Below, piece by piece: positions 1-64,000 of a stretch of DNA of 64,000 bases. A model generated the notes under the pieces. It ran no database searches and was not told where the DNA came from. It saw only the letters and a program-made list of their open reading frames with translations. The stretch is from NCBI GenBank assembly GCA_038245295.1, contig JBBRSP010000020.1, positions 35,765-99,764 on the forward strand. The letters run 5' to 3'. How positions within the stretch are numbered: position 1 is the stretch's first letter; the number at the start of each line of letters is the position of its first letter. Source of the DNA: Candidatus Binatia bacterium. Lineage in GTDB: Bacteria > Desulfobacterota > Binatia > HRBIN30. A program made the position numbers and the translations under genes.

Positions 1-2418
1 AGTCGCCTGCAGGTCGGCGCGCCTTTCGAAGCGGCGGGCATCCAGGATGCGATCGAGCGCATCCGTGCAACCTATCAAGAGGACGGCTTTGCTCAGGTGC
101 AGGTACGTGTCGAGACGAGCGAGCCGCAGCCGGCGTCGATGCAACTCGTCATCCATGTGCGCGAGGGCAAGCGCCGTTGCGTGGCCGATGTTGTCGTACG
201 CGGTGCACCGCCCGGTTTGGAAGGGCGGGTGCGCCGGGCTCTCGGATTCAAGCGGCGCAGCGAGTATCGGCCGAAGCGTCGTCGCCAGAGCCTCGCCGAC
301 GTAATGAAAGCCTTGCGTAAGGGCGACTTTCTCGAAGCCGATGTCGATGTCGTTTGGACGCCGGACGACGCTAACTGCGGAATTCTGGAAGTTGTGATTG
401 ATGCGGGTCCAAAGGTGCTGCTGTCCGTCGTCGGGAATGAGGCGATCTCCGAGAAACATCTGCTTGCTCTGATCGACTTGAGCCGCCGATTCGTGGTGAG
501 CGACGGCACCTGGCGTGACCTTGGGCGCCGCATCAAACGGGCCTATCAGGAAGAAGGCTACTATCGCGCCGAGGTTGGTGTCGATATCGCGGCAGGCGAT
601 CCAAAACGCATCGTCTACCGAGTCCAGGAGGGGCAGCCGTTCAAGATTGCGTCGGTGGACTTCGAGGGGGCCGTCGGAGTTCCGCCCGAGGTCTTGCGCC
701 GCGGTCTGGTGACCGGGCCGCCCAGCTGGATCCCATGGCGCCAAGGGGTCTTTCTGGATGACGTGTTCCAGCAGGACCTCAAACGGCTGTGGTTCCAGTA
801 TCGGCGGCTTGGCTTTCAAGACGCCGAGATCACCGACTATCGGATCCAGTTCGACGAGAAGCGCGGCGAAATGCGAGTCTTGGTGATTGTCGAGGAGGGG
901 CCCCTGACGACGGTCGGCAGCATCGAGGTGCATGGCTTGCCCGACGACGTGGTACCGCCGAAGCTGCACACGGCGGTGGGGGCGCCGCTCGACAGCGATG
1001 CGCTCGACGACGATCGGCACACGGTTACCAACGCGCTGCTGCGCATGGGATATGCTGAGGCCGCGGTCAAGGCCGAAACCACGTCCCGTCCCGTCGACGA
1101 TGCCAAGCAGGCCGATGTGACGATCACGACAGAGCCCGGCGCACAACGGCACGTCGGCGAAGTGGTGGTTCAGAACAATTTCGAGACTCAAGCCGAGGTC
1201 ATCCGACGCGAGTTGCCGCTGACACCGGGAATGCCGCTCGATCCCGAGGCGCTGCTGCAAGGACAGTCGCGGATCTACCGCCTGGGATTGTTTCGCTCGG
1301 TGGCGGTCGAGCCCGACGCGACGCGCGACGCGCAGGGGCGATCGCCGATCTCCATTCGCGTCGTCGAGAAGCCGCCGTGGTCGGCGCAATCGGGCATCGG
1401 ATACAACTCGCGCGACGGGTTGCGCCTCTTCGTCGAGGCGGGGAACTACAATATGCAAGGGCGCGGGCGGCGTCTCAGCCTGCGCGGCGATGTCAGTCTG
1501 GAGCCCAAGGACTTTTCCAAGCCGAACGAATATGTCGCGAACCTGTCGTTTCGTGAGCCGCGTGTCATCGACAGCTGGTGGAATCTACGCGCCAACCTGA
1601 TCGCGCAGCGGGCGACGCGCTCGATCGATCACTACAGCATCGAACGCTTTGCCTTTGTTCCCGCCATCGATCGCGAAATCTTGTACGGGTTACAGGTCGG
1701 GGCCGAGGTGCAGATCGAAGACGCGCGTCTGTTTGACGTCGAGCCCGATCTCGTCGCCTTCAATCCCCGCGACGTCGGATCCTTGCGCACTGTGGGCTTC
1801 GGACCGTTCATGATTTACGACCGACGCGACGATCCGTTCTCGCCGACACGCGGGACCTATGACTCGATGCGTCTGCGGGTGGCTCCGCCGGGTTTGGGTA
1901 GCGACGTGCCGTTCGCCAAGTTGCAGCTCCAGCACAGTCAGTACGTGCCGATCGCGGCGGGTGTCACCTTCATTTACGCCCTGCGCGGCGGTTGGGCGCA
2001 TACGTTGGATGGCGGCATCGTGCCGTTGCGCGAAAGACTGTTTTTGGGGGGACGCACAACGGTTCGGGGATATGAGGAAAACTCCGTCGGGCCGCGCGGC
2101 GACACGGTCTACGATTCAAACGGCAAGGTTGTGTTCAACGCGCACAACCCGCTCGGTGGCGACTTGGCCATCAATGGCAATGCCGAGATCCGTTTCCCCC
2201 TGATCTTCGGGATCGAAGGGGCAACGTTCTTCGATTGGGGCGCGGTGTACCTGACGCAACGTCCGTTGCGCTTCGAGGATATTCGGTACGGCGCCGGGCC
2301 CGGCTTGCGGTACAACACACCGGTTGGCCCGATTGCTCTCGACTACGGGTTCAAGGTCAACCGCCGTGATGACGAATCGATCGGCGAGTTCCACTTCAGC
2401 ATCGGAGCGAGCTTTTGA
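1..2418 (+). CDS. Omp85-family outer membrane protein (BamA/TamA-like), 5' end outside window
   Basis: Frame is open from base 1. Repeated POTRA-like segments, barrel motif FLGGRTTVRGY, C-terminal FHFSIGASF ending in Phe. Confidence 0.9.
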   Translation, partial: SRLQVGAPFEAAGIQDAIERIRATYQEDGFAQVQVRVETSEPQPASMQLVIHVREGKRRCVADVVVRGAPPGLEGRVRRALGFKRRSEYRPKRRRQSLADVMKALRKGDFLEADVDVVWTPDDANCGILEVVIDAGPKVLLSVVGNEAISEKHLLALIDLSRRFVVSDGTWRDLGRRIKRAYQEEGYYRAEVGVDIAAGDPKRIVYRVQEGQPFKIASVDFEGAVGVPPEVLRRGLVTGPPSWIPWRQGVFLDDVFQQDLKRLWFQYRRLGFQDAEITDYRIQFDEKRGEMRVLVIVEEGPLTTVGSIEVHGLPDDVVPPKLHTAVGAPLDSDALDDDRHTVTNALLRMGYAEAAVKAETTSRPVDDAKQADVTITTEPGAQRHVGEVVVQNNFETQAEVIRRELPLTPGMPLDPEALLQGQSRIYRLGLFRSVAVEPDATRDAQGRSPISIRVVEKPPWSAQSGIGYNSRDGLRLFVEAGNYNMQGRGRRLSLRGDVSLEPKDFSKPNEYVANLSFREPRVIDSWWNLRANLIAQRATRSIDHYSIERFAFVPAIDREILYGLQVGAEVQIEDARLFDVEPDLVAFNPRDVGSLRTVGFGPFMIYDRRDDPFSPTRGTYDSMRLRVAPPGLGSDVPFAKLQLQHSQYVPIAAGVTFIYALRGGWAHTLDGGIVPLRERLFLGGRTTVRGYEENSVGPRGDTVYDSNGKVVFNAHNPLGGDLAINGNAEIRFPLIFGIEGATFFDWGAVYLTQRPLRFEDIRYGAGPGLRYNTPVGPIALDYGFKVNRRDDESIGEFHFSIGASF

Positions 2419-3753
2419 TCACGTCGCAGGGGAAGGGGCCGGACGCTGGCGTTGCAGCGGACCCTCGACGCGGATCTTGCGTAGGCGCCGACCGTCGAGG
2501 ACGACGACCGTCATCTTGAAGGGGCCGTCGACGATGGCCTCGCCGCCTTTGGGGAAGCGTTTGAGGCGTGCCAGAACGAAGCCGGCGATGGTGCGATAGT
2601 CCGAGGTGTCGTCGAATGGGATGCCGTAGCGGTCTTGCAAGGTGGTGAGCGGGATCGAGCCTTGAACCAGAATCGACCCGTCCGGCAGCTCCTGAATCGG
2701 TTGTTCTTCGTCGGTGTCGAACTCGTCGCGGATCTCGCCGACGATTTCTTCCAGAAGGTCTTCGATGGTCAGCAAGCCGATCAAGGTGCCGAACTCGTTG
2801 ACCACCAACGCCATGTGAACGCGGCGGCTTTGCAGCTCGCGCAAAACGTCGCTGATCTGCATCGAGTCGGGTACGAAGTAGGGTTGATGGATTACCAATG
2901 CCAAAGACGCGGGCTGTGGCTTCTCGAGCTCCCGCAAGACGTCCTTGATGTGTACGATGCCGATGACGTGATCCAGGTCATCCTTATACACGGGCAAGCG
3001 CGAGAACCCGGTTTCGACGACAGTACGAGAGATTTCGGTCAGCGGCGCGGTTTCCGGCACGGCGTGTACTTCCGAGCGCGGCACCATGACATCGCGTACG
3101 GAGGTGTCGGTGAACTCGAAGACACTATGGATGAGCTGGCGCTCCGCTTCGTCGAAAATGCCGTGGCGCGTTCCCTCGTGCACCATGTGTTTCACTTCTT
3201 CCTCGGAGATGTAGACCTCTTCGGCTTTGCCTTCTTGTGCCAGCAGACGCAGCAACAGGTCCGTCGAGCCGGTCAAGAGTCGCACCAGTGGCCCAGCCAC
3301 TTTGGCGAGCATGGAGACGGGCACGGCGGCGAGGAAGGCGACCCGTTCGCTATGCCTCAGAGCGAATGACTTCGGCGTCAGCTCACCGAGCACGAGCGTG
3401 AAATACGAAATCACCGCGACGGTCACGGTGAGTGAGATTGCATCGCTGTAGCTGGCGATGGACTCGGGCAAGTGCGGCGCCAGGAACGCGCTCAGGTAGG
3501 TGATGGCGGCGGCGCCGCCGATGACGGAGGCCATGGAGCTGATGACGGTGACGCCGATCTGCACCGTCGCCAGGAATCGGCCGGGATCTTCCTTGAGGGC
3601 GGCGACCAGAGGGGCACGCGGGTGCGACTCCGCGATCAGTTGCGCCAGGCGGCTTTTTCGAATCGAGACCAGCGCAATTTCAGCGGCTGAGAAAAAGCCA
3701 TTGGCCAAAATCAGGAAAAAGACAGCCAGTAGTTCCCATCCTGCTTCGCCCAT
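2419..3753 (-). CDS. HlyC/CorC (CNNM) family transporter with CBS domains
   Basis: N-terminal ANGFFSAAEIA, GELTPKS, VMVPR, FSRLPVY, TIEDLLEEIVGEIRDEFD, C-terminal CorC domain. Confidence 0.92.
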   Translation of the reverse strand: MGEAGWELLAVFFLILANGFFSAAEIALVSIRKSRLAQLIAESHPRAPLVAALKEDPGRFLATVQIGVTVISSMASVIGGAAAITYLSAFLAPHLPESIASYSDAISLTVTVAVISYFTLVLGELTPKSFALRHSERVAFLAAVPVSMLAKVAGPLVRLLTGSTDLLLRLLAQEGKAEEVYISEEEVKHMVHEGTRHGIFDEAERQLIHSVFEFTDTSVRDVMVPRSEVHAVPETAPLTEISRTVVETGFSRLPVYKDDLDHVIGIVHIKDVLRELEKPQPASLALVIHQPYFVPDSMQISDVLRELQSRRVHMALVVNEFGTLIGLLTIEDLLEEIVGEIRDEFDTDEEQPIQELPDGSILVQGSIPLTTLQDRYGIPFDDTSDYRTIAGFVLARLKRFPKGGEAIVDGPFKMTVVVLDGRRLRKIRVEGPLQRQRPAPSPAT

Positions 3754-3788
3754 GACTGTCGTACGATAGCGTCGACCCGGGCCGACGG

Positions 3789-5087
3789 CTAGCGCTCCTC
3801 GGTTGAAGTCAGGCTGGGGGCAATGCCGGAGTGCACATGGCGTTGGAAAAAGCTGCGGAAACGTCGGCCACTGACGTCCTCGACGACTCGTTCGAAGGTC
3901 GCCGTGTTGATCTTTCCAGGCTCGGCAACAAGGCGCCGCACGACATCATCGAGGCGCAGCTGACCGGATGTCGCTCGTTGGATGCGTTGATCGAGGGCGT
4001 AGAGCACAGCCGGCGCACTATTATTTGTCGCGGCGCCGTCCTTCTGCTGCGTCAGGTCGAGGTTCCACGCGCCGTACTTGACGAAAAGGCCGAGGGCGCG
4101 TTTGAAGTCACCTTCGCTGACCAACCCGGTACGGCGCTGCAACTCGATCGAGTAATACTCGGCCAGGCCTTCGGTGAGCCAGTCGGCGTCGGCGGCGAAG
4201 CGGAAGGTCTGCAACACATGAAACAGCTCATGGAGAAACGGTGATGTGTGATCCGGGGTGCGCAACGGTCGCGACGCGTGCATGAAGAACGATCCGCGGG
4301 CGCTGAGACCACCATGCCATAGGGGGTCCGGAGCCGAGACGATGAGAACCGATTGCGGTTCGGCCGACAGCAAGTGTTGAAGCGGTGGCAAGGCGCGTTC
4401 GAGAAAACGAAACAACGTCGCGGGGTCGATCCCCGTGCCCGCGGCGCGTGCGATGCGAATCATCAGGCCGGCGATTTCCTGATGCGCCGAGGCGAAGTTT
4501 CCAAGGATGAACCAGCCGCTGGGCTTGGCGAGGATGTGGGCCCCGGCATCGATCCCGAAGACGTTCGGCCCCAGTCGAGGCAGACTGCTCTCGGTTTCCC
4601 AGCCGGCCGGGGTGCGGAAGATCAATCGGCCGCGAGCCCGGGCGGCCGTTCCGTCGCGCGTGCGAATCGACGTGCGCGGGAAGAGATCGCGGGCGCGGGT
4701 GACGATCCAGCCATCCCCGCTGAAGCTGTCGAAGCGGCCTTTGCCGCCGCGCCGGTGGTCGATGGCGACGTCGTAACTCAGGTGGTTGAACGGGCCACGC
4801 AGGGTCCACTCAATCTCGTGGGCGAGGACGACGCTGCCGGAGCCCTCGACGTTTGACAGGCGGCCGTCGGCAGGCACCTTGAGGTGCAAACTCGTTATCT
4901 CATCGGCGCCGCTGAGCTCCCAGCGGATATGCGCCCGTTTCGGATCTGTAGCGGAGATCTCGACGATGTAGTCGACCGAGAACGTCGTCCGCGCGGGCGC
5001 GGGCGACGCGGCATTGGCTTGCGTCACGACGCGGAGACAGCACGATCCGAGCAACAGGAGGTGCCAGGCGTGACGGGCCCGACTCAC
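3789..5087 (-). CDS. Secreted gluzincin-type metallopeptidase-like protein (M61/M1-like)
   Basis: Signal-peptide-like N-terminus; HELFH followed by WLTEGLAEYY. Confidence 0.7.
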   Translation of the reverse strand: MSRARHAWHLLLLGSCCLRVVTQANAASPAPARTTFSVDYIVEISATDPKRAHIRWELSGADEITSLHLKVPADGRLSNVEGSGSVVLAHEIEWTLRGPFNHLSYDVAIDHRRGGKGRFDSFSGDGWIVTRARDLFPRTSIRTRDGTAARARGRLIFRTPAGWETESSLPRLGPNVFGIDAGAHILAKPSGWFILGNFASAHQEIAGLMIRIARAAGTGIDPATLFRFLERALPPLQHLLSAEPQSVLIVSAPDPLWHGGLSARGSFFMHASRPLRTPDHTSPFLHELFHVLQTFRFAADADWLTEGLAEYYSIELQRRTGLVSEGDFKRALGLFVKYGAWNLDLTQQKDGAATNNSAPAVLYALDQRIQRATSGQLRLDDVVRRLVAEPGKINTATFERVVEDVSGRRFRSFFQRHVHSGIAPSLTSTEER

Positions 5088-5608
5088 GGCGGTGATGGCG
5101 GCGCGGCGAGGAGGTTCTCGAAGTAGCTATACGATTGTGGGGTGTCCCACTCCTCGGGGCCGATGAATCTCTGCACGATGCGACCGTCGCGATCGATGAT
5201 GAACGTTTCCGGATAACCCGTCACACCGAGCGGCTCCGGCAAGATCCCTCGAGGGTCGTGCAGTACAGGAAAGGTGAGTCTCATTTCACTGACGAATTGG
5301 CGCACGCGTGCCGCGTCGGTGTCTTCGCTGACCGCCAAAATCACGAAGTCGCGGCCGGCGAAGTGGCGATGCAGTTGTTCCATCGAGGGCATCTCTTGGC
5401 GACACGGTGGGCACCATGTCGCCCACAGGTTCAGGAAAACGATCTTTCCGCGATAGTCGCTGAGACGATTTGCCCGCCCGGCCAGGTCGGCAAGGCTAAA
5501 CTCTGGAGCCAGCGACTCGGCCGGTTGCCGGCTGACCCGCTGCTGCAGGAAGATCGCGGCGGTCAGGGCGATCGCCAGCGTCAGGACGGGGAAAATCCAA
5601 CGCTTCAT
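5084..5608 (-). CDS. TlpA/ResA-family thiol-disulfide oxidoreductase
   Basis: N-terminal membrane anchor, NLWATWCPPCRQEMP, GYPETFIID. Confidence 0.92.
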   Translation of the reverse strand: MKRWIFPVLTLAIALTAAIFLQQRVSRQPAESLAPEFSLADLAGRANRLSDYRGKIVFLNLWATWCPPCRQEMPSMEQLHRHFAGRDFVILAVSEDTDAARVRQFVSEMRLTFPVLHDPRGILPEPLGVTGYPETFIIDRDGRIVQRFIGPEEWDTPQSYSYFENLLAAPPSPP

Positions 5609-6384
5609 TGCTCGGCAGCGCGCAGCGGCTTGGCAGTCTCGCGGTGTGATGCCAGTTGCCAGGCGCCGATGGAGATCAGGGCGATACTAATCCATTGGGA
5701 CAGGCTCAGCCCCAGGGCGTAGCGCGGGTTGATGCGTGCAAATTCGATGACGAAACGCGCCGAGCTGCCGAGGATGAAGTAGAGCCACAGGAGGGTGCTG
5801 TCGCGGTGTGGACGCTTACGCAGCGACCACAGGATGGCAAAGATGATGCTGTAGGCGATCGTTTCGTAGATCGGCGTCGGATGGACGTACACTCCGGGGG
5901 GATAGGGCCAGCCGACAATGGCGTTCGGGTAGGCTCTACCCCAGGGAAGGTCGGTGACGGTACCCCAGTCGCCGTCGCCGGCCAGCTCGCAGCCGATGCG
6001 GCCGATGGCGTGTCCGAGCGCCAGCACTGGGGCGATGCAATCGACGGTGGCCGCCCACGGCATTGAATGTTTGCGAATCGTCATGGTGACGGCCAGAAAG
6101 CCGCCGATGAGGCCGCCATACCAGGTGAAGCCGGCGCCGGTGAAGATGCCGTGAATCGGGTCGGCGAGGAATCCGGGTAAATCCTCCAGGATGGAGAGGA
6201 TTCGAGATCCGACGAGACCACCAATCGCCGCCCAGAAGACCATCGTGGAGGCCATCTCAGGGTCAAGGTCTCGGCGTTTGAGCTCGGCGGTGAGGATCCA
6301 ACCGCCGACCAGAAACGCGATGGCCATCATCAGCCCGTAGCTGTAGATGGTGATCGGTCCGAGGTGCAGGATGACGGGATACAT
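5605..6384 (-). CDS. lgt: Prolipoprotein diacylglyceryl transferase
   Basis: Starts MYPVIL..YSYG; WYGGLIGG, IGRIGC, HPTPIYE, RFVIEFAR. Start reassigned to ATG at 6384. Confidence 0.92.
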   Translation of the reverse strand: MYPVILHLGPITIYSYGLMMAIAFLVGGWILTAELKRRDLDPEMASTMVFWAAIGGLVGSRILSILEDLPGFLADPIHGIFTGAGFTWYGGLIGGFLAVTMTIRKHSMPWAATVDCIAPVLALGHAIGRIGCELAGDGDWGTVTDLPWGRAYPNAIVGWPYPPGVYVHPTPIYETIAYSIIFAILWSLRKRPHRDSTLLWLYFILGSSARFVIEFARINPRYALGLSLSQWISIALISIGAWQLASHRETAKPLRAAEQ

Positions 6385-6522
6385 GCGGCGCGACTCTAGC
6401 CGACGCTCGACGGCCCCGCCACAACCTGCCCTCGGTTGAGGCACAAATGGGCCGTCGTGCTTACGCGTCAACGCCGTCGAAATGAAATCCGATCATTAGT
6501 CGGCAACCCGCCCCGGATTACG

Positions 6523-6551
6523 TTGACAAGGCGCTAGCCTGTTTCTATGGA
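6523..6551 (+). promoter_or_regulatory. Putative sigma70 promoter
   Basis: TTGACA-17 nt-TATGGA upstream of ORF 6579. Confidence 0.4.
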
Positions 6552-6578
6552 GAGCACGCGTTTGGGAGCAAAAAAACC

Positions 6579-6971
6579 ATGCGAATGATCCTGCCGCCCC
6601 TGCGGGAACGTCGTCTAATTCAGCGATATCTGGAGTCTTTTTTCCGTCTCCATAAAGACGCGGACTTCAACCGCGCGGTCGGAGCCATCTGTCGCTTCTA
6701 CCGTCTGCGAAAGCCGCGGATCCAGTGGTTCGAGTATCTGGATTGGGGCAGGGCGGCTGGTAAGACCTACGAGAACGGCAAGATACACCTCGTTCACCCT
6801 GAAAATTGGAAGAATGGTCGTAAATACAACTCCGAACGCCAGTGGATCAACGCGGTCTACCACGAGTTCGGGCATTACATGTTGTGGACGGATGCTGAGC
6901 GCAAGGCCGACACGTTTGCGGTCCGTATGGCCCGTGGCACGTCGTCGCAACGTCTCAGTCGCGCCGCCTAA
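6579..6971 (+). CDS. Small hypothetical protein with HExxH (zincin-like) motif
   Basis: GGAG ribosome-binding site; YHEFGHY followed by ERKADTFA. Confidence 0.7.
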   Translation: MRMILPPLRERRLIQRYLESFFRLHKDADFNRAVGAICRFYRLRKPRIQWFEYLDWGRAAGKTYENGKIHLVHPENWKNGRKYNSERQWINAVYHEFGHYMLWTDAERKADTFAVRMARGTSSQRLSRAA

Positions 6972-6991
6972 CGGCGAGATCGGGCTAATCC

Positions 6992-7555
6992 ATGGTGCTT
7001 GATCCGAATCAGGAAGAACCCGCCAAGGAGGGTGCCGACGAAGCCGGTACCAAGTGGTGGGTCGATGTAACCGAACGAGTTCAGGCGAAACGTCCCGCCG
7101 GTCCGGCTGGCATGAGCTTTTTTACGGTGGCGCACGACTTTGAGCAGGAAAAGGCCAAGGAACGCCTGACCGACATCAATCCGAAGATCCTCGCGGCGGC
7201 CAATCCACCGCAAGGTGGCTGGGCCTACATTTCCCTCGCCGAGACCACGTATCCCGAAAAAGAACGTGAACGTTTGATGGGCCTGGTGGCCCTGCCAAGT
7301 TACGCCCGCGGGGTTTTTGTCGATTGCGGGCGCTCGGTGCGGATGTTGGTGACCGGTACCCCGCAGGGCGAGCGCCTATTGGATCTGACTCTCAGCGACG
7401 CCCCGTCGTTTGATTGCTGGATCCACAACGACTGGGTGCGCGAGCAACTCTTCGATGATGTCGAGTCGGCGGTGCTCGCCTTCCGCGGCCTTGTCGTGCA
7501 GTATCTATCGCCGAAGAGCATCGCCCTCTACGATTCGATCCAGGCGCGCGTCTGA
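6992..7555 (+). CDS. Hypothetical protein
   Basis: 187 aa ORF filling the gap downstream of 6579-6971, protein-like composition. Confidence 0.65.
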   Translation: MVLDPNQEEPAKEGADEAGTKWWVDVTERVQAKRPAGPAGMSFFTVAHDFEQEKAKERLTDINPKILAAANPPQGGWAYISLAETTYPEKERERLMGLVALPSYARGVFVDCGRSVRMLVTGTPQGERLLDLTLSDAPSFDCWIHNDWVREQLFDDVESAVLAFRGLVVQYLSPKSIALYDSIQARV

Positions 7556-7562
7556 CCTCTCT

Positions 7563-9935
7563 CTATTTAAAGTCCTCGGTAAACAGCACCTGCTGAACGT
7601 AGACGAAGCGTGGCGTCAGCGGTGGCAGGTTGGCGACGTTGTTGAAGAAATAATCATAGTTGTACTGGCGCAGTGGGGGGTTGTAGATGTTGCAGCCGCT
7701 GCCGCTTCCGCCGCCGGTACCACACCATCCGCCGTTGACATGTTCAGGTGTCCCGAGGCTGACGAAAGAACCCCAATAGTTCAGGGTAGTGCCTCCCCAG
7801 CTCTCATGGAAGCGAGGATAATTCTCAAGTCCACCGTTGTAGTTACCGCCAACCGTGTTGTCGACGCCGCCGATTAGACCCGCATTGATCCAGACCCCAT
7901 TGCCGGCGCGACCGGAGTCACCGAGGTCACGATTGCTCTGACTGTCGTTGGCCCAGTTTCGATCGTTGGCAAAATAGTTGTTCGACAGCACGTTTATACT
8001 ATCTGCCATGACGGCGACGGGTTGCTTCGGCAGACTAGCGGGCACAAACACCGGTGCCCCGTTCGCCGTGCCGATATTGAGGTCTCCCTGGATATAGCCT
8101 GCCTGATCACTAACGATTGTTATGCCCGTGGGATCGGCGCCGACACCGGGCGCGATGGGAAAGGGCAGATTTCTCGACCCAAAAATGCGCATGCCGTAGT
8201 TGTTTATACCGCCGGAGAGTGGTCCGACGACGGTAAGGAACAAGACGACACCGCCATCCGTCGAGTCGGCCGGATCGAACAACTGTGACCCGGCTGGTTG
8301 CGCCGCATTCCAACGCAGAAGATCGCCAACGTTGACGTTGAGCAGGAGCATCCACTTATGCTCGCGAATGTTGTAGAACCCGCCCCGACGGTAATCTAGA
8401 TCGCCGAGCATTCCAGGCTGAGTGCACGCCCCGGTTCCCCACGCACCGTTGCAGTATTGTCCTGACGGCGTAACACCACCCGACGTGCTGTAGTTCGTGT
8501 AAGTTCGACGGTACGGAACCTTGTCGAGAGATTCGTTTGCCGAGGTGAGCATTGGGCCCCACGTCGGGGTTGGGGTCGGGTTTGGGACGAATCCCTGTCG
8601 CCAGCCAATGCCTCGAGTCGTAGGAACCTGTGGATAGCAGTTCACTGACGTGTTGGTGCAGTTTGTATAGTTGGCGTCTGAGCAGGTGCACTGAGGAGCC
8701 CCAGTTACCGTGTTGTTGTTGGTGACCGGCACGTCGGTATAGAAGATCGGCCTGGTTCCCAGCATCGTTCCCGTTGCCGAACTCGCGGCACCATTGCAGT
8801 AGACTCCGTTAGCTTGCAACGATGTCATGAAGTCATAGAGGAGCGCGGTCTTCGCCGCGTTCACCGTCTGATCGGCGTTTAGCACTTGGATGCTGTTCGC
8901 CAGCGTCGGGGCGGTACCGTGTGTGAACCCGGCCGTTCTGTTCGGGCACGCGGTAATCTGCGCAGCGGTGGGCAGCGGAAGGGAGCCCTGGGTTCCGACC
9001 ATAAGTGCGATGCGCAGGTCGGCCTTGTCCCAATATGTATTCCCAGCGCCGCGATGAAAGATGTCAGGCGTCGGCGGGTTGATGCTGTCGACGGCGTTAA
9101 CGATGCTGCCCTTCCATCCAGTCAGCGTCGCCGTCGGAACGATATTCGAGGCGCCGTTGATGCAATCCAAGGCGGCGGGGTCAAGGTCGCCCACCGGAGC
9201 TACCTTATCCTCAAGTTTATCGATGGTGACCAAGCCGTTGCAGCTCCCATTGTTCTTGCGCCCGCGGTAGATGTTGTTCTTGGCCGTGACCTGCACTGAT
9301 GTGACGCCTTGTGCGGGCCAGTCCTCGATGTATAGGCCACTGGCGCGACCGTTCGTCTGAGTGTTCGGGTTTGCGTCGGTGTTCAAGTAGAGGTTGCCGT
9401 TTGTGTGCACCCGGCCGGTCAAGTTCATGTTCGCGCCGGGGAGGATTTCCAGGTCGTTGGCATAGAAGGCGACAAACTGGAAAAGTGGGATGTTGCCGAC
9501 CAGAAATTCAGCGCCTACCGAGGCTTCATCATCCGAGCGGGCCGTATTCGTTGCCTTCGATGTCACGGTGTAGCCGTACTCAAGGGAATGAAGGCCCGCG
9601 AACAACTGTCCAGCCGGAATGATGATGTCTTTGGGGTTCCCGATTTTCTCGGTCAGCTGGTAGGATACCAGGCGACCGCTGATGGTAGAGGTGCGCGGAC
9701 TAAAATCGGTTCCGACGGGGATTGAGTAGTTCAAGAATTTCGTTTTGAACTCGCCCATTCCTTGGCTCAGTCCAGATTCGGCAGCGAAGAAGCCCGTGAT
9801 GGTTTGCCCCAGCGCACCGGTCATCTGAACGTCGATGCGCGACTTGATGACTATCCCAGCGCAGAGGGCCATCAGAATCGACAAGACCACCAGGACTGCG
9901 ATCAGGGCCACTCCACGTTGGTTTGGATTTTTCAT
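7563..9935 (-). CDS. PilX/GspK-like minor pilin with large Cys/Asn/Gly-rich C-terminal domain
   Basis: QRG|VALIAVLVV prepilin site lacking Glu5, FFAAESGL, 790 aa. Confidence 0.8.
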   Translation of the reverse strand: MKNPNQRGVALIAVLVVLSILMALCAGIVIKSRIDVQMTGALGQTITGFFAAESGLSQGMGEFKTKFLNYSIPVGTDFSPRTSTISGRLVSYQLTEKIGNPKDIIIPAGQLFAGLHSLEYGYTVTSKATNTARSDDEASVGAEFLVGNIPLFQFVAFYANDLEILPGANMNLTGRVHTNGNLYLNTDANPNTQTNGRASGLYIEDWPAQGVTSVQVTAKNNIYRGRKNNGSCNGLVTIDKLEDKVAPVGDLDPAALDCINGASNIVPTATLTGWKGSIVNAVDSINPPTPDIFHRGAGNTYWDKADLRIALMVGTQGSLPLPTAAQITACPNRTAGFTHGTAPTLANSIQVLNADQTVNAAKTALLYDFMTSLQANGVYCNGAASSATGTMLGTRPIFYTDVPVTNNNTVTGAPQCTCSDANYTNCTNTSVNCYPQVPTTRGIGWRQGFVPNPTPTPTWGPMLTSANESLDKVPYRRTYTNYSTSGGVTPSGQYCNGAWGTGACTQPGMLGDLDYRRGGFYNIREHKWMLLLNVNVGDLLRWNAAQPAGSQLFDPADSTDGGVVLFLTVVGPLSGGINNYGMRIFGSRNLPFPIAPGVGADPTGITIVSDQAGYIQGDLNIGTANGAPVFVPASLPKQPVAVMADSINVLSNNYFANDRNWANDSQSNRDLGDSGRAGNGVWINAGLIGGVDNTVGGNYNGGLENYPRFHESWGGTTLNYWGSFVSLGTPEHVNGGWCGTGGGSGSGCNIYNPPLRQYNYDYFFNNVANLPPLTPRFVYVQQVLFTEDFK

Positions 9936-9945
9936 GGCACAACCA

Positions 9946-10836
9946 CTACTGCGGCAAGAGGTTCCGCGGCTTTACGTTGACGGTCATCGTGCGCCTTTCA
10001 TACGTTACCCCGTCCGGATTGGTGCGATCGGCGCGGGCGCTAAGACTCACCGTGATCTGTTGAACCAGGCGCCACTCGTCGTCATTCCCCGACGCCGGAA
10101 TCTGCACCACATCGCAGGTCGGACAGTTGCGCTTTAGCTGGTATGAGAAATTCAATGTGTCGACTCCGACGGCGAAAGCCTGTGCCGTCTGGCTGCCGAT
10201 TTGGAGCATCAGTTGCGACGTGGTTCCGCCCGCTGTCGTTCGATTGGCAAGGAAGTAACTGCGCTCGTCTATCGCGTAAACGCCGCTGCCTATGGGATAG
10301 GGCCCATTGGCGAAAGCGCCGGTGCCGCTAATCGTGTTTGTGACGGTGTTTATCCCGGTGATATCGAAGTAGTCGCCAATCGTCGGATTGCGGATGTATG
10401 CCCGCATGCCGACAGTGAAGCCGCTGGCGCTGCTAACCGGAATTGATGCGGCTGACGTCACCGCGACCGTCGTCGCGGTTCTTACGCAGGACATGTCCGG
10501 CCGCACCAAGCCGGTGCGCGTGATGATGGTGTCCGTGTTGTTGTTGTGGTTGCCGTCCAGGGACATGAAGTCACCCGTGATCGGAAGACAGGCGCCGGAA
10601 AGGCGCAAGTCGCGCACGATCGTGTCGATGGCGGCCCGGGCGTTGAACGTAGCCTCGGTCATCAACTCGTAGCGGCGCATGTTTTGGACCATCATCGACA
10701 TGAACTTCGAGGAGGCGGCCAGCACAAACGTCGTCACCATCATGGCGATGAGCAACTCCACCAGGGAGAAGCCACGCTGACTAGCGGTGGACCTGGGTGA
10801 AGATTGTGGAAACGGTCGCATTTTGGGGCCCTGCAT
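9946..10836 (-). CDS. PilW-like minor pilin
   Basis: QRG|FSLVELLIA prepilin site, IVRDLRLSG, C-terminal VKPRN. Exact start uncertain. Confidence 0.85.
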   Translation of the reverse strand: MQGPKMRPFPQSSPRSTASQRGFSLVELLIAMMVTTFVLAASSKFMSMMVQNMRRYELMTEATFNARAAIDTIVRDLRLSGACLPITGDFMSLDGNHNNNTDTIITRTGLVRPDMSCVRTATTVAVTSAASIPVSSASGFTVGMRAYIRNPTIGDYFDITGINTVTNTISGTGAFANGPYPIGSGVYAIDERSYFLANRTTAGGTTSQLMLQIGSQTAQAFAVGVDTLNFSYQLKRNCPTCDVVQIPASGNDDEWRLVQQITVSLSARADRTNPDGVTYERRTMTVNVKPRNLLPQ

Positions 10837-11194
10837 TCGACGTCCAGGTGACCGTGGCGGTCACACGTTTCATGTTGGGGGAAGGGTCGTCGGGCACTAC
10901 GGTCGTTGTCACCGTGTAGACTGTGTTATCGATCTTTGGCGTTGGCGGTGGGCTCTGCGCCACCATATCCTCGTAGTCCAACGTACGCATCGATTCGAGT
11001 GCCTGTTCGGCCAGCACATAACCCTGGGTTTGATTGTAGCTGCGCCCAGCGCGAAAGAACGCTGAGCTCACCAGTTTGGCGATGCTGCCAAACATGATGG
11101 CGAGTAGCCCGAGCGCCACCAACGTTTCGACGAGCGAAACTCCGCGGTTCCGACGCAGGCGCTGCGGAGCAAACCTGTGGCTACTGCTCTTCAT
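10781..11194 (-). CDS. PilV-like minor pilin
   Basis: NRG|VSLVETLVAL, LAEQALESMR, KRVTATVTW. Confidence 0.85.
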   Translation of the reverse strand: MKSSSHRFAPQRLRRNRGVSLVETLVALGLLAIMFGSIAKLVSSAFFRAGRSYNQTQGYVLAEQALESMRTLDYEDMVAQSPPPTPKIDNTVYTVTTTVVPDDPSPNMKRVTATVTWTSNAGPQNATVSTIFTQVHR

Positions 11195-11678
11195 AGACCT
11201 GTCCGGATGCCCAGATCGAGACTTGATGCGCCGGGCTCCCGCAGCCGTCGACCGTCAACGTCAGCGGACCCGCCGAGAGCGGGTTGCTATAGGCCACCTG
11301 CATGCCGCGGGTGTTGAACTGATAGTGGCTCCCGGTGCTTGTAACCGGGGTCCAAGAGAGGCTGCTGGGGAGATTGACGGTCTTGACGACCGAGCCCACA
11401 TCCCACGACGAGCCGTTCTGCACTAGTTTCCGGAGCTGGTATTGAGTGGCCGTCGAAAAGTACACGTCGTAGTGCGTTCCGCTGACGATGGCTCGCTGCC
11501 GCGCGAAACGCACATCGCCCATGAAGTCGTCGACAAACCTGGCCCTGGTCTGGATACAGGTTGAACCACTTCTCACCGCGATGCGAGCCAGAATTCCGAT
11601 TATGGCGACGACAACCAGGAGTTCGATCAAGGTGTAACCTGCCTGGTCTATCCGCCGAACCTTCATTGTAGTCGTCAT
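11181..11678 (-). CDS. FimT/FimU (GspH-like) minor pilin
   Basis: QAG|YTLIELLVVV, DVRFARQRA, FNTRG, SIWASGQV. Several possible starts (11666-11702). Confidence 0.85.
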   Translation of the reverse strand: MTTTMKVRRIDQAGYTLIELLVVVAIIGILARIAVRSGSTCIQTRARFVDDFMGDVRFARQRAIVSGTHYDVYFSTATQYQLRKLVQNGSSWDVGSVVKTVNLPSSLSWTPVTSTGSHYQFNTRGMQVAYSNPLSAGPLTLTVDGCGSPAHQVSIWASGQVYEEQ

Positions 11679-11896
11679 GTACGCAAGCCCCATGCCCCGC
11701 AACGGCTTAGCACGTTCGAATTACCTGATCGAGAGCTCTGTCAAATGTCTGCCGCTCGGTTTATCGGTACCGTTGGAAACATGACGGACGATGGCGCGGT
11801 TCCCCGATGCACCTGACTCCAGATGCCGTGCTTGACTGCGGTAGAAACGGCTCGGTATGGAGGCAACTGGTGTCGGTAGCTAACAGCGATCCTCAG

Positions 11897-12517
11897 ATGG
11901 GTCTTCGTGTGGCCAACGTTGCCGGCGTGGTGCTGGCTGGTGGACGCAATTCCCGAATGGGCGGGCATGACAAGTCATTCCTGCGCGTCGGTGACGAGAC
12001 TTCGTTGCAACGTGCCCTGGGTGTCTTGCGGTGCTGCTTCGACGACGTGGGTATCGTCTCGAACCGCCCGGAGCGGTACACGAGCTTCGGCACGGCCCTG
12101 ACCCGTGACGAGTTTCCCGGCGTTGGTCCCCTGGCGGGTATCCATGCCGGCCTCGGGTTGATGCACAGTCCGTTCGCCTTTGTCGTCGCTTGCGACATGC
12201 CATTTCTACGGGTTGAGCCGATCCGCTACCTCGCCGATCTGGCGGACTCGAGGTACGACGCTGTCATCCCCTGGTGGGACGGCGACATCGAACCTCTGCA
12301 TGCTGTCTACGCGGCAGCCCTGCGCGAGCCGATTGCCGTTGCGATTCGCTCGGGAGCCATGGCGATCCGTGACTTGCTGCCGTCGCTGCGTGTCCGTTAC
12401 GTCGTTGAGGCAGAGATGCGCACGATCGCCGGCTCTGAGGAATCCTTTCGCAACGTCAACACTCCTGACGACGCGGCGCGCTACTCGGTCCAACTCGGTC
12501 CGCGCGTCGCCGATTGA
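11897..12517 (+). CDS. mobA: Molybdenum cofactor guanylyltransferase
   Basis: VVLAGGRNSRMGGHDK, GPLAGIHAG, VACDMPF, EPLHAVY, NVNTPDD. Confidence 0.92.
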   Translation: MGLRVANVAGVVLAGGRNSRMGGHDKSFLRVGDETSLQRALGVLRCCFDDVGIVSNRPERYTSFGTALTRDEFPGVGPLAGIHAGLGLMHSPFAFVVACDMPFLRVEPIRYLADLADSRYDAVIPWWDGDIEPLHAVYAAALREPIAVAIRSGAMAIRDLLPSLRVRYVVEAEMRTIAGSEESFRNVNTPDDAARYSVQLGPRVAD

Positions 12518-12623
12518 CCGATCGATGCTGGCTGAGTACAGTGCGCTAGGTTGAGGCGTTTAGATTTGAACACCAGTTTGATTGCAGTGTGGCGCGTTGA
12601 GTAGCCCTGAAGCGAAGTCACCG

Positions 12624-13238
12624 ATGGCCGAGGACATCATCGCGCAGTACTTGAGTTCCTGCATTTCCAGCAGCGATCCGAGACAGCAAAGAGTTGCCGT
12701 TTTCGAGCGAGTGCGGGATCTGCCGTATCATTTCCCAGCTAGCCGCGATCCGGCCGAAGTAATCGCTCAAGGGCGCGGATCGTGTTCGGGCAAGCACTAC
12801 TTGTTAGGGGAATTGTTTCGTCGAATCGGCGTTCCCGTGCGCCACATGATTTGTACGCAGCGCTTCAACGAGTCACCGCTTGCATTCCCGGATGCCATGC
12901 AAGCCACTTTGCGCAAGAATGAAATCGTCGACCTGCACGATTTCTTGCGCATTCGGGTCGATGGCAAATGGATTGACATCGACGCAACCTGGCCGAGCAA
13001 CCTGCGCGAGTTTGGCTTCCCCGTGAACGACGAGTGGGATGGCTGTCGGCCTATGGGGCTCAGCGTTGTGCCGGACGAAATCTCCATGACCGAAACGGAT
13101 CCCGAACGGCTCAAGGAAGAGTTGCTATCGAAGTTGACTCAACGCCAGCGCACCCAACGCAAAGACTTCCTCCTTGCGTTGAGCGCCTGGGTGAACGAAT
13201 TGGCGGCGGAGACTCAACGCGACGTGGACCGTTCGTGA
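12624..13238 (+). CDS. Transglutaminase-like domain protein
   Basis: VRDLPY, GSCSGKH, H..., WIDIDATW (Cys-His-Asp pattern). Confidence 0.75.
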   Translation: MAEDIIAQYLSSCISSSDPRQQRVAVFERVRDLPYHFPASRDPAEVIAQGRGSCSGKHYLLGELFRRIGVPVRHMICTQRFNESPLAFPDAMQATLRKNEIVDLHDFLRIRVDGKWIDIDATWPSNLREFGFPVNDEWDGCRPMGLSVVPDEISMTETDPERLKEELLSKLTQRQRTQRKDFLLALSAWVNELAAETQRDVDRS

Positions 13239-13765
13239 GTGCGGACGAACTGGTCGACGTAATCGATGAGCACGGGCGGGTGCTCTCCATCAAGAGACGC
13301 GCCGAGGTGCGCCAGCAGAATCTTCGGCACCGCAGCACCTACATCCTTGTTTTCAACGCGGCGGGAGACCTCTTCGTGCACCGGCGCACGTTCACCAAAG
13401 ACATTTATCCCGGGTATTGGGACGTGGCGATCAGTGGCGTGTTGGGTAGCAAAGAAGACTACACCGCCGGTGCGCTGCGCGAGTTGGCCGAGGAGCTCGG
13501 CCTGGTCGTGGCTTCGTTGGAGCCACTGTTTTCCTTCCGCTTCGAAGACGAACACAATCGCGTCATCGGAGAGGCCTTTCGCTGTCAGAGCGAGGGACCG
13601 TTTGTGCTCCAACCCGATGAGGTTGTCGAAGGACGATGGATGGCGGTGGACGAGGTTCTTGCCCGGATGCGCGACGAGCCGTTCTGTCCCGACGGGGCCG
13701 AGGTCTTGCGATTGTTCCTGAGTCGCGGTGCCGGGCTCAGCGCGCGGCTATCCTCCAGGTCCTGA
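13235..13765 (+). CDS. NUDIX hydrolase (YfcD/Idi-like)
   Basis: GTG start overlapping the upstream stop (GTGA); KDIYPGYWD, GALRELAEELG, PFCPDG. Confidence 0.88.
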   Translation: MSADELVDVIDEHGRVLSIKRRAEVRQQNLRHRSTYILVFNAAGDLFVHRRTFTKDIYPGYWDVAISGVLGSKEDYTAGALRELAEELGLVVASLEPLFSFRFEDEHNRVIGEAFRCQSEGPFVLQPDEVVEGRWMAVDEVLARMRDEPFCPDGAEVLRLFLSRGAGLSARLSSRS

Positions 13766-13768
13766 GTC

Positions 13769-13834
13769 TAACCGTCCGGTTAAAACCAAACCCTCTCCGG
13801 AGCCCATTTCGGAGCCTGGTTCAACGGACCGCTA
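13769..13834. repeat. Degenerate ~65 bp MITE-like element with IS-type inverted ends
   Basis: Left TAACCGTCCGGTTAAAACC and right GGTTCAACGGACCGCTA are imperfect inverted repeats resembling the ends at 52837-52951. Confidence 0.35.
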
Positions 13835-14101
13835 ACGAGCGGCCGACGGTCCGATGGGGCGCAGGTTCCACGCCAGGACCGTCTTGCGAACCCCATCGAC
13901 GCTTTCAATCGTTACTTGATCGCCTGCTACCGAGACCACCCGGAAGCGACCCGGTGCAGCCATCGTGATTACGTCCTCACCAACTTTGAACATACGTTCT
14001 CCCCGAAGCTGCGCCGCACCATATCAAGCGAGTTCGGCCGCGCAACGGCTGTGAGCGATCTCGGTTGACCATCCCACACGTCCTGCTAGCGAGCGGCGAT
14101 A

Positions 14102-14569
14102 ATGGCCGCCTGCGAGAACGATGAGCGTTTTATGATGTTGGCCCTCGACCAAGCGGACCTGGCGGCGGCGCGAGGCGAGGTGCCTGTCGGGGCCATCCTG
14201 ATCAGTGCCGAGGCCGAGATCCTGGCGAGCGCCCACAATGCGCCAATCTCAACGTGTGATCCGACCGCCCATGCCGAGATCCTTTGCCTGCGCGCTGCCG
14301 CGTCGGCACTGGGCAACTATCGCCTACCCGGCGCAACGTTGTACGTCTCCGTTGAGCCGTGTCTAATGTGCGTCGGGGCCATCGTTCATGCCCGCCTGGC
14401 GCGCGTTGTGTTCGGATGTTTCGAGCCGAAGACTGGTGCGTTGGGTTCGGTTTATGATATTCCCTCCGCCGGCGTGGCGAACCATTCGTTCGAAACGACC
14501 TCTGGAGTGTGTGCCGACGCGTCGGCGCAACGCCTGAGAAGCTTTTTTTCCGCACGGAGAGGTGCGTGA
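14102..14569 (+). CDS. tadA: tRNA adenosine(34) deaminase
   Basis: GEVPVGA, DPTAHAE, NYRL, EPCLMCVGA, LRSFF. Confidence 0.95.
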   Translation: MAACENDERFMMLALDQADLAAARGEVPVGAILISAEAEILASAHNAPISTCDPTAHAEILCLRAAASALGNYRLPGATLYVSVEPCLMCVGAIVHARLARVVFGCFEPKTGALGSVYDIPSAGVANHSFETTSGVCADASAQRLRSFFSARRGA

Positions 14570-14642
14570 GTCCGGTTGAAACGGCACGACTCGAAATCGT
14601 GTGAGCCGCAAGGTTCCGGGGGTTCGAATCCCTCCCTCTCCG
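14556..14642 (+). tRNA. tRNA-Ser(CGA), CCA not encoded
   Basis: Acceptor GGAGAGG/CCTCTCC+G, anticodon arm CACGA-CTCGAAA-TCGTG, long variable arm, GGTTCGAATCC T-loop. Confidence 0.95.
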
Positions 14643-14659
14643 CTCTGTTTTTGTACCTG

Positions 14660-14687
14660 GTCGGACCGATCCGGCGATCGGTCCGAC
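14660..14687. terminator. 12 bp hairpin between convergent transcription units
   Basis: GTCGGACCGATC-CGGC-GATCGGTCCGAC; no clear U-tract. Confidence 0.4.
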
Positions 14688-14693
14688 GGCACC

Positions 14694-15080
14694 TCAACTA
14701 GCTCGTTTGGGAAAGACGCGTCCGGGTACTCGCACATTGTGCCGTGCCCGGGGGAAGATTCGTGCGCGTCCGCCTGGCATCTGTTTCAACCGCGCCAGCG
14801 AACGGCGCACAGCGTCTGCATCGAGGCCCAGCACTTCGCACACGACCTCAAACGAAAACGGTGAGTATCGCCGCGGCGAAGCAATCCAAAACTCGGCGTC
14901 GCGGGCCGCCAACTTTTGGCTACCCAGGTAACAACGCACGCCGTCCTCGAATACGGCGAGCATCAATGCCTTCGTGCCGGTTAGCTGCGGCGCTCGTGAT
15001 TCGCCTCCATAGACCGTGCGGATGGAGGACATCAAAACGTCACTATCGATCTGTGGCTTAGCCTGAGGGTCAGCTACCAT
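14694..15080 (-). CDS. Hypothetical protein
   Basis: GAGG ribosome-binding site before ATG at 15080; LMLAVFEDGVRCY...PFSFEVVCEVLGLD is protein-like. Confidence 0.7.
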   Translation of the reverse strand: MVADPQAKPQIDSDVLMSSIRTVYGGESRAPQLTGTKALMLAVFEDGVRCYLGSQKLAARDAEFWIASPRRYSPFSFEVVCEVLGLDADAVRRSLARLKQMPGGRARIFPRARHNVRVPGRVFPKRAS

Positions 15081-15221
15081 ACGTGTGCACCTCGGTTGTA
15101 AGAAGGTGAGCAACCGCCGTGCCGTCGGCCCCGACGGGTGTATGGGAGCAAGAGTTACCTTGCCAGGTGATGTCATCCCTCGCAGGGATGCAAGGGCTCG
15201 CGTTGTTGCAAGGGTGTCGGG

Positions 15222-15482
15222 CTAGCGTGATCCGCAGCCGCCGCTGCTGCAGCCGCCGCCATTGCCACACGTGCGCGCTTCGACGACGGTGTATCCCGCA
15301 TCGAGCAGATCGTCGCGATCAACGAGGTGGGTAGCTCCGGTGAGGACGAGATCGCAGTGCAAGCAGCGAATGAGTTCGTCTCCTGATTCGTCGAGATCGA
15401 AATAGCCGAGTACGGGGCGCGCGCAATTGCGGCAATCGCGCAGCTCGAAAGAGGAATCGTTGGCGAGCGATGGGGTTGCCAT
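15222..15482 (-). CDS. Small Cys-rich zinc-ribbon-like protein
   Basis: CRNC, CLHC and a CGNGGGCSSGGCG tail. Confidence 0.65.
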   Translation of the reverse strand: MATPSLANDSSFELRDCRNCARPVLGYFDLDESGDELIRCLHCDLVLTGATHLVDRDDLLDAGYTVVEARTCGNGGGCSSGGCGSR

Positions 15483-15544
15483 AGGTTTACGCGGTCGGTT
15501 GTGGTGGAATCGTCGCGCATTTGCAAGCGTAGACGTCGCCGGTT

Positions 15545-17116
15545 TTGGGCAGTCGGCGACCCGAGGGTTGCGGCGATCGCCCGGCGGGAAGTGAAGGGAT
15601 AGAGGAGGAGCGCTTGCGTCGAACTATTTCATTGTTGATCGTCGTAGTCTGGCTTGCCCTCCTGTCTCGACTTTTGCCGGGAAGGTCGCAACCGGATCGT
15701 TCGCCGGAATCGACTCAACCTGTTGCGGCGGACGGGCGCATCTTGGCGTCGCCGATCACCACGGACGGTGATGCGGGGACTCAGGAGTCCTGGATGGGAT
15801 TGTACCAGCAGGGCAAGAAGATCGGCTACTCGCATACCAAGCTGGTTCGCCACGGCGATCAACTTCAGTGGGAGGAGCAAACTCTGATGCGCGTCCTGAT
15901 GCTCGGCGCCCCACAGGAAATTGACTTGCGTATCCAGGCGACTGCTGGAGGCGACTTGCAGCTGCGGCGTGCGAACGTTGCCCTCAAGACCGAGGCGGCG
16001 GTTGTATCGCTGACGGCAACAGTCGACGGCTCGGATCTGCGTGTCACCGGGAGCATGAACGGCGACGCGGTGGAGCAGCACATCAAGTTGACGGAGCCCG
16101 TCTCGTTGGCGTCGCTGGCACGCCAAGGATTCAGCTTTGAGCTGCCGCGTCCGGGATTGGCGATCGAGCGCCGGGTATTTGAGCCGCTGACCCAGCAGAC
16201 CGTGGTCGTACGCTTCCGCATCGAAGGTTCCGGCAAGGAGAATGTGCCGGGTATGGCTACCGAGCAGGGTTGGAAAGCCAGCCAGGAGATGCGTGGCATG
16301 CGTAGCCAGTTGTGGCTCAGCGATCGCGGTGAGGTGCTGCGCGAGGAAGGCCCGATGGGTCTGACCCTGGTGCGTGAAACGGCGCAGATCGCCACCGCGG
16401 TTGCAGCGGACCCGGGTTGGGACATCACGGCGGCGGCAGCCTTACCGGTGCGCACGCTCATCGACGATCCCCGCCATGCCTGTGCGCTGACACTGCGCTT
16501 ACTTGGGACAGACCTTGGTTTCGTCGTGACGGGCGGCGCCGTTGAACGCACCGACCAAACCCTCAAAATCCGCCAGATCGACGCGGCCGAGATCAAGGAT
16601 TACGCGCTGCCCTACGCCGGCGGTGATCTGCAGGATGAGCTCCAGAGTGAGCCCTTCGTGGAAACCAACGATGAGAAAATTCGTCTGGCGGCCAAGAAAG
16701 CCATAGGCGACGCGACGACTGCCGTGGCCGCGACCAAGGCACTCGTTGATTGGGTATATCGCTACGTCGATAAGGTCCCGGTCGCCAGCGTCCCGGATGC
16801 CGTGCAGGTGTTGCAATCGGCGCGCGGCGACTGCAACGAACACGCGGTGTTGCTGGCAGCTCTTGGTCGTTCCGTCGGTCTCCCGGTCCGTGTCGCGTCC
16901 GGCCTTCTTTACGCCGACGGCGTCTTTCTGTTCCACGCATGGAACGAAGTCTGGCTGGGCGTTTGGGTGCCGGTCGATGCGACTCTGAATCAAACCTCAG
17001 CTGATGCGACGCATGTGCGTCTCGCCATTGGTGGCTTGAGCGGCCAATCGGTTCTGGCCCAGATCGTCGGTAGCGTCTCCGCCGAGGTGGTCGAGAGCGC
17101 TACGTGCAGTCCGTGA
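15545..17116 (+). CDS. Membrane-anchored transglutaminase-domain protein
   Basis: GDCNEHA, FHAWNEVW, WVPVDAT; N-terminal hydrophobic stretch. True start probably near 15613. Confidence 0.85.
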   Translation: MGSRRPEGCGDRPAGSEGIEEERLRRTISLLIVVVWLALLSRLLPGRSQPDRSPESTQPVAADGRILASPITTDGDAGTQESWMGLYQQGKKIGYSHTKLVRHGDQLQWEEQTLMRVLMLGAPQEIDLRIQATAGGDLQLRRANVALKTEAAVVSLTATVDGSDLRVTGSMNGDAVEQHIKLTEPVSLASLARQGFSFELPRPGLAIERRVFEPLTQQTVVVRFRIEGSGKENVPGMATEQGWKASQEMRGMRSQLWLSDRGEVLREEGPMGLTLVRETAQIATAVAADPGWDITAAAALPVRTLIDDPRHACALTLRLLGTDLGFVVTGGAVERTDQTLKIRQIDAAEIKDYALPYAGGDLQDELQSEPFVETNDEKIRLAAKKAIGDATTAVAATKALVDWVYRYVDKVPVASVPDAVQVLQSARGDCNEHAVLLAALGRSVGLPVRVASGLLYADGVFLFHAWNEVWLGVWVPVDATLNQTSADATHVRLAIGGLSGQSVLAQIVGSVSAEVVESATCSP

Positions 17117-17173
17117 GGGCCGCTTGATGTCCTTGCAGCTATCTCTACGATGCTGCTAACTGCGCGGCGCTAC

Positions 17174-17252
17174 GCGAGAGTGGCGGAATGGCAGACGCGC
17201 TGGACTTAGGATCCAGTGGGCAACCGTGGGGGTTCAAGTCCCCCCTCTCGCA
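17174..17252 (+). tRNA. tRNA-Leu(TAG), CCA not directly encoded
   Basis: Acceptor GCGAGAG/CTCTCGC+A, anticodon arm CTGGA-CTTAGGA-TCCAG, GGTTCAAGTCC T-loop. Confidence 0.95.
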
Positions 17253-17307
17253 TCCAACCGCGCCGCGTGGAGCCCTTGCGGACGCGCGTTGGTTGGAACC
17301 GAGGCGC

Positions 17308-17531
17308 CTATTTCCCGAACTTCGACAAGGAGTTCATGTCGAAGAAGTTCCGGTCAAATGGTGTGCGGACGTCGAAGATCGCGGTTGGTGTCGACTTGAT
17401 TCTGGCGACGGTCGCTTGTCCCTTCTTGACCGACTCGGCGCATTGGAAGGCCATCGTCGATGTCGACGTAGAGCTCGAGCTTTCCGAAGAGGTAGTATTT
17501 GTCCTTGGGCACTCCTTCGATGATCCAGAAG
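17308..17531 (-). pseudogene. Remnant of a DUF1329-like protein C-terminus with internal deletion and frameshift
   Basis: FWIIEGVPKDKYYLFGKLELYVD in one frame, then MAFQCAE...FFDMNSLSKFGK* in another; no start codon. Confidence 0.55.
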
Positions 17532-17584
17532 GCTAGTCGATGCGATTGTTTCCGGCCGCCCCCGTCTCGTGGTAATCGCGGCCC

Positions 17585-18958
17585 ATGCACCTCCTGCGAA
17601 TCATTGGCGCTGCGGCCTTGCTGGCCATGGCCGTCGTTCCGGTTTCCGCCGACTCTCAACTGCGGTCGATTTATCGCGAGCTGATCGAATGCAATACAAC
17701 CCACTCCACCGGCAGCACCACTAAAGCTGCCGAGCTGATGGCGAAGCGCCTGCGGGCCGCGGGCTTCGCCTCGCGCGATATCGAGATCGTCGGCCCGCAA
17801 CCGAACAAGAAGAATCTGGTCGCCCGTCTGCGCGGCGGCTCAGCGGCGCGACCGCTTCTCCTGCTTGCACACCTCGACGTCGTCGAGGCGCGGCGCGAGG
17901 ACTGGTCTATGGACCCGTTCAAGTTGCACGAGCAAGACGGGTATTTCTTCGGCCGCGGCAGTCTCGATGATAAAGCGATGGCGGCGATCTTCGTCGACAT
18001 CATTGTTCGTTTGCGGCGTGAGCACGTCGCGCTCAATCGCGATGTCATTCTGGCCCTGACGGCCGACGAGGAAGGTGGACCCGACAACGGTGCGGAATGG
18101 CTTCTGGCGGAGCGGCGACCCTTGGTCGATGCCGCCTTGGTGCTCAATGAAGGTGGCGGTGGTCGCATCCGTGGCGGCCGCTATCTCTTGAATGGCGTGC
18201 AGGCCAGCGAGAAATCGTACACGAATTTCGAGTTGGTGGTCCACAATCCCGGCGGCCACAGTTCCCTGCCCACCAAGGACAACGCGATCTATCGACTTGC
18301 CGCGGCCCTCCTGCGTGTCGAGCAACTGCAGTTCCCGTTCGAGCTCAATGAGGTGACCCGCCAGTACCTTGCCAACAGTGCCAAGGCCGAGTCAGCCGAC
18401 AGAGCGAGCGACCTGGAGGCCATCCTACGTGAGCCGCCGGACGCCGCGGCGTTGGCGCGGTTGTCGGACATCCCGTCGTACAACGCTCTGCTGCGCACCA
18501 CATGCGTGGCGACGCGGCTCGACGGCGGTCATGCGGACAATGCCCTACCACAATCGGCGAAGGCGCTGATCAACTGCCGCATCCTTCCCGGCCACTCGAC
18601 GGATGAAGTGCGCGCCGCCTTGGTGGCAGCCGTGGCGGACGATAACGTGGCCATTACGGCGACGGAAAAAGATACCGCAGGTCCGGCATCGCCACTCGAT
18701 CCGGCACTGATGTCGCTGATCGAAGGAGTCACCAAGGAAATGTGGCCGGATGTTCCAACGGTGGCCACCATGAGCACGGGTGCTTCCGATTCGCGTTATT
18801 TCAGGAAGGTTGGCATCCCGGCGTATGGCATATCCGGGATCTTCGTTGACGCCGACGACATCCGCGCCCACGGGCGCGACGAGCGGCTTGGAGTCAAGCA
18901 GTTCGATGAGGGTGGGGAATTCCTGTGGCGGCTGGTCTGCGGCCTGACCGCACCATGA
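17585..18958 (+). CDS. Secreted M20/M25/M40 family metallo-hydrolase
   Basis: Signal peptide; AHLDVV, GRGSLDDK, ADEEGG, GGHSS, RAHGRDER. Confidence 0.92.
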   Translation: MHLLRIIGAAALLAMAVVPVSADSQLRSIYRELIECNTTHSTGSTTKAAELMAKRLRAAGFASRDIEIVGPQPNKKNLVARLRGGSAARPLLLLAHLDVVEARREDWSMDPFKLHEQDGYFFGRGSLDDKAMAAIFVDIIVRLRREHVALNRDVILALTADEEGGPDNGAEWLLAERRPLVDAALVLNEGGGGRIRGGRYLLNGVQASEKSYTNFELVVHNPGGHSSLPTKDNAIYRLAAALLRVEQLQFPFELNEVTRQYLANSAKAESADRASDLEAILREPPDAAALARLSDIPSYNALLRTTCVATRLDGGHADNALPQSAKALINCRILPGHSTDEVRAALVAAVADDNVAITATEKDTAGPASPLDPALMSLIEGVTKEMWPDVPTVATMSTGASDSRYFRKVGIPAYGISGIFVDADDIRAHGRDERLGVKQFDEGGEFLWRLVCGLTAP

Positions 18959-18993
18959 GGCCGACGATGCGCTGGTCTGCCGCGACAGCGCCC

Positions 18994-19308
18994 CTATTTT
19001 TTTACTTCCGGCACGTAGTCGCCGATACGCTTGAGGCGCCGCTGCCAGTACTCGTAGGCACGTCGGGTGAAGACCTCGGTCTCCTCGACCGCCCACTCAC
19101 CCGATTGATTGGACGCATAACCGACGCAGATGCGACGCTCCTCATCGCGCACGAATGCGATCCGCATGTGCACGTTTGGATCATCGCGTTCTTCGTAGGT
19201 CGGCCCGATGAGCACGAACGGATCGCCGTCATCCAGAAGGCGAACGACGCCCAACTCCTCGAGCAGGCGATCCCGTTTGACACTCCCGCGCGCTGGTTTG
19301 TTCTTCAC
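18994..19308 (-). CDS. Hypothetical protein (104 aa) coupled to the acyl-CoA dehydrogenase gene
   Basis: GTG start overlaps the dehydrogenase stop (GTGA); protein-like composition. Confidence 0.6.
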   Translation of the reverse strand: MKNKPARGSVKRDRLLEELGVVRLLDDGDPFVLIGPTYEERDDPNVHMRIAFVRDEERRICVGYASNQSGEWAVEETEVFTRRAYEYWQRRLKRIGDYVPEVKK

Positions 19309-20471
19309 CGGATGGCGTCCAGACCGGTGATGTCGCGCCCGAGGATGAGCGTGTGCATGTCGAAGGTGCCCTCGTAGGTGTTCACCGTCTCGAGGTTCAT
19401 CATGTGTCGAATGATTGGATACTCGTTGACGATACCGTTGGCGCCGAGGATGTCGCGGGCGACGCGCGCGATCGTCAACGCCTCGTCGACGTTGTTGCGT
19501 TTGGCGAGGGAGACGTGTTCGGGGCGCAGCTTGCCGGCGTCTTTCAGCTGTCCGAGTCGTAGCGCCAACAGCTGGGCCTTGGTGATCTCGGTGAGCATGT
19601 TGACGAGTTTCTGCTGCACCAGCTGGAAGCCCGCTAGAGGTTTGTCGAACTGCGTACGCGACTTCGCGTACTCCAGGGCTGTGTGGTAGCAACCCATCGC
19701 CGCCCCGACGACGCCCCAGACGATTCCGTAGCGTGCTTGCGTCAGGCAGGAGAAGGGGCCTTTCAAGCCGCGCACGCCGGGCAGGATGTTCTCCTTGGGA
19801 ATGCGCACGTCGTCGAGAACGAGCTCCGAGGTAATCGAGGCGCGCAGCGAGAACTTGCCTTTGATGTCGTGTGTGCTGAAGCCGGGGCGATCACGTTCGA
19901 CGAGGAAGCCGCGAATACCGTCGGTGGTTTTGGCCCAAACGATCGCGATATCCGAAACGCTGCCGTTGGTGATCCAGCGTTTGACCCCGCGTAAGACGTA
20001 GTGCGAGCCGTCGTCGATGGCGCGTGTCTCCATGTTGCCCGGATCTGAGCCGTGATCGGGCTCCGTGAGCCCGAAGCAGCCAATCGCTTTCCCGGCTGCC
20101 ATCGGCGGCAACCACTTCTGCTTCTGTTCCTCGCTGCCGAAAGCGTAGATCGGATACATGCACAAGGAGCCCTGCACCGACACCATCGAGCGTAGTCCGC
20201 TGTCGCAACGCTCGACTTCTTGACAGATCAAGCCATAGGAGACGTTGTTCAGGCCGGCGCATCCGTACCCTTTCAGGTTGGCGCCAAAGAACCCAAGCTC
20301 GGCCATGCGCGGAATAAGTTGTTTCGGAAACTGTTCGCGCGTGTGGTGGTCTTCAATGATCGGCTGGGCTTCACGGTCGACGAAATCGCGTACCGTCTTG
20401 CGAATCATCTTCTCCTCGTCCGTGAGCAAGTCGTCGATGCCGTAGTAGTCTACCCCGCTGAATGGCGTCAT
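19305..20471 (-). CDS. gcdH: Acyl-CoA dehydrogenase, glutaryl-CoA dehydrogenase-like
   Basis: AGGAGG site; DSGLRSMVSVQGSL, GCFGLTEPDHGSDP, SLRASIT, NLETVNTYEGT. Confidence 0.85.
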   Translation of the reverse strand: MTPFSGVDYYGIDDLLTDEEKMIRKTVRDFVDREAQPIIEDHHTREQFPKQLIPRMAELGFFGANLKGYGCAGLNNVSYGLICQEVERCDSGLRSMVSVQGSLCMYPIYAFGSEEQKQKWLPPMAAGKAIGCFGLTEPDHGSDPGNMETRAIDDGSHYVLRGVKRWITNGSVSDIAIVWAKTTDGIRGFLVERDRPGFSTHDIKGKFSLRASITSELVLDDVRIPKENILPGVRGLKGPFSCLTQARYGIVWGVVGAAMGCYHTALEYAKSRTQFDKPLAGFQLVQQKLVNMLTEITKAQLLALRLGQLKDAGKLRPEHVSLAKRNNVDEALTIARVARDILGANGIVNEYPIIRHMMNLETVNTYEGTFDMHTLILGRDITGLDAIR

Positions 20472-20517
20472 GTGGTCCTCCTGATGGCGCCGACGCGAAT
20501 AGCGCGCGGCGCGCGAA

Positions 20518-20567
20518 GAGAGAAGAGTGAACGGTGGAGACAGCCTCCACTCTTTCACTCTTCTCTC
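20518..20567. repeat. Strong hairpin in the gcdH/LysR intergenic region
   Basis: GAGAGAAGAGTGAA...TTCACTCTTCTCTC outer stem plus GTGGAG/CTCCAC inner stem. Confidence 0.6.
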
Positions 20568-20616
20568 CTCCGCCTTCGAGCGCCAATTCACGCGCATTAG
20601 TGAGTATCGGATTGCC

Positions 20617-20644
20617 TTGACACCGCGATCAGTACCGCTAACCT
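20617..20644 (+). promoter_or_regulatory. Sigma70 promoter of the LysR gene (probably leaderless)
   Basis: TTGACA-16 nt-TAACCT, 7 nt before the GTG start; no Shine-Dalgarno. Confidence 0.6.
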
Positions 20645-20651
20645 CACCCGC

Positions 20652-21551
20652 GTGCATATCGAAACGCTCAAGGTATTTTGCGACGTCGTCGAGACAGGCA
20701 GCTTCTCGGTGGCCGCGTCGCAGAACTTCATTACGCAGTCCGCGGTGAGTCAGCAGCTTCGCACGCTCGAATCGAAGTACCATTGCAAGTTGCTGGAGCG
20801 TGGTCGTTCCGGAGCCAAGCCGACTTCGGCGGGCGAGATCCTTTATCGCGCCAGCCGCGAGATCCTGGAGAAGTACCGCGAGATCGAAACCCAGTTGCAG
20901 GAAAGCGGCAAGGTAGTTGCCGGCCCGCTACGAATTGCCATCGTCTACAGCGTTGGCCTGCACGAACTGCCGCCGTACATGAAAGAGTACCTGCGCGAGT
21001 TCCCGCAAGTGAACGTTCATGTCGAGTACTCGCGACCGAACAAGATCTACGACGACGCCATTGCCGGTCGCATCGACCTTGGTATCGTCGCCTACCCAGC
21101 CAAACATCCCCAGGTGACGGTTCTGCCATTCCGCGAAGATCGTCTCGTTGTCGTCGTCCCACCCAACCATCCGTTTGCGAACCTGAAGAAATTGACCCTG
21201 AACAAGCTCAACGGCGAGGCCTTTGTCGGTTACGATCGCGATGTGGCGACACGCAAAGCGATCGATCAGCTGTTTCGTGATCGTGGCATCTCAGTCCGTT
21301 TTACCGGGGAATACGACAACATCGAAACGATCAAGCGTGCTGTCGAAATTGGCCAGGGCATCAGCATCGTTCCGCTCGCCTCCGTGCAGCATGAGGTCGA
21401 GCACGGCGTGCTGAAGGTGGTTCACCTCGCTGATGAGACACTGCTGCGCCCGCTTGGCATCGTGCACAAGAAGGGCCGCCATCTGTCACCCGCGTCGGTT
21501 AAGTTCATCGACGTTCTGCGTCGCCCCGAATTGCAGCAACTGCACGACTAG
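20652..21551 (+). CDS. LysR-family transcriptional regulator
   Basis: ETGSFSVAA...TQSAVSQQLRTLE helix-turn-helix, IDLGIV, IKRAVEIGQGIS. Confidence 0.95.
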   Translation: MHIETLKVFCDVVETGSFSVAASQNFITQSAVSQQLRTLESKYHCKLLERGRSGAKPTSAGEILYRASREILEKYREIETQLQESGKVVAGPLRIAIVYSVGLHELPPYMKEYLREFPQVNVHVEYSRPNKIYDDAIAGRIDLGIVAYPAKHPQVTVLPFREDRLVVVVPPNHPFANLKKLTLNKLNGEAFVGYDRDVATRKAIDQLFRDRGISVRFTGEYDNIETIKRAVEIGQGISIVPLASVQHEVEHGVLKVVHLADETLLRPLGIVHKKGRHLSPASVKFIDVLRRPELQQLHD

Positions 21552-21575
21552 CGCACCAGGCGGATACGTCAGACA

Positions 21576-23975
21576 TCACGCGCCGGCTTCGATCACCAGT
21601 CGTTCGGTCACGTCTGGTACGTCCGCTGGCTTCCACAGGGCGGACCGGAAATACTCGAAGTTCAACCAGCCGGCGCTGATCTCCTTGTAATACGTCGTCG
21701 CGATGTCGCCACTCGGTCCCGTGGTGTGGGCGAACCAGCCCTCGTCGGGCTTCGCCAGATCGCAGATGAAACGACTGGTGGCGCCGGCAAACGAACGCAA
21801 GCCGCCGCCCGCCGGAATAGCGATGCTTGGGCTGACGGTGTAGCCATCACCAACGAACGGCGCGTCAATGGCGGCAAAGTAACGCGCCAGTCCGGGAATC
21901 TCGGCGAGCACAGTGCCGACGCGCAAGCGATGGACTTTCCCCCAGGCCCAATCAGCTCCGCTCGGCCCAAACCGCGCCACCAACCCGTTGACCGTTGCTT
22001 CGAAGGCGGCGCGAACCAGTTTTGCCAACGTCATCTTCGCGGCGGCCTCGACGCTCTGGCGCAGAGGATCCGTCGTGTTACGCAGCAGTCGATGCAACCG
22101 CGGAATGGCCCGCCGCGAGTTGAGCAATTGTTTGCCCGTCTGCGGACCCAGTAACGGGATGAAGCAACGTGCCACCAGATCACGTAGCAACAGGGCGTAT
22201 ACACTGGCAGCGCTCGAATCGGCGGAGAACACGCCATCCCATCCCCGCAAGGCGAGATAGGCGGCGGCCGTCGGCTCCGGTGGGCCGCTCAAGTCTCCCA
22301 ACAACTCGAGGATGGCGTCGCGCACCGGGATCGCATAGTCGCAGCCGATATCGCGCTGTTGGGCCGCAAACGTGTCGACGGAATGATCCGTTCGGCTGGC
22401 CAGGAACGCCTCGATGCGATCTTGGCGATAACGCGGCTCCGGATGGGTGGCCGAGTGCAGCTTGTTGTTCTGGGCGGGGTCCGTGTAGGAGTTGGCACTG
22501 CAGACATAACCACGCTCCGGATTGATTAGCTTGGGGTTTTCGGAGAACGGCAGGAAGCCTTGCCATTGGGCGTCCGGATCGTCTGCGTCGCGCACGAACA
22601 GTCCGTCCTTGCTGCGACGTGGCAATCGCCCATAGGGCTCCCAGGCGATGTGCCCGTCCTTGTGGGCGTAGAGATGGTTAAAATCAAATGGGCCGTTGTT
22701 GATCTCGGCGAGCGCGGCCTGGTGTTCGTCGACACTCTTGGCCGCCGCCAATTGCCGATAGCCGCGGACGAACGCGCCGGCGTCGGAAGGGGTATAACGC
22801 AGGGCGAGATCGACGCCATCGTGATGCTTCCACCCCGGATAGATGATGCCGTGTTCGCATGATTCCCATTGCAAAGGAACATCACGGCCGAAGCGTACCG
22901 TGTGTGACTCTTGATGCAGGCGAATCTCGCCTTCGCCGGCTGCCGTGCGATAGCGCTGCGGCTTTCCGGCAATGCGGTGGATGCGCGCCAAGTCCCAGGC
23001 ATCGCGATAGGCTGTCGTTACACCCCAGGCCAGGTAGCCGTTGTGGCCGTAGCCGAAGATCGGACAGCCGAGCATGAGACCGCCTTGGATGCGGTAGCTC
23101 GGGCACTCGAGGTGCGCGTGGTACCAGAAGGTTGGTGCCGGCAGGAACGGGACGTGCGGGTCTGCCGCAAACACCGGAGCGTTGGCCGCGGCGCGCGCGC
23201 CATTGACCGCCCAATTGTTGCTGCCCGTTCCTCCCATGTGAATCGGCGGCTCGGGTTCAGGACCCGGCGTCGGTACGTATGACCGGGGAGCGTTTTCCCA
23301 CGGCGCTTCGGGGTAGAATTGGCGGGCGACTTGATCGCCGACAGCGCCGCGTACCGCATCGAAGATGAGTTCTGTTTCGAGCGGCGCCAGCGCAACCGTG
23401 AGGGCGCAGGTGCGCGCCGAGAGCAGCGCGTCGCTCGGCTTCCACGGGCGCAACGGTCCCAACAGCAAGTGATCGGCAGGATAGACGCCGCGCATGCTGC
23501 GCAGGGCGGCATTCATGCCGGCGGCGAAGGCGTCGAGGCACTCGCGTGTGTCGCCGTCGAGTTGTTCGTACTCACGTTCGCTCTGTGCTTCGAAGTCGAG
23601 TGCTCGTACGAACAGGTCCATGTCGGCGACGCGCCGGCCGGGGAAGAGGTCGCTGCCCTTCGGCATGGCAAAGTTGCCGATCAACTCCGTCATTCGTCCC
23701 GAGCCGAGGTGTCTCAGGATGTCGAGTACGGCAAAGCGATCAGCGCCTTGCAGGTAACCGAGTGCCGCAAACAGGTCCGACTCGTGGTCGGCATAGATGT
23801 GCGGGATACCACGGCGATCGCGCAGGATTTCGACGCGGCCGCGCATCGCCGGCAAGTTGGCCGCCGTGAGGGCCGGGAAGGTCACCGGGCGCGGGCCGCG
23901 AGTGATGCTGCGGATGGTGCGCAGAATCATTGCGAGCCGGCGCTTCGGACCGAGTTGAGTGATCTGTTCGTACAT
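21576..23975 (-). CDS. Penicillin acylase family Ntn-hydrolase
   Basis: RDRRGIPHIYA, GSNNWAV nucleophile, DPH, SAN. Start reassigned to ATG at 23975. Confidence 0.9.
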   Translation of the reverse strand: MYEQITQLGPKRRLAMILRTIRSITRGPRPVTFPALTAANLPAMRGRVEILRDRRGIPHIYADHESDLFAALGYLQGADRFAVLDILRHLGSGRMTELIGNFAMPKGSDLFPGRRVADMDLFVRALDFEAQSEREYEQLDGDTRECLDAFAAGMNAALRSMRGVYPADHLLLGPLRPWKPSDALLSARTCALTVALAPLETELIFDAVRGAVGDQVARQFYPEAPWENAPRSYVPTPGPEPEPPIHMGGTGSNNWAVNGARAAANAPVFAADPHVPFLPAPTFWYHAHLECPSYRIQGGLMLGCPIFGYGHNGYLAWGVTTAYRDAWDLARIHRIAGKPQRYRTAAGEGEIRLHQESHTVRFGRDVPLQWESCEHGIIYPGWKHHDGVDLALRYTPSDAGAFVRGYRQLAAAKSVDEHQAALAEINNGPFDFNHLYAHKDGHIAWEPYGRLPRRSKDGLFVRDADDPDAQWQGFLPFSENPKLINPERGYVCSANSYTDPAQNNKLHSATHPEPRYRQDRIEAFLASRTDHSVDTFAAQQRDIGCDYAIPVRDAILELLGDLSGPPEPTAAAYLALRGWDGVFSADSSAASVYALLLRDLVARCFIPLLGPQTGKQLLNSRRAIPRLHRLLRNTTDPLRQSVEAAAKMTLAKLVRAAFEATVNGLVARFGPSGADWAWGKVHRLRVGTVLAEIPGLARYFAAIDAPFVGDGYTVSPSIAIPAGGGLRSFAGATSRFICDLAKPDEGWFAHTTGPSGDIATTYYKEISAGWLNFEYFRSALWKPADVPDVTERLVIEAGA

Positions 23976-23995
23976 GGAGGCCCCGATCGGTTCGA

Positions 23996-25693
23996 TTACT
24001 CGATTTGCCAACGCTCGGGAAGCAAGGCAAGCGGTGTCAGGGGCTGGATGTCGGTTTCGATGGCAGCCGAAATTTCGCGGACCCAGGAGGGCAGGGCGGC
24101 ACGAATGCGTGTGTCGGCGGCCAGACCAAGGCGCGACGCCAACCCGTGCTCTTTTGGGTACAACTCCAGGTGCACTTCCTTCCCAGCGTCGATCTGGGCC
24201 GCACTCTTGGCAGCGGCGATGGCGGCGCGTAACCCACCCAGCTCGTCCACCAGGCCGTTTTCCTTGGCCTGCGCTCCGGTCCATACGCGTCCGCGACCCA
24301 ATTCGTTGACACGCTCCGACGGCAGGTTGCGGCCTTTGGCGACGCGGTCGACGAACGTGTCGTAGATGTAGTGCATCTCGTCGACCAACTTGGCGCGCAT
24401 CTCGGGGGAGAGAGGTGTGGTCAGATCGTTGGCGGCCGCATGGCGCCCGCGCGAGATTGTTTCACCGGTAATGCCGAGCCGCTCGAGCAGGCGACCGATC
24501 GCCGGGCGGGCGAAGACGACACCGATCGAGCCCGTGATCGTCGTGGGTTGCGCCAGGATTCGGGTTGCGGCGGCGGCCACATAGTAGCCGCCCGAGGCGG
24601 CGACATCGGACATCGATACGATCACCGGCTTGTGCTCCTTCGCCTCGATGACCGCGCGCCAGATCAACTCCGAACCGAGCGCCGACCCGCCCGGGCTGTC
24701 GATGCGGAAGACGATCGCCTTGACGTCCTTGGCCTTGCTGGCGTCGCGCAACGACTTGCTGACGCCTTCGGCGCCGAGCACGTTATTCTGGCCTGCTTTG
24801 TCGTTGGAGACGACATTGCCGACGCCATAAACGATGGCGATGGTCGGGCCCTCCTCGAGCTTCAACGATTCGGGCGTGACGTGCATGTACTTTGCTGTGG
24901 TGACCAGGGGGATCTTATCGCCGCCGACTTCCTCGGCGATGTCCTGCAGGTGTTTGGTGCCGTCTGACAAGTGCGCCGCCTCATACTCGCTCGGGCGCGA
25001 AGGACACTCATCGATCAGCCTCTGGACTTCCACCGGATCAAGGTTGCGCGCCTGGGCGATGGTGCCGACGAACTGGGCGTTCAAGCTGTCGAGCATCTCG
25101 TTGGTCATCTGCCGGTGCGCCGGACTCATTTCTTTGTTGATGATCATGTCGCCGAATGTCTTGTACTCGGCGATCTTTTCCACCTGCATGTCGATATCGA
25201 GTTTCTCCCAGACGCCGCCGAGGAAGATCGCATGTGTCGCCAGTCCACTCAGTGGCGCGGTCGTCGCGGGTGCCAAGTAGATACGATCGGCGGCGGTTGC
25301 CAGGAAGTACTCGGCATTGGCACTACCAGCTTCGTTTACCATCAGCGCCAATAGGGGTTTGCCGGATTGTTTATATTCGATCAGTGCATCGCGCAGGTCC
25401 TGGAGTTTGCCCCACCCGACATCGAGACTGCGGATGCGAACCACGACCCCTTTGATGCGTTTGTCGTGCTGGGCGTTGCGGATCGTCGTCAGGATCTCGA
25501 TGAGCACCGGATTGCCGCCGCTGAACCAGCGACCGATCAGATCCTCTGGGGGGCCATCGGCGTAATTGCCGCCGAGATCGAGGAGCAGATAACTCCCATC
25601 GGCGATGCTGGGTGAGGAATGTTTGGCTCGGTAGGTGAGGAACCCTGCCCCAGCGATGATCAGCAGCAAAATGATCCAACGGCGTCGGCGCAT
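23996..25693 (-). CDS. sppA: Signal peptide peptidase SppA, long form
   Basis: RIDSPGGS, VAASGGYY, TITGSIGV, GRVWTGAQA, LVDELGG. Confidence 0.93.
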   Translation of the reverse strand: MRRRRWIILLLIIAGAGFLTYRAKHSSPSIADGSYLLLDLGGNYADGPPEDLIGRWFSGGNPVLIEILTTIRNAQHDKRIKGVVVRIRSLDVGWGKLQDLRDALIEYKQSGKPLLALMVNEAGSANAEYFLATAADRIYLAPATTAPLSGLATHAIFLGGVWEKLDIDMQVEKIAEYKTFGDMIINKEMSPAHRQMTNEMLDSLNAQFVGTIAQARNLDPVEVQRLIDECPSRPSEYEAAHLSDGTKHLQDIAEEVGGDKIPLVTTAKYMHVTPESLKLEEGPTIAIVYGVGNVVSNDKAGQNNVLGAEGVSKSLRDASKAKDVKAIVFRIDSPGGSALGSELIWRAVIEAKEHKPVIVSMSDVAASGGYYVAAAATRILAQPTTITGSIGVVFARPAIGRLLERLGITGETISRGRHAAANDLTTPLSPEMRAKLVDEMHYIYDTFVDRVAKGRNLPSERVNELGRGRVWTGAQAKENGLVDELGGLRAAIAAAKSAAQIDAGKEVHLELYPKEHGLASRLGLAADTRIRAALPSWVREISAAIETDIQPLTPLALLPERWQIE

Positions 25694-25722
25694 CGGGCTT
25701 CTCCTTCGTTCTCCCGCAACAA

Positions 25723-27492
25723 TTACAGCATGAATCGGGCGGCCGCGTAGAGGCTGTGGATCATGGGCAAATCATGCTCACCCCACGATCCCTTGCGGCG
25801 TGCCTCGATGCTACCCGCAAGCTCGAGCGCGCGCGCGAAGACGGCATCCGCCGGCTCACCGGTGCGCGCCTCGTGGGCCACGCCTTCGAGCACCATCTCG
25901 CCGTAGCGTGCCAGTAAGCCGAGATCACGCAAGTGCTCGTCGCGCGTCGCCAGCAGCATGTCGGCGGCCGCAGCCAGGGCCGGCGTGGCGCCATCGATGG
26001 CGTGGGCCACCTTCTTGGCGCGCTCGGGTTGGCGCGGCGCCAGGCGAACGTCGCCGTAGGTGGCGATCGTGCTCCACGTCGCCTCCAACTGCGCCAACGC
26101 CCGCCGCGCCATTGTGGCGTGCTCGCCGAAGCTTGCCCAATACGTCTCGCACAGAGGGCCTTCGTCGATACCGCTGGTGCGCGCCGCAAAACGGTGGAAG
26201 TTGGGAGCATAGGCAAACGCGCTGAAGCGACCGAACTGCAACATGAGAACGTCGCGAATGCAGAGTTTGCGGAAATAGGCCAGGTCAGCCTCGATCACAT
26301 GCGTCAGCCCGATGCCGCAGCCGAAGTACAAGATGGCGTCGCCGTAATACTCGAAGACACGCACGCGTTCGGCGCCGAAGCGCTCGACATAACCTTCGAG
26401 GGCGGCCGCATAGCGCCGGTTCGTGGCGCAGGTCGACGCGTCCAACGCGTGCCCGTAACAACGCTCGCGCGGCGCAAATTCGCAGACGACTCCCGGTGCC
26501 GGCGCAATCGATAGGTGCGGGTCGATGGTGTCGTGGTAGGCCAGGTAGCACACTGGCCGTGATAGACGGGCATCATTGAGCGCCGCCGCCACGGCGTTGC
26601 ACACTCGCAGGTTCTGGTCCTGGACGCTGAAGGGCCGACACGCCTCGCAACTGCACCATGCCCCAGTGAACACGTCGGCACCCCAGATGTGTAGCGCCGA
26701 TTGCTCCGGATATTCTTGCACGTAGCGCATCGCATTGGCGCGCACGACACGCATGGCGTCGTCGTTGCTCGTGCAGACATTCGCATCCTGGCTGCGCTCA
26801 CCCTCGCGATTGACGGGAAAGTATTGCGGGTGGATCGCGAATTCTTCGCGTGGCAGGAGCAGGGGGATGACATGCCCGCCGTATTCGACGTCGATGCCGC
26901 GCTCGGCGAACGTGGGCAGAAGCTCGGGGATCGTGAGTTGGGTATCGAAGGGATGACGAATGAACAGAAAGGTGTTCGCCCCACTCTTGCCCATCCAATC
27001 AATGAAGTGGCGATCATCGGGGAGACGCGCCGCCAAGGCTTCGGGCTGCGTGTAGTGCCAGGTCATGATGTCGGTTGTGTATCCGCGAATCCGGAAGGGC
27101 GCCGCGTGGTGCGCCGACTCGACGTCGATGCTTCCATCCATCCGTGGCACGTATTCGTCGATCTCTGGCAACAGGGACCAGCGGCAACCGCACTGTGTGA
27201 GCAGCGCGTAGACGGCGTCGAGCAGGTCGCGCGCCGAGCCGCCGCGCAGCGTTACACCGCCCGCGGTTGCCTCGATTCTGTAGTCGTTGGACGGCAAGGT
27301 GTTTCCGGCTGTCGGCGCCGTTGCGCTTCCAAGGAGCAGCGTGTTGGGCGGCAAGGCCGGGTCAAGCGTGTGGCCGATTGTGGCTCCGGTCAGCCGGTGC
27401 AAGTAACGCTGCAGTTCGTCGACGGCGAAACGCGCGGTGGGACTGCTGTCACAGGCACGAACGGTGAGCTGCGAAAGTTGGATACGTGGCAT
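25723..27492 (-). CDS. DUF4838-like / glycoside-hydrolase-fold protein
   Basis: AVDELQRYL, AVYALL..CGCRW, HPQYF, WCSCEAC, YLAYHDT, VFEYY. Confidence 0.7.
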   Translation of the reverse strand: MPRIQLSQLTVRACDSSPTARFAVDELQRYLHRLTGATIGHTLDPALPPNTLLLGSATAPTAGNTLPSNDYRIEATAGGVTLRGGSARDLLDAVYALLTQCGCRWSLLPEIDEYVPRMDGSIDVESAHHAAPFRIRGYTTDIMTWHYTQPEALAARLPDDRHFIDWMGKSGANTFLFIRHPFDTQLTIPELLPTFAERGIDVEYGGHVIPLLLPREEFAIHPQYFPVNREGERSQDANVCTSNDDAMRVVRANAMRYVQEYPEQSALHIWGADVFTGAWCSCEACRPFSVQDQNLRVCNAVAAALNDARLSRPVCYLAYHDTIDPHLSIAPAPGVVCEFAPRERCYGHALDASTCATNRRYAAALEGYVERFGAERVRVFEYYGDAILYFGCGIGLTHVIEADLAYFRKLCIRDVLMLQFGRFSAFAYAPNFHRFAARTSGIDEGPLCETYWASFGEHATMARRALAQLEATWSTIATYGDVRLAPRQPERAKKVAHAIDGATPALAAAADMLLATRDEHLRDLGLLARYGEMVLEGVAHEARTGEPADAVFARALELAGSIEARRKGSWGEHDLPMIHSLYAAARFML

Positions 27493-27597
27493 AGGTGATG
27501 GTCATTTCTCCGGGGCAGGGAATGCTTCTATAGCAGCGCTGCCGTGGTGCCAACCGCTACTCGGCGGCAGTGCGGGTCAGCTCGACACGATTCCGGC

Positions 27598-28290
27598 CTA
27601 CGGAGTCATCAGCCAGCTGTAGCCCCGGCGTAGCGCTTCGTGCCCGCCGCTTTCGAGAACGTCCCCATGCGCTACAATGACGCGATCGAAGTCCCAGCTG
27701 AGAATGCGCTCGAGACTTTGACGTGCGGCAAGCCGATCACGAATCAGCCACGGGTCGAGTTTGGACGGGCCGAAGTGGCCATAGCTGCGCAAGAGTTTCA
27801 TCAGCAGCCTTGTTGGCGTAGCGGTCGCGGCGCCGAAGTTGAAGGCCAGATCGCACAGGATGAGCGTGCGACTGGGCTGGTGAAAAAAGACGACTTCGTT
27901 CTCGTAAGGACGTCCGCGAAAGAAGGTTTGCTGGACCTCATCGCGCCATTCCTCGGGTGACTCATCACCGAGCACCGCTTCGAAGATGAGGTCGGGGCGT
28001 TTGCGCTCGAGCCCGGGGCCGATCCACAGCCGTGACTGTGGATACGCTTTGGCCACGTCGCCGGCGTACAGGTGATGAACCCTGTTTGGGGCGACCGCGT
28101 AGGTGACCGATCCGAGTGCGTCGAGCTCATTGCGGAGCTGGTTATCCAAGGTCACCGGCGAGTGCAGCAGGAGACGATTGCCGGATAGTCGGATCACGGT
28201 CATCCGCGTCCCGACCGGCAGCCCGTAGAAGGTCTGCGGCCGCTCAGCGACCCAAAGATCTTGCGCCAACTGTCGAAGAGGTCGAGGCAT
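27598..28290 (-). CDS. DUF4336 family protein (metallo-beta-lactamase-like fold)
   Basis: RMTVIRL, LHSPV, APNRVHHLY, EVVFFH, WDFDRVIVAHG. Confidence 0.88.
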   Translation of the reverse strand: MPRPLRQLAQDLWVAERPQTFYGLPVGTRMTVIRLSGNRLLLHSPVTLDNQLRNELDALGSVTYAVAPNRVHHLYAGDVAKAYPQSRLWIGPGLERKRPDLIFEAVLGDESPEEWRDEVQQTFFRGRPYENEVVFFHQPSRTLILCDLAFNFGAATATPTRLLMKLLRSYGHFGPSKLDPWLIRDRLAARQSLERILSWDFDRVIVAHGDVLESGGHEALRRGYSWLMTP

Positions 28291-28382
28291 GGTGGGTGAG
28301 AACCTAGACTCAGTGTCCCAAGACAATCAACCGCGGCGCCCGAACGGGTAGTGAATCCGTTTGATTGCCAAGGGGGAGGCAA

Positions 28383-28521
28383 CGTCATCCCGGCGAAAGC
28401 CGGGATCTCCTCGAGTGGAATTGCTGGGGAGATACCGGCTTTCGCCGGTATGACGGGGGTGTTTGCGCAGTTTCAAACGATGAATTAGAGAAAATCGACA
28501 CACTCGTTCGCCGGAATGACG
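28383..28521 (+). repeat. Composite REP-like palindromic module, copy 1
   Basis: CGTCATCCCGGCGAAAGCCGGGATC ... GATACCGGCTTTCGCCGGTATGACG ... TTCGCCGGAATGACG; homologous copies at 60182-60492. Confidence 0.85.
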
Positions 28522-28581
28522 AATCCGCGGCGCCCGCAGGTGATTTGGCGCCTGCCCCATTCCTGCTAACGTCGCGCCGCC

Positions 28582-29502
28582 ATGGTCGATGATCTGCTTG
28601 GTCACATCCTGCAATCGACGGTGACGATGGCGGTGCCGCTCATCTTCGCGGCATTGGGCGAGTTGCTGGCGGAGCGTGCCGGCATCGTCAACATCGGCCT
28701 CGAAGGCATGATGCTCACCGGCGCCTTCGCGGCGATGGTGGTGACTCATCTCTCCGGCTCGCCGTGGTGCGGTGTGCTTGCCGCCATGGCGTCCGCCGCG
28801 ATCCTCGCGGCGCTCTTTGCCGCCGTGGTGATTGGCCGGCGCGCCAATCAGGTTGTTGTCGGCACGGCCATGAATCTGCTGGCAATCGGCGTTACCGGAG
28901 TTGCCTATCGCGCGGTCTTTGGTGTGACCGGAACCGCCCTGACGATTGCGACAATCGCGCCCACCCGGGTGCCCGGCCTCGCCGACGTGCCGGTCGTGGG
29001 TGCGGCATTCTTTGCGCAGCCGGCCCTGGGCTATCTGGCCTTTGCTCTGGTACCCCTGACAGCGTTTGTCCTGGGACACACGTTGGTCGGCCTCCGGCTT
29101 CGCATGACGGGTGAAAACCCGCGCGCCGCGGCTGCCCAGGGAGTCGCGGTCGGGCGCGTGCAAGTGACCGCGATGTTGTGTTGCGGCGCCTTGGCGGGCC
29201 TCGGCGGCGCCTATCTCGCCATCTGCTACGCACGGACGTTCATCGAAGGCATGTCGGCCGGGCGTGGTTTCATCGCGCTGGCCATCGTGATTTTTGGACG
29301 GTGGTCGGCATTGGGCGTGCTCGGCGCCGCGCTGCTGTTCGGCATGGCAACGGCGCTGCAATTCCACGTGCAGGCGCTTGGATTGCAAATTCCCTATCAG
29401 TTCCTGCTCGCGTTGCCCTACGTGTTGACGCTGCTGGTGCTGGTGCTGTCGTCCAGCCGTTCCCGAGCCCCGGCGGCGCTTGGGAGTGCCACCGATGGCT
29501 GA
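28582..29502 (+). CDS. ABC transporter permease (nucleoside/simple sugar type), orphan
   Basis: AERAGIVNIGLEGMML, GENPRAA, AGRGFIALA, ALPYVLT. Confidence 0.92.
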   Translation: MVDDLLGHILQSTVTMAVPLIFAALGELLAERAGIVNIGLEGMMLTGAFAAMVVTHLSGSPWCGVLAAMASAAILAALFAAVVIGRRANQVVVGTAMNLLAIGVTGVAYRAVFGVTGTALTIATIAPTRVPGLADVPVVGAAFFAQPALGYLAFALVPLTAFVLGHTLVGLRLRMTGENPRAAAAQGVAVGRVQVTAMLCCGALAGLGGAYLAICYARTFIEGMSAGRGFIALAIVIFGRWSALGVLGAALLFGMATALQFHVQALGLQIPYQFLLALPYVLTLLVLVLSSSRSRAPAALGSATDG

Positions 29503-29575
29503 TGTAGGCGAGCTTGCCCCCGTTGTTCTCGAGGGTGCATAGGTGCGCGAACGCAGGCAGGGATGGGGTGAGGTG

Positions 29576-29686
29576 TCAGAACAGCGGTGGGATGTCGCGG
29601 GCGCCGCTGAGGATGCGCACGACGACGTAATCCCAGATGGCTTCGAGGTCATCACTTGCGGCCGGACGGAACTGCAGGCGATTCAT
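29576..29686 (-). pseudogene. parE: ParE/RelE toxin with large in-frame internal deletion (36 aa)
   Basis: MNRLQFRPAASDDLEAIWDYV joined directly to VVRILSGARDIPPLF*; ATGA overlap with the antitoxin stop. Confidence 0.8.
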
Positions 29687-29940
29687 TTCACGGGGATCGC
29701 ACGGGCTTTGCCCTTAGCATGGAGGGCGGCAAGCACCGTTGCCGCCCGGATCGGGGCGCCGCTGGCGATACCCTTCTCGATCTCGGTTCGCAGGCCGTCG
29801 ATGCGGGCTCGATATACGCGGTCCCTCTCATCGAGAAGATGGAGCGCCGCACGCAGCACGTCGGCGCGCGTCGGGTATTGCCCGGATGCAAGCTTTTCCT
29901 CGACCAACTCTTCGAGCTCTGCCGTAAGCACAATCTCCAT
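29683..29940 (-). CDS. parD: ParD-family antitoxin
   Basis: MEIVLTAELEELVEEKLASGQY...DVLRAALHLL...LRTEIEKGIASG. Confidence 0.88.
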   Translation of the reverse strand: MEIVLTAELEELVEEKLASGQYPTRADVLRAALHLLDERDRVYRARIDGLRTEIEKGIASGAPIRAATVLAALHAKGKARAIPVK

Positions 29941-30067
29941 CGCCGCGAACCTACCAGTGCGCGCGGCGGCGGTCAGAACGCAATGAGCATTTCGGACAGA
30001 TGGCAGGTGCACCACGAAGGACACGACGCTGGCTCTGCCCGCAACCCAACCCCCGCCCCGCAGAACG

Positions 30068-30158
30068 AATTCAACAGGATGGGCAGGATAAGCAGGATGG
30101 AGCAGGGAACGCGTTCTTGTCGTGTTCATCCTGTATACCCTGCCCATCCTGTTGAATT
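30068..30158. repeat. Palindromic element built from ~9 nt CAGGAT-containing units
   Basis: Perfect 20 bp arms AATTCAACAGGATGGGCAGG / CCTGCCCATCCTGTTGAATT. Confidence 0.8.
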
Positions 30159-30320
30159 GCGCGTCCTGCGACGAATTGGAACGTAAGTACTACGAAGCGG
30201 GCGCCGCCCGCAGCCCAAGACAGGCCTATTGCCACAGATGAATGAGATGAACACAGATGGCTTGTAAGCGGACATCGCTAGCAGGTCAGGGTGACAAGAT
30301 ACGCCACCGAGAAAATATGA

Positions 30321-30425
30321 GGGACACCTGTGAACGAGCTCGTTCTTGGTGGTTTATTAAATAGTTGGGCCGATCTCCGTGGGGGAGTGTTGTCCTCGAC
30401 ACGAGGTGTCCTCCATCGCCCGCTC
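30321..30425 (+). repeat. Left imperfect direct repeat flanking the hydrogenase island
   Basis: Aligns by eye with 42263-42374 at roughly 80% identity over the core. Confidence 0.8.
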
Positions 30426-30437
30426 TGGGGGTGGGTG

Positions 30438-31013
30438 TCATCCATCGCCCTCGCCGGACCACCACGGCGAAGACGCCACTGCATCGGTTCGCCGGTGCGG
30501 CGCGGCGCCCCAGCCCGCGAGTGCGTTCGCGACGATCGCGGCGGCCTCGGCTGATGCAGCCTTCACGGCTTCGCTGAGTCCGAGGCCGACTTCGACCGAT
30601 TGAGGAACCGCGCCGACGAGAAGCACGCGCTCCGGACCTCCGTCGACGAGGCGCGCGATCGCGAGGGCCTCGGCGAGCGCGGGATCGTGGGGACTCACGC
30701 GAACCTGCAGCGTCAGCGCCTCCGCGATCTGCTGGTCGCGGTACTGCAGTAGCGTTCCGGGCGCCTCGGGCGCCGCGACGGCGTCGACGAAGAGCACGGC
30801 CTCGCGGCCGCAGAGGAGGCCGGCAAGGTCGAGACCGGGCGTGCCCGCGTCGATGAGTTCGACGGTGTCCGGCAGCACCCAGCCCGCGGCGAGAATCTCG
30901 AGGACGGTCGGCCCGAAGCCGTCGTCGCCGAGCAGCACGTTGCCGATGCCGATCACCGCGATCGGTGCGACGGCCTCCCCGTGGGAGCGGTGCTCACGCT
31001 GGTGCGGGCTCAT
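30438..31013 (-). CDS. hybD: Hydrogenase maturation protease
   Basis: IGIGNVLLGDDGFG, IDAGT, FVDAV, SPH; ATGA overlap with the large subunit stop. Confidence 0.9.
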   Translation of the reverse strand: MSPHQREHRSHGEAVAPIAVIGIGNVLLGDDGFGPTVLEILAAGWVLPDTVELIDAGTPGLDLAGLLCGREAVLFVDAVAAPEAPGTLLQYRDQQIAEALTLQVRVSPHDPALAEALAIARLVDGGPERVLLVGAVPQSVEVGLGLSEAVKAASAEAAAIVANALAGWGAAPHRRTDAVASSPWWSGEGDG

Positions 31014-32707
31014 GCGACGTTTACCGTCGCGATCGGGTTGCCGCTCGCGTCGAGGGTGTGGCACGCGCAGGCCATGCACGGGTCGAAGGAGTGGACGGTG
31101 CGCAGCAACTCGAGGGGCTTCGTCGCATCGGCGACCGGCGTGCCGAGCAAGGATGCCTCGTAGGGACCACGCGCCCCGCCTTCGTCGCGGGGACTCGCGT
31201 TCCACGTGGTCGGTACGACGGCCTGGTAGTTCGCGATCTTGCCGTCTTCGGCGACGATCCAGTGGGACAGGGTGCCGCGCGGTGCTTCGTGGAAGCCCAT
31301 GCCTTCGATGCGACCCTTCGGGAAGGTCGGAGGGTTGCAGACCGACGAGTCGCCCTTCGCGATGTTCCCGACGAGGAGCTGCCAGTGGCGCAGCGCGTGT
31401 TCGCCGAGCACCGCGCAGCGCACCGCGCGGGCCACGTAGCGGCCCATCGTCGAGTGCATGTGGTGGATCGTGACGGGCTGCTTCGCGATCGCCGAGACGC
31501 GACCGAGCGCGAGGTCCGTCCACTTGACCGTGGACTCGTGCTTCTGCGCGTACGCGACGAGGATGCTCGACAGCGGTCCGACCTGCATCGGCTTTCCCTG
31601 GAAGCGGGGCGCCTTCACCCAGCTGTACTTGCCGTCGTCTTGGAAGTCGGTGTAGTCGGGAATCGTCTCGCCGACGAAAGGCGCCTTCGCGCCCTTGCCG
31701 CGGTACCACGCGTGCGTGACGTCCTCGACGACGGCGTCGCGGAAGTACGGGTCGCGCGATCCGGTGATCGGGTGGACGCTCGCGAGGTCGCCGCCTAGGA
31801 TGGTGCCGCCCGGCAGGTCAAAGGCCGTCGATGCGGAGTCGGTCGGCAGGTCGGGCACCGCGAGGTAGTCCTTCACGCCGCTGCCGATCTCGAACCACTC
31901 CGGATAGAAGCCGGCGATCGCGCACGCGTCCGGCAGGTACACGTCGTTGACGAAGGAGATCACCTCGCTGAGGAGGTCCTTCATCATGTAGAGGCGGTCC
32001 ATGTTCATCGCGGCCTGGCTGTCGAGGTTGATCGCGTTCATCACGCCGCCGACGGTCAGGTTCTGGATGTGCGGGGTCTTGCCGCCGAGGATGCCGACGA
32101 CCTGGTTGGCCTTGCGCTGGTACTCGAGGGCCTGCAGGTAGTGCGCGAGGGCCAGCAGGCTGACCTCGGGCGGCAGCTTCATGGCCGAATGCCCCCAGTA
32201 GCCGTTCGCGAAGATGCCGAGTTGCCCGCTCTCGACGAGGCCGACGACGCGTTTCTGCACGGCGGCCATCTCCTGGGCGGAGTTGTGGGGCCAGTCGGAC
32301 AGGCTTTGCGCGATCTTTGCGGCGGTCGCCGGATCGGCCTTCGGGATCGTCGTGACGTCGATCCAGTCGAGGGCCGACAGGTGGTAGAAGTGCACGATGT
32401 GGTCGTGCAGCCCGTGCGCGATCAGGATCAGGTTGCGGATGAGCTGCGCGTTGAGCGGCACCTCGAGCTTCAGCGCGTCCTCGACGGCGCGCACCGAAGC
32501 GATCGCGTGCACCGTTGTGCAGACGCCGCAGAAGCGTTGCGTGAAGAACCAGGCTTCGCGCGGATCGCGGCCGAGCAGGATCGGTTCGATGCCGCGCCAC
32601 ATGCCGCACGAGGCCCAGGCCTCTTCCACCTTGCCGCCCTCGACGACGGCGTCGATGCGCAGATGCCCTTCGATACGGGTGATGGGGTCGATGCTGATAC
32701 GGGTCAT
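31010..32707 (-). CDS. hybC: [NiFe]-hydrogenase large subunit (Hyd-2 type)
   Basis: DPITRIEGH, QRFCGVCTTVH, EAPRG, FDPCMACACH plus a cleavable C-terminal tail. Confidence 0.95.
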   Translation of the reverse strand: MTRISIDPITRIEGHLRIDAVVEGGKVEEAWASCGMWRGIEPILLGRDPREAWFFTQRFCGVCTTVHAIASVRAVEDALKLEVPLNAQLIRNLILIAHGLHDHIVHFYHLSALDWIDVTTIPKADPATAAKIAQSLSDWPHNSAQEMAAVQKRVVGLVESGQLGIFANGYWGHSAMKLPPEVSLLALAHYLQALEYQRKANQVVGILGGKTPHIQNLTVGGVMNAINLDSQAAMNMDRLYMMKDLLSEVISFVNDVYLPDACAIAGFYPEWFEIGSGVKDYLAVPDLPTDSASTAFDLPGGTILGGDLASVHPITGSRDPYFRDAVVEDVTHAWYRGKGAKAPFVGETIPDYTDFQDDGKYSWVKAPRFQGKPMQVGPLSSILVAYAQKHESTVKWTDLALGRVSAIAKQPVTIHHMHSTMGRYVARAVRCAVLGEHALRHWQLLVGNIAKGDSSVCNPPTFPKGRIEGMGFHEAPRGTLSHWIVAEDGKIANYQAVVPTTWNASPRDEGGARGPYEASLLGTPVADATKPLELLRTVHSFDPCMACACHTLDASGNPIATVNVA

Positions 32708-32728
32708 GACGTTACCCCTTGTTCCGCG

Positions 32729-33934
32729 TCAGTGCGCCGCGCCCCTGAGGTCCCGGGTCGTGGCCGCGTGTCCGGCCAGGATCGGGAACGCACGGACGCA
32801 GACGATGTAGGTTCCGATTTCGCCGGCCACGAGGCCGACCGTGATGAGGATTTCGGTGACACTCGGGAAATAGCTCCAGTGAGGCCCCGGCTGGAAGGCC
32901 AGCAGGAACACGTCGAAGCGGTAAAGGGCGCCGGCGAAGAGTAGCACGAGCGCCGCGCGCATAAGGTTGCCGAGGTCGCGGCGCCGCTCGTCGGTCGACA
33001 GCAACAGCGCGGCCGCGACGAACAGCGACAGCTCGACGACGGACATCGCGCCGTAGAGGTCGAACGCGAACAGCGCGCCGATCTGCCCGCGCACAGCAAG
33101 GTCGGCGAGGCGGATGACGAGGTAGAGGCCGAGTACCGGCAGCATCGCCTTGCCGAGCCCCGCGAGCATCGCCGTCTCCGCCTGCCGCCCGAGGAAGCGC
33201 GACGACAGCGCGCCTTCGACGACGACCGCGCCGAAGCCCATCACGATGCACGAGAGCAGGAAGAGCAGGGGCAGCAGCGGCGTGTTCCAGAGCGGATGCA
33301 GGCGCGGTCCCGACAGCAGCAGCAGCGCGCCCAGCGAGGACTGGTGCATCGTCGGCAGCAGGAGACCGAGAGCGGTCACCCACAGCATGCTCTTCTTCAC
33401 GATCGGCAGGGCCTTCTTCGCGAAGCGGCTCAGCCCCGGCGACGAACTCGCCGCGGCTCCTTCGAGGAACGCCGGAGACATCTCGTACCAGAGCACCATA
33501 CTGTAGCCCATGATGCACAGCGCGACCTCGAGCAGCACCGAGTCGCCGTTCCAGTTCCAGAAGAAGAACGGGATCTTGTACGTGAGCCACGGCCGTCCGA
33601 GATCGAGCAGCACCGAGAAGCCGGCGATCGAGTAGCCGAGAGCGCTCGTCAGGAAAGCCGGGCGGATCATCGGATGGTAGCGGCCCTGGTTGAGGATGTA
33701 GACGAGCAGCGCGATCGCGAAGCCGCCGCACCCGAGTGCGGTGCCGGTGACGACGTCGAACGCGATCCATAGGCCCCACGGATAGCCGTCGTTCATCGCG
33801 GTCGTCGCGCCGAGCCCGGCGGCCGCCCTCCACGCGATGAGGGCCACAGCCAGCGCGGCCAGCGCGAACGCGACGACGACGGTCGGCGTCACGATCGGAC
33901 CTCCGACCGGAGCAGGACGAGAAGCGGAGTTCAT
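32729..33934 (-). CDS. hybB: NrfD/PsrC-family membrane subunit
   Basis: NDGYPWGLWIAFDV, DLGRPW, LPTMHQSSLG. Confidence 0.92.
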   Translation of the reverse strand: MNSASRPAPVGGPIVTPTVVVAFALAALAVALIAWRAAAGLGATTAMNDGYPWGLWIAFDVVTGTALGCGGFAIALLVYILNQGRYHPMIRPAFLTSALGYSIAGFSVLLDLGRPWLTYKIPFFFWNWNGDSVLLEVALCIMGYSMVLWYEMSPAFLEGAAASSSPGLSRFAKKALPIVKKSMLWVTALGLLLPTMHQSSLGALLLLSGPRLHPLWNTPLLPLLFLLSCIVMGFGAVVVEGALSSRFLGRQAETAMLAGLGKAMLPVLGLYLVIRLADLAVRGQIGALFAFDLYGAMSVVELSLFVAAALLLSTDERRRDLGNLMRAALVLLFAGALYRFDVFLLAFQPGPHWSYFPSVTEILITVGLVAGEIGTYIVCVRAFPILAGHAATTRDLRGAAH

Positions 33935-34851
33935 GAGCGTTCCTCCTCAGGCCCGGAGTCGTCGTCGCCCCCGGCCTTGCGGTTGCGCAGCATCACGCCG
34001 GCGAGCAGCCCGTACAGCACGAAGGGCGTGACGAAGCCCTGATAGACCGTGTCCTGCACGGCGCGGACACGGTCCGGCACCGCGTTGTCGCCGCAGGCCG
34101 GAAGCCCAAGCTTATCGAACTCGACGCTGGCAAGGTAGAGCACCTGCGTGCCGCCGGCCTCGTGCTCACCGTAGACGTGCGGCACGTAGCGCTCCGGCTG
34201 CCCCTCGAGACGCTGGTGCGCCTCGGCCAGCAGTTCGTCGCGGGTTCCGTAGATCACCGCGTGCGTGGGGCAGACCTCGGTGCAGGCCGGATCCTTGCCC
34301 TCGGCGATGCGGTGGTTGCAGAGCTCGCACTTGACGATCTTCGGCGCGAGCTTCGACCATTCGAACTTGGGGACGCCGAAGGGGCAGGCCATCTCGCAGT
34401 AGCGGCAGCCGACGCAGAGAGCCGCGTCGTACGTGACGATTCCGTGTTCGCGCTTCGCCAGCGCGCCGAGCATGCACGCGCTCGTGCAGGCCGGATCGAC
34501 GCAGTGCATGCACTGCCGCTTGACGAACGAGAAGGTTCCGTCCGTGTCGTTCCTGTAGACCTTGATGATGTTTTTGGTGCGCTCGTTGAGGTCGAGCGGA
34601 GACTGCCAGCGGTCCTCCGACAGGTGCCCGTCCGGCACGAGGTCGTTGGCCTCGTTGCACGCGACCATGCAGGCCTTGCAGCCGATGCAGCGCGTGGCGT
34701 CATACAGCATGCCCGCGTTCGCGCCAGCTTCGGAGGCCTTGATGTGCTTCCCGCGGGCCGCCGCGCAACTGGGCGGCGAGATCGCGGCGCTCGCCATCGC
34801 GCCGGCGGTCCCGGCGAGGACCTTGAGGGCCATTCTTCTGGAGATGCTCAT
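33931..34851 (-). CDS. hybA: Hydrogenase-2 Fe-S subunit
   Basis: Tat signal SRRMALK; CIGCKAC, CMHCVDPAC, CVGCRYC, CELC; EAGGTQVLY. Confidence 0.93.
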   Translation of the reverse strand: MSISRRMALKVLAGTAGAMASAAISPPSCAAARGKHIKASEAGANAGMLYDATRCIGCKACMVACNEANDLVPDGHLSEDRWQSPLDLNERTKNIIKVYRNDTDGTFSFVKRQCMHCVDPACTSACMLGALAKREHGIVTYDAALCVGCRYCEMACPFGVPKFEWSKLAPKIVKCELCNHRIAEGKDPACTEVCPTHAVIYGTRDELLAEAHQRLEGQPERYVPHVYGEHEAGGTQVLYLASVEFDKLGLPACGDNAVPDRVRAVQDTVYQGFVTPFVLYGLLAGVMLRNRKAGGDDDSGPEEERS

Positions 34852-34854
34852 GGC

Positions 34855-36021
34855 TCACTCCTTCCCCGACTTCGGGGCGCCGTCGTCGGCCGGCGGTCCG
34901 CCGACCTTGCTCGAAGCGACGAGGCCTCCGCCGAGCAGGGCACCGACGACCGCGCCGCCGAGCCCGATCGCGATCTTGCTCGCGTCGCCCTGGGGCGTGA
35001 ACACCGGCGCGTAGGTGGCCGGCGGAACGATGTGCTGGGGCTTGACCGTGTCGAACATTGGTACGCGGAACGCGACCTCCTTCTCGGTGCAGCCGTAGCA
35101 CGGCGCGCCGATGCCGATCGGCCAGCAGTCGACGACCTCGTTGAAGTGGCGCGTCGAGCACGACGCGTGCGTGACCGGCCCTTTGCAGCCCATCACGTAC
35201 AGGCACCAGCCCTTGCGATGGCCCTTGTCCCCGAACGCGCGCACGAACTCGCCGGCGTCGAAGTGCGCGCGGCGCGGGCAGTGCTCGTGAATCACGCGAT
35301 CGTACGCGAACAGCGGGCGGTGGAGTTCGTCGAGGGCCGGCAGCGTGCCGACGACCGCGTACTGCAGCACCGTCGCAAGCAGGATGTAGGGGTTGGCGGG
35401 GCAGCCCGGCAGGTTCACGACGGGCTTGTCCGTGACGAGGGCCGTCACGCCGACCGCGTCGGTCGGGTTCGGGCCCGACGACGGGACGCCGCCCCACGAC
35501 GCGCACGAACCGATCGCGACGATGGCCGCGGCTCCCTTCGACGCCTCGGCGAGGATGTCGAGTCCGGTGCGGCCGCGGATCTTCAGGTAGACCCCGTTGT
35601 CCTTGCGCGGGATCGACCCTTCGACCACCAGCACGTACTTGCCGGCGTTCTCCTTCATCGCCGCCTGCAGCGCTTCCTCGGCCTGGTCGCCGGCGGCGGC
35701 CATCAGCGTTTCGTGGTAATCGAGGGAGATCAGGTCGAGGATCAGCTCGTCGAGACCGGGCGTGGAGGTTCGCAGCAGCGTCTCGGTGCAGCCGGTGCAG
35801 TCCTGGAAGTGAAGCCAGACGACTGACGGGCGCCTGGCCTTCGCGATCGCCTTCGCGACGTCGGCCGCGTCGGCCTTGCCCGTAAGCGCGAGTCCGGCCG
35901 GCGCGACGACCATCAGCTTCAGGCAGAATTCGACGAACTGCCGCCTCGTGACTCCGGAGCGCAGCAGCTTCTGTCCGATGCTTTGCGGATCCGTCGGGTA
36001 CTCGAAATCGTCGATGGCCAT
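34855..36021 (-). CDS. hybO: [NiFe]-hydrogenase small subunit
   Basis: Tat signal TRRQFVEFC; DCTGCTE, GSCASWGG, PGCP, HEHCPRR, CLYVMGCKGP; C-terminal TM helix. Confidence 0.95.
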   Translation of the reverse strand: MAIDDFEYPTDPQSIGQKLLRSGVTRRQFVEFCLKLMVVAPAGLALTGKADAADVAKAIAKARRPSVVWLHFQDCTGCTETLLRTSTPGLDELILDLISLDYHETLMAAAGDQAEEALQAAMKENAGKYVLVVEGSIPRKDNGVYLKIRGRTGLDILAEASKGAAAIVAIGSCASWGGVPSSGPNPTDAVGVTALVTDKPVVNLPGCPANPYILLATVLQYAVVGTLPALDELHRPLFAYDRVIHEHCPRRAHFDAGEFVRAFGDKGHRKGWCLYVMGCKGPVTHASCSTRHFNEVVDCWPIGIGAPCYGCTEKEVAFRVPMFDTVKPQHIVPPATYAPVFTPQGDASKIAIGLGGAVVGALLGGGLVASSKVGGPPADDGAPKSGKE

Positions 36022-36048
36022 GGGACACCTCCCTGGCAGAGCGCGGCG

Positions 36049-36771
36049 CTATCTTCCCGTCGCGACTCCTGCGGTCTGCGGATGCAGGGCCCCTCTCAGG
36101 CGTCGCATCCATTCCATCCAGTCTTCGATTCCTTCCCCGGTGAAGGCCGACACCGCGATCATGCGCGGCATCGGCATCACGCGGGCGAGCGCGTCCTCGA
36201 CGGCTGCGCGGTCGAAGCGCGGCAGCGCCGGGAGGAGGTCGATCTTGGTGAGCAGAACGAGGTCAGCGCCGCGGAACATCGCCGGATACTTGAGCGGCTT
36301 GTCCTCGCCTTCGGTGACGGACAGCGCGACGACGTTTGCCTCCTGGCCGAGGTCGTAGATGGCCGGGCACACGAGGTTGCCGACGTTCTCGATGAAGAGG
36401 TAGTCGGCGCCGTGGGCGATGTCGCCGTGGAGGGCGCGGTGCACCATCTCGGCGTCGAGGTGGCACGCGGAACCGGTCGTGATCGCGCTCGAGCGGATGC
36501 CGGCGGCGCGCACGCGGTCGGCATCGCGCTCGGTTTCGAGGTCGCCGGTGATCGCGGCGAGGCGTTCGCTGCCGGAGAACGCGCGCGCGCTGGCCTCGAG
36601 CAGCGCGGTCTTGCCGGCGCCCGGCGAGCCCATCAGGTTGACCGCGACGACGCCGTGGGCGCGCAGGTGCTCGCGGTTGTGGGCCGCGGTGTGGTCGTTG
36701 CCGGCCATCAGCCTTTCGTGCAGCTCGACCGGTACGAGGCGCGTGTCTCCGCATCCGCAGGCGTCACACAT
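36049..36771 (-). CDS. hypB: Hydrogenase nickel incorporation GTPase
   Basis: MCDACGC, GSPGAGKT, ACHLDA, ENVGNLVCP, EGEDKPLKYP. Confidence 0.95.
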   Translation of the reverse strand: MCDACGCGDTRLVPVELHERLMAGNDHTAAHNREHLRAHGVVAVNLMGSPGAGKTALLEASARAFSGSERLAAITGDLETERDADRVRAAGIRSSAITTGSACHLDAEMVHRALHGDIAHGADYLFIENVGNLVCPAIYDLGQEANVVALSVTEGEDKPLKYPAMFRGADLVLLTKIDLLPALPRFDRAAVEDALARVMPMPRMIAVSAFTGEGIEDWMEWMRRLRGALHPQTAGVATGR

Positions 36772-37126
36772 GGCTGGCAATCTCCATCGGGACCTCTAGA
36801 TCCAAGTTTTCGAGGACGAGGGCGTCGCCGCTTGCGAGCCGGGCAGGCCACCCGCAGGACGGGCAGGCGAGCACGCGACCCGGCGGGATGTCGGCGCTGC
36901 ACACCGAGCACACCCATTGCACCGCCTCGGTCAGTATCTCGAGTTCGGCGTGCTCGCAGACGGTGCCGCGGCGGCTGTTCTCGAACGCTGTCGCGAACAG
37001 GCCCGGCTCGACGCCGCCGAGACGGCCGATGCGCACCGTCACCCGGTGCACCGCGCTCGCACGGTGAGCGCGCGCCTCTTGTTCGACGCGCGACAGCAGG
37101 GACTGGACCAGCGAATACTCGTGCAT
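36764..37126 (-). CDS. hypA: Hydrogenase nickel metallochaperone
   Basis: MHEYSL start, CSVC and CPSC. Confidence 0.93.
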   Translation of the reverse strand: MHEYSLVQSLLSRVEQEARAHRASAVHRVTVRIGRLGGVEPGLFATAFENSRRGTVCEHAELEILTEAVQWVCSVCSADIPPGRVLACPSCGWPARLASGDALVLENLDLEVPMEIASHV

Positions 37127-37134
37127 GACGGTCC

Positions 37135-38198
37135 TCAACAAATCCGCGGGAGCTGTTCTCCCGAAAGGCGTTCTAGACGGCGATGGCTGCCGAGCCCGGT
37201 GCGCAGCAGCACGCGGCCGGGAGTCTCGTCGGTGATCTTGCCGATGCAGCAGGCGGCTTCCCCTCCCGGCACGGCGCGCACGGCTGCAAGCGCGAGCTCG
37301 CAGTCGGCGTCTGCGACGATCGCGAGGAAGCGGCCCTCGCACGCGACGTACAGGGGGTCGAAGCCGAGCACTTCGCACGCGGCGCGCACTTCGGCGCGGA
37401 CCGGGACCGCGGATTCGACGACGGTCATGCCGACGCCGGCCGATCCGGCGAGTTCGCACAGCGCCGTCGCGAGTCCTCCCCGCGTCGGATCGCGCAGGGT
37501 CTTCACCGAGGGAACGGCGTCGAGCAGCGCGCGCACGAGGGGAAGCACGGACGCCGAATCGGAGAGCAGCGCGGTCTGCAGGTCGACCCCGCTGCGCGCG
37601 GCCATCACCGCGATGCCGTGGTCGCCGACGGGGCCGGAGACAAGAATCGCGTCGCCCGGGCGGGCCTTGGAGGGGCCGACCTCGACGCCGTCGCGCACGC
37701 GGCCGATGCCGGACGTGTTGATGTAGATGCCGTCGCCCTTGCCGCGGTCGACGACCTTGGTGTCGCCGGTGACGACCGGCACGCCGGCCTCCGCGGCGGC
37801 GCTCGCCATCGACGCGACGATGCGGCGCAGGTCCTCGATGCGCAGGCCCTCCTCGAGCACGAGGCCGACGCTCAGCGCGAAGGGTTCGGAGCCGCACATC
37901 GCGAGGTCGTTGACGGTGCCGTGCACCGCGAGCGAACCGATGTTGCCGCCGGGGAAGAAGGCCGGCTGCACGACGAAGGTGTCGGTCGAGAACGCGAGCC
38001 GCTGCCCGCCGACCGTCAGCAGCGCACCGTCGCCGAGGGAGTCGAGGGCGGGACTTGCGAAGGCCGGCAGGAACATCTTCTCGACGAGGTTCGCGGTCTT
38101 TCGTCCGCCGCCGCCGTGGGCGAGCTGCACGATGCCCTCGTCGTCGAGGGGAATCGGGCACGCGATGCCGAGCGCCGCGCCTTCGAATCCGTTCGGCT

Positions 38199-38202
<4 letters not shown>
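37135..38202 (-). CDS. hypE: Hydrogenase maturation protein HypE
   Basis: [31 protein letters not shown]-terminal PRIC. Confidence 0.95.
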
Positions 38203-39310
<1,108 letters not shown>

Positions 39311-39311
<1 letters not shown>

Positions 39312-39652
39312 CAGCGGCCCTCCTCCAGGTCTTCGCGGCCGAAGATGCGTCGTGGTTGCCCATGGTTGTTACGCGGCGCTGCATCGACCGATGCAGCGAG
39401 GGCGTCGGCGATGGGAGCCGGCTCCGCGAGTGCATCGAGCATCGCGAGGGCCTCGAGGGTTTCGCGGGCGAGGTCCTCGTCGATCACCGCGATTGCGAAG
39501 CCGACGTGGACGAGCACGTGGTCGCCGACCGTCGCTTCGGGAACGAAGACCAGGCTCGTGTCGCGGGAGACCCCGCCGAAATCGACGCGACCGATCCGCA
39601 GTTCGCCCTGCCCGGAGATCGCCACGAGACATCCTGGGATGGCGAGGCACAT
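39311..39652 (-). CDS. hypC: Hydrogenase chaperone HypC with C-terminal extension
   Basis: MCLAIPG start, VLVHVGFAI. Confidence 0.93.
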
Positions 39653-39653
39653 C

Positions 39654-42017
39654 TCAGTACAACTCCTCGCAGCACGGCTTCGGCGCGCTGCACACGTCGA
39701 AAGAGAAAGCGCTTGGCTCGCCGCGTAGCCGGGCGGCGGCGACGACGGCCTGGCCGAGAGCGATGCCGCCGTCGTTCGGCGGGACGCGGCGGTGACGGTA
39801 CACGCGGGTCCGCTGCAAGAGTCGCGTAGACACGTCGGTGGCGAGGCGCTCGTTCTGAAAGCAGCCACCGCTTAGCACGACGGGCAAGGTCCCATACGCG
39901 GCGAGACCTACGGCGACGACGTCGTCGGCCACCGCGGCGAGCGTTGCGTGGAAGCGGCCCGACACGAGGGAAGGCCGGAGCCCGCGGACGAGATCGCCCA
40001 CGACTGCGCGGACGGCGGGCCTCAGGTCGACGACGGCGGGCGCGCCGCGCCCGGCGACCTCGATTCCGAAGTCGTAGGGGCGCGCTTCGGCGGGATCGGC
40101 GGCGAACGCGAGCCGCGTCGCGACCTCGCCTTCGTACTGCGAGACCGGCAGCGCGAGGGCGAGGGCGCCGATCGCGTCGAAGTAGCGGCCGGCCCCGTGG
40201 GCCGCCGGACAGTTCAGGCTCGCCGCGAGCATGCGGCGCACCGCGGTGATGCGCGTCGTCTCGACGTCGTCGAAGAGGCGCAGGGCCTCCAGCGGCGGGT
40301 CGCCGTCGAACGCGTCGTCGACGAGGGCGAGCGCGATGCGCCACACCTCACGGATCGCGACGTCGCCGCCCGCCAGATGAAGGGGCCTCAGCGTGGCGAG
40401 TCGACGAAAGCCTGCGTGGTCGGCGGCGAGGAGTTCGCCTCCCCAGGCCGTGCCGTCGCCGCCGTCGCCGGTCCCGTCCCACGCGAGGCCCAGCACCGGT
40501 CCTTCGAGTCCGTGTTCTGCCATCGCGGCGGCGACGTGGGCGTGGTGGTGCTGCACCGCGATGCAAGTTCGTCCTTCCTGCGAGCGCGCCCAGCGCGTCG
40601 TGAAGTAGCCGGGATGGAGGTCGTGCACGAAGACCTCCGGCGTGATGCCGACGAAGCGCGAGAAGCGTTCGACTTCCTCGTCGAATGCGGCGCAGGCCTC
40701 GTGGGTCTCGAGGTCGCCGATGTGCGGTCCCATCCATGCGAGCTGACCTGCCGCGAGGCAGAACGCATTCTTCAGGTGGGCGCCGCACGCGAGCAGGGGC
40801 TGGGGGAACGTGCGCGACATCGACACGCTGGCGGGAACCCAGCCTCGGCCACGGCGCAGGACGACCGCGTCGCCGGCGATCACGCGCGCGACCGAATCGT
40901 CGCAGCGGGCGGCGATCGCGCGGTCGTGGACTAGGAGGGCGTCGGCGATCGCGCCGCCGAGGCCGGCCAGGGCCGCGGCATCGTCCGTGAACATCGGCTC
41001 GTCGCTGAGGTTGCCCGACGTCATCACCAGCGGCGCGCCGAATGCGCGCAAGATCAACTCGTGAAGGGGCGTGTACGGCAGCAGCAGCCCGACGAGCGGG
41101 ATTCCCGGCGCGATGCCGGCGGCGAGCGGTGTGCTGGCGCGGCGTTCGACCAGCACGATGGGTGCGGCGGCGGAGACCAGCAGTTCGCGGTCGCGATCGG
41201 TGAGCGACGCGACACGCTCGGCGTCGTCGATGGATGCGACCATCACCGCGAAGGGTTTCGCGTAGCGCCGCTTGCGCGAGCGCAGGGCCGACACCGCGGC
41301 TTCGGACGAGGCGTCGCAGGCGAGGTGGTAACCGCCGAGGCCCTTGATCGCGACGACGAGGCCGCGGCGAAGAAGCTGCGCCGCCTCGAGGATGGGATCG
41401 CCGCTCCTCGCGCAGCCGTCCGCGTCGAGGAGGCTGAGGCGCGGCCCGCAGTCGGGACAGGCAACGGGCTCCGCGTGGAAGCGGCGATCCCGGACGTCCT
41501 CGTACTCGGACCGGCAGGCCTCGCACATCGGGAACGGCGCCATCGTCGTGCGCTCGCGGTCCCAGGGGACGTCGAGCGCGACCGTGTAGCGCGGTCCGCA
41601 GCGCGTGCAGTTGGTGAAGGCGTAGAGGTGGCGCCGGTTGTCGGGGTCGAGAATCTCGCGCCGGCAGTCCGGGCAGAGGGCGAGGTCCGGGGGTAGGGAC
41701 GGCTGCCTTGCGCCGCCGTCCAGGCTGGGAACGATGCAGAAGGTCTTTGGGGGCTCGTCGGGGATCGCCTCCCAGTGGAGGCCGACGATGCGAGCGGCCG
41801 GCATCGGCGGGTGTTCGAGACTGCTGAGGAATCCGCCGAGGTTCGCGTCGGCGCCGAAGGCCTCGATCGTCACGCTGCCGGTGTCGTTCCAGACCCGGCC
41901 TGTCAGTTCGCGGCCTGTCGCGAGGCGATGCACCCAAGGCCGGAAGCCGACGCCCTGGACGGATCCTTCGATCCTGATCCTGAGTCCGCCGGTCACGCGT
42001 GTGGCCTGGTCAAGCAA
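39654..42017 (-). CDS. hypF: Carbamoyltransferase HypF
   Basis: VQGVGFRP, two zinc fingers, KGLGGYHL, HDLHP, QHHHAH, PPNDGG; TTG start after GGAGGG. Confidence 0.93.
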   Translation of the reverse strand: MLDQATRVTGGLRIRIEGSVQGVGFRPWVHRLATGRELTGRVWNDTGSVTIEAFGADANLGGFLSSLEHPPMPAARIVGLHWEAIPDEPPKTFCIVPSLDGGARQPSLPPDLALCPDCRREILDPDNRRHLYAFTNCTRCGPRYTVALDVPWDRERTTMAPFPMCEACRSEYEDVRDRRFHAEPVACPDCGPRLSLLDADGCARSGDPILEAAQLLRRGLVVAIKGLGGYHLACDASSEAAVSALRSRKRRYAKPFAVMVASIDDAERVASLTDRDRELLVSAAAPIVLVERRASTPLAAGIAPGIPLVGLLLPYTPLHELILRAFGAPLVMTSGNLSDEPMFTDDAAALAGLGGAIADALLVHDRAIAARCDDSVARVIAGDAVVLRRGRGWVPASVSMSRTFPQPLLACGAHLKNAFCLAAGQLAWMGPHIGDLETHEACAAFDEEVERFSRFVGITPEVFVHDLHPGYFTTRWARSQEGRTCIAVQHHHAHVAAAMAEHGLEGPVLGLAWDGTGDGGDGTAWGGELLAADHAGFRRLATLRPLHLAGGDVAIREVWRIALALVDDAFDGDPPLEALRLFDDVETTRITAVRRMLAASLNCPAAHGAGRYFDAIGALALALPVSQYEGEVATRLAFAADPAEARPYDFGIEVAGRGAPAVVDLRPAVRAVVGDLVRGLRPSLVSGRFHATLAAVADDVVAVGLAAYGTLPVVLSGGCFQNERLATDVSTRLLQRTRVYRHRRVPPNDGGIALGQAVVAAARLRGEPSAFSFDVCSAPKPCCEELY

Positions 42018-42043
42018 GTGCGTCCCTCCGCTCTCGAGGGTGG

Positions 42044-42059
42044 AGCACGATTCAGGCCA
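42044..42059 (-). promoter_or_regulatory. Putative sigma54 (-24/-12) promoter of the hyp-hyb operon
   Basis: TGGCCTGAATCGTGCT has exact GG-N10-GC spacing, 27 nt upstream of the hypF start. Confidence 0.55.
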
Positions 42060-42228
42060 TCGATGCGTGGAACGAGAGTAGCTGCCCGGACGTGACGACG
42101 CGGCGCGCGGGCGCGCCAGGCTTCCCTGGATTTGCGCATTGCGCCGGGAATTTCCCGAGAAGATGGAATTGCCGGGGGCGCCTCGGGAGGACGGTGTGGA
42201 AGGGGTCGCAGGCGGGCGAGCGAATCTC

Positions 42229-42276
42229 CGTATTCCCCGGGACACCCATCCGCGTATTCCCCGGGACACCCATCCG
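42229..42276 (+). repeat. Perfect 24 bp tandem duplication
   Basis: CGTATTCCCCGGGACACCCATCCG x2; related motif at 61308-61323 and 30321. Confidence 0.9.
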
Positions 42277-42374
42277 TGAAAGGCGTCGCTCTTGTTGGTT
42301 TATCAAGTAGTTGGTCCGAACACCCTGGGGGAGTATCGTCCTCGACGCGGGTGGGTGTCCGCCAGCGCCCGCTC
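42263..42374 (+). repeat. Right imperfect direct repeat flanking the hydrogenase island
   Basis: Homologous to 30321-30425. Confidence 0.8.
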
Positions 42375-42695
42375 GGAAGAACGTTTGCTGGACCTCATCG
42401 CGCCATTCCTCGGGTGACTCGTTACCGAGCACCGCCTCGAAGATGAGATCGGGGAGTTTGTGCTCGAGCCCAGGGCCGATCCACAGCCGTGACTGTGGAT
42501 ACGCCTTGGCCACGTCGCCGGCGGACAGGTGATGAACCCGGTTGGGGGCGACCGCGTAGGTGACCGATCCGAGTGCGTCGAGCTCATCGCGGAGCTGGTT
42601 ATCCAAGGCCACCGGCGAGTGCAGCAGGAGACGATTGCCGGATAGTGCGCCGACGGCGCTTGGGAGTGCCACCGATGGCTGATGTACCCGAGCTT
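42374..42695 (-). pseudogene. Duplicated internal fragment of the DUF4336 gene fused to a copy of the permease 3' end
   Basis: 42374-42646 matches 27917-28189 (about 15 mismatches in 273 nt); 42651-42695 matches 29471-29515. Confidence 0.9.
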
Positions 42696-42761
42696 ACGAG
42701 CGGATAGCTGCCACCGACCCCCCCGGTGGGCTGCCGGCCGCCTAGCATCCGGCGCATTCCC

Positions 42762-44968
42762 TCACCGCTCGACGGGCATCGTGGTGTCGCCGAGTAATCG
42801 GTACGCCTTGCGAGTCGCCCAAGGTTGGGTGGACGTGAACGCCTGATCCCCAAGGGTAACCTGCTGCCGAATATCGAGACGATTTGCGTCGGGAGCTGGA
42901 ACGAGTGCTCGCCCGTTGATCAGGTATTGCAGTTGTCCATACTTCCAAAGCTTGCGGACGATCCATTTCTTGATCCCCGGGCCCGGCAAGTGGTGTGTGT
43001 AAATGTACCGGGCCCCGCTGCTGCCGATGTCGTGGCTGTCCATCCGTGCTGCCGGGATCTCGAATCGGAACCATGGAACACCGCCCTGGTACGCCAGGGC
43101 GACTACCATACCGATGGATCCCATCGTGTCGATCTCCGTCGCAGGAAGGGCGCGCGCGTGCAGCGTGTATCGATAGAGTCCGTCGCGTTATGGACACAGG
43201 TGTGCCGGGTCGCGGAACAGTGGGCCACACTGGCAGTCCACCACGTCGGCACAGTCGACGAGACCGTCGCCGTCATTGTGGTGGCTGTCGCGGTAGGGGT
43301 GCGCGTCGGTGTATCGCTGGGCGTGCGGGTTGGTGTCGCGGTCGCTGTTTTGGTCACCGTCGGCGTCGGTATAGGAGCAAGCAGCAGCCCGGCGTCGATC
43401 GTCATGTCGCGTTGTCCCGAGAATACCGTCGTCAGCGGGCTGCAACCGTCTTCGGGATCGGCGTCGCTACAACCTCTTCGTTCGGGGAATTGTGTGGAGG
43501 GCTGAAGATCTGTCCAGTCGGTGCCTTGAACTCGACCATGTATGTTCCGGGTGGGGTTTCGAAGGTGTATTCCCCGGTAACGCTCGTCGTTGTTGTGGCA
43601 ATCACGGCGTTGCTCGAACTGTAGAGAGTTACCGTTACCCCGGGAAAGCCCTCCCCCGGTTCCTGCACACCGTCGCCATCCTCATCGTGCCAGACCAGGT
43701 GGCCGATGGCCGCGTTCTGGTACAAGCCCGCGTCGATGGTGAGGTTGGTGCCCCCGGAACACAGGAGGATCAACGCGCTGCGACCGGCACTCGGATCGAT
43801 ATTGCTGTCGAGCGCATCGTTGGTGCCCCGGTGCTGCAGAGTAATGCGATACGTGGGCGGGGGAACTACCTCGACCAGGTAGTCTCCCGGGCGCAAGCCG
43901 TCGAACAGGTAGAACCCGGCAACAATGGTCGTGGTCGTTCCGACCAGGGTATTACTCCGGTCGTACAGTCGAACCGTGATGTCTCCCATTCCCGATTCGC
44001 CGGCGTCCTGAATGCCATCGCCATCGCGATCGAGCCATACGAAATCGCCCAGGTTCGCCGGCTGATACACGCCGGCATCGATCGTCCCATTGGTGGTCCC
44101 TGGGGCCAGGACGATTGTTGCCGTGCGCCCGCTCAGCGGATCGGCGTCGCTGTCGAGGCTGTCATCTGCACCGCTGTCCGGTGGGGCGAAGGAATAGCCA
44201 CCGGGGAGCACGAAGCCGATCGTGTAGGGCTCGGGTGCGACGTTGTCGAACAAGTAGAAACCCGTCCCATTGGTCGTCGTTGTCGCGATGATCCGATTGC
44301 TTGAGTCGTAGAGGTTGACCGTGACTCCGGCGAGGCCTGCCTCGCCGGGGGTCTGGAGGCCGTCGGCGTTCGCGTCGATCCATACGAGGTCTCCCAATGA
44401 GCCTGGTTTTGGCGACGGCGACGGCGTGGATGTTCGCGTGCCGGTCAGGGTCACGGTCGACGTTAGCATCGGCGTGGTGGTTGGCGTCAATGTGTTTGTG
44501 CGTGTCCGCGTTGACGTGCGGGTCGGCGTCGATGTCCGGCTGGGCGTAGCCGACGCTGTCTCGGTCGGTGTCGACGTTGCGGTCGGGGTTGACGTGTTGG
44601 TGGGCGTCTCCGCACTGGTTGGCGTGCGGCTAGTCGTTGGTGTGTTGGTTTGCGTCGACGTGAGGCTCGGCGTGGCTGATGGTGTGTCGGTTGGGGTTGA
44701 CGTTCTAGTGGGCGTTCGTGTTGGCGACAGGGCTGGCGCCTGGCTCTGTGTTGCTGTCGGTGTCAACGTTGGACAGAAGAGTGCCGTTACGTGCGTTTTC
44801 GGGAACGGCAGCGACGCCGGCGATCCCAGATAATTGGTGCAGTCGGTGCGCGAGGTCGGGAACACGTCCACCAGTTGGTTCGAGACGATCGGGTCGAGGT
44901 TGACGCGGAACGTAAGGAGGCGCGGGCGGAAACGGGCATGTGGAGCGACTGAACGCGGTTGGGAGCGT
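42762..44968 (-). pseudogene. Decayed surface protein with SdrD/Cna-B-like repeats and Thr/Pro linkers
   Basis: Three GD/H-x-VW-x-D-x-(N/D)-x-DG-x-Q repeats; frameshifts near 43440 and 43280, in-frame TAA at 43188-43190, no 5' start or signal peptide. Confidence 0.8.
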
Positions 44969-45050
44969 GATCAAACCTGGGGACCGTGCGATTGAGGCGA
45001 ACAAGAACGATTGGTAAGAGGCGTCGCGTCTCGAGAAGGAGAAGACTTCG

Positions 45051-45752
45051 ATGGCGCATGATGTAAAGACAGCGACGATTGAGATTGCGGGGCCTGCCGG
45101 TAAGGTGCGTGCTTACGAGGCGCGGCCCGCGAGTCCGGGGCCACATCCGGCGGTGATCGTGATTCAGGAGTGGTGGGGCCTGAATTCCCACATTCAAGAC
45201 GTGGCGGAGCGCTTTGCACGCGAAGGCTACATCGCCGTCGCCCCTGATATGTACTCGCGTCAGGACAACCAGGTGACAACCGACCCCAACGTCGCGGGTA
45301 AGCTGATGGGCGGTCTCGCCAAGCCAGATGGCGCTGCCGACTTGCTTGCCGTCGTCGCGCACATCAAGAAAGACAAAGGCGGCAACGGCCGCATCGGCGT
45401 CACCGGGTACTGCATGGGTGGCAGCTTTACGAGCTCTTTGGCGTGCGCCAGTCCGGACATTCAAGCCGCCGCCGCATTCTACGGCGAGATCCCGGATGAC
45501 GCGACGTTGGCGCAGTTACACTGTCCGCTGCTGTATGTGTGGGGAAGCGCTGATTTCTGGATTCAGCGCCCCGAGGTTGATCGACTTGCCGCAACTCTCG
45601 AGCGCCTCGGTAAGCCCGGTGAGGTCAAGATCTACGAAGGCGCGCCGCACGCGTTCTTCAACGACACGCGCCCCGATGTTTACCGCCCGGACGAGGCGAA
45701 GGATGCCTGGCAGCGGACGCTGACGCTATTTGCTTCGAGCCTGAAGAGTTAG
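45051..45752 (+). CDS. Dienelactone hydrolase family protein
   Basis: IQEWWGLN, GYCMGG nucleophile elbow, APHAFFND. Confidence 0.93.
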   Translation: MAHDVKTATIEIAGPAGKVRAYEARPASPGPHPAVIVIQEWWGLNSHIQDVAERFAREGYIAVAPDMYSRQDNQVTTDPNVAGKLMGGLAKPDGAADLLAVVAHIKKDKGGNGRIGVTGYCMGGSFTSSLACASPDIQAAAAFYGEIPDDATLAQLHCPLLYVWGSADFWIQRPEVDRLAATLERLGKPGEVKIYEGAPHAFFNDTRPDVYRPDEAKDAWQRTLTLFASSLKS

Positions 45753-45794
45753 TGAGCCTGGCGGTATTGGAGCATACCACCGCTGGCTCTGCTC

Positions 45795-46265
45795 CTACTC
45801 GTGGAGTTGTTGCGCCAGATAGTGCGACTCGCCGAGTGTCTTGATCAGGTCGAGTTGTGTCTCGAGCCAATCGAGGTGCTCCTCTTCCGAAACGAGGAGC
45901 TTCTCCAATAGGTCGCGGCTACCGTTGTCACCGACTTCGACGGCGAGGGCGATGCTTTTGTTGAGCTTGGCGATGGCGGCGACCTCGAGGTCGAGATCGA
46001 GTTTGAGTTGCTCCGGCACGGTTTCCCCGATGCGGACCTTGTTCATGCGCTGCATGTTGGGAATCCCTTCCAGGAACAAGATCCGCTCGATCAACTCGTC
46101 GGCGTGTTTCATCTCGCCGATCGATTCCTTGTGGTCGATCGCCGCCAAGCGCTTGAAACCCCAATTGGCGCACATCTTGGCGTGAATGAAGTACTGGTTG
46201 ATGCCCGTAAGCTCTGCCGTCAGAATCTCGTTCAGCGCTTCGATCAGACTAGCGTTGCCTTTCAT
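45795..46265 (-). CDS. bfr: Bacterioferritin
   Basis: MKG start, ELTGINQYFIH, ESIGEMKHAD (heme Met), EEEHLDWLETQ. Confidence 0.97.
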   Translation of the reverse strand: MKGNASLIEALNEILTAELTGINQYFIHAKMCANWGFKRLAAIDHKESIGEMKHADELIERILFLEGIPNMQRMNKVRIGETVPEQLKLDLDLEVAAIAKLNKSIALAVEVGDNGSRDLLEKLLVSEEEHLDWLETQLDLIKTLGESHYLAQQLHE

Positions 46266-46288
46266 GGGATGTCCTCCTGCTGTTTCGA

Positions 46289-46510
46289 TCAGGCCGCGGC
46301 GGCTGATTCATTGACGCTCGGTTCAGAGTCCGCCGTACGATGCGCTTTCGCCGCTTCCTCGCGCAAAATCTCGCAGACCTCCCTACGACAGGGTTCACAG
46401 CACCGCGCCGCACCGGTGCGCCCCTGGATGCCGCCCAGGGTTTGCACGCCTTCGGCGACAAGGCGCCGGATGATCGTATCGCTTATGCCCCTACAATGAC
46501 AGACGATCAT
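46289..46510 (-). CDS. bfd: Bacterioferritin-associated [2Fe-2S] ferredoxin
   Basis: MIVCHC...CCEPC directly upstream of bfr. Confidence 0.9.
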   Translation of the reverse strand: MIVCHCRGISDTIIRRLVAEGVQTLGGIQGRTGAARCCEPCRREVCEILREEAAKAHRTADSEPSVNESAAAA

Positions 46511-46528
46511 TGGACGACTCCCTCCGGT

Positions 46529-48136
46529 TTAGAATCCGAACGCCGATCCGATCATGACGATGTGCGCGTTGTCCTCTCCGGACTGAGCCGGCAAGAAGTT
46601 GGTGACGTTCGACAACGACTGCCCGGCGTTGGTCTGCGTGTATTCATAAGCCAACTGGAAGGCGACGAGCGGAACCGGGCGATAGGCCATGCCAAAGGTG
46701 AAGCGATCGACGCGACGGTTCTGTGCATTGAAGTCCGTCAGTTGGGTTCCTTCGAATCCGACTTCGTCGACGAGATCGTCGAGCCACACCTGTTCGCCGC
46801 GCAGCACACCGACGAGTTGCGGATTGGCGAAGCTCCTGCCGAGGAAGGTCTCGTTTAGAATGGCCGGCCAGAAGCGGTAGCGCGCTTCGAGCCAGTAGCC
46901 GTATCGGTTACGCGCCAGGTTGGCGAGGTTGAACTCGATCTCCGAGCTCAAGCCCGGGTCGCTGCTGCCCGATGACTTGTCGACGGCATACCGGGCCAGG
47001 GACTGGGCGACCTGACGTGTCCCTTCGAAGCGCGTGAACACCCATTGCCCCTCGAGCTCGAAGGGGCCCTTGCCCGTGCGACCGTCGAGCGCCAGCGACC
47101 ACAGGTCCTGCTTGCCGAGGAAGTCTGGTGTGTATTGGCCGTAGTACCAGGAGCCGGCGATCTCGTGACCGAGTGCGGGGCTGAAGGCGAGTCTGCCGGT
47201 CACTGCCTTTGAATCCTTCACGTCGGCCGCGAAGCCGCCGGTCGACGGGGTGATTTTTACTTCCGTCAGGCTCACCGGCCTGTCGCCGTTCGCCGTCGCG
47301 CTCTGGGTCACCGTTTCGATCTCGGTATCGAGAGCGACGCCGTTGACGACGTAGATCTGGTAGCCGAGATCGGCGTCGTCGGTGAGGTGAATGTCGCCGA
47401 GGAATCCCATTCCCAGTTCGTCCCATGCCGCGGTGGATGGCAACACCGAGACCCCGCGATCGACAAGCGATCGGCGCGGCAGGTCCCAGCGGTTGTCGTC
47501 GTGGTTGATGTTGAAGCGACCGAGCGGGACCAGGACGGCGCCGCCGCGATACTTCAACCAGTCGGCAATATCGTACTGCATCCATGCCTGTTCGAGGGAG
47601 ATCTCCGAATTGTTGGTGCTCTCGATACCAATCTCCGATTTGACGCCGCCGTCGGACGACCGCAGCGTCTTCTCGACCTCCAGTTTGCGGAACCGTTCAA
47701 ACTCGAGCTCGACGTACGAGTGCAGGCGCGGGGCGATGTTGGCGTCGACGGTCAAGACGAGGCGGCGCAGAGTGAAGGTATGTTTCTGTTCCTTGAGCGA
47801 CGAACCTTCATAACGCATCGAGCCGTAGCCACCGAGTTTGACGCGATCGACAACCTCGCGACCAAACTGCGTCACCGCGTTGGTTGCCGCCGGCGGGTTC
47901 GCCACCGGGCTGACACTCGGTTGTGCCGCCACCACGGGCGCGGCGGCGGGCGTCGGCGCCGGTGCTGCAACGGTGGCCGGCGCGGATTCCTTTTGCTTGC
48001 GTAGCTCTTGCTTGAGCTCTTGGATCTCACGCTCCATGCGCTCGAGCTTTACCTCCAGCGGCTCTTTCGCCGCCGCCACGCAAGGCATGGCTATAAGTGC
48101 CGCCAACACGGCGGAACCGAAATTCATTCGCTTCAT
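46529..48136 (-). CDS. Outer-membrane beta-barrel / porin with N-terminal coiled coil
   Basis: Signal peptide, coiled coil, Pro/Ala linker, KLGGYG, ELEFE, LEQAW, alternating beta-strands, terminal Phe; GAGGAGG site. Confidence 0.8.
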   Translation of the reverse strand: MKRMNFGSAVLAALIAMPCVAAAKEPLEVKLERMEREIQELKQELRKQKESAPATVAAPAPTPAAAPVVAAQPSVSPVANPPAATNAVTQFGREVVDRVKLGGYGSMRYEGSSLKEQKHTFTLRRLVLTVDANIAPRLHSYVELEFERFRKLEVEKTLRSSDGGVKSEIGIESTNNSEISLEQAWMQYDIADWLKYRGGAVLVPLGRFNINHDDNRWDLPRRSLVDRGVSVLPSTAAWDELGMGFLGDIHLTDDADLGYQIYVVNGVALDTEIETVTQSATANGDRPVSLTEVKITPSTGGFAADVKDSKAVTGRLAFSPALGHEIAGSWYYGQYTPDFLGKQDLWSLALDGRTGKGPFELEGQWVFTRFEGTRQVAQSLARYAVDKSSGSSDPGLSSEIEFNLANLARNRYGYWLEARYRFWPAILNETFLGRSFANPQLVGVLRGEQVWLDDLVDEVGFEGTQLTDFNAQNRRVDRFTFGMAYRPVPLVAFQLAYEYTQTNAGQSLSNVTNFLPAQSGEDNAHIVMIGSAFGF

Positions 48137-48186
48137 CGGAATCGCCTCCTCGACTATTGAGAAAAAATTGGTCTCGACCTCATGGA

Positions 48187-48702
48187 TCACTCCGGCGGGA
48201 AATCACGCCGCGGGCTGGCGAACCACATCTCGCCGATCGGCACGACGATGTAGGCGCCAAACCCAAGCCACTCGGCGATCCATGCGAACAATAGGCCCCA
48301 GGAGAATGCGGCTGAGGCGTAACGGATCAGCCACGGCATGATCAGATCGAGTGCCAATCCAACCATGCCGAGGATCAGAAAAAATCGCTTCCAGAACGCG
48401 TCCAGCGTGCTGGCGACGAAAAGATGCGCCAGGACGAGATACACGACACCCATGATGAAGGCGTGGAAATGTGTGCCCTCGACAAGTTGGCGAAATGTCT
48501 TTTCGAAGGTCATCTCGGCGCCGAGCTCACCGCCACGATAGAACGCTGCGATACGCGTTGGGGTCAGCCCGATGTGACCGATCTGAAAGGCGCCCGACGT
48601 CGCCATACCGATGGCGACGAACAACAAGAATGCCGTGTAGATGAGACGAATCTCGAGGCGCGCGTATCGCAGCAGATAGCTATTCCCGGCAAAGGCTTTC
48701 AC
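48187..48702 (-). CDS. Small multi-pass membrane protein with His cluster (function unknown)
   Basis: GTG start overlaps apbE stop, AAGGAG site; about 4 hydrophobic helices; THFHAFIMGVVYLVLAHLF. Confidence 0.75.
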   Translation of the reverse strand: MKAFAGNSYLLRYARLEIRLIYTAFLLFVAIGMATSGAFQIGHIGLTPTRIAAFYRGGELGAEMTFEKTFRQLVEGTHFHAFIMGVVYLVLAHLFVASTLDAFWKRFFLILGMVGLALDLIMPWLIRYASAAFSWGLLFAWIAEWLGFGAYIVVPIGEMWFASPRRDFPPE

Positions 48703-49703
48703 AGCAGCGGCTCCTTGATCTGCGTGTGCGCGTTGTCGGCGCGGAACGTGACGCGGCCGAGCCTGGTCCAACCCTTTGTAGAGGCAATGATAGCCCCCTC
48801 GAGCAGGGGGGCGGCGGCGATTGTTGCGTGGCCCGTGCGCGACTGTTCGATCAGTAGAGCCTTCGAATAGGCTTCCGCGTCGGTGGCGTTGTTGGCAACC
48901 ACGACCGCCAGCGCCGCGGCTCGCAGCGGCAGGCCATCGCGTGGATCAATGATGTGTCCAACTCGCCGCGCCGCGATGCGATGTTCGTGACCGAATACGC
49001 TGGATACCGAGAGTGCCTGATTGCACAGGGTGAGGGTCCCGAGCCGCCGCGCTGAGTCGAGGCTGCGCAGCGATAGTCGCCAACCCGATGCCCCCGCCGG
49101 AGCGCCCATGGCGAAGACGCTGCTTTCACCGAGGTTCAGCAAGGCGCGATTGATTCCGCTGCGACGCAGGATGTCGACGCAGGTGTCGATGGCGTAGCCC
49201 TTGGCGATACCGTCGAAGTCGTAGATCTCGCCGGTCCCACGGCGGATGATGTGATCACCGATCATCGGTGCACCGGTAGCTGAGGGCAGCGCGGCGCTGA
49301 CCGTTGCCGGTGCCGGCCAGGTGGAAGCTGCTCTCCAGATCTGGCTCAAACGTCCGATGCGGGCGTCGAAACGGCCGCCGGTCTGCTGTGTCAGCGCGAG
49401 GGATCGACTCAGAAGGTCCTGCATCTCCGAGCTGATGGCGACCGACGGCGACTCGGCGGCGTTGAGATGATTGAGCTCACTGTCCGGATCGTAGCGCGAA
49501 AAATGCGACTCCAGGGCGCGCGCCCGTTGAAAACACTGGCGCATCGCCGCGCGTGCCGATACGGGGGCGCCGTGTTCGGCGGTGATCGAGAAGTAGGTGC
49601 CCATCACGTAGTGCACTTCGGTCAGCTGCTCGGCGTCCAGCGGCCTTGCGGCGCAGGCGAAGAATACGCCGCTGAGTAACAGGCGATGGAGCGGTCGACT
49701 CAT
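48699..49703 (-). CDS. apbE: FAD:protein FMN transferase
   Basis: VMGT, SRYDPDSEL, GRFD, DFDGIAKGYAID, HIIDPRDG, DAEAYSKA. Confidence 0.9.
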   Translation of the reverse strand: MSRPLHRLLLSGVFFACAARPLDAEQLTEVHYVMGTYFSITAEHGAPVSARAAMRQCFQRARALESHFSRYDPDSELNHLNAAESPSVAISSEMQDLLSRSLALTQQTGGRFDARIGRLSQIWRAASTWPAPATVSAALPSATGAPMIGDHIIRRGTGEIYDFDGIAKGYAIDTCVDILRRSGINRALLNLGESSVFAMGAPAGASGWRLSLRSLDSARRLGTLTLCNQALSVSSVFGHEHRIAARRVGHIIDPRDGLPLRAAALAVVVANNATDAEAYSKALLIEQSRTGHATIAAAPLLEGAIIASTKGWTRLGRVTFRADNAHTQIKEPLL

Positions 49704-50335
49704 TTGTCACCCGCCGCAGGAGCGCTCGGCGCCGCCGTCGTCGCGGTGGCGACGGCGAGAGCTTTCTTCACGGCACGGCTGGCGGCGTCGACGGACAGAG
49801 TCGCCCCGGCGATGTTCTGGATATCCCCCGGCGCTTTCAACGAGTTTGTCTTGTCCTTGTCGCGATACTGCTTGAGGAAGCGCGGCGCGCGGATCTCGCC
49901 GCCGTAGGCCTCGCGGTAGGCCATGACGGCGACATCGCTGATGCTGCCGTCGTTGCGCACGCCGACGATGAACGTGATGGGCCGGTGTTTGCCGATCTCC
50001 TCGACAACGACCGCGCTGCCGATTGGCTGGCCGTCGTGGCTCGCCGCAAAGACGACATACGACTCCTCCCACACGGAGGGTTCCTCGGGCTGCAGGCGCT
50101 CACGAATGCTTTGGCGCAATTCGGCCGATGCCTGAACCACGGAGCGAATGAAGGTTGCCTCGGGAAATACCGCATGCGGCGCGTCCTCTTCGCTGAGAAA
50201 AACACCTTCCTGCGCGTGGACGCCGCGCGCTAGCGACAGGCACAGCACGCCGAGCAGCGCGAGCAGCCACACGACTACGGGCCGTCGTCGTGTCATGGCG
50301 ATGGTGCCGGATGAATCTACTCCTGAGCGCTGCAT
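49700..50335 (-). CDS. Exported FMN-binding (flavinylation substrate) protein
   Basis: Signal peptide; IGKHRPIT, YREAYGGEI, FLKQY, IQNIAGATLS. Alternative start at 50296. Confidence 0.88.
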   Translation of the reverse strand: MQRSGVDSSGTIAMTRRRPVVVWLLALLGVLCLSLARGVHAQEGVFLSEEDAPHAVFPEATFIRSVVQASAELRQSIRERLQPEEPSVWEESYVVFAASHDGQPIGSAVVVEEIGKHRPITFIVGVRNDGSISDVAVMAYREAYGGEIRAPRFLKQYRDKDKTNSLKAPGDIQNIAGATLSVDAASRAVKKALAVATATTAAPSAPAAGDK

Positions 50336-50369
50336 TCTGCGGCTTTCCTCGTGGGGGCGTTTACGACGT

Positions 50370-52664
50370 TTAGTGGCCGCTGCCCGCGGGGGCGGTATGT
50401 TCAACGCGATGGAGGATTTGCTCAACCCGTGTGACCAAAGCCGCCACGGCAGTAGAGCTCTGCGATGAGCCGCTGCGGGTCAGCTCGCTGCTCAAACCGT
50501 CGCAAGCGCTGCGCAGTGCGCGTAACTCACCCACCAGGCTGTCGTCGACGATTGGCGGCGCCACGGCGCGGCTGCGTTGCCACGAAATGTAGCTGGCGAA
50601 GAGAAGCAGGACGACGAAGAGCATCTGTGCCGCCAATGTTTCCACGGAAGGGAAGATGCCAAGCAGGGGTAGCGTCGGAGCCCAACTGACCGGCGTCGAG
50701 GAGATGAGGGTTGCCTCCTGCAATTCGTGCACTCCCTGGCCGGCGAAGATGGCTGCCATGCTGTAGAGGAAGATGCCGGTAAACAGGAAGAACTGTTGCA
50801 TCGGAATACGAACCTGGAAGCGGCGCATCAATGTGTAGACGATGGTCAGCGCGACCGTGCCGGCGCCGAGGCCGATGGTGATGGTCACTCCCGCGGCTGG
50901 AGCGCTGGCGTAAAGGGCTTGATAGAACAGCACGGTCTCGAAACCTTCGCGGTAGACGGCAAGAAACGCGGCGCCGGCCAGCGCCAGGGAGCTGCCCTGG
51001 CCGACGGCCGATGTCACTTTGCCGCGAATATACTGGTGCCAGCGGTCGGCTTCGGCCTTCGAGATCAGCCAGTAGCTGACCCAGAACAATACGACCGCGG
51101 CCAGCAACATCGTTGCCCCTTCGAGCAACGGCCCGGAGCCGGGGTAGGCGGCGCGAATTTCGACCATCGCGAAAGCCGTGACAATACTCATCACGATGCC
51201 GCCAACGACGCCGGCGTGAATGCCACGGCGCAGCGCGGTACCTCCTGTCTTGATCACCCACGACATGAGAGCGCTGATGACCAGGACCATCTCGAAGCCT
51301 TCCCGCAAGATGATTCCCGCCGATTGCAGAAACAATCCCGAGGCGCTGGCCTGCGGTTGTAGCGCGACGCGGACAGCCTGGAAGTCGTCCTTGATCGCGG
51401 CCGCGGCCGCTGTCACAGCCGCGTCGTTGCCGGCTGCTTTGACGCCTTGTCGCAGCTTGAGGAAGTGTTCTTCGACGTTTGTTTTCAACGTTGCGTCGAC
51501 GGCGCCGAGTTTCGGTTCGATGGGTTCGAATTCGAAGTAGCCGTCCGACGCGAAGCCGGCGGCCGCGTTGTCGCCATGCTGATAGGCCGCCACCGTCTGG
51601 TCGACGAGCCGGAGGCTCGCCGCGAGGGCTGTCTCAGTGTCCGATCCCTTGGTCTCGGGCTTGTTCGGTGGAGTGCCGGCATCGTTGTTGGTCGAGTCGT
51701 TCGGACCTCCCGGACCACCCATCGACAGCAGTCGCAGGAAACCAACCGCCTTCCAGCGCTCGTCATCGCTGAGCGTCCGCGCAAACGACGGCATCGGAGT
51801 TCCCGCCAAGCCGTGCGTCGCGATGTCGAACAACTGGGCGTCGGCCTGCTTGGCCAATGTCTGTGGCTTACTGAGGTCGGGGGCCGGTTTGGTGAGCACC
51901 GCCGTGTAGGCGCCCTGGCCGTTGCCGGTGGCGCCGTGGCAGTTGGCGCATTGCGACAGGTAGATGCCTTGGCCTTCGGCGATGCCTGCGGTGCCGTGCG
52001 ACAACGTCCAGATGTGACTGAGCAGATCCCAGCGCTGGTCCAGGCTGAGTGAATCACCCCAGGAGGGCATCGCCGTCTTACTCTTGCCGAGGGTGATGAC
52101 GTGGAAGAAGTCGTAGGGCGTCTCGCCGCGGATGAACTTGGCGTCGGCCAGGTTGGCCGGTTTCGGATTGAGCGTGGCGGCATCGGGTCCGGTGCCGTCA
52201 CCGTCGGGCCCGTGACAGCGGGCGCAATTCTCGAGGAAGAGCTGTCGTCCGCGGGCGGCCGACGGGGCAGAGGTGGGGAAGAGTTGTTCTTCGATGCCGG
52301 TGATACGCGAAACGCCGGCGCGCAAGCTCAGCGCTTCGGCGGCCACCTGGTCTACCTCACCAAGGGCGTTGATCTTGTTCGCCAGGGACTCGAATTGGGG
52401 CTCGAGGTCGTGGATGGAGAGATTGTTCTCAGAGGCGACTTGTTTCAGGGTGGCCTTGGCTTCGTCGAGGCAGGTCTTGGCTTCTTCGAGCTCGATCGGG
52501 CGCACGACCCGGCCGCCCTCGACTCCTTCGCGGTAATCTTCTCCCACCGCGCCCAACAGCGTGAGGATCCGCTGCACCCGCACTTCATGCGCCGGTGCCA
52601 GCGCGCCCGCCGGGCTGGCCAGCGCGACTGTGAGAGCCAACAGAGGAATCAAGTCTTTTCGCAT
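50370..52664 (-). CDS. Diheme cytochrome c - FTR1 iron permease fusion
   Basis: Signal peptide; CARCH and CANCH each followed by an MPS motif; two REGFE motifs in a multi-TM domain. Confidence 0.92.
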   Translation of the reverse strand: MRKDLIPLLALTVALASPAGALAPAHEVRVQRILTLLGAVGEDYREGVEGGRVVRPIELEEAKTCLDEAKATLKQVASENNLSIHDLEPQFESLANKINALGEVDQVAAEALSLRAGVSRITGIEEQLFPTSAPSAARGRQLFLENCARCHGPDGDGTGPDAATLNPKPANLADAKFIRGETPYDFFHVITLGKSKTAMPSWGDSLSLDQRWDLLSHIWTLSHGTAGIAEGQGIYLSQCANCHGATGNGQGAYTAVLTKPAPDLSKPQTLAKQADAQLFDIATHGLAGTPMPSFARTLSDDERWKAVGFLRLLSMGGPGGPNDSTNNDAGTPPNKPETKGSDTETALAASLRLVDQTVAAYQHGDNAAAGFASDGYFEFEPIEPKLGAVDATLKTNVEEHFLKLRQGVKAAGNDAAVTAAAAAIKDDFQAVRVALQPQASASGLFLQSAGIILREGFEMVLVISALMSWVIKTGGTALRRGIHAGVVGGIVMSIVTAFAMVEIRAAYPGSGPLLEGATMLLAAVVLFWVSYWLISKAEADRWHQYIRGKVTSAVGQGSSLALAGAAFLAVYREGFETVLFYQALYASAPAAGVTITIGLGAGTVALTIVYTLMRRFQVRIPMQQFFLFTGIFLYSMAAIFAGQGVHELQEATLISSTPVSWAPTLPLLGIFPSVETLAAQMLFVVLLLFASYISWQRSRAVAPPIVDDSLVGELRALRSACDGLSSELTRSGSSQSSTAVAALVTRVEQILHRVEHTAPAGSGH

Positions 52665-52682
52665 CGCGTCGTTTCCTCGATT

Positions 52683-52699
52683 TTGAAACTCATTATCAA
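52683..52699. promoter_or_regulatory. Fur-box-like palindrome
   Basis: TTGAAACTCATTATCAA: 2 mismatches to the 7-1-7 TGATAATnATTATCA, lying between a minus-strand TTGACA (52720-52725) and the start codon. Confidence 0.7.
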
Positions 52700-52780
52700 C
52701 TAGACCATGCACTTCGGTGTGTCAAATGGTCCCGTTGGCTATCGCGGATGCAGGTGGACGGCGCTGTGACGCAGGTCACT

Positions 52781-52988
52781 CATTTGGCCATCTGGGCATT
52801 TAGCCATCTGGCCAGTTTTTCATCGGGCCATCTGGTTAGCAGTCTGTTGAAACAGTCCGATTCTCAGATTTACCCATCCTGGAGCCCTTGTCCCAAAAGA
52901 GCTCCAGAAAGCAAGTCTGCCCACATCAGGTTTTTTTAACGCGGACTGTTAAACGGCCAAATGGCCAAACGGAAAAATGACCAAGTGG
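52781..52988. repeat. Inverted arrays of 8 nt units with a nested MITE-like insertion (52837-52951)
   Basis: Seven CATYTGGC-like units on the left, complementary units on the right; the insert starts TAGCAGTCTGTTGAAA and ends TTTTAACGCGGACTGTTA. Confidence 0.65.
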
Positions 52989-52989
52989 T

Positions 52990-53424
52990 TCACCGCCGAT
53001 GGTAGCTCATCTTGCGGTGTGGGATGCCGGCTTCGTCGAACTGGTCGCCGAGCGCTTGGAAGCCGATGCTTTCGTAGAAAGGGATGGCCTGGACTTGCGC
53101 GTGCAACACGAAGAAGTGTTGCCCCGACTCGATCCCGCAAGCCATGAGGTGCTCGATGAGGGCGCGGCCAACGCCGAGGCGGCGAAACTCGGCAAGCACC
53201 GCCATGCGTCCGATCTTGCCGGCGCCCGGCAGTAGCACCAGCCTTCCCGTTCCCGCTGCCTTGTCGTCGACGAGGGCCAATGCGTGCCGAGCTCGACCGT
53301 CGTCGCTGTCGAACTCCTCTTCGATCGGGATCTTCTGCTCCTCGTGGAAGACGAGCCGGCGGATCTGATACGCCGCCTGGCGCTCCGCCTCGGTCGTCAC
53401 GCTGATGACTCGAACGCGGTTCAT
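52990..53424 (-). CDS. GNAT acetyltransferase (YjcF/ElaA-like)
   Basis: IRRLVFHEEQ, KIGRMAVL, RRLGVG, LHAQ, FDEAGIPHRKM. Confidence 0.92.
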   Translation of the reverse strand: MNRVRVISVTTEAERQAAYQIRRLVFHEEQKIPIEEEFDSDDGRARHALALVDDKAAGTGRLVLLPGAGKIGRMAVLAEFRRLGVGRALIEHLMACGIESGQHFFVLHAQVQAIPFYESIGFQALGDQFDEAGIPHRKMSYHRR

Positions 53425-55181
53425 TTTTGCATCTGCGCCAGATAGCCGCGTGTTGTCTCGGCAATCGGCCCGCTTGGCTCCAGGCGCAGCGATTCTTCGA
53501 AGTTGTGCCGCGCCCCCGCGGCGTCACCCATCGATAGGAGAACCTGGCCGAGCAGCGCATAGGTCTTGGCCGGCTGCCATTGCGTGAGAAAGGTCGCTGA
53601 GGACGGCGCGGTCTTCAGCGCCAACGCGTTTTCAAACGCTTGCTTGGCGCGCGCGATCTCGCGTGTCACGGTGGCGCGGTCGCCTTTCTGGTCGGCTTCC
53701 TGAACGACCGCCATCAGCGTCATGCCGAGATTGTGGTAAATCGCCGGATGCGGTCCAACCGCCAGGGCGGCTTCAAATTCTTGCGTTGCCTTGGTGTAGT
53801 CGCCCAGGCGACGGTACAGGGTTCCGAGGTTGGTGTGAATCGTGACCAGCCCTTCCGGATCATTCCGCAACGATAGTGCTTGCTGATATTTGTCGATCGC
53901 TTCCTGATTGCGCTTTTGCTCCATCAAGCCGTTCGCAACTTCACGCACCGGCAACGCGGCGTGCGGATTCTTCAGCGCCGCGTCGGTCCAGAAGGTTGTG
54001 TTGCTCGTCCATGCCTGTGAGTACGCTGCCGTGCGCAGCCCCGCCGCGACACTGACGATGAGGATGACCGCGCCCCAGGCGACGGCCGGCATACGTAGGC
54101 GCTGCGCCAAGGTCACGGATGTCGCCGCCAGGGCAATGACCGCGGCAATAGACGGTACATAGACGTAGCGATCCGCCACCGGTGCCGAGGCACTATTGCC
54201 GAGCAACACGAGGAAGGTCGGAGTCAGCGGTGCGAGGAACCACAGCGCCATCGCCAAGGTTGCGTGCCGCGACTCGCCGCGCGTCCGTGCGATGGTCGCC
54301 CCTGTTGCGGCGATCGCCACGAGACCGGCCGCGAGATACCCAGCCAGACGCGGCACCTGATCGACGTACGCCGCCAGCCAAATCGGCGCGAACGCCTGTG
54401 TCACATAGAACCCGAAGGCGTAGAACAAGTTTGGCATGACATCGGCGATCGGCAACATCGCCGTAGTCGCCGGGGCAGCCCCGCCAAGTGCTACACGCCG
54501 CAAGAGGAGATAGACGCCTGTGGCCGCCAGCGCGGGCATCACTCGACTGACACGGAGGCCGCGCCCACGGATCAGGTCGGTACCAACAATCAGCACGATC
54601 CCGGCGATGGCGATTTCCTTCGACAGCAAGGCCGCCAGGAGCAACGTGCCACTAGCCAGACCACTTGCCCACTCGTCGTCACGATCCGACACCAACAGCG
54701 TGCCGAGTAGGAAGGTGCCGACAATGACGTCGGAACGTCCCGCCATCCAGGCCACCGATTCCGTATGGACTGGCCACACGGCGAACAGGAGTCCGGCGGC
54801 GACAGCCATGGCGGTTTGCCGCGGCAACCACCGTAACGCCAGCAGCGCCACGAGCACCGAGTTCAGCGCGTGTGTGGCAATCACCGAGACGTGAAACCAG
54901 TACGGCGTCTCGCCGGCGATTGATCGATCAATCAGGTAGCTGACGAAGACGAGGGGGCGGAAATAGAATTTCGGAATGATCGGCGGCAGGACGAACAGGT
55001 CTCCGATCGATCGGATGGCGCGGATCTGCGCCAAAACCTGCGGGTCGTCCCAGATGAAGCCGTTACGTGTCGCCGGCCAATATGCCAGGAGCGCCGCCAG
55101 CGCCGGGATCACATAGATCGCCCACACCGGCGGCTCCGGCCATCCCGCCGCCGGTTTGGGTGCCGCTGCTGCGCTCGCCAT
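53421..55181 (-). CDS. TMTC-like membrane glycosyltransferase with C-terminal TPRs
   Basis: FIWDD, YFRPL, HTESVAWMAGRSD, LLSKE, ADRYVY, TPR repeats. Confidence 0.8.
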   Translation of the reverse strand: MASAAAAPKPAAGWPEPPVWAIYVIPALAALLAYWPATRNGFIWDDPQVLAQIRAIRSIGDLFVLPPIIPKFYFRPLVFVSYLIDRSIAGETPYWFHVSVIATHALNSVLVALLALRWLPRQTAMAVAAGLLFAVWPVHTESVAWMAGRSDVIVGTFLLGTLLVSDRDDEWASGLASGTLLLAALLSKEIAIAGIVLIVGTDLIRGRGLRVSRVMPALAATGVYLLLRRVALGGAAPATTAMLPIADVMPNLFYAFGFYVTQAFAPIWLAAYVDQVPRLAGYLAAGLVAIAATGATIARTRGESRHATLAMALWFLAPLTPTFLVLLGNSASAPVADRYVYVPSIAAVIALAATSVTLAQRLRMPAVAWGAVILIVSVAAGLRTAAYSQAWTSNTTFWTDAALKNPHAALPVREVANGLMEQKRNQEAIDKYQQALSLRNDPEGLVTIHTNLGTLYRRLGDYTKATQEFEAALAVGPHPAIYHNLGMTLMAVVQEADQKGDRATVTREIARAKQAFENALALKTAPSSATFLTQWQPAKTYALLGQVLLSMGDAAGARHNFEESLRLEPSGPIAETTRGYLAQMQK

Positions 55182-55191
55182 CCGCTGCGAC

Positions 55192-56121
55192 TTATTCCAC
55201 CTTCGGCGGCGCCGGATTGACGAGATCCATCCCCAGCGTCGACGGGAACAGCTGCACGATCTCTTCCGCTGTCCAGCGGCCGCGCTTGGTGATGGTGCGC
55301 GCCGGGGCAGGGTAGTTGAGCAGTGACACGACACCACCGCGAACCATGAAGGTCTGGCCGTTGATGTCCTTGGCGGCGTCGGTGGCGAGATAGACGGCGA
55401 ACGGTGCCACGTCGTCGGCTTCGGCGCGCAGCGGCGCCACCGATCCGGACAACGTGCCGGGCAGCGCCACACCGCGTTGCTGACGAATCTCGCGGGCTTT
55501 GTCCGGCACTGACGCGGTCATGCGTGTTTGCGCTGCCGGGGCGATGGCGTTGACCGTGATGCCGTACTTGCCGAGGTCGCGCGAGATGACCCGCGTCAGC
55601 CCAGCGATGCCATCCTTCGCGGCGCCGTAGTTGGCCTGGCCGGTGTTGCCGTACAACCCCGACGTCGATGACATGCTGATGATGCGTCCGAACTTCTGCT
55701 GCCGCATCTGCACCGAAGCATGGCGGGCGCAGTTGAACGCCCCCTTCAAGTGCACGGCGATCACCGAATCCCAATCTTCCTCGGAGAGGTTGAAGACCAT
55801 GCGGTCGCGCAGGATGCCGGCATTGTTCACCAGGATGTCGATGCGCCCAAACTCCTTCACCGCCGTATTGATGATGTTCTCGGCCGCTTTGAAATTGGAG
55901 ACACTGTCGCCGTTGGCGACGGCGCGGCCGCCTTTGGCTTTGATCTCGTTGACGACTTCGTCGGCGACCGAAGCCGTTTGCCCTGATCCATCGATGTTGG
56001 CGCCGAGGTCATTGATGACCACCGCGGCGCCTTCTTCGGCCAACAACAGCGCGATGCCACGTCCGATGCCACGCCCGGCGCCGGTGACTACGGCTACTTT
56101 ATCCTTGAGACGGTTTCCCAT
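55192..56121 (-). CDS. SDR family oxidoreductase
   Basis: TGAGRGIG, NNAGILRD, NYGAAK. Confidence 0.95.
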   Translation of the reverse strand: MGNRLKDKVAVVTGAGRGIGRGIALLLAEEGAAVVINDLGANIDGSGQTASVADEVVNEIKAKGGRAVANGDSVSNFKAAENIINTAVKEFGRIDILVNNAGILRDRMVFNLSEEDWDSVIAVHLKGAFNCARHASVQMRQQKFGRIISMSSTSGLYGNTGQANYGAAKDGIAGLTRVISRDLGKYGITVNAIAPAAQTRMTASVPDKAREIRQQRGVALPGTLSGSVAPLRAEADDVAPFAVYLATDAAKDINGQTFMVRGGVVSLLNYPAPARTITKRGRWTAEEIVQLFPSTLGMDLVNPAPPKVE

Positions 56122-56143
56122 GGTTCGAATCCTCTCCGGTGAC

Positions 56144-57064
56144 TCAGGCCTGCCGCGGCGGTGCCGGGTTGGCCAATCCGTTGGCCAGGGTCAGCGGCAC
56201 CAGGTCGTCGAGCTCGTCGAGCGTCCAGCGTCCTTCGGGTTTGTAGATCGTGTTGACGGCGCGCGGCAGCGATACGAGCGAGATCGATCCGCCGGCACAC
56301 AGGAAGAATTGTCCGTTCACACCGGCCGCATGATCGCTGGCGAGGAAGACAACCATCGGTGCGACATCCTCGGGCTTGAGATCCTCGAGCTGCGCCAGGG
56401 CGCGCTCTTCGCGGACGATGCCCTGCTGCTTGCGGATCTCGCGTGCTTTCAAGAACTCGTCGGTCATGGTCATGCGTGTCGCCGCCACTGGGGCGATGCC
56501 GTTCACGGTGACGCCATACCGGCCAAGGTCGCGCGCCGCGACTTTGGTCAGGCCACTGATCGCCGCCTTCGCCGAGCCGTAGTTGGCTTGTCCCGGATTA
56601 CCGAACAGCCCCGAGCCCGACGTGAAGGTGATGATGCGTCCGAACTTCTGTTCGCGCATCAACGGCGCCGCATGGCGCAGGCAATTGAAGGTTCCCTTGA
56701 GGTGCACCGCGAGGACCGAATCGAAGTCGTCTTCGCTCATATTGAACACCATGCGATCGCGCAGGATGCCGGCGCATGTGACGAGTATGTCGATGCGTCC
56801 AAACTCTTTCACCGCCGTGTTGATGATGTTGGCGCCACCATCCCACGTCGACACCGAATCACTGTTGACGGCGGCGTCGCCACCGGCCTGTTTGATCTCG
56901 TTGACGACGTCAAACGCCGGGCCCGAGGTCGGGGCCTGTCCGTTGAGGTCGACGCCGAAGTCGTTGACCACAACCTTGGCGCCCGCCGCGGCCAACCCGA
57001 GTGCCACACCGCGTCCGATGCCGCGCCCGGCTCCGGTGACTACTGCTACCTTGCCATCCAACAT
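56144..57064 (-). CDS. SDR family oxidoreductase (paralog of the downstream gene)
   Basis: TGAGRGIG, AGILRD, NYGSAK. Start reassigned to ATG at 57064. Confidence 0.95.
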   Translation of the reverse strand: MLDGKVAVVTGAGRGIGRGVALGLAAAGAKVVVNDFGVDLNGQAPTSGPAFDVVNEIKQAGGDAAVNSDSVSTWDGGANIINTAVKEFGRIDILVTCAGILRDRMVFNMSEDDFDSVLAVHLKGTFNCLRHAAPLMREQKFGRIITFTSGSGLFGNPGQANYGSAKAAISGLTKVAARDLGRYGVTVNGIAPVAATRMTMTDEFLKAREIRKQQGIVREERALAQLEDLKPEDVAPMVVFLASDHAAGVNGQFFLCAGGSISLVSLPRAVNTIYKPEGRWTLDELDDLVPLTLANGLANPAPPRQA

Positions 57065-57281
57065 TCCGCTCACAGCTGGGTCTCCCTCGAATCGATCGCT
57101 CGAATCCGTCGAATGATACGCGGCGCTGCATGCGCCGAGTCGCGAGTTGTATGGGACGGCCGTTCGGAGTGTCAAGACGGATGAGCCCGTCTCAAACAAG
57201 TGTTTGTCCCGTCTTGACTGCGTCGCTCCGCCTCGCCATTACGGGGCACACTTTCATTGTGTCTTTAAGGAGAGCCGAAGC

Positions 57282-58736
57282 ATGCAAACCTACGACCGAC
57301 TATTCATCGGTGGCGATTGGATCGCCCCGGCCACGAAGTCGATGATCGATGTGATCTCACCCCACAACGAAGAGCTCGTCGGCCGCACGCCGGAGGCCAA
57401 GGAGGCGGACATTGATCGCGCCGTTGCCGCGGCGCGCGATGCGTTCGACAACGGGCCGTGGCCGCGCATGACCGGTCCTGAGCGCGCCGACGTCATGGCC
57501 CGCCTGCTGGCGCTGCTGCAGGAACGCTCAGGCGACATGGCGACGACGATCACCAAGGAGATGGGCTGCCCCATTTCATTCTCCGAAGTTGGCCAGGTGA
57601 TGGGCACCTTCATGATGCTCGACTACTACATCCGCCTGGCGCGCGAATTTGCCTTCGAAGACGTGCGCCCCGGACTGCAGGGCCCGTGCCTGGTGCGCCG
57701 CGAGGCCGTGGGTGTCGCCGCCTGCATCGTGCCGTGGAACGTGCCGCTGTTCACCATCATGCTGAAGCTGGCGCCGGCTATGGCGGCCGGTGCATGTGTG
57801 GTCATCAAGCCGGCGCCGGAAACACCTCTCGACGCGATGATGCTGGCCGAGGCGGTCAAGGCGGCCGGGGTGCCGAATGGTGTCGTCAATATCGTTCCCG
57901 CTGGTCGGGAGGTTGGTGAGTATCTCGTCCGTCATGCCGGTGTCGATAAGGTCGCGTTCACCGGCAGCACCGCCGCCGGGCGCAAGATTGCCGCGATCTG
58001 CGGCGAACAGCTCAAGCGCGTCACCCTCGAGCTCGGCGGCAAGTCGGCCGCCATCATCCTCGATGACGCCGATCTCAGCTTCACCATTCCCAGTCTGTTG
58101 CCGGCGATCATGATGAACAACGGCCAGGCCTGTGTGGCGCAGACCCGCATCCTGGCTTCGCGCAAGCGCTACGACGAAGTGGCGGCGGCGCTGACCGAAG
58201 TCGTCAAGGCGATGCCGATCGGTGATCCGCTCGACCCGATGACTCAGTGCGGCCCGCTGGTTGCGAGGCGCCAACAGGAGCGCGTTGAAGGGTACATCAA
58301 GATCGGTCGCGACGAAGGCGCTAAGGTGGCGTGTGGCGGCGGTCGCCCGGCCGGCCAGAGCAAGGGCTGGTACGTCGAGCCGACCGTGTTCGTCAACGTC
58401 AATAATCAGATGCGTATCGCGCGCGAAGAGATCTTCGGGCCCGTCGTCTGTGTGATCCCGTACGATTCGCCGCAGGACGCCGTCAAGATCGCCAACGACT
58501 CGGAGTACGGCCTATCCGGCTCGGTGTGGACGGCCGACATCGATGTCGGCCTCGGCATTGCCAAGCAGGTGCGCACCGGTACCTACACGGTGAACGGCTT
58601 CGCGATGGAGTTTGCCGGACCGTTCGGCGGCTTCAAGGCCTCCGGCATTGGCCGTGAGCTCGGACCGGAAGGCCTGGCTGGGTATCTCGAAGCCAAGCAG
58701 ATCAATCTGCCGTACGGCTACGAGCCGAAGATTTAG
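57282..58736 (+). CDS. Aldehyde dehydrogenase
   Basis: AAGGAG site; PWN, FTGST, LELGGKS, NNGQAC, EEIFGPV. Confidence 0.95.
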   Translation: MQTYDRLFIGGDWIAPATKSMIDVISPHNEELVGRTPEAKEADIDRAVAAARDAFDNGPWPRMTGPERADVMARLLALLQERSGDMATTITKEMGCPISFSEVGQVMGTFMMLDYYIRLAREFAFEDVRPGLQGPCLVRREAVGVAACIVPWNVPLFTIMLKLAPAMAAGACVVIKPAPETPLDAMMLAEAVKAAGVPNGVVNIVPAGREVGEYLVRHAGVDKVAFTGSTAAGRKIAAICGEQLKRVTLELGGKSAAIILDDADLSFTIPSLLPAIMMNNGQACVAQTRILASRKRYDEVAAALTEVVKAMPIGDPLDPMTQCGPLVARRQQERVEGYIKIGRDEGAKVACGGGRPAGQSKGWYVEPTVFVNVNNQMRIAREEIFGPVVCVIPYDSPQDAVKIANDSEYGLSGSVWTADIDVGLGIAKQVRTGTYTVNGFAMEFAGPFGGFKASGIGRELGPEGLAGYLEAKQINLPYGYEPKI

Positions 58737-58847
58737 TCAGCAGTTTCCTGGGATCCCGTCGATTGGGCGTCACGCAGTGACACGCTCCGCTCGGAGCGCG
58801 GCGCTCCGCGGCGCCCGAATCCCGGCAGCGCAGAAAGAAGGACGACC

Positions 58848-60086
58848 ATGGCTTTCCAGTTTCCCGAGGGGTTCGTCTGGGGCACCGCCACGGCGGCGCA
58901 TCAGGTTGAGGGCAACAACGTCAATTCCGATTTCTGGCTGCTCGAGAACACGCCGGAGACGCTGTTCGCCGAGCCGTCCGGCGACGCATGCGATCACTAT
59001 CATCGCTATTCGCAAGACATCGGCTTGCTGAAGCAGCTCGGCTTCGGCTCGTATCGCTTCTCGATCGAGTGGGCCCGCATCGAGCCCGAAGAGGGCAAGT
59101 TCTCGTTGGCAGCCCTTGATCACTACCGGCGCATGCTGGCGGCGTGTCACGAGCATGGCATCATTCCCAACGTCACCTTCCACCATTTCACGTCGCCGGT
59201 GTGGCTGACGCGAGATGGGGGGTGGGAAGATCCCAAGGTCGTCGACCGCTTCGCGCGTTATTGCGAACGGGCCGTGTCGCACCTGGGTGATCTCATCGGC
59301 ATGAGCGGCACGATCAATGAAGCGAACCTCATGGGCTTCCTGGCGATGACACGCGTCATCCCCCGCGAAGGCATCAAGGGCCGCGCGCCGTTCTGTGCCG
59401 AGGCGGCGCGGCGTTGCGGGACGACGGTGGATCGGTTCGGTCCGTTCTTCCTCGGTGAGCCGATGCGTATCCGCGACAACATGTTGGCGTCGCACATCAA
59501 GGCGCGCGACATCATTAAAGGTGGGCGCGGCAACTTCCCGGTCGGCATCACGCTATCGATCACCGATTACCAGGCGGTGGCCGGCGGCGAGAAGGAACGC
59601 GATGAAGCCAACCGCGAGAGCTTCGATATGTTCCTTGAGGCGGCGCGCCAGGACGACTTTGTCGGGGTGCAGACCTACAGCCGCACGCGCTTCGACAAGG
59701 ATGGACCGATCGGCCCGGAAGCCGGCGTCGAAGTCCTCATCATGGGCTACGAGTTCTGGCCCGAGGCGCTCGGCGCCACCATTCGTTACGCCCACAAAAA
59801 AGCCGGCGTGCCGATCTACGTGACGGAGAATGGCATTGGCACGACCAACGACGAGCAGCGCATTGCCTATGTCAAGGGCGCGCTGGCTTCGGTGATCCAG
59901 TGCATGAAGGATGGCATCGACGTGCGCGGCTACTACTACTGGTCGCTGCTCGACAACTTCGAGTGGCTGTTCGGCTACGGACCACAGTTCGGCATCATCG
60001 GTGTTGATCGACAGACCCAGCTGCGCACCCCTAAGCCGAGCGCCTACTGGCTGGGCGAGATCGCGCGCAACAATGCCATAGCTTGA
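58848..60086 (+). CDS. Glycoside hydrolase family 1 (beta-glucosidase-like)
   Basis: FVWGTATAAHQVEG, YRFSIEWARI, TINE, VTENG, WSLLDNFEW. Confidence 0.95.
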   Translation: MAFQFPEGFVWGTATAAHQVEGNNVNSDFWLLENTPETLFAEPSGDACDHYHRYSQDIGLLKQLGFGSYRFSIEWARIEPEEGKFSLAALDHYRRMLAACHEHGIIPNVTFHHFTSPVWLTRDGGWEDPKVVDRFARYCERAVSHLGDLIGMSGTINEANLMGFLAMTRVIPREGIKGRAPFCAEAARRCGTTVDRFGPFFLGEPMRIRDNMLASHIKARDIIKGGRGNFPVGITLSITDYQAVAGGEKERDEANRESFDMFLEAARQDDFVGVQTYSRTRFDKDGPIGPEAGVEVLIMGYEFWPEALGATIRYAHKKAGVPIYVTENGIGTTNDEQRIAYVKGALASVIQCMKDGIDVRGYYYWSLLDNFEWLFGYGPQFGIIGVDRQTQLRTPKPSAYWLGEIARNNAIA

Positions 60087-60181
60087 AACCGTGGCAGCCA
60101 GGCGGGCGGCGTTGAGCCGGGCGTGGAAGCGTCGGCGCTTTCGCTCCCCGGCTTTGCCTGCCGCTTGACCAGCCCTACCTC

Positions 60182-60492
60182 CGTCATAGCGGCGGAAGAG
60201 ACTGTCGATTTTCTCTGATTGATCGTTTGAAACTGCCCAAACACCTCCGTCATACCGGCGAAAGCCGGTATCTCCTCGGCATTTGTGACCTTCCACTCGA
60301 GGAGCTCCCGGCCTTCGAGACTGTCGTAAAACCAAAGTGGAGCAACGTCATCCCGGTGAAAACTGGGATCTCCCTCTACTGGAAGCCTCGAAAGCTGGCG
60401 AGATACCGGCTTTCGCCGGTATGACGGATAGGTCTGCTCGGTTTCAAATTTGGTTTCCGAGTAAATCGACAGTCTCTTTCGCCGGGATGACG
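60182..60492. repeat. Two copies of the composite REP-like module in opposite orientations
   Basis: 60182-60304 is the reverse complement of 28407-28521; 60346-60492 is a forward copy. Confidence 0.85.
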
Positions 60493-61442
60493 TTGCTCAC
60501 GAATTGATGGACTCCGCTTACGCCGACCGGTCGTTCGGCACAATCAGCAAAGGCCGGGACCAGCCGATGCGCGAGCGGTAAATTCCATTGGCGGAACGCC
60601 AGGAAGCTCCAGGATTGGCGTAGGACGAGTCCGCGCCGTCGCCAAGGGCGAAAGACCAGGCCTCGACCAAGCCCTCCTCGGTAGCACGCATGCGCCGAAG
60701 CGGGTCGGGATGACAGCCCAGTCGGCAAAGGCACCAGCCCCGCCGCCCGAGCCTACCACGCCCAGCCCGCCATCGAGGTAGCCACGGGATAAAGATCCCA
60801 ACCACGACGGCAGGAAAGACGCCGCCCAGGATATCCTGGGTGGGCGTCTGTGTTTGTGCGGTCGGGGCCAGGATCGCTGCAAGGCATTGTGGCATTGTTG
60901 CAACGCATACAGGCAACGCCGCGTAGAGGGAGAATCGCGAGAATCGCAACCGCGAGCTCCGCGTCCCCTTTTGCCCTCGTCCCTTTGCCCTCCACGGCTG
61001 CTGAGCAAGGGGCTCCGAGTAAGGGCAACGCGCTCGATCTGTTGGATCAAGCCGCTTCCGCAGAGCCCACAGATGCGCGTCACCGAAGGGCCGACGGCTG
61101 CGGGCCTTGGGCTTCCAGTTAGGAGTCGGGGGCAGGGATCAGCGGACGATTCCGAACAGGCGAAGCCGCCGAGCTTGGCTCTGGGATGTTTGGCGGAACT
61201 TAGGAAGGCGAGGGTGAGACCACGCGCCGGACGGCGGTGGCCCAGCCGGTGTTGCGATACATCCGGCGCACAGCGGCGATGCCCGGGCAACGTTTGTAAC
61301 CGAGGCATTTCCCGGGACACCCACCGCCAAACGCATTGGTTTGTGTTGGTTGATGGCGTAGTTGGGCCGACCGCCGCGGAAAAGCGTTGACCTCGGTCCG
61401 GAGTGGATGTCCTCTTCGGTCTTGCCGCAACCGCCGCCCGCG

Positions 61443-61490
61443 CCCGTGCCCCCGCCCCTGCCCGAACGCGGGCAGGGGCGGGGGCACGGG
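61443..61490. repeat. Perfect 22 bp GC-rich hairpin
   Basis: CCCGTGCCCCCGCCCCTGCCCG-AACG-CGGGCAGGGGCGGGGGCACGGG. Confidence 0.8.
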
Positions 61491-61626
61491 AGGTACGCAT
61501 GGATGCAGCGCAGTCATTGCGTCTGCGGCGCCAGCGCGGAATCTGTCGAGCATGTCGCGCGGTGCTCGCTTGTATTCGCATGGTGCGTGCTTGCCAGGTT
61601 CAATGGCCGGCAGTAGTTTGCCGATC

Positions 61627-62376
61627 ATGCGCAGCCCAGCCACACGCCGTCCACCGCCCGACCCGACTATCTATTCGGAGGAGGAGCGCGTGGGCGAGGA
61701 AATGCTCCAGCGGTGGATTATGGAGCTGCTGCGGCCATTGTTGCAGCGCTGTCTCAACAGCCGGCGCAGCCAGGCATTCGTGGGTGCGGATCAGTTCATC
61801 TATTGGCGCCAATACGATTCTCATGCGCGGGTCGCGCCGGACATTTACGTAATCCCCGGCCTCGATCCGCGCACGCGCGTGCGGGCCTGGAAGCTCTGGG
61901 TGGATCAAATCGTGCCGAGCTTCGCCCTGGAGATTGTCTCGCAAGACTGGGAGAAGGACTACTGCGAGGCGCCGAAGCGTTACGACGAGCTGGGCGTGCC
62001 TGAGTTGATGATCTTCGACCCGTCCTACAACGAGCACGATGACGGCGCGCGCTGGCAGGTGTTCCGCCGCATCGGCCGACGCGGCTTGGTGCGGGTCGAA
62101 GCGACGCAGGGCGATCGCGTGCGCTCCAAGGCTCTCGGTTGCTGGCTGCGCAGTATCGGCGACGGGCGTGACACGCGGCTGCGGATCGGCATCGGATCCG
62201 GCGGCGACGATCTGGTACCAACCGCGGAGGAGGAAGAGCGTGCCGCCAAGGAAGCGGAGCGCAGCGCGAAGGAACAGGAGCGCGCCGCTAAGGAAGCGGC
62301 GTTGGAGAGAGTCGCTAGTCTCGAAGCGGAGCTGAAGGCGCTCCGCCGGCCCCCAGGGCAGCGCCGTCCGCGGTGA
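61627..62376 (+). CDS. Uma2 (DUF820) family endonuclease-like protein
   Basis: FIYW, VAPDIYV, PSFALEIVS, YDELGVPELMIFDP, C-terminal ERAAKE coiled coil. Start uncertain. Confidence 0.85.
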   Translation: MRSPATRRPPPDPTIYSEEERVGEEMLQRWIMELLRPLLQRCLNSRRSQAFVGADQFIYWRQYDSHARVAPDIYVIPGLDPRTRVRAWKLWVDQIVPSFALEIVSQDWEKDYCEAPKRYDELGVPELMIFDPSYNEHDDGARWQVFRRIGRRGLVRVEATQGDRVRSKALGCWLRSIGDGRDTRLRIGIGSGGDDLVPTAEEEERAAKEAERSAKEQERAAKEAALERVASLEAELKALRRPPGQRRPR

Positions 62377-62390
62377 CTTGCTCCGCTCCG

Positions 62391-62815
62391 ATGGAGAAAG
62401 ACATCGCCATCCGCCGCGCTCTATGGTGCAGTGTCGCCTTCAACCTGAGCGGCGCGCTGATGGTTCTTTTTCCACAGGGCCCGCTCGGCCGCCTGGTCGG
62501 CATGCCCGTGCCGGTGCCGGCGCTGTACAACTCGACCGTTGCCATGTTCATCGTTCTCTTCGGCTCTGCCTAGTGCAAACCGCCGACCAGCGCGTCATGT
62601 CGGCTGAGGTCTGCGGCCCGGTGATCATTCACATCGACGGCTTCGACGTTGTCTCCGGAGAGGTGATGTTTCTCGACATGGAGTCCGACAGCGATTCTTA
62701 CGAGCCGCTGCTTGGCTACATCGTGCTGGAGCAATCACGCGCCGCCGTCGATCTGGAGCGGCACCGCCTGGTGCCCGTGCGTGCGTTGGATCTCAAGATG
62801 GTCGCGGCCTTGTAG
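62391..62815 (+). pseudogene. Chimeric remnant: truncated membrane protein N-terminus plus aspartyl-protease-like C-terminus
   Basis: Hydrophobic ORF stops at 62573; another frame reads YEPLLGYIVLEQSRAAVD..HRLVPVRALDLK with no DTG-containing N-terminus. Confidence 0.5.
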
Positions 62816-62882
62816 ATTGCAGCCAGGCACATCTCCGCCTGGAGAGCTTGCCTGAGAAAGGTTTGGCAGGTAGGTCCACCCT

Positions 62883-63000
62883 ATGTCGAGTCTCCGTGAA
62901 ATCGAGGCTGCGGTTCGCCGTCTGTCACCAGACGAAGTTGCTGAGTTCTCGGTTTGGTTCGATCGCCTGCGTGCGCATGAGGAGCCGCAAACGGGACGTA
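62883..63000 (+). pseudogene. Small antitoxin-like gene abutting or truncated by the IS
   Basis: MSSLREIEAAVRRLSPDEVAEFSVWF runs into the IS end. Confidence 0.5.
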
Positions 63001-64000
63001 AAGCTTGTGAAAGAATCCCGTTTTGCATCGACCAGGTGCGCGCCAGGCTTGGTTCCCGCACGCTTCTCGATCTGCTCGATCATCGGCGGTGCTTGCCCAC
63101 TATCGTTTCCACTATTCGTGACGCTGACTCCGACAATCACTCCGTTGGCCGCATCGGTGGCAAACTGCACGTTGTAACCTGGAGAGAAGCCACCGTTGGC
63201 CATCCGCATGTTGCGCGCCTCCGGGTCCGTCATTGAGCCGCGCGGTTGGCCCCTTGGCTTGCGCCCACCGGTGTACTTGGTACGCCGGTTCTCTTCGACT
63301 TCCTTGAGCGCCCCCAGCGCTGCCTTGACCCGATCCTCGCGCTCTTGCGCCGCACGCAGGCGTGCGGCTTGAACGCGTGCGCTTACAGCCGGATCATCGG
63401 CTTGCTTCTTGACGGCTTCGACGTGCGCACGCGCCTCCTTCAGATACTCCTTGAGCTTCTTCTTGCGCCGGAACGACCCCGAGCCGGCGCTGGCCCGTAC
63501 ACGCAAGCCGTCCTGGGCTACCCGTTGCAGCGTGATCAGCTTGCCTTCCATCAATACGGCGAGAACCTGTGTCATCAATTCGTCGAGCGCGGTGCCGTGA
63601 TCGACGCGGAAGTCGCTCAAGGTATGGTAGTTCACCGGGACTCCGCCGCAGATCCAACGGTAGGCGCGGTGATCCTTGCACAATCGTTCCACCTCATGCG
63701 CCGAGCCCACGCAATCCATCGTTGCGTACAGCCACAACGTCACGAACACTTTCGGATCCCCCGACGGCCGGCCGGCGACGCCAACCCGTGCCTTGATAGG
63801 CTCGTAGAATGCCGAGAGGTCTAAAGTCTCGACCGCCCGCCACAGTAATCGTGCCCTATGATCTTTTGGAATCGTTGAGTCGAGATCGAAGCTGCGCAGC
63901 TGCAATTGACTCCGATCTGCCTCGACCACCCGCGCTCCGCTCTGCCCCATCCTCGTCACCTCCCGCCACAACCCATCGCGTCACGATGTGTATCGCATGG
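63001..64000 (-). mobile_element. IS1182-family element; transposase (start 63950) lacks its C-terminal part; left end outside window
   Basis: GRP..DP, YRWICGG..VNYHTLSDFR, AQDGLRVRASAG, SMTDPEAR, GYNVQ; breaks at HLVD and is followed by a terminal-IR-like TTCTTTCACAAGCT. Confidence 0.88.

Follow-up and report, generated by a model that had tools for sequence, protein, structure and literature searches.

A conserved four-gene flavinylation core with a PF27139 membrane protein and a predicted porin in a putative iron-uptake operon of Candidatus Binatia

The window analysed here, a 64,000-nt stretch of a Candidatus Binatia genome, carries a seven-gene operon whose conserved unit is a four-gene core, not all seven genes. 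The core comprises a predicted porin, an exported FMN_bind protein, the flavin transferase ApbE and a membrane protein of the PF27139 family. Of 83 non-redundant loci with complete flanks, 78 have all four genes together, as do 36 of 40 hand-picked loci of the class, these loci being kin rather than independent samples. Their order varies, the core being conserved in several arrangements. It is present in 88 of the 151 genomes of the class, its proteins form at least 3,872 clusters, and the patterns of one core subgroup are found at 575 species-level genome loci. Judged by sequence, the core resembles ApbE-linked iron-assimilation clusters, but differs in its membrane partner, which is new, and in having a predicted porin devoted to it. 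We give even credence to the view that the operon is a reductive iron-uptake system induced by iron starvation, in which the porin, the flavoprotein, the membrane protein and the FTR1 permease would take part. No description of the four-gene core was found in the open-access literature, although Supplementary file 1 of PMC8238504 may list such loci unlabelled; the combination appears uncharacterised, as an earlier note on this DNA had supposed.

The source genome is 6.6 Mb long (96.6% complete); no plasmid match was obtained, and neither an Rfam family nor a sigma-70 promoter was matched or called at the locus. The seven ORFs (45795..52664) all lie on the minus strand, which bears out the co-oriented genes of the earlier note. 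The first gene (50370..52664) encodes a 764-aa fusion of a dihaem cytochrome c with an ILT-type FTR1 iron permease (PF03239, E 5e-34). It is followed by the genes for the exported FMN_bind protein (49700..50296, alternative start 50335; 198 aa; PF04205, E 1e-10), ApbE (48699..49703; 334 aa; PF02424, E 1e-47), the four-helix inner-membrane protein PF27139 Aq_1264_TM (48187..48702; 171 aa, GTG start), the predicted outer-membrane beta-barrel porin (46529..48136; 535 aa), the bacterioferritin-associated ferredoxin Bfd (46289..46510; 73 aa; PF04324, E 8e-10) and the bacterioferritin Bfr (45795..46265; 156 aa; TIGR00754, 212 bits, above the cut-off). With the likeliest starts the successive gaps are 73, -4, -4, 50, 18 and 23 nt. 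Five of the six junctions therefore agree with the maximum of 50 nt previously given, while the first, between the FTR1 fusion and the FMN_bind gene, exceeds it unless an alternative ATG is used (34 nt). A stable hairpin (45754..45789, minus strand) lies between the convergent stops of bfr and a dienelactone hydrolase gene. It has a z of -3.5 (2 of 200 shuffles are equally good), carries no U-tail and is absent from the terminator-scan calls; it may possibly mark the transcript end.

The link of the operon to iron is supported by a conserved Fur-type box and by adjacent fur genes. A Fur-type operator (52679..52697) precedes the start codon of the FTR1 gene by 15 nt. It agrees with the Fur consensus at 15 of 19 positions, and is the top match within the window and tied for the top across the whole genome. 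A near-identical box precedes the same gene in relatives. Upstream of the core, a box matching at 13 or more of the 19 positions is present at 94 of 108 loci, which upholds the Fur-like box noticed earlier; a match of this quality was seen in 11 of 540 shuffles and, among upstream regions taken from the source genome, in 3 of 296. A fur gene lies near the core at 25 of 83 loci and the source genome encodes a Fur homologue. The operon is likely to be Fur-repressed and switched on by iron starvation.

The FTR1 fusion and the bfd/bfr pair are optional, separable modules. The fusion carries two cytochrome c domains (CARCH and CANCH as CxxCH motifs), two REGFE motifs of the RExxE type, a signal-like N-terminus and helical periplasmic domains. 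It accompanies the core at 6 of 83 loci, bfd at 6 and bfr at 4, so that the synteny looked for in a neighbourhood check is conserved for the core but not for these genes. Two relatives (L181 and L178) have all seven genes as well. Both modules also occur without the core, often with their own Fur box (FTR1 fusions in L183-L185 and L187), which does not fit the earlier idea of seven genes forming one system. Moreover, since most core loci have no haem c–FTR1 gene, the single chain of membrane protein, FMN and haem c proposed at that time is not required. Because FTR1 fusions are found without the core and 41 of 63 core-less genomes have FTR1 only, the core and FTR1 need not interact. A strong contender, to which we grant slightly less than even belief, is that the locus gathers independent Fur-controlled modules (the FTR1c fusion, the core and bfd-bfr) whose products have no direct contact, a view that can stand beside our preferred account of the core itself. 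Each module is found alone, a separate Fur-type box accompanies bfd-bfr in L174, L182, L183, L184 and L187, and two distant core clades share one chromosomal site within the family. However, the gene junctions are tight and the full set has been assembled with both core clades (one in the window and L181, the other in L178).

The FMN_bind protein of the core has a hydrophobic N-terminus and a PF04205 match above the cut-off. Its gene is the only one of its kind found in the source genome, as is that of ApbE. The protein is predicted to be covalently flavinylated by ApbE at Thr166, within the sequence IAGATLS. The G-[AS]-T-L motif is invariant in 113 of 113 homologues. It is, however, non-canonical (xG[AS]TL; QNIAGAT in the window protein) with respect to the ApbE acceptor motif D-x-x-[S/T]-G-A-[S/T] (PMC12052999): the canonical Asp at position -6 is replaced by His in 78 of 113 homologues and by Gln in the window protein, and the Ser/Thr at -3 is present in only 23 of 113. 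The [S/T]GA[S/T] motif of the earlier note is accordingly AGAT here. An Asp-to-Ala change in the acceptor motif had minor effects only in one published test (PMC12052999). The catalytic His250 of ApbE, in GHIIDPR, is retained in 96 of 113 homologues.

The porin gene product is exported, with an N-terminal coiled coil, an invariant acidic ExExE motif and a C-terminal Phe, conserved in 95 of 97 homologues. Its assignment holds at the family level: 7-8 of 30 homologues match Porin_O_P, BBP2 or OMP_b-brl and its ESM Atlas neighbours are Porin_O_P clusters, whereas the window's own protein, called a porin from the outset, has no family match in the profile search. Its single-sequence structure prediction, with a pLDDT of 32.5, is uninformative. 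PDB sequence searches with the porin, the FMN_bind protein and the membrane protein gave only weak terminal-strand matches to OmpX/Ail.

The membrane protein, assigned to Pfam PF27139, a family whose name suggests Aquifex aeolicus as a carrier, was initially described as His-rich but contains only four His in 171 aa. Three conserved His and one Glu (E75, H78, H80, H93) form the pattern ExxHxH-x12-H on one helix, with H78 and H80 pointing to opposite faces. In a diverse alignment H78 is found in 73 of 73 sequences, H80 in 72 and H93 in 60. The AlphaFold model is a four-helix bundle (pLDDT 88.7). The PDB provided no informative match by sequence or structure; the best structural hits were unrelated generic bundles (Z 8.8) and Foldseek returned none at E 0.001, failures that show neither a new nor a different fold. 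No DUF4405, PepSY or ferric-reductase Pfam profile matches the window protein or its 73 homologues at E 0.1. Nor did the PepSY-like, MsrQ-like, DUF4405, NapH-like or DsbD models match any of these proteins at this threshold, and neither Pfam nor structural comparison linked the membrane protein to a known cytochrome b, in agreement with the observation that no known ApbE partner is present at the locus. A homologous paralogous family (HHalign probability 99.5) shares the HxH motif and lacks H93. At 10 of 11 loci the loop that follows helix 1 of these paralogues holds a CxxCH domain, and none of the 11 has an ApbE, FMN_bind or porin neighbour. Since the paralogues carry CxxCH in this loop and lack ApbE neighbours or a Fur box (none of 10 upstream regions reaches 12 of 19 positions), a redox role is suggested for the PF27139 protein, a candidate membrane redox partner of the core.

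It is unlikely that the PF27139 protein is instead non-redox, delivering FAD to ApbE, anchoring ApbE, or binding or transporting metal through E75/H78/H80, with the electrons of the flavoprotein coming from elsewhere. Its fusion to ApbE in P0155 and P0229, the overlap of its gene with apbE in most gene orders, the lack of a match to haem b proteins and the confinement of the three His to one helix would suit such a role. The CxxCH-bearing HxH paralogues without ApbE nearby argue against it, as does the larger clade, where FMN_bind is the tightest neighbour.

Under iron starvation flavodoxin replaces ferredoxin. In a similar manner the core could be a flavin-based periplasmic carrier, Fur-controlled and not acting on iron, that replaces a haem-based one under starvation, a logic discussed in PMC8238504. 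The Fur-type box is indeed found on the flavin form and not on the haem c paralogue, and two genomes (G124 and G152) hold both forms. We nevertheless consider this quite unlikely: within the class the flavin form far outnumbers the haem form, and the porin at most core loci, together with FTR1, FeoB, bfd and bfr neighbours, points to substrate uptake.

Returning to the reductive reading, Fur would repress the operon, the acidic porin would pass Fe(III) or small iron chelates, and ApbE would attach FMN to Thr166. Electrons for the FMN would come from the quinol pool by way of the PF27139 protein, probably over a haem b or metal centre built by H78/H80/H93. This centre perhaps spans a homodimer, since a single chain bears these His on one helix and lacks another such helix. 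No partner that binds NAD(P)H or quinone is encoded. The flavinylated periplasmic protein would reduce ferric iron and the Fe(II) would enter by the importer at hand, FTR1 in this genome and FeoB in others. FTR1 or FeoB is present in 85 of the 88 core-bearing genomes, and FeoB adjoins the core in L182. Fe(II) as the product of the core is favoured because 43 of the 88 have FeoB without FTR1. The two haems of the FTR1 fusion may re-oxidise Fe(II) at the pore; in yeast, Fet3 oxidises iron for Ftr1. Bfd and Bfr would be an ordinary pair for iron storage and release that is attached to the operon. An oxidative direction, as proposed for the FtrABCD and P19/FetP systems, in which the porin would admit Fe(II) to be oxidised for FTR1 while electrons pass from haem c to FMN, the membrane protein and quinone, would suit the acidic porin, the FTR1c gene directly ahead of FMN_bind in the window's clade and the cupredoxin that follows FTR1c in the core-less L183, but is very improbable, since it would be useless in those 43 genomes and RnfG/NqrC-type FMN carriers have low redox potentials.

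FeoB, P19 (PF10634) and RnfD/NqrB (PF03116) gave no match in the source genome at its 96.6% completeness. In the class sample FTR1 and FeoB occur together in 9 genomes against about 35 expected, a near-exclusion that breaks down among close relatives. From the first five relatives (FeoB in 5 of 5, FTR1 in none) and the tree, the source genome (G000) alone seemed to have swapped FeoB for FTR1. This was dropped, since the FTR1 fusion is present in 9 of 18 family relatives, 8 of which have FeoB too.

A broader reading, which we hold to be doubtful, makes two claims jointly. PF27139 would be a new membrane redox class, pairing either with a fused haem c domain (not Fur-controlled) or with a separate flavinylated partner (Fur-controlled), and the operon would gather at one locus a complete bacterial equivalent of the reductive pathway of yeast, with porin entry, flavin reduction, haem re-oxidation at FTR1 and storage.

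ApbE clusters with other membrane partners have been linked to iron reduction (PMC8238504). The iron-assimilation classes described there (Méheust et al. 2021) are PepSY-like (FoxB/VciB), MsrQ-like, Nqr/Rnf-like and DsbD/DUF3570, Fur control being on record for PepSY-like clusters. As in the present core, ApbE, an exported substrate and a membrane protein lie beside iron transporters. However, PF27139 belongs to none of the classes listed in that article, the porin is part of the core here while the word 'porin' is absent from its main text, and the acceptor motif has His or Gln in place of Asp. Iron clusters with FTR1, FMN_bind and P19, and cytochrome-linked ILT/PbrT-type permeases, also appear in that article and are not novel in themselves. 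Clusters of P19 and FTR1 that include an FMN_bind gene (PMC8238504; bfeUO-sifABCDE of B. breve, PMC5449479) share the FTR1 permease and the FMN_bind protein and are induced by iron limitation. Unlike them, the present genome has no P19 and the locus no ABC/FtsX subunits, whereas it includes an FTR1 with two c-haem motifs, a porin and PF27139. The DUF4405 and FezC cytochromes b are likewise small membrane proteins with conserved His beside apbE, and FezC/MsrQ-like cytochromes were modelled as His-ligated homodimers (Huang et al. 2024, 10.1101/2024.03.13.584918). PF27139 differs in its one-helix His pattern, and its haem is putative. About half of ApbE-encoding genomes have no characterised partner system, according to the same preprint, a gap that the core, with its own porin and a membrane partner of a new kind, would partly fill. 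The core is common in little-studied lineages and would explain how ferric iron is made available to the Fe(II) importers of such bacteria.

The accessory genes have closer precedents. The bfd-bfr pair is known in E. coli and P. aeruginosa, in the same order; here it lies 18 nt after the porin gene, without a box of its own. ILT-family permeases of the PbrT/PA5248 type carry a cytochrome c domain with a c-haem motif. As FTR1-family proteins with a periplasmic extension (PMC2573884) they resemble the fusion of the window, which is distinguished by its two CxxCH motifs and by the position of its gene ahead of the flavinylation core.

The PF27139 (Aq_1264-type) membrane protein was detected in 88 of the 151 genomes of the class. 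Sampling of 40 of the 90 class matches and 80 of the 575 genome-collection loci gave 116 loci after removal of 4 duplicates, 83 of which have at least 6 kb on either side. Genes for a predicted porin, an FMN_bind protein and ApbE all lie on the same strand as the PF27139 gene in 78 of these 83 loci, whereas FTR1 (6), bfd (6) and bfr (4) are rare; fur occurs in 25. The conserved unit is therefore this four-gene core. The synteny implied by the earlier note, which had proposed a seven-gene flavinylation-linked iron acquisition and storage operon, holds for the core but not for FTR1, bfd and bfr, and the interest of the system lies in the core and the PF27139 family rather than in the seven-gene arrangement. 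The core occurs in at least four gene orders, and two homologues (P0155 and P0229) are full-length PF27139–ApbE fusions. FMN_bind and ApbE apparently form a single ORF in family f5 (L041:2235-3815:-, L042:3992-5554:+, L045). Directly 5' of the porin gene, 25 of the 83 core loci carry a small ORF of 70-80 aa that bears CxCG...CRRC motifs (e.g. L100:5706-5915:+, L172:3217-3441:-, L173:8689-8928:+); it has no Pfam match, is absent from the window and is possibly a regulator or metal sensor. Loci L092, L098, L101, L108 and L149 bear Enterobacteriaceae/Klebsiella labels that appear to clash with their Binatia-like sequences; these assemblies are probably mislabelled.

In the window, the ORF content confirms seven co-oriented genes on the minus strand (45795 to 52664), and Pfam and NCBIfam assign the dihaem cytochrome c–FTR1 fusion, FMN_bind, ApbE, Bfd and Bfr. 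The junctions measure 73 (or 34), -4, -4, 50, 18 and 23 nt; the announced maximum of 50 nt thus stands for five junctions, while the first measures 73 nt (34 alternatively). The FTR1 fusion (50370-52664) lacks an internal helical repeat of ~100-130 aa seen in many relatives (compared with L173, L178, L180, L181 and L183). Downstream of the operon lie a Thr/Pro-rich protein that contains three SdrD B-like domains (43432-44871, minus strand) and HypF (39654-42269, minus strand), and a low GC-skew step is found near 42000.

Among 20 selected close-relative loci, the order FTR1 fusion, FMN_bind, ApbE, PF27139, porin recurs in L171, L172, L173, L180 and L181. The complete seven-gene set is present in L181, with two genes inserted, and in L178, in a different order and with the other core clade. 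Within the family, the two core clades (~30% identity or less) alternate at one site, next to GNAT and TPR genes. The FTR1 fusion occurs without the core in L183, L184, L185 and L187, and bfd-bfr is preceded by its own box in five loci. Whether the three modules have regulation alone in common is a separate question from the readings discussed below, and we give it slightly less than an even chance. L181 also carries a CCP_MauG-type dihaem protein between porin and bfd (12100-13764:+), and the core-less fusion at L183:4583-6214 precedes genes for a different exported protein and for a cupredoxin.

The Fur-like box of the earlier note was recovered at 52679-52697, where it matches 15 of 19 positions of a Fur consensus and is tied-best in the genome. 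A box of at least 13/19 precedes the first core or FTR1 gene in 94 of 108 loci with upstream sequence, compared with 11 of 540 shuffles and 3 of the 296 upstream regions taken from the window's genome, although these loci are related and the counts mean conservation, not independent trials. Some of the loci scored without a box reflect a wrong first gene chosen by the script. Fur would bind and repress at this site. The intergenic region upstream of the box (52720-52970) contains several short TGGCCA/GATGGC repeats.

The G-[AS]-T-L motif is invariant in 113 of 113 FMN_bind homologues. Their -3 position (Ser/Thr in 23) and -6 position (His in 78) depart from the acceptor motif D-x-x-[S/T]-G-A-[S/T] given in the accessible part of a review (PMC12052999), which reports minor effects of the Asp-to-Ala change. 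Judging from sequence, the protein is likely flavinylated. The 535-aa window protein called a porin has no Pfam match of its own; the assignment holds at the homologue level, with Porin_O_P clusters as ESM Atlas neighbours, porin-family matches in 7-8 of 30 homologues and a terminal Phe in 95 of 97. E143, E145, E147 and E182 are invariant in this predicted porin.

The 171-aa membrane protein belongs to PF27139 (Aq_1264_TM) and has just 4 His, so that its description as His-rich does not apply. AlphaFold predicts a four-helix bundle (pLDDT 88.7), for which structure and Pfam comparisons found no informative relative. Across 73 diverse homologues, H78 is conserved in 73, H80 in 72, H93 in 60 and E75 in 55. 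Ideal-helix placement puts H78 and H93 on the same face, ~22 Å apart, and H80 on the opposite one; in such a model two haems would require a partner chain, an arrangement modelled for FezC and MsrQ-like proteins in the accessible part of 10.1101/2024.03.13.584918. That the protein instead delivers FAD or binds metal is unlikely. A paralogous group, drawn from another phylum (77 of 251 genomes searched gave a match) and one class locus, is homologous to the core protein (probability 99.5) and retains HxH but not H93. A CxxCH domain is inserted after helix 1 in 10 of 11 loci, the eleventh ORF being apparently broken or mis-started. These stand-alone proteins with a periplasmic CxxCH domain (L047, L159-L164, L166-L168; e.g. 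L164:6025-6744:+) have varied gene contexts, with ApbE, FMN_bind or porin near none of the 11 loci and a Fur-type box at none of 10. They are the best indirect evidence that the PF27139 fold serves a redox function together with a periplasmic carrier. The same group, with its CxxCH and no Fur-type box, also feeds the unlikely reading of the core as an iron-sparing carrier.

As the earlier note had supposed, known ApbE partners are missing: the defining genes of the PepSY-like, MsrQ-like, DsbD and DUF4405 types were not found in the operon, nor those of the P19 and Nqr/Rnf-like types in the operon or genome. Searches of the genome (96.6% complete) gave a single match each for ApbE, FMN_bind and FTR1, seven TonB-dependent receptors, and no match for FeoB, P19 or RnfD/NqrB. 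No published description of the core was found in the open-access papers searched (for PMC8238504, the article text), in keeping with the combination being uncharacterised. As far as the accessible part of Méheust et al. 2021 (PMC8238504) goes, the operon would work like its ApbE-linked iron-assimilation clusters.

The earlier observation thus stands and its interpretation is borne out in part. Fur-controlled reductive iron uptake through porin, PF27139, FMN and FTR1 is the most likely reading, at about even odds. Beyond the gene identities and the box, we infer that iron starvation would release Fur repression and that the acidic porin would let in an Fe(III) species. Electrons from quinol would travel via the PF27139 protein to the FMN carried by Thr166, the predicted acceptor, and reduce this species. 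FTR1 would then import the iron, which its two haems may re-oxidise at the pore by analogy with yeast Fet3-Ftr1, and Bfd/Bfr would be an ordinary pair appended to the operon. Of the two importers, FTR1 alone is present in 35 of the 88 core-bearing genomes and FeoB alone in 43, while 7 have both and 3 have neither; among the 63 core-less genomes the corresponding numbers are 41, 10, 2 and 10. That the core often accompanies FeoB without FTR1 is consistent with Fe(II) being what it produces. Oxidative electron flow is quite improbable. The 18 family relatives run against a neat importer picture (FeoB in 16, the FTR1 fusion in 9, both in 8). In relatives, a ~210-aa protein with ExxH-like motifs adjoins bfd-bfr and FeoB (L174:4131-4766:-, L182:12552-13175:-, L183:3838-4470:+); it is without a Pfam match and, by eye, looks like a ferritin/rubrerythrin.

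Follow-up and report, generated by a model that had tools for sequence, protein, structure and literature searches.

The window, a stretch of 64,000 nucleotides (64 kb) assigned to a Candidatus Binatia bacterium, harbors a minus-strand operon that starts with the gene for a cytochrome c-FTR1 fusion and continues with genes for an FMN_bind protein, the flavin transferase ApbE, a small four-TM protein, a porin-like protein and a bacterioferritin (Table 1). The open reading frame between apbE and the porin-like gene is confirmed as a genuine gene for a four-helix membrane protein. Its GTG start codon overlaps the apbE stop codon (GTGA), an AAGGAG motif is located 9 nt 5' of this start, whose position is the same in the homologs, and the plus-strand frame over the same interval is interrupted by stops. 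The overlap and the AAGGAG motif agree with the translational coupling to apbE that a first-pass annotation had read from the letters. The same annotation had described about four hydrophobic helices within 171 residues, which is borne out by a hydropathy profile with four peaks (KD19 1.7-2.2) and by an AF2 monomer model from a 102-sequence alignment, showing four long helices at residues 16-43, 70-96, 102-128 and 131-161 (pLDDT 94.5, pTM 0.87).

Table 1. Genes and regulatory feature of the operon, with positions in the window
Feature	Position	Strand	Remarks
Bacterioferritin	45795..46265	minus	downstream of four-TM gene; TIGR00754 E 4.2e-63
Porin-like outer-membrane protein, 535 aa	46529..48136	minus	signal-peptide-like N-terminus, C-terminal Phe
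PF27139 (Aq_1264_TM) four-TM protein	48702-48187	minus	171 aa + stop; E75, H78, H80, H93 on TM2
ApbE flavin transferase, 334 aa	48699..49703	minus	PF02424 E 9.5e-48
FMN_bind protein, 198 aa from likely ATG	49700..50296	minus	PF04205 E 9.8e-11; signal-peptide-like N-terminus
Diheme cytochrome c-FTR1 iron permease fusion, 764 aa	50370..52664	minus	PF03239 E 5.8e-34, PF00034
Candidate Fur box, 17-bp palindrome	52683..52699		delta-proteobacterial consensus, 2 mismatches

The His residues of the four-TM protein are located at positions 43, 78, 80 and 93. H78-F79-H80 and H93 share the helix 70-96 (TM2), in agreement with the earlier description of an H-F-H motif followed by a His 13 residues further on the same helix; their codons are found at 48471-48469 (H78), 48465-48463 (H80) and 48426-48424 (H93). 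With ideal helical geometry the angle between H78 and H80 is about 160 degrees, which places them on opposite faces, and that between H80 and H93 about 140 degrees.

The neighboring FMN_bind protein carries the motif N-I-A-G-A-T, in which Ala replaces the first position of [S/T]GA[S/T] and Thr166 is the putative flavinylation site. At 49795-49815 of the window, and likewise in FMN_bind homologs from Binatia and Methylomirabilota, A-G-A-T takes the place of the usual [S/T]-G-A-[S/T], and the acceptor Thr is kept. The fusion protein contains CxxCH at residues 147 and 239 and REGFE at 454 and 572; the two c-type heme domains precede the permease, and a third REGxE-like motif, REGVE at 45, is N-terminal. 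The porin-like protein has no Pfam match over the cut-off, a homolog matches PF07396 (E 3.3e-6), and the protein is probably of the 'psp' type, judging by the description in the accessible text of PMC545781. The operon holds no gene for an NAD(P)H- or quinone-binding subunit.

The candidate Fur box is located 19-35 nt 5' of the ATG of the FTR1 fusion, the first gene of the operon, and just downstream of a TTGACA hexamer (52725-52720). It is the sole match in the window to the delta-proteobacterial consensus given in the accessible text of PMC545781, with a chance mean of 0.07 and 6 of 100 shuffles reaching one match, and the E. coli-type consensus matches nowhere in the window with 3 mismatches allowed. 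Elsewhere in the window (37135-42269), the translations read as a hydrogenase-maturation run of hypF, hypC, hypD, hypE and a hypA-like gene.

Family, conserved histidines and gene neighborhood

A local scan of the four-TM protein against Pfam and NCBIfam gave no matches, and in this respect the first-pass label "unannotated" holds, but precomputed annotation places PF27139.1 on the protein and on all 102 homolog matches. PF27139 is a newer Pfam family, and its name, Aq_1264_TM, gives no function. The ESM Atlas likewise returned Aq_1264_TM (PF27139), with a cosine of 0.96 and 232 of 256 features shared, and a search there with PF27139 left out produced no usable match. The closest named relatives belong to Candidatus Binatia; within the phylum of the window 26 of 301 genomes encode homologs, as do 28 of 101 Latescibacterota genomes, and a plasmid search had no match. 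Two homologs are fused to ApbE; a search aimed at longer fused forms came up empty but missed even these two, and so carries little weight.

In the close set (102 matches from 276 candidates, query included; 101 relatives counted) E75, H78, H80 and H93 are each present in 101 of 101 relatives and H43 in 76. For the distant set, 99 sequences of 140-270 aa were kept from the best 150 of 313 cluster representatives at E <= 0.001: H78 and H80 occur in 99 of 99, H93 in 81 of 98 non-gap rows and E75 in 76 of 99, and H43 is not conserved. The conservation of His expected in the first-pass annotation is accordingly complete for H78 and H80, but not for H93. Conserved His residues are confined to TM2, and the only conserved polar residues are E75 and D119. 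Since the arrangement of H78, H80 and H93 recurs across both homolog sets, it is not due to chance.

H93 is absent from 21 of 62 loci with H-x-H, namely nine cytochrome c-inserted homologs, which are described below, and 12 other loci; H93 is missing at six loci with an FMN link, and at six loci both the insert and an FMN gene are absent. Because H93 has been lost in several subfamilies, a His pair 13 residues apart is not the core of the family, whose invariant feature is the H-x-H motif at the predicted periplasmic end of TM2. One short subfamily of about 150 aa (L087, L088, L089, L091 and L094) has H-x-H without H93 and harbors apbE and/or FMN_bind downstream, with no porin detected. A very distant member with H-F-H-S-H-G (L074:6075-6674) is located outside the flavin/porin context, in a genome that also holds a normal PF27139 copy.

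The linkage to apbE and FMN-binding genes on which the first-pass annotation made its reading depend is supported by 24 close loci, with FMN_bind at 23, apbE at 22 and the porin at 21 of them; the single locus without FMN_bind begins 20 nt before the four-TM gene. FTR1, fur or bfr is found at 16 of the 24. The sample of the window's own phylum (20 regions from 18 of 25 other positive genomes) contains 12 loci without a CxxCH insert, of which ten have FMN_bind, ten the porin and seven apbE; the equivalent 19 loci of the Latescibacterota sample (20 regions) have FMN_bind in 15, the porin in ten and apbE in five cases. Of 462 metagenome loci, called Nitrospira-like after a member of their cluster, the best 80 were counted; among these, many of them on short contigs and with near-identical sequences, FMN_bind is present at 76, the porin at 62, a divergent apbE at 48 and bfr at 45. 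These counts define a core module of porin, FMN_bind and PF27139 protein. The apbE gene is often linked but movable, being frequently located elsewhere or divergent, whereas FMN_bind and porin are the most constant neighbors.

Delta-type Fur boxes with at most 2 mismatches are present in two sets of FMN-linked loci, at 12 of 23 in one and at 5 of 10 in the other, versus 0.3 expected in each case; they precede the FTR1 fusion, FMN_bind, the porin, fur or bfr. A delta-type 2-mismatch box is also present at three of ten non-FMN loci, and none was found at 15 Latescibacterota loci. A 7-1-7 variant of the box (3 mismatches) is located between apbE and the porin at all 48 Nitrospira-like loci with both genes. 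One of the Nitrospira-like loci (L095:2700-6519) shows the divergent apbE and a conserved Fur-type box after a TTGACA promoter, a small lipoprotein-like gene between porin and FMN_bind, and two bacterioferritin genes downstream.

Two-unit fusions and cytochrome c insertions

The four-TM unit is duplicated in tandem in seven proteins of 303-315 aa with 27-87% mutual identity (L069:1550-2497, L071:6620-7567, P0282-P0289), which come from Aquificaceae and from the phylum of the window. Alignment of each half to the single-unit profile reveals a complementary loss of His: unit 1 has kept H78 and lost H80 and H93 in 7/7 proteins, and unit 2 has kept H80 and H93 in 7/7 and lost H78 in 6/7, with an H-P-H motif in unit 2 of P0286. 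Unit 1 retains E/Q75 together with H78, and position 75 of unit 2 is K/R in 6/7. In four of the seven fusions, position 97 of unit 1, a helical turn past the lost H93, is occupied by His. Two residues about 160 degrees apart could hardly bind one ligand jointly within a single subunit. The complementary loss is what would be expected of a site shared by H78 and H80 of the next unit (H80'). The sequences thus point to an H78/H80' site between subunits, and a two-unit protein would be compatible with an even-numbered ring as well as with two-thirds of a trimer.

This distribution bears on the anatomy that the first-pass annotation had borrowed from diheme b cytochromes with His pairs 13-15 residues apart on one helix. 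In such a wire H80 and H93, which are separated by 13 residues (~20 Å) on TM2, would each be matched, in a homodimer, with the equivalent His of the other subunit and so hold two stacked hemes, through which electrons from a cytosolic donor would cross the membrane. The invariance of H93 in the close set, the FMN linkage of 40 of the 41 H93-bearing loci and the joint retention of H80 and H93 in unit 2 of all seven fusions would suit this arrangement, and MsrQ-like and FezC cytochromes have been modeled as homodimers (PMC11334425, accessible text). It nevertheless leaves no role for the equally invariant H78, the sole motif His kept in unit 1; H80 and H93 diverge by the angle given above, H93 is missing from a third of the H-x-H loci (21/62), the monomer has no second His-bearing helix, and the fusions split H78 and H80 between their units. 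The diheme wire is therefore replaced by the inter-subunit H78/H80' site as our reading of the motif, and we regard it as clearly improbable.

A second line of evidence is provided by nine of the 40 fetched regions, in which the homolog carries an insert of about 80 residues with CxxCH and an invariant Met in the TM1-TM2 loop (L063:6600-7379, L065, L066, L067, L068, L070, L072, L073 and L086). The inserted mono-heme c domain weakly resembles PccH and the C-terminal heme domain of hydrazine synthase alpha (E ~0.04), relative to which it is apparently circularly permuted. Hemes of the c type are attached outside the cytoplasm, and the TM1-TM2 loop and the following H-x-H motif should therefore face the periplasm; under this topology H93 would lie about 20 Å deeper, toward the predicted cytoplasmic end of TM2. 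FMN_bind, apbE and porin are found near none of the nine inserted forms, all of which lack H93 and in which E75 is not conserved. Judged by its sequences, the family takes up a redox carrier beside H-x-H, and the mutual exclusion of insert and flavin genes matches the flavin/cytochrome interchange described in the accessible text of PMC8238504. In a tree of 63 rows and 96 columns a single origin or two would suffice to account for the nine CxxCH forms, and the seven fusions probably go back to a single duplication, so that the two patterns do not represent many independent events. Two of the nine inserted forms adjoin other c-type cytochrome genes: L063 lies next to a diheme cytochrome c gene, and L072 is located between a diheme cytochrome c gene and a run of cytochrome c7, molybdopterin and ferredoxin genes.

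The first-pass annotation had named metal binding as its alternative. E75, H78 and H80' could bind Fe (or Cu) between the subunits, the protein serving in metal binding, sensing or carriage for FTR1 or the porin, with the flavoprotein reducing the bound iron. The conservation of E75 (101/101 close, 76/99 among the distant sequences from the best 150 of 313), its covariation with H78 in the fusions and the iron-uptake context are consistent with this scenario, and complementary His loss suits any shared two-His site. What speaks for electron transfer, however, is that a cytochrome c has been inserted and that this insert and the flavin genes exclude each other; FTR1 already provides a permease at many loci, and E75 and D119, the only conserved polar residues, include one that is not retained in the CxxCH forms. 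A non-heme site is thus unlikely in our estimation. The redox role and the oligomeric state put forward in the first-pass annotation are both supported, the oligomer by way of the presumed inter-subunit site.

Structural comparisons and a proposed mechanism

Foldseek searches with the monomer and two-unit models found nothing at E <= 0.001, and the top VIA ranks are generic soluble four-helix bundles with Z scores of up to 8.5 for the monomer and 9.9 for the fusion. The two-unit model was computed for P0288 from 12 fusion rows and 91 single-unit rows, the latter mostly aligning to unit 2, and forms one defined 8-helix body (pLDDT 89.6, pTM 0.86). All of its listed matches spanning both units with at least 190 residues and an rmsd of at most 6 Å are subunits of heme-copper oxidases or NOR: 6t6v (Z 8.7, rmsd 4.4, 206 aligned), 3mk7 (Z 8.6, rmsd 5.1, 195 aligned), 7deg (Z 8.3, rmsd 4.3, 194 aligned) and 7w5z_C1 (Z 8.3, rmsd 6.0, 199 aligned). 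These oxidase/NOR scores (Z 7-8.7) are below those of soluble four-helix bundles and in the range where VIA warns that helical bundles give little information; ZnT transporters likewise cover both units (Z 6.1-7.3), and the monomer matches a heme-copper oxidase at Z 7.0, within the noise for helical bundles. Three of the four oxidase alignments extend from TM2 of unit 1 and oxidase residues 46-88 to the oxidase C-terminus. The ligands of the low-spin heme of oxidases come from TM2 and TM10, and in the models the aligned region would correspond to the arrangement around this heme. TM1 is omitted or differently placed in most structural matches.

A profile-profile comparison of PF27139 with oxidase TM9-12 (hhalign; oxidase profile of 24 sequences) gave a probability of 0.57% over 13 columns, which fall on both H-x-H motifs, and the positive control, oxidase unit 1 versus unit 3, reached 97.5%. 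Clear homology to heme-copper oxidases was rejected on the basis of this probability below 1%. Kinship is thus suggested by the modeled structure, but not supported by sequence profiles, and the PF27139 protein may work like an oxidase repeat without any implied membership. The further candidates heme A synthase (top Foldseek match of the two-unit model; TM 0.23, rmsd 18.7; VIA Z 5.2 over one unit), which shares an E-x-x-H motif with the PF27139 protein, and a cytochrome c555 trimer from the PDB profile search, a spurious triple-repeat match with no stretch significant alone, were also discarded. DUF2871 matches weakly in 2 of 102 family members (E 0.043) and has four weak matches in 151 genomes of the phylum, too rare for a profile.

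TM2-TM4 of the monomer model align with MAPEG proteins, e.g., 6ssw (Z 5.0, rmsd 3.1, 93 residues), with matches overall at Z 5-6.8, an rmsd of 3-8 Å and a poorly placed TM1. This likeness would accord with a heme-dependent enzyme or heme-handling protein instead of an electron carrier, comparable to styrene oxide isomerase, a trimer with an interface heme and one axial His (PMC12502698, accessible text). Two invariant His residues rather suggest a six-coordinate heme and the linkage is to a flavoprotein or a cytochrome c, and we regard such a function as highly improbable. Styrene oxide isomerase is not among the matches listed in any fold search.

The explanation that we favor, and hold to be somewhat probable, is an oligomeric b-type cytochrome with a bis-His heme at the subunit interface, which would supply electrons to a flavinylated protein of the periplasm in the service of iron uptake. 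Each subunit would be a four-helix bundle with cytoplasmic N- and C-termini, in which H78 and H80 are exposed on opposite faces of TM2 near the periplasmic surface, and heme b would be gripped by H78 of one subunit and H80 of its neighbor. In helix X of heme-copper oxidases an H-x-H motif serves two sites, a use that the proposed interface heme resembles. Electrons would pass from a membrane donor, probably a quinol, via the interface heme to the periplasmic FMN_bind protein flavinylated by ApbE, which most likely reduces ferric iron arriving through the dedicated porin, before the FTR1 permease, and the operon would be under the control of Fur. The reductive direction of the flow is proposed because covalently bound FMN has a low potential; the transfer from quinol to FMN may, however, be uphill, which counts against this best reading. 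H93 would be an accessory of the porin-linked subfamily, as a quinone-site His or as ligand of a second heme on the symmetry axis.

A more far-reaching version is possible but doubtful: PF27139 would be a free-standing core repeat of heme-copper oxidases that forms rings with a bis-His heme b at every interface. As an electron hub in the membrane with exchangeable partners, the ring would work in some cases with the flavinylated protein and the porin, in Fur-controlled reduction of iron, and in others with a c-type cytochrome inserted into the protein itself. The two-unit fusions would then represent a natural intermediate in which the low-spin heme site alone is retained. If the oxidase-like packing is true, the protein would offer a 170-residue minimal model for the assembly of the oxidase low-spin heme site from single repeats.

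Relation to known systems

Single-unit homologs of heme-copper oxidases are four-TM proteins whose second helix opens with H-x-H, and single-unit four-TM relatives were reportedly described by Pei et al. in 2014. The PF27139 protein shares the four helices and the H-F-H motif starting the second of them, and subunit I of heme-copper oxidases/NOR is the best membrane-protein alignment of its two-unit model; unlike the oxidases it lacks the CuB His pair and an oxidase gene context. Single-unit oxidase relatives are cited together with YgdD/DUF423 in the accessible text of PMC4602095. In contrast to canonical diheme cytochromes b of the bc1/b6 and FdnI types, which have two helices, each with a His pair 13-15 residues apart, the conserved His residues of PF27139 are located on TM2 only.

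Membrane cytochromes in apbE clusters that are linked to iron uptake are already known (PMC8238504, PMC11334425, accessible text). As in the case of PepSY/FoxB, MsrQ-like, DUF4405 and FezC proteins, PF27139 is a small His-bearing membrane protein in a cluster with apbE, FMN_bind and iron transport genes; apbE and the flavinylated substrate co-localize with it in the window and at 22/24 and 23/24 close loci, respectively, and it probably does the same job. No PepSY, MsrQ, DUF4405 or FezC domain was found in Pfam and NCBIfam or among the families listed for the 102 members. According to the accessible text of these papers the flavinylation cytochromes have four central His residues, a six-helix core and two heme sites, whereas PF27139 has four TM helices, H-x-H and an optional His, and its module differs from theirs by the dedicated porin. 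The systems that the accessible text of PMC8238504 and PMC11334425 names do not include PF27139, the cluster list in supplementary file 1 of PMC8238504 may include such loci, and a full-text search covering papers outside subscription journals returned no description of PF27139/aq_1264 or of the porin/ApbE module. The protein is thus real and, within the texts covered, undescribed, and an interface heme as proposed here would set it apart in design from the flavin-linked cytochromes known so far. In flavinylation surveys many apbE/FMN_bind clusters came without a recognized electron carrier in the membrane, a slot that PF27139 would fill in Nitrospira-like nitrifiers, Methylomirabilota, Binatia, Latescibacterota and Aquificaceae, and the module points to an undescribed Fur-controlled route of iron acquisition.

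P19-FTR1 clusters with an FMN_bind gene, as described in the accessible text of PMC8238504, likewise harbor an FTR1 permease beside a flavinylated protein; in contrast, no P19 gene was seen in the operon of the window, which has instead a porin, the diheme cytochrome c-FTR1 fusion and the PF27139 protein. The psp porin of the delta-proteobacterial Fur regulon (PMC545781) shares a weak likeness to PF07396 and Fur boxes of the same consensus with the porin studied here. Its account, as far as the accessible text goes, covers the porin and not the flavoprotein or the membrane protein, and reports homologs in Aquifex; PF27139 fusions occur in Aquificaceae as well.
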